Shown one piece after another: positions 1 through 11,271 of a stretch of 11,271 bases of DNA. The position numbers and the translations under genes are program-made. The stretch lies in the IMG/VR virus record IMGVR_UViG_2563366822_000010, positions 1 through 11,271 of that record; one strand, written 5' to 3'. The stretch is from a virus (lineage: Duplodnaviria; Heunggongvirae; Uroviricota; Caudoviricetes). Every line of letters starts with the position of its first letter. The first letter of the stretch is position 1. The notes under the pieces were generated by a model. That model was not told the origin of the DNA. It searched no databases and saw only the letters and a list, made by a program, of their open reading frames with translations.

Positions 1-552
1 ATGCATGAAAATATTTGGTTTACATATAAAGCCCGTATTCAAGCGCACCATAGACTAGAATGGCTTGAAAAACACTCTCAATTTATCCTCGTTTGGTATG
101 CTATATTGAGTGCGGTACTTTCAATTATAACGTTACGATTTCCAAAATTTCTAGGAGATAATACAGATATCGTTGCGGCAATACTTTCAGTGGCTCTACT
201 GGGTATTTCTCTGATCGTATCTAACCTAGATTATCGTGGTCGAGCAATAGCCATGAGAAGGAATTATATTGCACTACAGAGACTCTATTTTGATATTAAT
301 AACGGCCAACAGTTAACTCTTGAACAGAAAGAAAAATATTTTAATTTGCTCAATGAGGTTGAGAATCATCGTGACATAGATGATAAAGTTTCAAGGGTAA
401 CTCAAGTTGGACTTACGACTAGACTCCCCACACAAAAAGAAAAAATAATTGTTAAATTATGGATATTACGTCGAATGTTTATTACTGTCGGCCTTTATAT
501 CCTCCCATTAATATGTCTTTGGATTGACTATGAATGCAAGCAGAGTTTTTAA
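1..552 (+). CDS. Small multi-pass membrane protein (2-3 predicted TM helices); putative effector partner of the downstream reverse transcriptase
   Basis: 183-aa open frame in very AT-rich (stop-codon-rich) DNA, so unlikely by chance. N-terminal amphipathic segment (MHENIWFTYKARIQAHHRLEWLEKHS), then two hydrophobic helices (FILVWYAILSAVLSIITL at about nt 79-135; IVAAILSVALLGISLIVS at about nt 166-219), a charged soluble segment, and a third hydrophobic/amphipathic stretch near the C-terminus (IVKLWILRRMFITVGLYILPLICLWI). Stop TAA at 550-552 overlaps the RT start. The ORF begins at window position 1, so the true start could lie upstream. Confidence 0.6.
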   Translation: MHENIWFTYKARIQAHHRLEWLEKHSQFILVWYAILSAVLSIITLRFPKFLGDNTDIVAAILSVALLGISLIVSNLDYRGRAIAMRRNYIALQRLYFDINNGQQLTLEQKEKYFNLLNEVENHRDIDDKVSRVTQVGLTTRLPTQKEKIIVKLWILRRMFITVGLYILPLICLWIDYECKQSF

Positions 553-1900
553 AAAGTCATTCTCGAAAAAAAACCTTCTAAAAGTATACAATGAAAAAAT
601 CAAAGAATCAGGAGCGATTGGCATAGATCGGATTCGTCCATCAAAACTTGATTTAACAATAAAGAATGAGATCACTTTTATTTTTGAAAAGGTTAATTGT
701 GGAAATTATAAATTTACAGCATATAAAGAAAAATTAATATCTAAAGGGGCTAACTCTATCCCCAGACAGATTTCCATACCAACTGCCAGGGACAGAATTA
801 CCCTTAGGGCTCTCTGTGAATGCCTTACAGAAATATATCCTAACTCCAGATTAAAACTACCACATACAGTAATTGACTTATTGAAAAATGCATTAAACAG
901 CGATCTATATGCTGAATATGCAAAAATAGATCTCAAAAGTTTCTATCCTTCAATTGAACATAAATTGATATTTAATGCAATAAAAAATAAGATTAGAAAA
1001 AAAGAAATTAGGCAGTTAATAACATCATCATTAATCGTGCCTACTGTAAGTGGAAGTACAGGAAGCAAAGGTGTCCCTAATAATACCAGAGGAGTACCTC
1101 AGGGGTTAGCAATATCAAACATTTTAGCTGAAATATCACTATCTGATTTCGACAATGAAATCAATAAAATGCATGACATATGGTACATGCGATACGTTGA
1201 TGACATTCTTATTTTAACGCAAAAAGATCAAGCAACAAAAATTGCATCTCATATCATTGATAAGCTTCAATCATTAAATTTAAACCCACATCCATTAAAT
1301 GAAGAGAACTCAAAATCCAAAGTAGGCAGCTTGGATGAAAGTTTCAACTTTTTGGGCTACCACATAAAAAATCGAGAATTATTGATAAAACATGAGAGCA
1401 TTCTTAGATTTGAGTCATCCTTAGCAAAAATTTTTACTGCATATAGACACGCTCTACTACAAGCTAAAAATAAGCGCGATAAAGAACGAGCTGTTGCATA
1501 TTGTCAGTGGAAACTAAATCTTAGAATTACGGGATGTGTGTTTGAAGGTAAACGATTGGGATGGGTATCGTACTTCTCACAAATAACGTCAACAGCTCAA
1601 CTTCGAGCTGTTAATCATACGATCAATAATCTTATCCGCCGATTCGGCCTTTCATCAGAAATAAAACCAAAGTCTTTGATTAAAACTTTCTATGAACTCC
1701 GCAGGGGTAGAGCGGAGACTTTTAAATACATACCTAACTTTGACAATCTACATATATCTCAGAAACGAGAAATTGTTTCTATGTGGATAGGGAAAGAGAA
1801 TGAAAAAAAACTTAGCAATAGTGAAATAGAGAGAAAATTTAAATTTAAAATTGCGAAATCAGTAAAAGAGCTTGAAGAGGACATTTCAGGGATATCATAG
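530..1900 (+). CDS. Reverse transcriptase (bacterial standalone RT, retron/Abi/UG-like)
   Basis: Polymerase motifs read directly from the translation: ..SIPRQISIPTARDRITLRAL.. (motifs 1-2), ..YAKIDLKSFYPSIEH.. (motif A, Asp codon 926-928), ..TRGVPQGLAISNILAEISL.. (motif B), ..YMRYVDDILIL.. (motif C, YVDD at 1193-1204), ..NFLGYHI.. (motif E). About 170 further residues follow motif E. ATG at 530 is the likely start; the ORF track begins at an in-frame TTG at 524. Overlaps the upstream ORF by 23 nt in a different frame. Confidence 0.85.
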   Translation: MNASRVFKKSFSKKNLLKVYNEKIKESGAIGIDRIRPSKLDLTIKNEITFIFEKVNCGNYKFTAYKEKLISKGANSIPRQISIPTARDRITLRALCECLTEIYPNSRLKLPHTVIDLLKNALNSDLYAEYAKIDLKSFYPSIEHKLIFNAIKNKIRKKEIRQLITSSLIVPTVSGSTGSKGVPNNTRGVPQGLAISNILAEISLSDFDNEINKMHDIWYMRYVDDILILTQKDQATKIASHIIDKLQSLNLNPHPLNEENSKSKVGSLDESFNFLGYHIKNRELLIKHESILRFESSLAKIFTAYRHALLQAKNKRDKERAVAYCQWKLNLRITGCVFEGKRLGWVSYFSQITSTAQLRAVNHTINNLIRRFGLSSEIKPKSLIKTFYELRRGRAETFKYIPNFDNLHISQKREIVSMWIGKENEKKLSNSEIERKFKFKIAKSVKELEEDISGIS

Positions 1901-1962
1901 ATATGTAATCCATTAAATCCTTTATATATAAAGCAATAAACACACTATTTAAATTCACAAAT

Positions 1963-1998
1963 CAGCCGCAGTATCCTGCCATGACAAGTTGCTGCGGC
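1963..1998 (-). terminator. Candidate stem-loop terminator between the convergent tfa and RT genes
   Basis: Inverted repeat GCCGCAG (1965-1971) / CTGCGGC (1992-1998), extendable by G-U and A-U pairs, with a loop of about 16-20 nt. On the minus strand it is followed by a moderately T-rich tract (TGATTTGTGAATTTAAAT). No clean U-run, so weak. Confidence 0.3.
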
Positions 1999-2012
1999 AT
2001 ATCACAAAACGA

Positions 2013-2597
2013 TTACTCCATAACAGGGACCGCAGGCCACTCAATATCAGGTGCAGTTGATGTATCAACACGGTTCAGCAACACCCGATACTTTTTCCAG
2101 GCTTCCAGCAATGAGGTTTCTTCCTCCGTTGCAATTTCCAGATCTGCAGCATCCTGAAGCGGCGCAATATGCTCACTGGCTACCTGCATCAGGTTGTTTT
2201 TTGTTTCTTCCGCCTCCCGGATCCGGAACAGTTTTTCTGCTTCCGTATCCTTCACCCAAGCTGTGCCGTTCCACTTCTGAAACTCCCCTTCCGGCGATAA
2301 CCAGGTAACATTTTCCGGTAACGGACCGAGTTCAGAAATAAATAACTCGTCCCCTGACGCTACGTCATAAACCGTTTTACCCCGATGGTCTTCAAAGAGA
2401 TGCCACGATGACTCATCACTGTTGAAAACAGCCACAAAGCCAGCAGGAATATCTGGTGGTGCAATATCGGTACTGTTTGCTGGCAGACCTGTATGAGGCG
2501 GAATATATGCGTCACCTTCACCAATAAATTCATTAGTTCCGGCCAGCAGATTATAAATTTTTATGGTCCGTGCTTGTTCACTCATTCTGAATGCCAT
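2013..2597 (-). CDS. tfa: Tail fibre assembly protein Tfa
   Basis: 194-aa translation ([54 protein letters not shown]...[11 protein letters not shown]) is near-identical to phage lambda Tfa as I recall it. The ATG overlaps the stf stop (TAATG junction at 2595-2599), as in lambda. Confidence 0.93.
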
Positions 2598-5389
2598 TAT
2601 GCAAGCCTCACAATATAGTTAAATGCGATGTTTTTGACGGTGTTTTCCGCGTTACCAGCAGCGTTAACGGTGATGGTGTGTCCATGTGAACCAATCGCAA
2701 CGGAGTGCGCATGAGCACCAATTGGAACAGAGTGCGCATGGTTACCTGTAGTGCTTGTGGCACCAGACCAGGTTCTGGAAGCGTTAAAGTTTACAGGAAC
2801 ACCATAAGTAAATTGAGAGCCCGTAAATCCATGGGCTGGCGCAGAGCCACCCAGTGTAAATGCTCCACTTGCTGTATAGAAATTACCGCTATCACTTCTG
2901 AAGTAACCGAGAGTACCGGTAATTTCCATAGTGCCTCGGCTGTGGTTATGGTCACCAGTGGCATTTGAAGACTTAGTACCATAATCAAACGACGACGTGG
3001 TTTTCGTCCCCAAATCCGTACTGGATGCACTGGCGCTGTGGGTGTGCGATTTAATGCCGTCCTGTTCCTGAGATAATACGGCTCGACCACTGGCAGGTTT
3101 GCCCTTAATCGTCCAGCCACGCATATCAGGGATCACGCCTGACGGATAAGCAGCTGCAAGTTTCGGGTAAGCAGATTTGTCAAAAGTCTGCCCCTGCATC
3201 AGGGCATAACCAGACGGAACGGTATCTGATGGCCACGGGATTGGTGCGCCGACTGGGTAGCTTTCTGGTGGAAGATTTTTCGAGGTATAAACTTCTGCCC
3301 AGTCTTCCTCAAAACCATAACCGTCTCTTGAAGAACGGTAGAACAGACCACGATTTCTGTAATGCGCCTTCATCTGCAGGGTCCGGCAACTTCCGACTCC
3401 GGTATAGAAGTTAACCAGAATATAGCTGTCGCCAGAGCGGGTGACATTGTAAGCGCCTGATTCGGCATTCCAGGGAACGGCTCCATCCGAATCCGCATAA
3501 GCCCCCGTCGAACGTCGGGCAAATGCACCAATATTTTCCGGCGTGAGGTTAATATCCGCCGAGCCATCAAACTTAACACCGTTAATTTTTGGGTCTGCCG
3601 CAAGTTTCGTCGCGGTATCGGCGTTCCCCTTCAGTGCCCCGGTGATCCCATCAGTAACAGACAACGGACCTGAAATAGTCCCTCCAGTTGTTGGCAGCGC
3701 TCCAATATCTGATGGTGTAGGTTTCTGATGTGAGCTATACATCGTATAAACAACACCATCGGTAACGCTGGAAGGCTTACTCGCTGAATATGTTAGCGAG
3801 GTATAAATAGAAACTGACGCATTTGTAGTACAATCCCAATGGATATTTACACTCGTCGCATAATTGCCAATCTCAACGTAAATATCATATATATCGCCGG
3901 ATGTGTTGATCCAGGCGAAATTCGTTAATCCGACGGCTGTACGCTTCCACAAAGCTCCGGTAATCCCTTTGGGGTTTCCATTGCCTGCTCGTAGAACCAG
4001 TTCAGATATACCTGCCTGTTGAGGTGCCCCCACGTTAAATCCAGCGCCACCAATCAATGCGATGTAAACGATGGAACTCGCTTGTGGCATGGTAACCGTT
4101 GCCAGTTTGAACCACCCTGCCCCGCCAGAGAAAGAGATCGTTACTGAATTTAAAGTGCCAATATCTTTCGGTGTTAATGTTATATCCGCAGTCAGTGCTT
4201 TCCCGTTAACTTTTCGGTTAGATGGTACCCTGCCATTCGCATTGTCATTCGCTGCTTTAACTGCCTTCGGTGTCGCGGCAAGCGTTTCAGATGTGCTGTT
4301 GGTTGCACTGCTGAGCTGTACTATCCCCTTTTTCGTCGTACTTGCATCCTCAAGCGCCACGGCGGATGCAATATCCTCTGCCCGTTTTGCCGCTGTCTCG
4401 GCGCGCGTTGCCGCGGATTCCGCCGTACTTTTGCTCTGAGCTGCCGCCGTCGCACTGCCAGCTGCCTCTGTCGCCTTCGTGGATGCCGTCGTGGCGCTGC
4501 CCTTTGCTGCTGACGCCTGTCTGGTCGCCTCATCTTTTGAAGCAGACGCAGATGATGCCGATGACGCCGCCGAACTGGCGGACGATGCGGCAGCCGTTTT
4601 TGAGGATTCTGCGCTGGTTTCCGAGGCTTTCGCGTTCGTTTCGGATGTCTTCGCTGCCTCTTTTGAGGCCGCCGCATCCCGTGCTGAAGTGGCTGCTTCT
4701 GACGCTTTCGTGGTCGCGGTGGATGCAGAAGTGGCTGCTGATTGTTGTGACGCTGCCGCATTCGTTTCTGACGTTTTCGCCGCACCGGCACTGGTAGCCA
4801 CCGCGCTTTTTGAGGACTCTGCAGCGGCAGCACTTTTTGATGCTTCAGTAGCCTTTGTTGATGCCGTTCCTGCGCTGGAAGACGCTGACTGAGCCGACGT
4901 CGCGGCCTGCCCGGCTGATGTGCTGGCTGCACGTGCTGAGCCTGCAGCATCAGTCGCATGGGTTGCCGCCTCACTGGCAGATATGCTGGCATCGCTGGCT
5001 GACTTCTTCGCGGCTGCCGTGTTCTGTGCCACCGCGGACGCGTTACGCGCCACCTCTTCCACCATCAGTTCAAAACGGCGCAGTGCCTCAGGACGGGCAT
5101 CATCCTCCGTCATGGCACCGAGAAAATCATTCAGCGTACCGGGTCGGGAATCTTCATACACGGTGATGGTCCCGGCATGTGAAGGCGGAAAACCTTCAAC
5201 CAGCAGGGTGACGCTGTACTGACCATGCTCAACATCCATGCTGTAACGTCCGGCTTCATCCGGATTTTCAGAGGCCACCGTGTTCACCACCACCGTGCTG
5301 CTGGTTCGTCTGGCCTTCAGCACAATGGTGCAGTTCTGTACTGGTTTTCCTGTGCCATCTTTAAGCACGCCAGAAATTTTTACTGTCAT
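2597..5389 (-). CDS. stf: Side tail fibre protein Stf
   Basis: 930-aa ORF. N-terminus ([28 protein letters not shown]...[14 protein letters not shown]...[15 protein letters not shown]) and C-terminus ([71 protein letters not shown]...[31 protein letters not shown]) match lambda Stf as I recall it. The centre is an Ala/Ser/Thr-rich low-complexity region. A GGTGGA Shine-Dalgarno lies 5 nt upstream of the ATG at 5387-5389. Confidence 0.93.
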
Positions 5390-5401
5390 ACTTTTCCACC
5401 A

Positions 5402-5435
5402 ATAAAAAAGCCCGCAGCAGTGACGCCACGGGCTT
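5402..5435 (-). terminator. Rho-independent terminator downstream of lom
   Basis: Stem AAGCCCG (5408-5414) / CGGGCTT (5429-5435) with a 14-nt loop. On the minus strand the hairpin is followed directly by TTTTTTATT (plus 5402-5409 is ATAAAAAA). Confidence 0.5.
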
Positions 5436-5539
5436 CAGGACAGTGTAACTTTACGTTTCCTCAAACGCAGTTCACCCCATAAGGTGGATGAACCTGCGTA
5501 TCATAACAATATTTACAGAAGATAAATCGGCGTCTGTTG

Positions 5540-6139
5540 TCAGAAACGGTATCCGATACCAACAATAAATGCATCCGTTCGCCAGTCGCCACTACCGGAA
5601 CCTTCATAAGCAAGGTCAATGGTCACGGATTCGGTCGGGTTAAACTGCACGCCAGCCCCCCACGCCAGAGACGTGTTGCTGTGGCGACCGTCATCACTTC
5701 CGGTCAGCACATCGTGCGTTTTCCCCTTGTTGTCAGTTACGCGGAGATAATCCCCGGAGAAAGTCGACACACGGCTGTAAGCCACACCCACCATCGCATA
5801 CGCGCTGAACCATTCATTCACGCGTACAGACGGCCCCGCCATCACGCTGAACCAGCGGTTACGCACGGAATCTTCATGCCAGCGGGTATCGCTGTAGTGC
5901 GTTTTTTTCTCATCTTCAGCATTGGCATAACTGAAGGACGTAATCAGCCCCAGCGCGTCCGTAAACTCATAACGGTATTTCACGTTAATCCCGTTCAGAT
6001 TATCGCTGCCGGGAGCGTTCGTACGGGCATGAAGATACCCCGCGCTCAGTGTGGACTGATGTTCAGACGCCCATGCAGGCGCACCAGATACGGACAGACA
6101 GATGGCTGCGGACAAAATGGCTGCACAAACTTTACGCAT
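5540..6139 (-). CDS. lom: Outer-membrane protein Lom (Ail/Lom/PagC/OmpX family beta-barrel)
   Basis: 199-aa translation (MRKVCAAILSAAICLSVSGAPAWASEHQSTLSAGYLHARTNAPGSDNLNGINVKYRYEFTD...AFIVGIGYRF) closely matches lambda Lom as I recall it. It has an N-terminal signal peptide ending AWA-SE and a C-terminal aromatic residue typical of outer-membrane barrels. Confidence 0.93.
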   Translation of the reverse strand: MRKVCAAILSAAICLSVSGAPAWASEHQSTLSAGYLHARTNAPGSDNLNGINVKYRYEFTDALGLITSFSYANAEDEKKTHYSDTRWHEDSVRNRWFSVMAGPSVRVNEWFSAYAMVGVAYSRVSTFSGDYLRVTDNKGKTHDVLTGSDDGRHSNTSLAWGAGVQFNPTESVTIDLAYEGSGSGDWRTDAFIVGIGYRF

Positions 6140-6161
6140 AATTACCTCTCGCTTTTCTGCA

Positions 6162-6187
6162 ATAAAAAAGGCGCCATTTCTGGCGCC
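6162..6187 (-). terminator. Rho-independent terminator between J and lom
   Basis: Stem GGCGCCA (6170-6176) / TGGCGCC (6181-6187) with a 4-nt loop TTTC. On the minus strand it is followed by TTTTTTATT (plus 6162-6169 is ATAAAAAA). Confidence 0.5.
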
Positions 6188-6206
6188 CGTATATGGGTTA
6201 TAAAAT

Positions 6207-9687
<3,481 letters not shown>

Positions 9688-9696
9688 TCACACTCC

Positions 9697-9726
9697 ATAA
9701 ACAACAAAGCCGCCCAAAAGGCGGCT
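9697..9726 (-). terminator. Rho-independent terminator downstream of the lipoprotein gene, immediately upstream of the J ribosome-binding site
   Basis: Stem AGCCGCC (9708-9714) / GGCGGCT (9720-9726) with a 5-nt loop. On the minus strand it is followed by TTTGTTGTTTAT, then GGAGTGTGAGGA and the J ATG. Confidence 0.45.
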
Positions 9727-9750
9727 CATGAGTTACGACAGGATTAACTA

Positions 9751-10089
9751 TTATTTACATGCATTAACACTATCAGCAAAAATTTTTGGCGTTAATGCTG
9801 GTACACGTTCATAAAGAGTAAAACTACTGCCATTTCCTGCTTTTTTGATATCAAGCACAACATCATATCCCCCCATAGCCTGTGGAACTAAAAGGCTTAC
9901 CCCATTCTCAATAGGAAGGGATGTTATAGGTGTTCCATTACCAGCCCATTGTCTGGATATGCAGCCTGACAATTCATCAATATTTTTTAATGAATTACCT
10001 TCCATTACAGGTTTTCCGGATTTTACGTAATCCAAAGATTTACATCCTGTTAAGGCAATAATCGTGCAGAATAAAATCGTTTTGTTCAT
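9751..10089 (-). CDS. Small lipoprotein (signal peptide with lipobox LTGC); inserted gene between I and J
   Basis: From the ATG at 10087-10089: MNKTILFCTIIALTGCKSLDYVKSGKPV..., i.e. basic N-terminus, hydrophobic core and L-T-G-C lipobox. About 112 aa. It sits in an AT-rich insert (about 9690-10162) that is absent between I and J in lambda. No strong Shine-Dalgarno is visible; the ORF track starts at an upstream TTG (10101), so the start is uncertain. Confidence 0.6.
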   Translation of the reverse strand: MNKTILFCTIIALTGCKSLDYVKSGKPVMEGNSLKNIDELSGCISRQWAGNGTPITSLPIENGVSLLVPQAMGGYDVVLDIKKAGNGSSFTLYERVPALTPKIFADSVNACK

Positions 10090-10162
10090 ATAGCTAACCA
10101 ATAGAATAATTATCAGTGTTCGATATAAATATTAAATTAGTTAGAACATGAGTAAAATAATA

Positions 10163-10804
10163 TTACCGCCCAATTACCACAACCTGACCACCATCCCCTT
10201 CATCTGCCGTGCTGATCTCCTGAGATGCCACACGTGACCCCACGCGCATTTCACCGTACAGAACAGGCAGGACATTGCCCTGGGCAACCATGTTATCCAG
10301 TGAGGAGAAATAGGTGTTCTGTTTGCCGTTATCCGTTGTCTGTGTACGGGGAGTTCTGGCTTTCGGTGCCAGCATCTGCGCCACACCACCAAGCGTCATC
10401 GCCGCACCCATTGAAAAGAGAATGTCACTGAAAGCGATACTGATCCCCGGCATCCAGATTGCCGTAGCAATCAACGCCGCACCCAGCACCGCCTGAAACA
10501 CACCGCCACTTTTTGCTCCCGCAAGACGCGGCACGATGTGGATCACGGCACCATTTGCCAGCGGCTCATTAAGACGGGATGATAATTCGGTTTCTCCTGC
10601 ATCCCGCCCGGCAATCCGTACCTGATACCAGCCGTCGCTCAGTTTCTGACGAAACGCCGGGAGCTGTGTGGCCAGTGCGCGGATGGCTTCAGCCCCCGTT
10701 TTCACACGAAGGTCGATGCGGCGGCCAAATCGTTGCAAATCCCCGTAAAGGCAGATGCGTGCCATTCCCGGTGACGCCAGAGGGAGTGTGTGCGTCGCTG
10801 CCAT
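10163..10804 (-). CDS. I: Tail assembly protein I
   Basis: 213-aa translation (MAATHTLPLASPGMARICLYGDLQRFGRRIDLRVKTGAEAIRALATQLPAFRQKLSDGWYQVRIAGRD...QTTDNGKQNTYFSSLDNMVAQGNVLPVLYGEMRVGSRVASQEISTADEGDGGQVVVIGR) matches lambda I as I recall it. The 5' end overlaps the K 3' end (10702-10804) in another frame, as in lambda. Confidence 0.93.
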   Translation of the reverse strand: MAATHTLPLASPGMARICLYGDLQRFGRRIDLRVKTGAEAIRALATQLPAFRQKLSDGWYQVRIAGRDAGETELSSRLNEPLANGAVIHIVPRLAGAKSGGVFQAVLGAALIATAIWMPGISIAFSDILFSMGAAMTLGGVAQMLAPKARTPRTQTTDNGKQNTYFSSLDNMVAQGNVLPVLYGEMRVGSRVASQEISTADEGDGGQVVVIGR

Positions 10805-11271
10805 TTGTCGGTATACCTCTCTCGTTTACTCAGTTGTTCAGGAATATGGTGCAGCAGCTCACCGTCGCCGCAGTAAATGGCGGCGTGATTCGGCACCGAT
10901 GAACCAAAACAGCACAGCAGCACATCGCCCGGCTGCGCCTCTGTCAGTGCGACACGGTAAAAACCAGTAGCCTCCATATTGTCAAGATAGAGATTCTGAC
11001 CGTGACGCCACCAGTCATCCCCGCGATGAAAATCCGGCATCTCAATCCCCGCCAGATGATAAGCATCCCGGAACAGCGTGTAACAGTCCGTCACCCCGTA
11101 CTCAAAGCGCCGCCCGGTGAGATGCGGCACACAGCGGAACTTATGAATCGTCCCCCGGCAGACCAGCCACCACGGCAAATCGCTCTGCACCTGCAGCCGC
11201 CGGTCAGCCTCACTCAGCCAGGGCAGACCACCGGGGTGGCTGTGGACCAGCGCCACAATCTCACCCTGCAT
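10702..11271 (-). CDS. K: Tail assembly protein K (JAMM/MPN-like plus NlpC/P60-like motifs); probably 5'-partial at the window edge
   Basis: Translation contains a JAMM-type metal-binding signature HSHPGGLPWLSEAD and a C-terminal papain-like arrangement (Cys in GVTDCYTLF, His in NHAAIYCGDG), the domain pair described for lambda K. Synteny (upstream of I, overlapping it) supports the call. The ORF is open to the last base of the window, and the JAMM motif sits only about 10 residues from the first visible Met, so the real start is probably beyond 11271. Confidence 0.88.
   Translation of the reverse strand: MQGEIVALVHSHPGGLPWLSEADRRLQVQSDLPWWLVCRGTIHKFRCVPHLTGRRFEYGVTDCYTLFRDAYHLAGIEMPDFHRGDDWWRHGQNLYLDNMEATGFYRVALTEAQPGDVLLCCFGSSVPNHAAIYCGDGELLHHIPEQLSKRERYTDKWQRRTHSLWRHREWHASAFTGICNDLAAASTFV

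Follow-up and report, generated by a model that had tools for sequence, protein, structure and literature searches.

The two genes at the left end of an 11,271-nt stretch of Caudoviricetes DNA (hereafter the window) very probably encode a known anti-phage system, DRT10 (UG17, subtype A, SLATT-RT order), made up of a reverse transcriptase (RT), a SLATT membrane partner and a templating ncRNA. The initial annotation, a reading of the raw sequence, correctly picked out a defence RT accompanied by a membrane effector, and its proposal that such a pair serves as anti-phage cargo of a prophage is supported by the match to DRT10 (UG17 + SLATT). Its further suggestion that the arrangement was uncharacterised and perhaps unclassified is contradicted by a full-length match of the RT to UG17, since UG17 with SLATT is DRT10. 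The DRT10 identification is correct, the system is already characterised and the claim of novelty is unsupported. UG17 with SLATT and an ncRNA has been described as DRT10 in three preprints from 2025-2026 (PMC12632851; 10.64898/2026.04.29.721553; 10.64898/2026.06.29.735271).

Positions 1-1900 of the window consist of two AT-rich genes, ORF 1-552 and ORF 530-1900, whose coordinates and 23-nt overlap in different frames were confirmed. The features of the cassette are as follows.

1..552, + strand: SLATT_5 membrane effector gene assigned to DRT10, 183 aa, with two N-terminal and one C-terminal hydrophobic helix.
530..1900, + strand: DRT10 reverse transcriptase of the UG17 clade, 456 aa, with its ATG at 530 and stop at 1900.
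530..552, + strand: overlap of the SLATT 3' end and the RT 5' end, 23 nt, different frames.
1193..1204, + strand: catalytic YVDD, RT residues 222-225 (TAC GTT GAT GAC in the RT frame).
1895..1897, + strand: codon for the last RT residue, Ser456, which is predicted to act as protein primer and to become covalently joined to the 5' end of the cDNA; the protein ends ...ISGIS.
1965..1998, unstranded: GC-rich hairpin GCCGCAGUA...UGCUGCGGC, located in the 112 nt that separate RT from the convergent tfa gene.
1..1, + strand: left edge of the window, which coincides with the SLATT ATG; the third DRT10 component lies outside.

As first reported, the cassette is far more AT-rich than the phage genes and runs opposite to them: GC is 0.335 (33.5%) in 1-1900 versus 0.536 (53.6%) in 2013-11271, the phage tail genes, and the cassette converges on tfa (2013-2597, minus strand), stf, lom and J. 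A lambdoid prophage carries it as cargo at its tail-fibre end. The 23-nt overlap, which suggests translational coupling, recurs in the loci of E. coli and Xenorhabdus; in 11 loci from Photorhabdus, Pseudomonas and Stutzerimonas the two genes overlap by 4 nt. An in-frame upstream TTG at 524 would give a 458-aa RT, a form considered a start-site misannotation by Tang et al. (PMC12632851). Downstream, the segment 1895-2020 containing the hairpin folds with -21.5 kcal/mol (z = -3.5). A simple terminator scan missed the hairpin because the + strand lacks a clean T-run; transcription of RT, tfa or both probably ends there.

Classification of the RT rests on its match to the PADLOC RT_UG17 model (E = 8.3e-159, 527 bits), which spans protein residues 1-456 and model positions 1-429 of 429. 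The next-best PADLOC RT model, Drt3a, reached E = 2.3e-37 (127 bits), placing UG17 about 120 orders of magnitude ahead of all other RT models; Drt2 and Drt9 scored 85.1 and 63.9 bits, respectively. The YVDD motif was confirmed by translation in the RT frame. The window RT has it together with the SL5/SL1 anchoring residues R371, K385 and Y388 and the C-terminal Ser456, and so do 12/12 distant homologs. DRT3 (UG3+UG8) was considered and rejected: it combines Drt3a and Drt3b RTs with an ncRNA, whereas a single RT is found here, and the NCBIfam Drt3a score was 112 bits against a cut-off of 200.

An RT of the retron, group II intron or DGR type whose RNA partner had been missed is vanishingly unlikely, although weak sub-threshold matches of this kind do exist. 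The group II intron models gave 139.9 bits (TIGR04416, cut-off 300) and 15.1 bits (GIIM, E = 0.024, cut-off 23), and retron_St85_RT gave 63 bits (cut-off 235), all far under their cut-offs and under the 527 bits of UG17. Rfam searches of the window and its flank returned neither group II intron RNA nor retron RNA, and there was no TR/VR-type direct repeat of at least 25 nt within 4 kb around the RT, whose sole operon neighbour is the SLATT gene rather than an Avd-type accessory gene. The RNA found at the locus is built like a DRT10 ncRNA. The refuting outcome named in the initial annotation, a group II maturase or DGR RT with matching RNA elements nearby, was not seen: the scores lie under the cut-offs, and the regions searched hold no matching RNA or TR/VR repeats.

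The partner protein is equally well placed within SLATT. It matched PADLOC RTasSLATT with E = 2.8e-57 and passed the cut-offs of both SLATT_5 models (Pfam, 99.3 bits against 29.5; NCBIfam, 133.6 bits against 60), so that the SLATT/2TM profile check proposed for ORF 1-552 was positive. The hydrophobic helices seen in this ORF by eye correspond to hydropathy peaks at approximately residues 25-48, 54-78 and 153-177. Conservation of the partner beside homologous RTs was likewise found, with the SLATT gene lying 5' of and overlapping the RT gene in 12/12 homologs (57-82% identity).

The third component, the ncRNA, lies off the edge of the window. Within the window no msr/msd, group II intron or DGR RNA was detectable by Rfam or repeat search, and no DRT10 ncRNA by our own covariance model or Rfam, as this ncRNA sits before position 1. 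The statement that the cassette has no associated RNA therefore holds inside the window and is misleading beyond it, as a templating ncRNA sits just upstream of position 1. The msr/msd covariance search suggested for the flank yielded no retron RNA by Rfam; the DRT10 ncRNA is there instead. We read the ncRNA and its promoter from a locus of E. coli IAI39 (L001) that is 100% identical to window positions 1-2093.

155 to 19 nt upstream of position 1 (L001 5846-5982): 137-nt ncRNA, located by fold, covariance model and covariation.
191 to 162 nt upstream of position 1 (L001 5810-5839): sigma-70-like promoter, TTGACT-18-AATAAT with TG (10/12).

In L001 the ncRNA folds into a basal stem, four hairpins and a 20-nt loop (z = -5.67). 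The covariance model located it upstream of SLATT in 15/15 loci at 84-174 bits, with 174 bits at L001 and 84-97 bits in 11 distant loci. Five stems are supported by covariation: 97.8% of cells were paired, versus 46-59% when the partners were slid, and compensatory changes occurred in 16/36 pairs. The landmarks of the cryo-EM paper all matched, in both the RNA (G44, G86, G104, U105-U106, C107-C115 and A120-U123) and the RT (R371, K385, Y388 and S456). The ncRNA segment is kept in 188/188 complete E. coli genomes carrying the full-length cassette, from which we infer that the window's own genome would carry it as well.

The closest characterised relative is Eco3DRT10, from E. coli 703491 (RT OKX54664; Tang et al. 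2025, PMC12632851), for which a cryo-EM study is available (Ramirez et al. 2026, 10.64898/2026.06.29.735271). The window proteins were compared with an IHE3034-type allele, to which 434/456 RT residues (95%) and 165/183 SLATT residues (90%) are identical. The RT of this allele matches OKX54664 over the sequence shown in Table S1 of Tang et al., and its ncRNA carries the published Eco3 template. The exact RT C-terminal and SLATT sequences of the window are themselves entered in that table as 'ncRNA associated TRUE'.

Defence has been demonstrated for three E. coli DRT10 systems and is lost on YVAA substitution (made in Eco3DRT10), SLATT deletion or ncRNA deletion (PMC12632851). In Eco3DRT10, the S456A substitution abolishes both cDNA synthesis and defence (PMC12632851). 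An independent study reported the same tripartite requirement, together with control by SbcB and triggering by phage SSB-like proteins (10.64898/2026.04.29.721553). A further DRT10 property has been shown only in Eco1-3DRT10, six more homologs and the E3659 system (PMC12632851; 10.64898/2026.04.29.721553). The studies disagree on what happens to the cDNA on infection, which falls in Eco3 (PMC12632851) and rises in the E3659 system (10.64898/2026.04.29.721553); the link from cDNA to SLATT is therefore tentative for any DRT10.

The template loop of the window-type ncRNA is CAACGGUUC-CAAU. Downstream of SL5 it follows an A-B-A' pattern, C107-AAC GGUUC CAA-U119, where A is CAA(C), B is GGUUC and A' is CAA(U), and a (U)CAA...(U)CAA A-B-A' pattern with a period of 9-10 is found in 15/15 homologous loops. 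The template differs from that of Eco3 by U110C and A112G, and the A-A' identity is 3 nt versus 4. Homology to Eco3DRT10 predicts a Ser456-primed tandem-repeat cDNA, (GAACCGTTG)n, the exact repeat being deduced from the template; the predicted GAACCGTTG differs at two bases from the Eco3 repeat GAATCATTG. Both substitutions are shared with Xenorhabdus, and the window-type loop is close to Pseudomonas loops. In the text searched of the supplement of Tang et al., the exact ncRNA and template strings of the window allele had no match. That the window allele is a natural template variant of Eco3DRT10 with the different repeat GAACCGTTG, conceivably giving an 8-nt or mixed product from a GUUC register, is a tentative proposal that we consider unlikely. 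If it were true, and if SLATT engagement, or evasion by phage nucleases or SSBs, depends on the repeat sequence, the two E. coli alleles, which differ as well at 10% of SLATT residues, would form a natural pair with which to ask whether SLATT reads that sequence.

The same two substitutions also create an 8-nt alternative register, GUUC-AACG-GUUC, and a functional DRT10 might then yield a product other than the one predicted by homology, either an 8-nt repeat (CGTTGAAC)n through GUUC...GUUC re-pairing or imprecise repeats as in Eco1DRT10. The longest A-A' match is indeed GUUC/GUUC (4 nt, period 8) rather than CAA/CAA (3 nt, period 9), and the repeats of Eco1DRT10 are imprecise through a cryptic re-annealing site (Tang et al., PMC12632851). 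However, the 5' template boundary is geometric, with the SL5/G104 anchor and the 2-nt U105-U106 linker giving a stop at C107. Since the SL5 stem, G86, G104 and the linker are unchanged in the window-type allele, G104-U106 should escape copying. Moreover, Eco3 tolerates a U110 substitution and 3-nt A-A' homology, and the CAACGGUUC-CAA loop is also retained in Xenorhabdus. We rate the 8-nt register unlikely on account of the published rule of a geometric boundary, and regard a departure from the predicted product in either form as improbable.

The cassette is widespread. Copies with 100% identity occur in at least 17 genomes of unrelated origin and copies with at least 99% identity in 78; together with its upstream flank, the cassette is found at 99% identity or more in at least 75 of the 5,426 complete E. 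coli genomes. None of these complete genomes matched the whole window at 100%, the best reaching 90% coverage and 95.5% identity, and megablast gave no match to the cassette among INPHARED phage genomes. Some features of the locus would fit an inactive DRT10 remnant in a decaying prophage, its ncRNA or promoter perhaps missing and its defence lost: the adjacent J gene is split by an 82-nt duplication absent from all 5,426 complete genomes, the adjacent dinI-like gene is frameshifted and tfa truncated in IAI39, and the ncRNA falls outside the window and is thus invisible there. Against such decay, both ORFs are intact, the catalytic, priming and anchoring residues are all present, and the ncRNA region is retained in every one of the full-length copies. 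Identity of this degree across genomes from unrelated sources argues for maintenance of the cassette. Defence cargo also often outlasts its prophage, which further counts against a remnant. We therefore consider loss of function very unlikely and retain the reading of an intact DRT10 system.

Family membership and gene architecture are shown by the present analysis, as are the template pattern, the residues for catalysis, priming and anchoring and, in identical loci, the existence and structure of the ncRNA; for defence activity, protein priming, the synthesis of repeats and the 2:1 stoichiometry we rely on the literature on the 95%-identical allele. On this basis, the ncRNA would be made from its own promoter just 5' of the SLATT gene and bound by the RT, presumably as two RT monomers per RNA as in Eco3DRT10. 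The hydroxyl of Ser456 at the C-terminus of the RT itself would serve as primer for DNA synthesis, and the RT would copy the 9-nt template C107-C115 (CAACGGUUC) up to a boundary set by stem-loop 5, after which the nascent DNA would re-pair with the downstream CAA (A') for the next cycle. Such telomerase-like repeat addition would leave long single-stranded (GAACCGTTG)n DNA attached covalently to the RT. The SLATT membrane protein would act as the effector needed for defence and is thought to sense the amount or state of the repeat DNA, with the manner of switching put forward here as conjecture. Host exonuclease I (SbcB) would control the amount or state of this DNA and phage SSB-like proteins would disturb it; SLATT would then arrest or kill the infected cell.

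As a discovery the locus adds little, since the family, its three components, biochemistry and structure are already published and the exact protein pair is in a published dataset. It does illustrate that a window cut at an ORF start can conceal an essential non-coding part, here the templating RNA 19-155 nt upstream. It also provides a widespread natural allele with a template two bases off that of Eco3, a useful comparison for how repeat DNA controls SLATT.

Among known systems, the window cassette most resembles Eco3DRT10. The two share gene order, the 23-nt SLATT/RT overlap, a 456-aa RT, the YVDD motif with R371, K385, Y388 and S456, and the dinI-like...tail-fibre prophage setting; the 137-nt ncRNA is identical at 131/137 positions, with SL1-SL5, Loop A, G86/G104 and both linkers unchanged. 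They differ at 6 ncRNA positions, two of them in the template (U110C, A112G), and by 22 RT and 18 SLATT substitutions. The UG17-A system of Escherichia sp. E3659 (Sanchez-Nieto et al. 2026, 10.64898/2026.04.29.721553) has the same ncRNA-SLATT-RT order and subtype, and its independently transcribed ncRNA and SbcB-controlled toxicity also count as likenesses. It is, however, a more distant, Eco1/Tob1-like homolog with a 143-nt ncRNA, six stem-loops and a 7-nt repeat.

Further afield, DRT9 (UG28) and DRT2 (UG2), both Class 2 UG RTs, likewise use ncRNA-templated iterative cDNA as the immune output. DRT9 shares protein priming and a similar ncRNA fold, but its product is poly-dA copied from a U-tract, its priming residue is a tyrosine, it forms hexamers and it does not require a SLATT, whereas DRT2 produces a concatemeric gene (neo). 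Retrons with 2TM effectors share the combination of RT, ncRNA and small membrane effector, the abortive-infection logic and carriage as prophage cargo; they belong to another RT clade and use msr/msd to make 2'-5' branched msDNA, primed from an RNA guanosine and without tandem repeats. Telomerase (TERT + TER) offers a parallel in its short internal RNA template with a realignment sequence (A-B-A'), its stem-defined 5' template boundary and its repeat-addition processivity, although what it extends is the 3' end of chromosomes, not a protein serine, its TERT is much larger and it serves genome maintenance rather than immunity.

The initial annotation had described positions 1-1900 of the window as two overlapping ORFs with a YVDD motif, AT-rich and convergent with the tail-fibre genes, and this description was borne out in full. 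The ORFs share 23 nt, read in different frames, and the cassette has a GC content of 0.335, compared with 0.536 in the remainder of the window, where a lambdoid tail module occupies the minus strand. The features are as follows.

1-552, plus strand, SLATT partner ORF, 183 aa
530-1900, plus strand, reverse transcriptase (RT) ORF, 456 aa from the ATG at 530 (458 aa if translation begins at the in-frame TTG at 524), with its stop at 1900
1193-1204, plus strand, YVDD codons in the RT frame, RT residues 222-225
1965-1998, GC-rich hairpin between the convergent RT and tfa genes
2013-2597, minus strand, tfa
after tfa, minus strand, 930-aa stf, lom, J, a small lipoprotein ORF, and tail assembly proteins I and K

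The initial annotation could not place the pair in a named family by eye, but the profile-HMM searches that it had itself suggested did so. The RT matched the PADLOC model RT_UG17 over its whole length (E = 8.3e-159, 527 bits; protein residues 1-456, model positions 1-429 of 429), with Drt3a as the second-ranked PADLOC model at 127 bits. The partner carries hydrophobic segments at approximately residues 25-48, 54-78 and 153-177. It was recognised as a SLATT protein by the PADLOC RT-associated SLATT model (E = 2.8e-57) and, above curated thresholds, by SLATT_5 of Pfam (99.3 bits, threshold 29.5) and NCBIfam (133.6 bits, threshold 60). Other assignments of the RT scored far under their curated cut-offs, namely group II intron maturase (139.9 bits, cut-off 300), the NCBIfam Drt3a (112 bits, cut-off 200) and retron St85 RT (63 bits, cut-off 235). 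A strong association of UG17 RTs with SLATT proteins was recorded in 2022, when a defensive role was predicted. Tang et al. (PMC12632851) named the UG17 system DRT10 and found that three E. coli DRT10 systems block diverse phages and that defence depends on the SLATT gene, on a 137-nt ncRNA encoded upstream of it and on the active site of the RT. This tripartite requirement was confirmed independently by Sanchez-Nieto et al. (10.64898/2026.04.29.721553), who defined subtypes A-C.

The window opens with the SLATT ATG itself, so the ncRNA cannot lie inside it, and an ncRNA covariance model run on the window gave no match. The cassette is present in 197 of 5,426 complete E. coli genomes, every copy being chromosomal. 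Window positions 1 to 2093 are matched without a single difference by the locus of E. coli IAI39 (L001). In L001, the best-scoring sigma-70-like promoter (TTGACT-18-AATAAT, with TG before it; 10/12 matches) of this region falls within the 241 nt that precede the SLATT ATG, and the ncRNA segment follows it.

L001 5846-5982 (155 to 19 nt upstream of window position 1), coding strand, 137-nt ncRNA segment, starting 7 nt after the promoter

In the fold of this segment, a basal stem surrounds four hairpins and two single-stranded loops, and the minimum free energy is -54.2 kcal/mol (z = -5.67). The covariance model, built from four enterobacterial ncRNA copies, found a full-length match on the coding strand upstream of SLATT at all 11 distant loci searched (84-97 bits), which come from Photorhabdus, Pseudomonas and Stutzerimonas and encode RTs that are 57-62% identical. 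Standard pairs filled 97.8% of cells in the resulting 15-sequence alignment against 46-59% with the 3' partners slid; fitting to the model favours the structure, yet the gap to these controls is large nonetheless. Both sides had changed in 16 of 36 pairs, and none of 500 shuffles reached the observed covariation. The segment is kept in 188/188 E. coli genomes with a full-length cassette, which makes its presence in the window's own source genome very probable. In L001 5848-6000, an in-frame ATG at 5848 would add 51 codons to the SLATT ORF across the ncRNA, an extension made possible because that frame has no stop codon. Automatic gene callers could thereby annotate an overlong, spurious SLATT protein that takes in the ncRNA; the RefSeq start in IAI39 (6001) is correct.

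The block of dinI-like gene, ncRNA, SLATT, RT and tail-fibre genes adjoins prfC in strains IAI39, IHE3034 and MS20654, and the same dinI-like-to-tail-fibre block adjoins yecD and aspS in an ST131 strain; the cassette therefore moves together with its prophage, in which it is cargo lodged between tfa and the dinI-like gene. The initial annotation had likewise pointed to cargo at this position. No copy was found by megablast in the INPHARED phage collection. The 1965-1998 hairpin may terminate the RT transcript, the tfa transcript or both. In E. coli ST131 strain 4433 (L017), a gene for a macro domain-containing protein (7847-8749) lies between stf and tfa, adjoining the DRT10 cassette, and may be a further cargo or defence-related gene of the tail-fibre region.

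Several features of the tail module were also recorded. The tail-tip gene J (minus strand) contains, at 7386-7530, a perfect 63-nt direct repeat with a spacing of 82 nt. As this spacing is no multiple of 3, the reading frame of J is broken into ORFs of 744 aa (7450-9684) and 424 aa (6207-7481), both encoding the same peptide at the junction. The best matches listed among complete E. coli genomes collapse to 177-179 bp, none with the duplication, and the repeat is either a recent inactivating duplication, in which case the prophage would be defective, or an artefact of assembly. An AT-rich ORF of 116 aa (9751-10101, minus strand; ~36% GC) with a lipoprotein-like signal (MNKTILFCTIIALTGCKS) is inserted between I and J; it matched phrog_914 (E = 8e-33), whose function is unknown, and fell into no Pfam family. 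The gene resembles a second moron of the tail module, and its product may be a surface or exclusion lipoprotein. A full-length match to Rfam IS009 (RF02111; 225 bits, gathering score 117) lies wholly inside tfa at 2056-2254, minus strand, and IAI39 has a truncated copy; here the family is probably a tfa-derived prophage remnant and not an independent sRNA. The N-terminal third of the 930-aa fibre (stf 4200-5000, minus strand) is a long Ala/Ser/Thr-rich low-complexity stretch with TSETNA repeats, GC near 0.60 and AT skew to -0.44, and long spurious ORFs therefore arise in other frames.

Tang et al. reported that the DRT10 RT makes kilobase-long single-stranded tandem-repeat DNA, primed by its C-terminal serine (S456 in Eco3DRT10), and that repeat addition requires an A-B-A' pattern in the template loop 3' of stem-loop 5 (PMC12632851). 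By cryo-EM, Ramirez et al. (10.64898/2026.06.29.735271) found one pseudo-symmetric ncRNA carrying two RT monomers, the geometry between the SL5 and SL1 anchors setting the template window. The window RT has YVDD (222-225), the C-terminal S456, R371 (SL5 anchor), and K385 and Y388 (SL1 anchor), as do 12/12 homologs (57-82% identity). The initial annotation had let its proposal depend on conservation of the partner next to homologous RTs, and a SLATT ORF lies directly upstream, overlapping the RT start by 4 or 23 nt, at all 12 homologous loci. Family membership, gene architecture, RNA structure, template pattern and key residues are established here. Experiments on a 95%-identical allele suggest that an RT2:ncRNA1 complex would carry out constitutive, Ser-primed, telomerase-like synthesis of tandem-repeat ssDNA, and that defence would depend on all three parts. 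The repeat DNA would in turn control SLATT, in a mode for which two proposals exist. Tang et al. proposed that it holds back a pore-forming SLATT oligomer until infection reduces the repeat level (PMC12632851). Sanchez-Nieto et al. found control by the exonuclease SbcB and a phage SSB-like trigger, and proposed that cDNA build-up, limited by SbcB and promoted by the SSB-like protein, switches SLATT on (10.64898/2026.04.29.721553). Membrane damage and abortive infection are the likely outcome under both.

With L001 5846 taken as nucleotide 1 of the ncRNA, all landmarks published for Eco3 were recovered.

G44, in Loop A
G86 and G104, flanking SL5
U105-U106, 5' linker
C107-C115, template
116-119, A'
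A120-U123, 3' linker

The IHE3034-type loop reads CAAUGAUUC then CAAU, giving the published repeat GAATCATTG, whereas the window-type loop reads CAACGGUUC then CAAU; the two 137-nt RNAs differ at six positions, two of which (110 and 112) are inside the template. The CAACGGUUC form recurs in Xenorhabdus, and the loops of Pseudomonas have UCAACGGUAC-UCAA, a distribution on which the window-type template looks like the older state. By homology, the window-type allele should produce (GAACCGTTG)n. Substitution of U110 is tolerated and merely alters the repeat, and a three-base A-A' identity is enough (PMC12632851). An 8-nt or mixed product could be imagined from a 4-nt GUUC...GUUC match of period 8 in the same loop, although this register would need G104-U106 to be copied. 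The cryo-EM work showed the stop at C107 to be set by distance from the SL5 anchor (10.64898/2026.06.29.735271), and this anchor is unchanged in the window-type allele, so we regard such a product as unlikely.

The tested Eco3DRT10 RT (OKX54664) was misannotated by two surplus N-terminal residues (PMC12632851), the exact counterpart of the TTG-524/ATG-530 choice in the window RT, and its sequence in Table S1 of Tang et al. agrees with the allele of E. coli IHE3034 (L002). Against this allele, the window RT is identical at 434/456 residues (95%) and the window SLATT at 165/183 (90%). The C-terminal sequence of the window RT is present at least 19 times in the same table, one entry having a SLATT identical to the window's and being flagged as ncRNA-associated. 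The window cassette is a genuine defence system, rightly spotted by the initial annotation, but already known and well characterised; all that is new is a natural variant with two template bases changed, together with the repeat predicted from it.

Follow-up and report, generated by a model that had tools for sequence, protein, structure and literature searches.

A prophage-borne SLATT_5 gene overlapping a UG17 reverse transcriptase gene: the probable membrane effector of a DRT10 anti-phage system

The 11,271-nt stretch of DNA analysed here, referred to as the window, carries two overlapping genes followed by a convergent phage tail module. It starts at the ATG of the SLATT gene, and the RNA gene that completes the operon lies outside it. 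The features are as follows:

About 20-155 nt upstream of base 1, plus strand: DRT10 non-coding RNA (ncRNA) of ~137 nt, with its own promoter, outside the window
1-552, plus strand: SLATT_5 gene, an intact, complete open reading frame of 183 aa, the predicted three-transmembrane (3-TM) membrane effector of DRT10
530-552, plus strand: 23 nt shared by the two genes, closing the SLATT gene and opening the reverse transcriptase gene
530-1900, plus strand: UG17 (DRT10) reverse transcriptase (RT), 456 aa when started at the ATG at 530; YVDD active site, C-terminal Ser456
2013-11271, minus strand: lambda-like prophage tail module, convergent with the DRT10 operon, delineated by open reading frames, PHROG matches and the RefSeq annotation of E. 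coli IAI39

SLATT homology of the first protein, guessed in the original prediction without being demonstrated, is now clear from three independent profile libraries, with scores well over the curated cut-off wherever one exists. The protein matches Pfam PF18160 (SLATT_5) at E=2.3e-28 and 99.3 bits (cut-off 29.5), residues 3-172 aligning to positions 10-189 of the 192 in the profile; it scores 133.6 bits against NCBIfam NF033631 (SLATT_5; cut-off 60) and matches the PADLOC RTasSLATT model at E=2.8e-57. The SLATT_6, SLATT_4 and SLATT_1 profiles gave weak cross-matches, and scores for the other SLATT subfamilies fell under their own cut-offs. All 120 listed homologues carry PF18160. Among 37 homologues with 51-89% identity there are 44 invariant columns, and the invariant polar cluster comprises R79, R81, R86, N88, Y89, E121, N122, H123, D127, D128, R132 and R141. 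By these profile matches the product of 1-552 is a true SLATT-family protein of the SLATT_5 subfamily.

The membrane architecture is largely as had been anticipated from hydrophobicity. Kyte-Doolittle profiles with 19-residue windows place hydrophobic segments at residues 25-48 (peak 2.11 at 27-45), 54-78 (peak 2.37 at 55-73) and 149-179 (peak 1.86), and three or more such segments arose in just 14 of 2000 composition-preserving shuffles. An AlphaFold2 model built with the 37 homologues (pLDDT 77.9, pTM 0.67) is all-helical, with helices at 2-46, 55-75, 78-98, 107-119, 126-134 and 145-182. The two closely spaced TM helices proposed at about 27-45 and 56-73 are matched by both the hydropathy peaks and the modelled helices, so that the ‘2TM’ core of the family, two adjacent N-terminal hydrophobic helices, is present. 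The charged soluble middle and the C-terminal hydrophobic segment that had been described after them are likewise borne out by hydropathy, the model and residue counts. The third hydrophobic helix, at about 153-177, agrees with the ‘2-3 TM helices’ given for SLATT proteins (PMC9226505). The stretch 76-152 holds 14 K/R and 10 D/E, and by the positive-inside rule this charge suggests that the N-terminus and the 76-152 stretch are cytoplasmic and the C-terminus outside. One element of the predicted layout did not survive: the N-terminal segment is not amphipathic, its helical hydrophobic moment being only 0.12-0.18, a value reached by 4420 of 5000 shuffles. What the segment carries is a polar/aromatic motif that hardly varies (W6 F7 T8 K10 A11 R12 I13) and is continuous with TM1 in the AlphaFold2 model. 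Structural searches returned little. Searching PDB sequences at E<=10 gave no homologue, only a chance match to ATP-synthase b, and Foldseek of the model against the PDB gave no match at E<=0.001, the top ones being generic helical bundles and BAR domains. A BFVD fold search gave weak matches (best overall E 0.01), the top 50 including eight SLATT-annotated entries, also weak, all at E>=0.06.

The second gene encodes an RT that matches the PADLOC RT_UG17 model at E=8.4e-159 and 527 bits over all profile positions (1-429 of 429), compared with 85 bits for Drt2 and 63.9 bits for Drt9; the Pfam RVT_1 profile gives 75 bits. The nearest solved RT found by sequence search of the PDB is GsI-IIC (E=4.7e-14). 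The catalytic YVDD motif is intact, as it is in 33 of 33 related RTs. The protein ends in ...EEDISGIS. Counting from the ATG at 530, the last residue is Ser456; an upstream TTG at 524 would add two residues, which Tang et al. call a misannotation (PMC12632851). Serine is the terminal residue in 31 of the 33 relatives and tyrosine in one. The equivalent of Ser456 is the position mutated in Eco3DRT10 (PMC12632851), and Ser456 is conserved here as a candidate priming residue.

The 23-nt overlap suggests translational coupling of SLATT and RT, and an overlap of the two genes is also noted for the native Eco3DRT10 operon in the supplement of PMC12632851. Across 38 species-level loci the RT follows SLATT in 35, at a spacing of -20 to +45 nt from the SLATT end, and the pair is spread over Enterobacterales, Pseudomonas, Stenotrophomonas, Bordetella and Rhodocyclales with differing flanks. 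Homologues consistently lacking an adjacent RT had been named as evidence that would refute the effector proposal; this check does not refute it, the pairing being kept in 35/38 loci. The SLATT_5 family is nonetheless not strictly tied to an RT, since three related SLATT_5 genes lack one; closely related RT-less SLATT_5 proteins adjoin a helicase and a PLD nuclease.

The DRT10 genes here form a moron where a lambda-like prophage ends, by prfC and a dinI-like gene. The tail module comprises tfa, stf, lom, a split J, a small lipoprotein-like open reading frame, tail assembly I and a K-like peptidase, and in IAI39 the RefSeq annotation puts the equivalent region next to prfC and the dinI-like gene. 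The DRT10 locus was found only in chromosomal prophages; a phage collection gave no DNA match to it. The best whole-window match among complete E. coli genomes has 90% coverage and 95.5% identity.

The ncRNA could not be seen from the window sequence because it lies upstream of base 1. The E. coli IAI39 locus (L001) is 100% identical to window 1-2012, and its ncRNA occupies L001:11846-11982, behind a promoter-like TTGACT-18-AATAAT at L001:11810-11839. The IAI39 RNA folds at -54.2 kcal/mol (z=-5.67), and in loci identical to window 1-2012 it is laid out as a basal stem, four small stem-loops and a 20-nt template loop. Over 31 loci, 23 of 35 pairs show compensatory changes, compared with 7-11 when the pairing partners are slid, and 95.7% of alignment cells are paired versus about 50% with slid partners; none of 500 shuffles matched the observed pairing and covariation values. 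The ncRNA region occurs in 188 complete E. coli genomes, as does at least 80% of the SLATT-RT stretch, and the ncRNA accompanies the locus in every complete E. coli genome carrying it. With the RNA outside the window, completeness of this copy is inferred from the loci identical over 1-2012, by which the window copy would be a complete DRT10 system, ncRNA included.

An A-B-A' pattern of at least 3 nt is present in the template loop of 30 of the 31 loci. In loci identical to window 1-2012 (the window-type allele) the ncRNA has the form GGGGCAG...CUGCCCC, the loop is GUUCAACGGUUCCAAUAUAU and the template reads CAAC-GGUUC-CAAU, from which the predicted cDNA product is (GAACCGTTG)n.

The SLATT and RT genes belong together to DRT10, an already described defence system of three parts (ncRNA, SLATT and RT), on which experiments have been published for a near-identical E. 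coli allele. Eco3DRT10 (E. coli strain 703491, RT OKX54664), studied in Tang et al. 2025 (PMC12632851) and Ramirez et al. 2026 (10.64898/2026.06.29.735271), has the same order of ncRNA, SLATT and RT with overlapping genes, and Eco3-type alleles (L043, L044) occupy the same chromosomal/prophage site, by prfC and the dinI-like gene. The two RTs are identical at 379/399 positions (95.0%), with YVDD and the ...ISGIS end common to both; the ncRNA of window-identical loci is about 96% identical to that of Eco3DRT10, with the same stem-loops; and the SLATT proteins are 89.6% identical, with 19 differences. The exact window SLATT sequence is already in Table S1 of PMC12632851. The association of RT with SLATT_5 is attributed to Burroughs et al. 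(2015), who, as cited in later papers, described the SLATT superfamily; the UG17-SLATT association and presumed SLATT-mediated toxicity were discussed in 2022 (PMC9226505). The mechanism, telomerase-like, protein-primed tandem-repeat synthesis, was published in 2025-2026 for the allele whose RT is 95% identical to that of the window. The Eco3DRT10 RT yields protein-primed tandem cDNA of 9-nt repeats, and defence is abolished by SLATT deletion and equally lost in RT YVAA and ncRNA mutants (PMC12632851). RT-, SLATT- and ncRNA-dependent defence with tandem-repeat cDNA is experimental for Eco1/2/3DRT10 (PMC12632851) and for the UG17-A DRT10 of Escherichia sp. E3659 (Sanchez-Nieto et al. 2026; 10.64898/2026.04.29.721553). 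The E3659 system shares the ncRNA, SLATT_5 and UG17 RT components and the SLATT-then-RT order with the window, but is a different homologue: the paper's gene coordinates imply proteins of about 186 and 445 aa, the ncRNA has 143 nt and six predicted stem-loops, and the product is a 7-nt AGTAATA repeat. Defence requires all three of its parts, as does toxicity in a delta-sbcB host, which also depends on RT catalysis (10.64898/2026.04.29.721553).

Among wider relatives, SLATT superfamily proteins (SLATT_1 to SLATT_6, from CBASS-like, RADAR, DRT3 and AbiA systems) resemble the window protein in having a 2-3 TM helical domain and a short helical soluble part, and form the terminal module of conflict systems, as proposed here. 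Other SLATTs pair with a SMODS cyclase or SLOG sensor, whereas the window's SLATT_5 subfamily pairs with an RT and ncRNA; its presumed ligand would be long repeat ssDNA or the RT-DNA adduct and not a cyclic nucleotide. On the RT side, the class 2 UG/Abi systems DRT9 (UG28) and DRT2 (UG2) also use an ncRNA-templated RT making repetitive DNA. DRT9 is protein-primed as well, and the DRT10 ncRNA architecture resembles that of DRT9. The products differ, however, being poly-dA in DRT9, concatemeric gene-encoding cDNA (neo) in DRT2 and tandem repeats in DRT10. DRT2 works without a SLATT, and among UG28 (DRT9) members a SLATT is only occasional (7 of 124).

Our preferred reading, to which we assign a probability of about 0.9, is that the SLATT_5 protein of 1-552 serves as effector in an anti-phage system of the DRT10 (UG17) type, carried as a prophage moron and acting by the following mechanism. 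The ~137-nt ncRNA, encoded immediately before SLATT, would have a promoter to itself, and two RT protomers would assemble on one ncRNA, as in the published cryo-EM of Eco3DRT10. The RT would use the hydroxyl of its C-terminal Ser456 as primer for DNA synthesis, copy the 9-nt A-B template and realign on the downstream A', giving long tandem-repeat ssDNA covalently attached to the RT, steps that are published for Eco3. Host ExoI (SbcB) would restrain this DNA and phage SSB-like proteins would upset the balance, as has been published for a different UG17-A system. Control of the membrane-embedded SLATT would then lie with the state of the cDNA, which would switch it on or hold it off, and SLATT, which is predicted to oligomerise, would breach the inner membrane and abort infection. 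By analogy with published DRT10 relatives, in which SLATT is genetically required for defence and toxicity, the proposal that the membrane protein is the toxic effector finds support in the genetics of close relatives (Eco3DRT10 defence; UG17-A delta-sbcB toxicity). Pore formation or membrane permeabilisation by the window SLATT is a prediction. The partner's role needs amending: its link to SLATT holds, the RT gene overlapping the SLATT gene by 23 nt, but it is not simply a sensor, as it would, like the Eco3DRT10 RT, constitutively synthesise tandem-repeat ssDNA from the ncRNA.

The system had been framed as a retron or nucleotide-signalling system, in which the RT makes msDNA and a generic 2TM effector is released when the msDNA is disturbed. 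An RT and a 2TM effector are indeed found together in some retrons, e.g., Ec48. PADLOC's generic 2TM ‘Effector’ models match the SLATT protein weakly (E=2e-5 and 1.6e-4) and the retron St85 RT model gives 62.9 bits, but this last score is far under its 235-bit cut-off while RT_UG17 matches full-length at 527 bits, and the framing gives way to DRT10/UG17. No retron msr or other ncRNA family was found by Rfam in the window at gathering thresholds, nor at E<=1 in L001:11300-14200, which spans the upstream region. The upstream RNA has instead the DRT10 architecture with an A-B-A' template loop, and a 95%-identical system yields protein-primed tandem-repeat ssDNA, not branched msDNA. Retron identity is ruled out by the RT profile scores together with the missing msr-msd family; for the cyclic-nucleotide variant, no cyclase or SMODS gene adjoins SLATT-RT among the window's open reading frames or in the IAI39 region. 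Either version is highly improbable. The chance that the gene is an unrelated prophage membrane protein (a holin, superinfection-exclusion factor or lom-like moron) lying by accident beside the RT is smaller still, practically nil. Its moron position by tail-fibre genes and its PHROG family, phrog_20297, labelled ‘unknown function’, would suit such a protein, but the 23-nt gene overlap, a pair kept in 35/38 loci across diverse taxa with differing flanks and profile matches specific to SLATT_5 would not, and we consider it ruled out by synteny and the SLATT_5 matches.

Harder to weigh is the sign of the control. The authors of PMC12632851 propose that cDNA neutralises SLATT: constitutive repeat ssDNA would keep it inactive, antitoxin-like, and infection would free it by lowering cDNA. 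Consistent with this, cDNA in Eco3DRT10, the closest studied relative, is constitutive and its abundance drops on Bas18 infection (PMC12632851). However, delta-sbcB hosts, where cDNA should accumulate, suffer toxicity, and a catalytic-dead RT, which makes no cDNA, is tolerated and non-toxic alongside intact SLATT. Both observations fit activation by cDNA better than neutralisation, and we see the antitoxin-like arrangement as a real but minority possibility. The delta-sbcB data come from a UG17-A homologue different from Eco3DRT10, and the two may differ. The direction of the cDNA change on infection is itself a point of disagreement between PMC12632851 and 10.64898/2026.04.29.721553, E3659 cDNA rising where Eco3DRT10 cDNA falls. 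It is also conceivable, if unlikely, that SLATT serves as a membrane anchor or scaffold for the RT-cDNA complex and that harm comes from the ssDNA, e.g., by titrating SSB, ExoI or RecA. The trigger (a phage SSB-like protein) and the suppressor (host ExoI) are both ssDNA-metabolism factors, the DRT10 papers considered here report no direct membrane-damage assay (depolarisation or pore formation) for a SLATT_5 protein, and Mestre et al. (PMC9226505) give SLATT an accessory role in RADAR, DRT3 (UG3+UG8) and UG28. Against a mere scaffold, delta-sbcB toxicity is gone when SLATT alone is inactivated; toxicity thus needs SLATT even though cDNA synthesis needs only the RT and ncRNA, which argues that ssDNA is not sufficient for harm. 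The wide pairing of the SLATT family, as terminal module, with unrelated sensors (PMC9226505) and the RT-less SLATT_5 proteins beside a helicase and a PLD nuclease likewise suit a self-contained effector module.

Within the preferred DRT10 effector reading, the window-type allele may represent naturally occurring variation in the Eco3DRT10 template. The Eco3 template as published, CAATGATTCCAAT, differs from IAI39 by two mismatches, a match that alone is not significant, and its homologous position in IAI39 was confirmed by alignment with Eco3-type alleles. The Eco3DRT10 template loop, CAAUGAUUC, differs from the window-type CAACGGUUC by two transitions, which would change the predicted repeat from GAATCATTG to GAACCGTTG. 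The A-A' homology is 4 Watson-Crick pairs in Eco3DRT10 but 3 plus a possible G-U wobble in the window type, where a second, competing register appears, based on a 4-nt GUUC...GUUC match and repeating every 8 nt. Through this strengthened GUUC...GUUC homology, the transitions could shift the register to an 8-nt repeat, CGTTGAAC. Separately, the evolution of SLATT may be uncoupled from that of the repeat sequence. Between the window and Eco3DRT10, SLATT has diverged faster than the RT or ncRNA (89.6% versus 95% and about 96%), seven of its 19 differences fall within residues 152-172, in the third hydrophobic helix, and in the APEC O78 allele an Eco3-like SLATT occurs together with a window-type template. 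If so, what SLATT senses would be the amount of ssDNA or the RT-DNA adduct, not the repeat sequence, and its TM3 variation might reflect an arms race with phage inhibitors. Taken jointly, the altered template and the independently evolving SLATT form a tentative picture, one we think has a good deal less than an even chance.

Hydrophobicity pattern and gene context were enough for the original prediction to identify a defence effector correctly. The field's question concerns the control of SLATT by cDNA and the action of SLATT on the membrane, for which the window locus is no more tractable than the systems already studied. Its value is rather as a natural template variant and, for comparison, as a source of a SLATT with a divergent third helix. 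The locus survey also documents DRT10 in E. coli: about 3.5% of complete genomes carry this prophage-borne system, its ncRNA unannotated there.

The gene at positions 1-552 encodes, with a probability of about 95%, the SLATT_5 component of a DRT10 (UG17 reverse transcriptase) defence system. The original prediction had likened the product to 2TM/SLATT effectors and left the homology itself open; profiles now make it unambiguous, with matches to Pfam SLATT_5 (PF18160; E=2.3e-28, 99.3 bits, cut-off 29.5, nearly full length), NCBIfam SLATT_5 (133.6 bits, cut-off 60) and the PADLOC RT-associated SLATT profile 'RTasSLATT' (E=2.8e-57). Among PHROGs the match is phrog_20297, which carries the function label unknown (E=3e-116). 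The adjoining RT covers the whole of PADLOC RT_UG17 (E=8.4e-159); retron, group II intron, Drt2, Drt3a and Drt4 assignments were rejected, all scoring far under their cut-offs. In E. coli IAI39, where the pair is identical, RefSeq labels the first gene 'SLATT domain-containing protein' and the second 'reverse transcriptase domain-containing protein'. The features of the window are as follows.

1-552, plus strand: SLATT_5 gene, a complete ORF of 183 aa starting at base 1
530 (ATG) to 1900 (stop), plus strand: UG17 RT gene, overlapping the SLATT gene by 23 nt
Rest of the window, convergent with the DRT10 operon: lambda-like prophage tail module, from ORFs and PHROG matches
9751-10101, minus strand: 116-aa ORF with a lipoprotein-like signal (MNKTILFCTIIALTGC), between J and the tail assembly gene, matching phrog_914 (unknown function)

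The hydrophobic layout originally proposed for this protein, two closely spaced helices and a further C-terminal segment, was borne out in substance. Kyte-Doolittle profiles (19-residue windows) give three hydrophobic segments, peaking at 2.11 (27-45), 2.37 (55-73) and 1.86 (155-173), and only 14 of 2000 same-composition shuffles have three such segments. The AlphaFold2 model, built with 37 homologues as input (mean pLDDT 77.9, pTM 0.67), is all-helical (2-46, 55-75, 78-98, 107-119, 126-134 and 145-182). An amphipathic N-terminal segment had also been described, and this fails: the helical moment is 0.12-0.18, equalled or exceeded by 4420 of 5000 shuffles. The segment consists of a near-invariant motif, W6-F7-T8-x-K10-A11-R12-I13. 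Residues 76-152 hold 14 K/R and 10 D/E, the loop at 46-55 two K/R and the C-terminal tail one; by the positive-inside rule, the N-terminus and soluble middle would be cytoplasmic and the C-terminus outward.

Rather than consistently lacking an adjacent RT, homologues of this protein usually have one. A search with the SLATT alignment through a single genome for each species gave 40 loci whose proteins are 35-74% identical to the query. Two of these are cut off by contig ends; in 35 of the remaining 38 a UG17-like RT starts within -20 to +45 nt of the end of the SLATT match. All 33 translated related RTs contain YVDD. At the RT C-termini in L001-L040 (equivalent to window 1826-1897) the final residue is Ser in 31 of the 33 and Tyr in one (Stenotrophomonas, L020), with one truncated (the RT of L035, at 409 aa, seemingly so). 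A conserved acidic helix, ELExD, precedes this residue, and the arrangement fits a priming residue at the extreme C-terminus. Three Pseudomonas SLATT_5 loci, whose SLATT proteins are 53-58% identical to that of the window, have no RT within 3 kb.

L004:459-3525: RT-less SLATT_5 locus of P. paralactis
L005:117-3549: RT-less SLATT_5 locus of Pseudomonas sp. AKS31
L008:110-3549: RT-less SLATT_5 locus of P. serbiensis

Directly upstream of SLATT_5 in these loci lies a conserved protein of 610-640 aa with two PLD-like domains (PLDc_2, NgoFVII-like), preceded in L005 and L008 by an AAA_12 helicase-type ORF of ~320 aa and in L004 by a shorter ORF with similar C-terminal sequence. The SLATT_5 effector family is thus not exclusive to RTs, and these loci may represent a distinct RT-less defence module reusing the same effector.

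Tang et al., from whom the name DRT10 comes, reported phage defence by three E. coli homologues, requiring the RT active site, the SLATT gene and a ~137-nt ncRNA upstream of SLATT (PMC12632851). DNA synthesis is primed by a serine (S456 in Eco3DRT10) or a tyrosine at the RT C-terminus; a short A-B template is copied, and realignment on a downstream A' copy gives long tandem-repeat ssDNA (PMC12632851). Structures of a 2:1 RT-ncRNA complex have been obtained by cryo-EM (Ramirez et al., 10.64898/2026.06.29.735271). The window system is a close relative of Eco3DRT10, its RT being 95.0% identical, gapless, across the 399 residues that the supplement prints, and its SLATT 164/183 (89.6%). The Eco3DRT10 RT (OKX54664) has an NCBI start two residues longer, so that S458 becomes S456 (PMC12632851 supplement), and the window RT behaves likewise: TTG 524 gives 458 aa and ATG 530 gives 456 aa, ending in Ser. 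The Eco3-type allele occurs in the complete genomes MS20654 and NCCP12480 (RT 397/397 and 396/397 identical), in the same place, with prfC and a dinI-like gene on one side and prophage on the other. When the two E. coli allele groups are compared, SLATT is less conserved than the RT and the ncRNA (about 96%), and its changes cluster around two places, residues 100-102 and the third hydrophobic helix (152-172, 7 of 19 differences); recombination or selection could account for this.

Since the window starts at the SLATT start codon, the ncRNA lies outside it, and an Rfam search of the window found no relevant ncRNA family. The 244-nt gap upstream of SLATT in IAI39 (L001, identical to window 1-2012) has three features: a promoter-like motif, a folded RNA and a single-stranded loop.

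244-nt IAI39 upstream gap: promoter-like element, TTGACT-18-AATAAT
L001:11846-11982: DRT10 ncRNA, 137 nt, a basal stem with four stem-loops
Immediately 3' of the last ncRNA stem-loop: 20-nt single-stranded loop, GUUCAACGGUUCCAAUAUAU

The IAI39 ncRNA folds at -54.2 kcal/mol against a shuffle mean of -35.3 (z=-5.67). In an alignment of the corresponding upstream stretches from 31 loci of different species, RNAalifold recovered a matching architecture with compensatory changes in 23 of 35 pairs. With the structure held fixed, 95.7% of cells are paired, against 49-55% when partners are slid, and compensatory-change pairs fall from 23 to 7-11; none of 500 shuffles reached the observed values. Among complete E. 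coli genomes, 188 contain the ncRNA region, and 188 likewise contain 80% or more of the SLATT-RT stretch; the ncRNA was without annotation in all 24 E. coli RefSeq records among the matches listed.

The Eco3-type template, CAAU-GAUUC-CAAU (CAAUGAUUC; L043/L044 within L042-L044:2247-2391), follows the published A-B-A' pattern. Two transitions distinguish it from the IAI39 type, which is identical to the window, and from the APEC O78 type, both of which read CAAC-GGUUC-CAAU (CAACGGUUC). Published rules require A and A' to agree at their first two or three bases, tolerate the fourth, which is copied from A, and leave B free (PMC12632851); on this basis the window-type allele should yield (GAACCGTTG)n, and a G-U wobble could still let the 3' end of the cDNA pair with A'. 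The transitions also generate a competing 4-nt GUUC...GUUC repeat, which could support an 8-nt register. We take a 9-nt product to be more likely, because the template boundary is reportedly set by the upstream stem-loop (PMC12632851). APEC O78 pairs an Eco3-like SLATT (178/183) with the window-type template, a hint that SLATT ignores the repeat sequence, in agreement with the published tolerance of template mutations. The APEC O78 RT (L042:2931-4300) is annotated as two ORFs, 'hypothetical protein' and 'RNA-directed DNA polymerase', and IS2 sits between the dinI-like gene and the ncRNA; DRT10 is probably inactivated in this strain.

Genetic results from related systems give good support to SLATT as the component on which killing or defence depends. 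A different UG17-A system kills delta-sbcB hosts, an effect that needs SLATT, RT catalysis and the ncRNA, and its activation requires a phage SSB-like protein (Sanchez-Nieto et al., 10.64898/2026.04.29.721553). TM architecture and family-level predictions make pore formation or membrane disruption moderately likely; no biochemical action of SLATT is demonstrated in the Tang, Sanchez-Nieto or Ramirez papers, and in all three the link from cDNA to SLATT is a proposal (PMC12632851; 10.64898/2026.04.29.721553; 10.64898/2026.06.29.735271). Tang et al. proposed that cDNA restrains SLATT, led by the drop in Eco3 cDNA on infection (PMC12632851). The delta-sbcB and YVAA results lean the other way, towards activation of SLATT by accumulating cDNA (10.64898/2026.04.29.721553).

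The original proposals are correct in outline and already published, down to this allele, whose exact SLATT sequence appears three times in Table S1 of PMC12632851. What is new is small: a natural two-base template variant with ambiguous register, faster SLATT divergence in the third helix, a terminal Ser on nearly every UG17 RT, and SLATT_5 loci with a helicase and PLD partner instead of an RT.

The DRT10 locus is carried by the prophage as a moron, next to the tail-fibre end. It is always chromosomal in E. coli (197 of 5426 complete genomes) and had no match in the phage collection. The tail module comprises tfa, a 930-aa side tail fibre, lom, J, the lipoprotein-like ORF, tail assembly I and a K-like peptidase. 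J, a single 3699-nt gene in IAI39, is split here on the minus strand into a 744-aa N-terminal ORF (7450-9684) and a 424-aa C-terminal ORF (6207-7481) that carry a common 21-letter peptide. Within this tail-tip gene lies a perfect direct repeat of 63 nt whose copies are spaced by 82 nt (7386-7448 and 7468-7530, minus strand). The split looks like an 82-nt tandem duplication with frameshift; the prophage tail could be defective, or the duplication could be a scar of recombination or an artefact of assembly. The 116-aa ORF is probably a moron, perhaps a lipoprotein of the outer membrane or one for superinfection exclusion. At 2056-2254 (minus strand) there is a match to Rfam IS009, a candidate E. 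coli sRNA family (225 bits, gathering score 117); it falls wholly inside the tfa coding sequence, and the family may simply model a conserved prophage tfa segment.

Follow-up and report, generated by a model that had tools for sequence, protein, structure and literature searches.

A tail-operon moron encodes a predicted lipoprotein outside the Cor, Llp and Bor families in a lambda-like prophage of Escherichia coli

Layout of the locus and boundaries of the cassette

We analysed a stretch of 11,271 nucleotides (the window), which is the tail end of a lambda-like prophage of E. coli with its tail genes reading on the minus strand. Followed in that direction, the window holds a partial K gene (10702-11271), the tail assembly gene I (10163-10804; Pfam Lambda_tail_I, E 4e-24; "tail assembly protein" in RefSeq) with its TAA stop codon at 10163-10165, and an inserted cassette of about 425 bp and 34% GC (about 9738-10161). 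A leader of 73 nt (10090-10162), with a weak Shine-Dalgarno sequence, precedes the one gene of the cassette, a lipoprotein ORF of the phrog_914 family (9751-10089 including the stop codon). Downstream lie a terminator-like hairpin in the I-J spacer (9707-9727), the tail tip gene J, split in two (9684 to 6207, with its ATG at 9684), lom (5540-6139), a side tail fibre gene (2597-5389) and a tail fibre assembly gene (2013-2597). Two antisense plus-strand ORFs within the cassette, at 9845-10030 and 9930-10061, were rejected as unsupported. The stretch from I through the ORF to J is 100% identical in E. coli ATCC 11775, UTI89, APEC O1, S88, IHE3034 and others. In ATCC 11775 the prophage adjoins a remnant of ompW, and the ORF is annotated as WP_001332187.1, "hypothetical protein".

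The left end of the window carries two genes on the plus strand, one for a two-transmembrane SLATT protein (1-552; PADLOC RTasSLATT, E 3e-57) and one for a UG17-class defence-associated reverse transcriptase with a YVDD motif (524-1900; RT_UG17, E 8e-159). Lying just past the tail fibre assembly gene, the pair resembles a cargo module for anti-phage defence at the edge of the prophage, and in ATCC 11775 a gene for a SAM-dependent methyltransferase takes its place.

The cassette stands out by composition. Measured in 200-nt windows, the flanking tail genes have a GC of 0.55-0.62, which drops to 0.33-0.39 between I and J; the ORF has 36% GC, the leader 21% and the whole window 50%. When a 1301-nt query across the I-J junction was compared with phage records, 110 matched and every one of them covered less than 80% of the query, showing that the cassette is absent from these related phages; the best 15 of the 110 cover 65-66%, in two pieces. 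Alignment with phages Ayreon and vB_EcoS-640R1 places the insertion of about 425 bp between a point just past the I stop codon and about position 9738, downstream of which the hairpin and the J ribosome-binding site are homologous in all three. An initial reading of the DNA, made from the sequence only, had described an AT-rich interruption of the I-J junction of about 470 bp; the low GC stands, but the length comes down to about 425 bp, since the final 45 bp or so are ordinary I-J spacer.

A moron, as defined by Juhala and Hendrix, is extra DNA of deviant base composition with a promoter and a terminator of its own (PMC3594210). The first two of these properties, extra DNA and deviant base composition (34-36% GC, with 55-59% in the flanks), are found in the cassette, and the GC of the lipoprotein gene lies 8-23 points below that of its neighbours in every enterobacterial context. 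A description as extra, compositionally foreign accessory DNA in the tail operon, encoding a predicted exported lipoprotein, is supported, and such a product is most naturally read as acting at the cell envelope. Such a cargo cassette, a moron in Hendrix's sense, would have been acquired horizontally and dropped between the I stop codon and the I-J hairpin.

The I-J hairpin and expression signals

Directly before the J ribosome-binding site we find a hairpin of nine pairs at 9727-9707, GAGCCGCCT-TTT-GGGCGGCTT, followed by the T-rich tail TGTTGTTTAT, so a hairpin with a T-tract is present just where the sequence-only reading had placed one. That reading had also taken it for the cassette's own terminator. 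This is not supported, as a homologous hairpin occupies the same spot in lambdoid phages that have no cassette. The copies in Ayreon and vB_EcoS-640R1 differ by one compensatory pair change (G:C in the window, A:T in those phages), and the depositors of Ayreon annotated its I-J hairpin as a terminator. Because the hairpin is shared with cassette-less phages, the cassette would have landed upstream of an existing I-J hairpin. The hairpin together with its T-tract (9697-9727 in the window, minus strand; L072 and L073) is conserved in lambdoid phages that have no cassette, which with the compensatory pair change suggests a maintained RNA or terminator element within the late tail operon, one where cargo may land. 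A hairpin also lies 3' of the lipoprotein gene in each of the nine tail-module loci read (L002, L061-L063, L065, L067, L068, L070 and L071), and a clear T-run follows it in all of these except L061.

A strict promoter scan of the window returned no minus-strand site. A relaxed scan of the leader gave TTTACT-16-TAATAT at 10156-10129 and TTAATA-15-GATAAT at 10135-10109; these agree with the consensus at 8-9 of 12 positions, which is unremarkable in a leader of 21% GC. The proposal that the gene is expressed in the lysogen thus lost ground: the promoter-like matches are weak and no more than chance would give, and in relatives the gene follows closely on K. Where it lies between K and I, it starts about 30 nt past the K stop codon behind a strong ribosome-binding site, and in several relatives the simplest reading makes it a late-operon gene. 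Late transcription is anti-terminated in the lambda paradigm. Given its sense orientation within the late tail operon, the gene is expected to be expressed in lytic growth, on read-through; the AT-rich leader might also drive expression in the lysogen.

The lipoprotein and its family

The ORF runs on the minus strand from an ATG at 10089 to a stop at 9751-9753 and encodes exactly 112 aa, reading MNKTILFCTIIALTGC and then KSLDY.... Its N-terminus, MNK-TILFCTIIA-LTGC, combines positive charge, a hydrophobic stretch and a lipobox, and the mature protein has Lys at +2. Lipoproteins of this kind are processed by Lgt, LspA and Lnt and sorted by the Lol pathway. The sequence-only reading had reported an ORF of roughly 112 aa with the lipobox LTGC, and direct reading bears out both, with the signal peptide (aa 1-15) and lipobox at 10042-10089 and Cys16 at 10042-10044. 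By rule ([LVI][ASTVI][GAS]C within the first 35 or so residues, applied as a regular expression), 133 of the 140 family members have a lipobox, and none of these (0/133) has Asp at +2; exactly three cysteines occur in the mature part of 116 of the 133. By this signal, Cys16 is predicted to be the lipidated first residue of the mature protein. Since Lys rather than Asp occupies +2, the E. coli +2 rule predicts sorting to the outer membrane.

A PHROG scan assigns the protein to phrog_914, a family of unknown function (E 7.3e-33, residues 1-112 against profile positions 1-118). The same family is the sole PHROG match of three distant homologues and of the protein of phage Fraca. A profile search of 1.8 billion representative proteins found 125 clusters (at 50% identity) with E up to 1e-3, nearly all of 105-125 aa; the long multi-repeat matches P0091, rich in Ig_7 repeats, and P0115 were judged to be repeat or low-complexity hits. 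C16, C43 and C111 are invariant in the family alignments, and the lipid cysteine, C43, C111, K35, W48 and G63 are kept down to 22-30% identity. In a comparison of 13 E. coli alleles from IMG/VR loci, those differences that recur are synonymous and fall on third positions, and the six amino-acid changes are mostly rare: L58I, V77I and I37V are conservative, G63E, P27T and E39V are not. By sequence conservation, then, the phrog_914 ORF is a real, conserved gene and not a chance ORF. It is also a gene that occasionally decays, as seen in a few E. coli copies (L058-L060) with frameshifts (matches of 335 or 338 nt against 336) and truncated ORFs.

Other searches gave little. A Pfam scan of the lipoprotein at E up to 1 matched no family, Bor, TraT, YebO and DUF3568 included. 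The sole NCBIfam match was a weak one to the VirB7 lipoprotein (E 0.08), confined to the signal peptide, and a profile search of PDB sequences likewise matched signal peptides only. PADLOC models gave no match to the lipoprotein, and Rfam returned only GcvB, with 19.6 bits where the gathering score is 42, which we took as chance. In E. coli the gene is annotated as hypothetical everywhere, across 337 genomes. Literature searches on phrog_914 and WP_001332187 found no paper, and those on morons, lipoproteins and exclusion found no title or abstract on the family.

Predicted structure

The fold is predicted with confidence (pLDDT 84). In the model, the mature part of about 96 residues is a compact domain of beta-alpha-beta4-alpha order, in which C43 of helix 1 and C111 of the C-terminal helix probably form a disulfide. 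Fold searches place it closest to the Francisella lipoprotein Flpp3, which its PDB entry title calls a virulence determinant. Flpp3 (DUF3568), DUF302 and the N-terminal domain of BamC are its fold relatives, all of them small alpha+beta domains of the helix-grip or TBP-like kind; identity to the three is only 6-13%, and Pfam gives no DUF3568 match. The likeness to Flpp3 is one of a shared common fold; it says little about function. Llp is absent from the matches listed by two fold searches.

Genomic distribution

The cassette is present in 337 of 5426 complete E. coli genomes (about 6%) at 95% identity or more, at varied chromosomal positions and usually in one copy, and homologues are common in prophages of Klebsiella and Enterobacter. 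In tail modules the gene occupies three slots. E. coli carries it between I and J. The junction of K and I holds it in Fraca (Hendrixvirinae; 31% identity), in L062, L070 and L071, in the Klebsiella locus L082 and in common Klebsiella prophages (P0013), and this slot is kept in the rhizosphere phages L076 and L080, whose copies are only 23-24% identical. In L063-L068 a third slot is used, flanked by the T chaperone gene and a tape measure gene of the HK97 type. This slot is the place of gene 15 in HK97, which was the first moron to be described and is proven to act in superinfection exclusion (PMC3594210).

Other cargo sits beside the lipoprotein gene at the K-I junction. L061 has a 4.8-kb island of Arc-like, Bro-N, KilA-N and HTH genes there (2063-6911), and single genes adjoin it in L076 (DUF6414, 5910-6963), L080 (DUF4760, 1335-1844) and the Fraca locus L002 (phrog_2320, 7725-7994). 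The K-I junction of HK97- and lambda-like tail modules is thus a cargo hotspot. The two Klebsiella loci L082 and L083 also encode giant J-like proteins (from 6054) of 3111 and 3367 aa, respectively, with a CBM_4_9 domain.

Family members occur outside tail modules as well. One lies in a large integrative element, adjoining a gene for an AAA_15/AAA_21 ATPase. Another, at 949-1290 of L078, is on the opposite strand of a small element with capsid, protease, portal, terminase and D5_N primase genes; the part read has no tail genes, and the element resembles a capsid-forming satellite. Carriage by mobile elements that have no tail is consistent with an accessory function that stands alone. Taken together, phrog_914 genes behave as mobile accessory cargo with a marked preference for the tail-tip and tape-measure region of siphophages. 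That preference may reflect function, or merely junctions that tolerate insertion.

Relation to J

The sequence-only reading had suggested that the lipoprotein blocks the receptor used by this phage's J, which it called divergent. The J of the window is not notably so, its last 197 aa being 99% identical to those of the VT1-Sakai and PPompW phages, and these phages do not have the lipoprotein gene. In 35 IMG/VR loci with a complete J and a lipoprotein of 98-100% identity, J shows four types in its last 160 residues. The commonest (24 loci) is the type that the J of the window resembles; similarity to this type is 62% and 41% for two of the others and undetectable for the third. The lipoprotein gene lies on the 5' side of J, 3.4 kb upstream of the receptor-binding end, and Fraca carries both a phrog_914 homologue and a true cor gene (phrog_1119, E 7e-34). 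The same allele alongside at least four J ends, the position upstream of J, the cor gene of Fraca and the J-end twins that have no lipoprotein gene all argue against a blocker matched to the receptor of its own phage and make that proposal improbable.

The earlier caution that no likeness to Cor was claimed proved sound. A PHROG scan at E up to 1 gives only phrog_914, BLASTP against the Cor of Fraca aligns only the surroundings of the lipobox (E 0.19), and the homology search against Cor and Llp that had been proposed as a check yields no similarity to the lipoprotein in sequence or fold. More broadly, neither the sequence searches (PHROG, Pfam, PDB profile and BLASTP) nor the fold searches linked it to Cor, Llp, Bor or any other known exclusion protein. 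On this sequence evidence, the product is a tail-operon moron lipoprotein that is not in the Cor, Llp or Bor families.

The J of the window is itself disrupted. An 82-bp tandem duplication splits it into ORFs of 744 and 424 aa, with the 5' ORF at 7450-9684 interrupted near 7450-7530. The duplication lies within 7386-7530 (minus strand), consists of perfect 63-nt repeats at 7386-7448 and 7468-7530, and has a 21-letter peptide encoded twice. The best-ranked matches among the 5426 complete E. coli genomes all span the stretch without it (319 bp for a 401-nt query), which points either to a peculiarity of this source or to a mistake in the assembly. Should it be real, the prophage cannot make J, while its lipoprotein ORF is intact.

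Discussion

At present, the gene is an ordinary cargo gene of the tail operon, hypothetical in function and probably not a receptor-matched blocker. The reading we prefer is tentative, with a probability of roughly 0.38, and sees in it an envelope-level blocker of siphophage entry that would not be keyed to its own phage's J end. From the Lys at +2, we infer a lipoprotein attached to the inner leaflet of the outer membrane, on its periplasmic side, an accessory exported protein rather than a part of the virion. There it could interfere with the entry of incoming lambda- or HK97-like siphophages, causing superinfection exclusion, and might also protect released progeny from wasteful adsorption. 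The blocked step would not be set by the receptor-binding end of its own phage's J; candidates are the passage of the tail tip or the tape measure protein across the periplasm, or some part of the envelope that is not the receptor of its own phage. There is precedent in Llp and Cor, outer-membrane lipoproteins with a single disulfide whose action from the periplasmic side is a well-documented means of excluding phages (PMC9586334). As a counterpoint, the protein matches no known exclusion protein, no convincing promoter was found, and the same slots hold unrelated cargo (DUF6414, DUF4760, Arc/Bro-N/KilA-N). Its nearest structural match, Flpp3, is moreover described as a virulence determinant and not as a protein that excludes phages.

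Foremost among the alternatives, and in itself unlikely, is a factor for host fitness or virulence that acts by lysogenic conversion in the manner of Bor or Iss, conferring serum resistance, stress tolerance or adhesion with no phage exclusion. Identical copies are listed in hosts that include the extraintestinal pathogenic strains UTI89, APEC O1, S88, IHE3034 and NU14, yet the family is spread through phages of soil and rhizosphere and through non-pathogens. The best structural match is Flpp3, a Francisella virulence determinant by its PDB entry, while Pfam matches neither Bor nor TraT. Members in tail-less islands would suit a host factor, and so would an ORF that is intact though the prophage's J is disrupted; the tail-module slots, however, are kept across very distant phages, and the scans gave no promoter from which a lysogen could express the gene.

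That no promoter was found points the other way for the next candidate, a late lytic helper that would be exported and act on the envelope of the dying cell, not in the lysogen; it might, for instance, keep debris away from progeny or alter the peptidoglycan or outer membrane near lysis. We consider this doubtful. It would account for the sense orientation inside the late operon, for the tight spacing and strong ribosome-binding site at the K-I junction, and for a K-I position that is kept even at 23% identity, but most related phages do without the gene. Deviant GC and three different slots, moreover, indicate mobile cargo and not a core function, and copies occur on the opposite strand of a satellite-like element and in an integrative island.

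A Cor/Llp-type blocker of the phage's own receptor is improbable. Its appeal is that the protein is small, sorted to the outer membrane by prediction and endowed with a conserved cysteine pair as in Llp and Cor (PMC9586334), and that its gene sits in the tail-tip cluster. Yet one allele goes with at least four J C-terminal types and lies upstream of J, not beside the receptor-binding end; phages with 99%-identical J ends have no such gene, Fraca has a true cor too, and likeness to Cor or Llp is absent in both sequence and fold.

The conservation data effectively refute a non-functional filler, that is, a chance ORF in AT-rich junk DNA: a weak ribosome-binding site, no promoter found in the window and a few frameshifted copies speak for it, and full-length family conservation with cysteines invariant to 23% identity, a confident fold (pLDDT 84) and mostly synonymous polymorphism speak against it. 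Two further candidates were set aside, an o-spanin of the Rz1 type, for the wrong genomic place, the lack of a partner gene and a protein too large and folded, and a virion structural protein, since the lipoprotein signal marks the product for export.

To return to receptor-independent exclusion, it can be carried one step further, to a speculative proposal that is more doubtful still than a blocker of the phage's own receptor. Here phrog_914 as a whole would be a widespread and so far unrecognised class of periplasm-facing, post-adsorption exclusion factors against lambda- and HK97-like siphophages. Their target would be a conserved part of the tail tip of the incoming phage, either its tape measure protein or its JAB/NlpC-P60 enzyme of the K type, whose gene usually precedes theirs. 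A post-adsorption block of this kind would explain why the gene, even at 23% identity, stays with the K-I-J or tape-measure module and is indifferent to the J end. If true, it would be the Gram-negative siphophage counterpart of T4 Spackle or streptococcal Ltp.

The carriers include well-studied extraintestinal pathogens (UTI89, APEC O1, S88, IHE3034) and the type strain. Should exclusion independent of the receptor be borne out, phrog_914 would add a new family to the few envelope-level exclusion mechanisms of Gram-negative bacteria and would bear on the prediction of host range in phage therapy; should the gene be a fitness factor, it would be a further case of lysogenic conversion.

Comparison with known systems

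Cor and Llp bind and inactivate the phage's own receptor, FhuA, and the crystal structure of the FhuA-Llp complex has been solved. The Cor proteins of T1, phi80, N15 and HK022 and the Llp of T5 are exclusion lipoproteins of the outer membrane that face the periplasm and contain one disulfide, and the genes of known and predicted exclusion lipoproteins lie directly downstream of the receptor-binding gene (PMC9586334). The protein described here resembles them as a small phage-encoded lipoprotein with predicted outer-membrane sorting, a predicted periplasmic orientation, a predicted disulfide and a gene in the tail region. It differs in that its mature part has about 96 aa, against about 60, and in that its gene lies upstream of J instead of directly downstream of the receptor-binding gene. 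Unlike them, it is not tied to one J end, coexists with cor in Fraca and belongs to phrog_914, not phrog_1119.

A likeness of another kind is to lambda Bor and to Iss, the plasmid-borne serum-resistance lipoprotein, which are outer-membrane lipoproteins of about 100 aa, as the present protein is predicted to be, with Bor likewise carried as prophage cargo. The bor gene adjoins the lysis genes, outside the tail module. By contrast, the cassette lies in the tail module, and its product has no Pfam Bor match.

HK97 gp15 excludes phages without a receptor block and depends on features of the incoming tail, a mechanism of the sort we propose for the lipoprotein. It is a YebO-like inner-membrane exclusion protein encoded by extra DNA in the tail operon (PMC3594210). 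The cassette, too, is extra DNA in a tail operon, and homologues of the lipoprotein occupy exactly the gp15 slot, whereas gp15 is an inner-membrane protein with no sequence relationship to the lipoprotein that Pfam detects.

Ltp lets the phage adsorb but then stops DNA injection, through an action on the tape measure protein of the incoming phage. This prophage lipoprotein of Streptococcus phage TP-J34 mediates superinfection exclusion (PMC3952083). It differs from the protein described here in its Gram-positive host, its unrelated sequence and fold and the place of its gene in the lysogeny module. As a prophage lipoprotein in its own right, Ltp provides the functional model for a blocker without receptor specificity.
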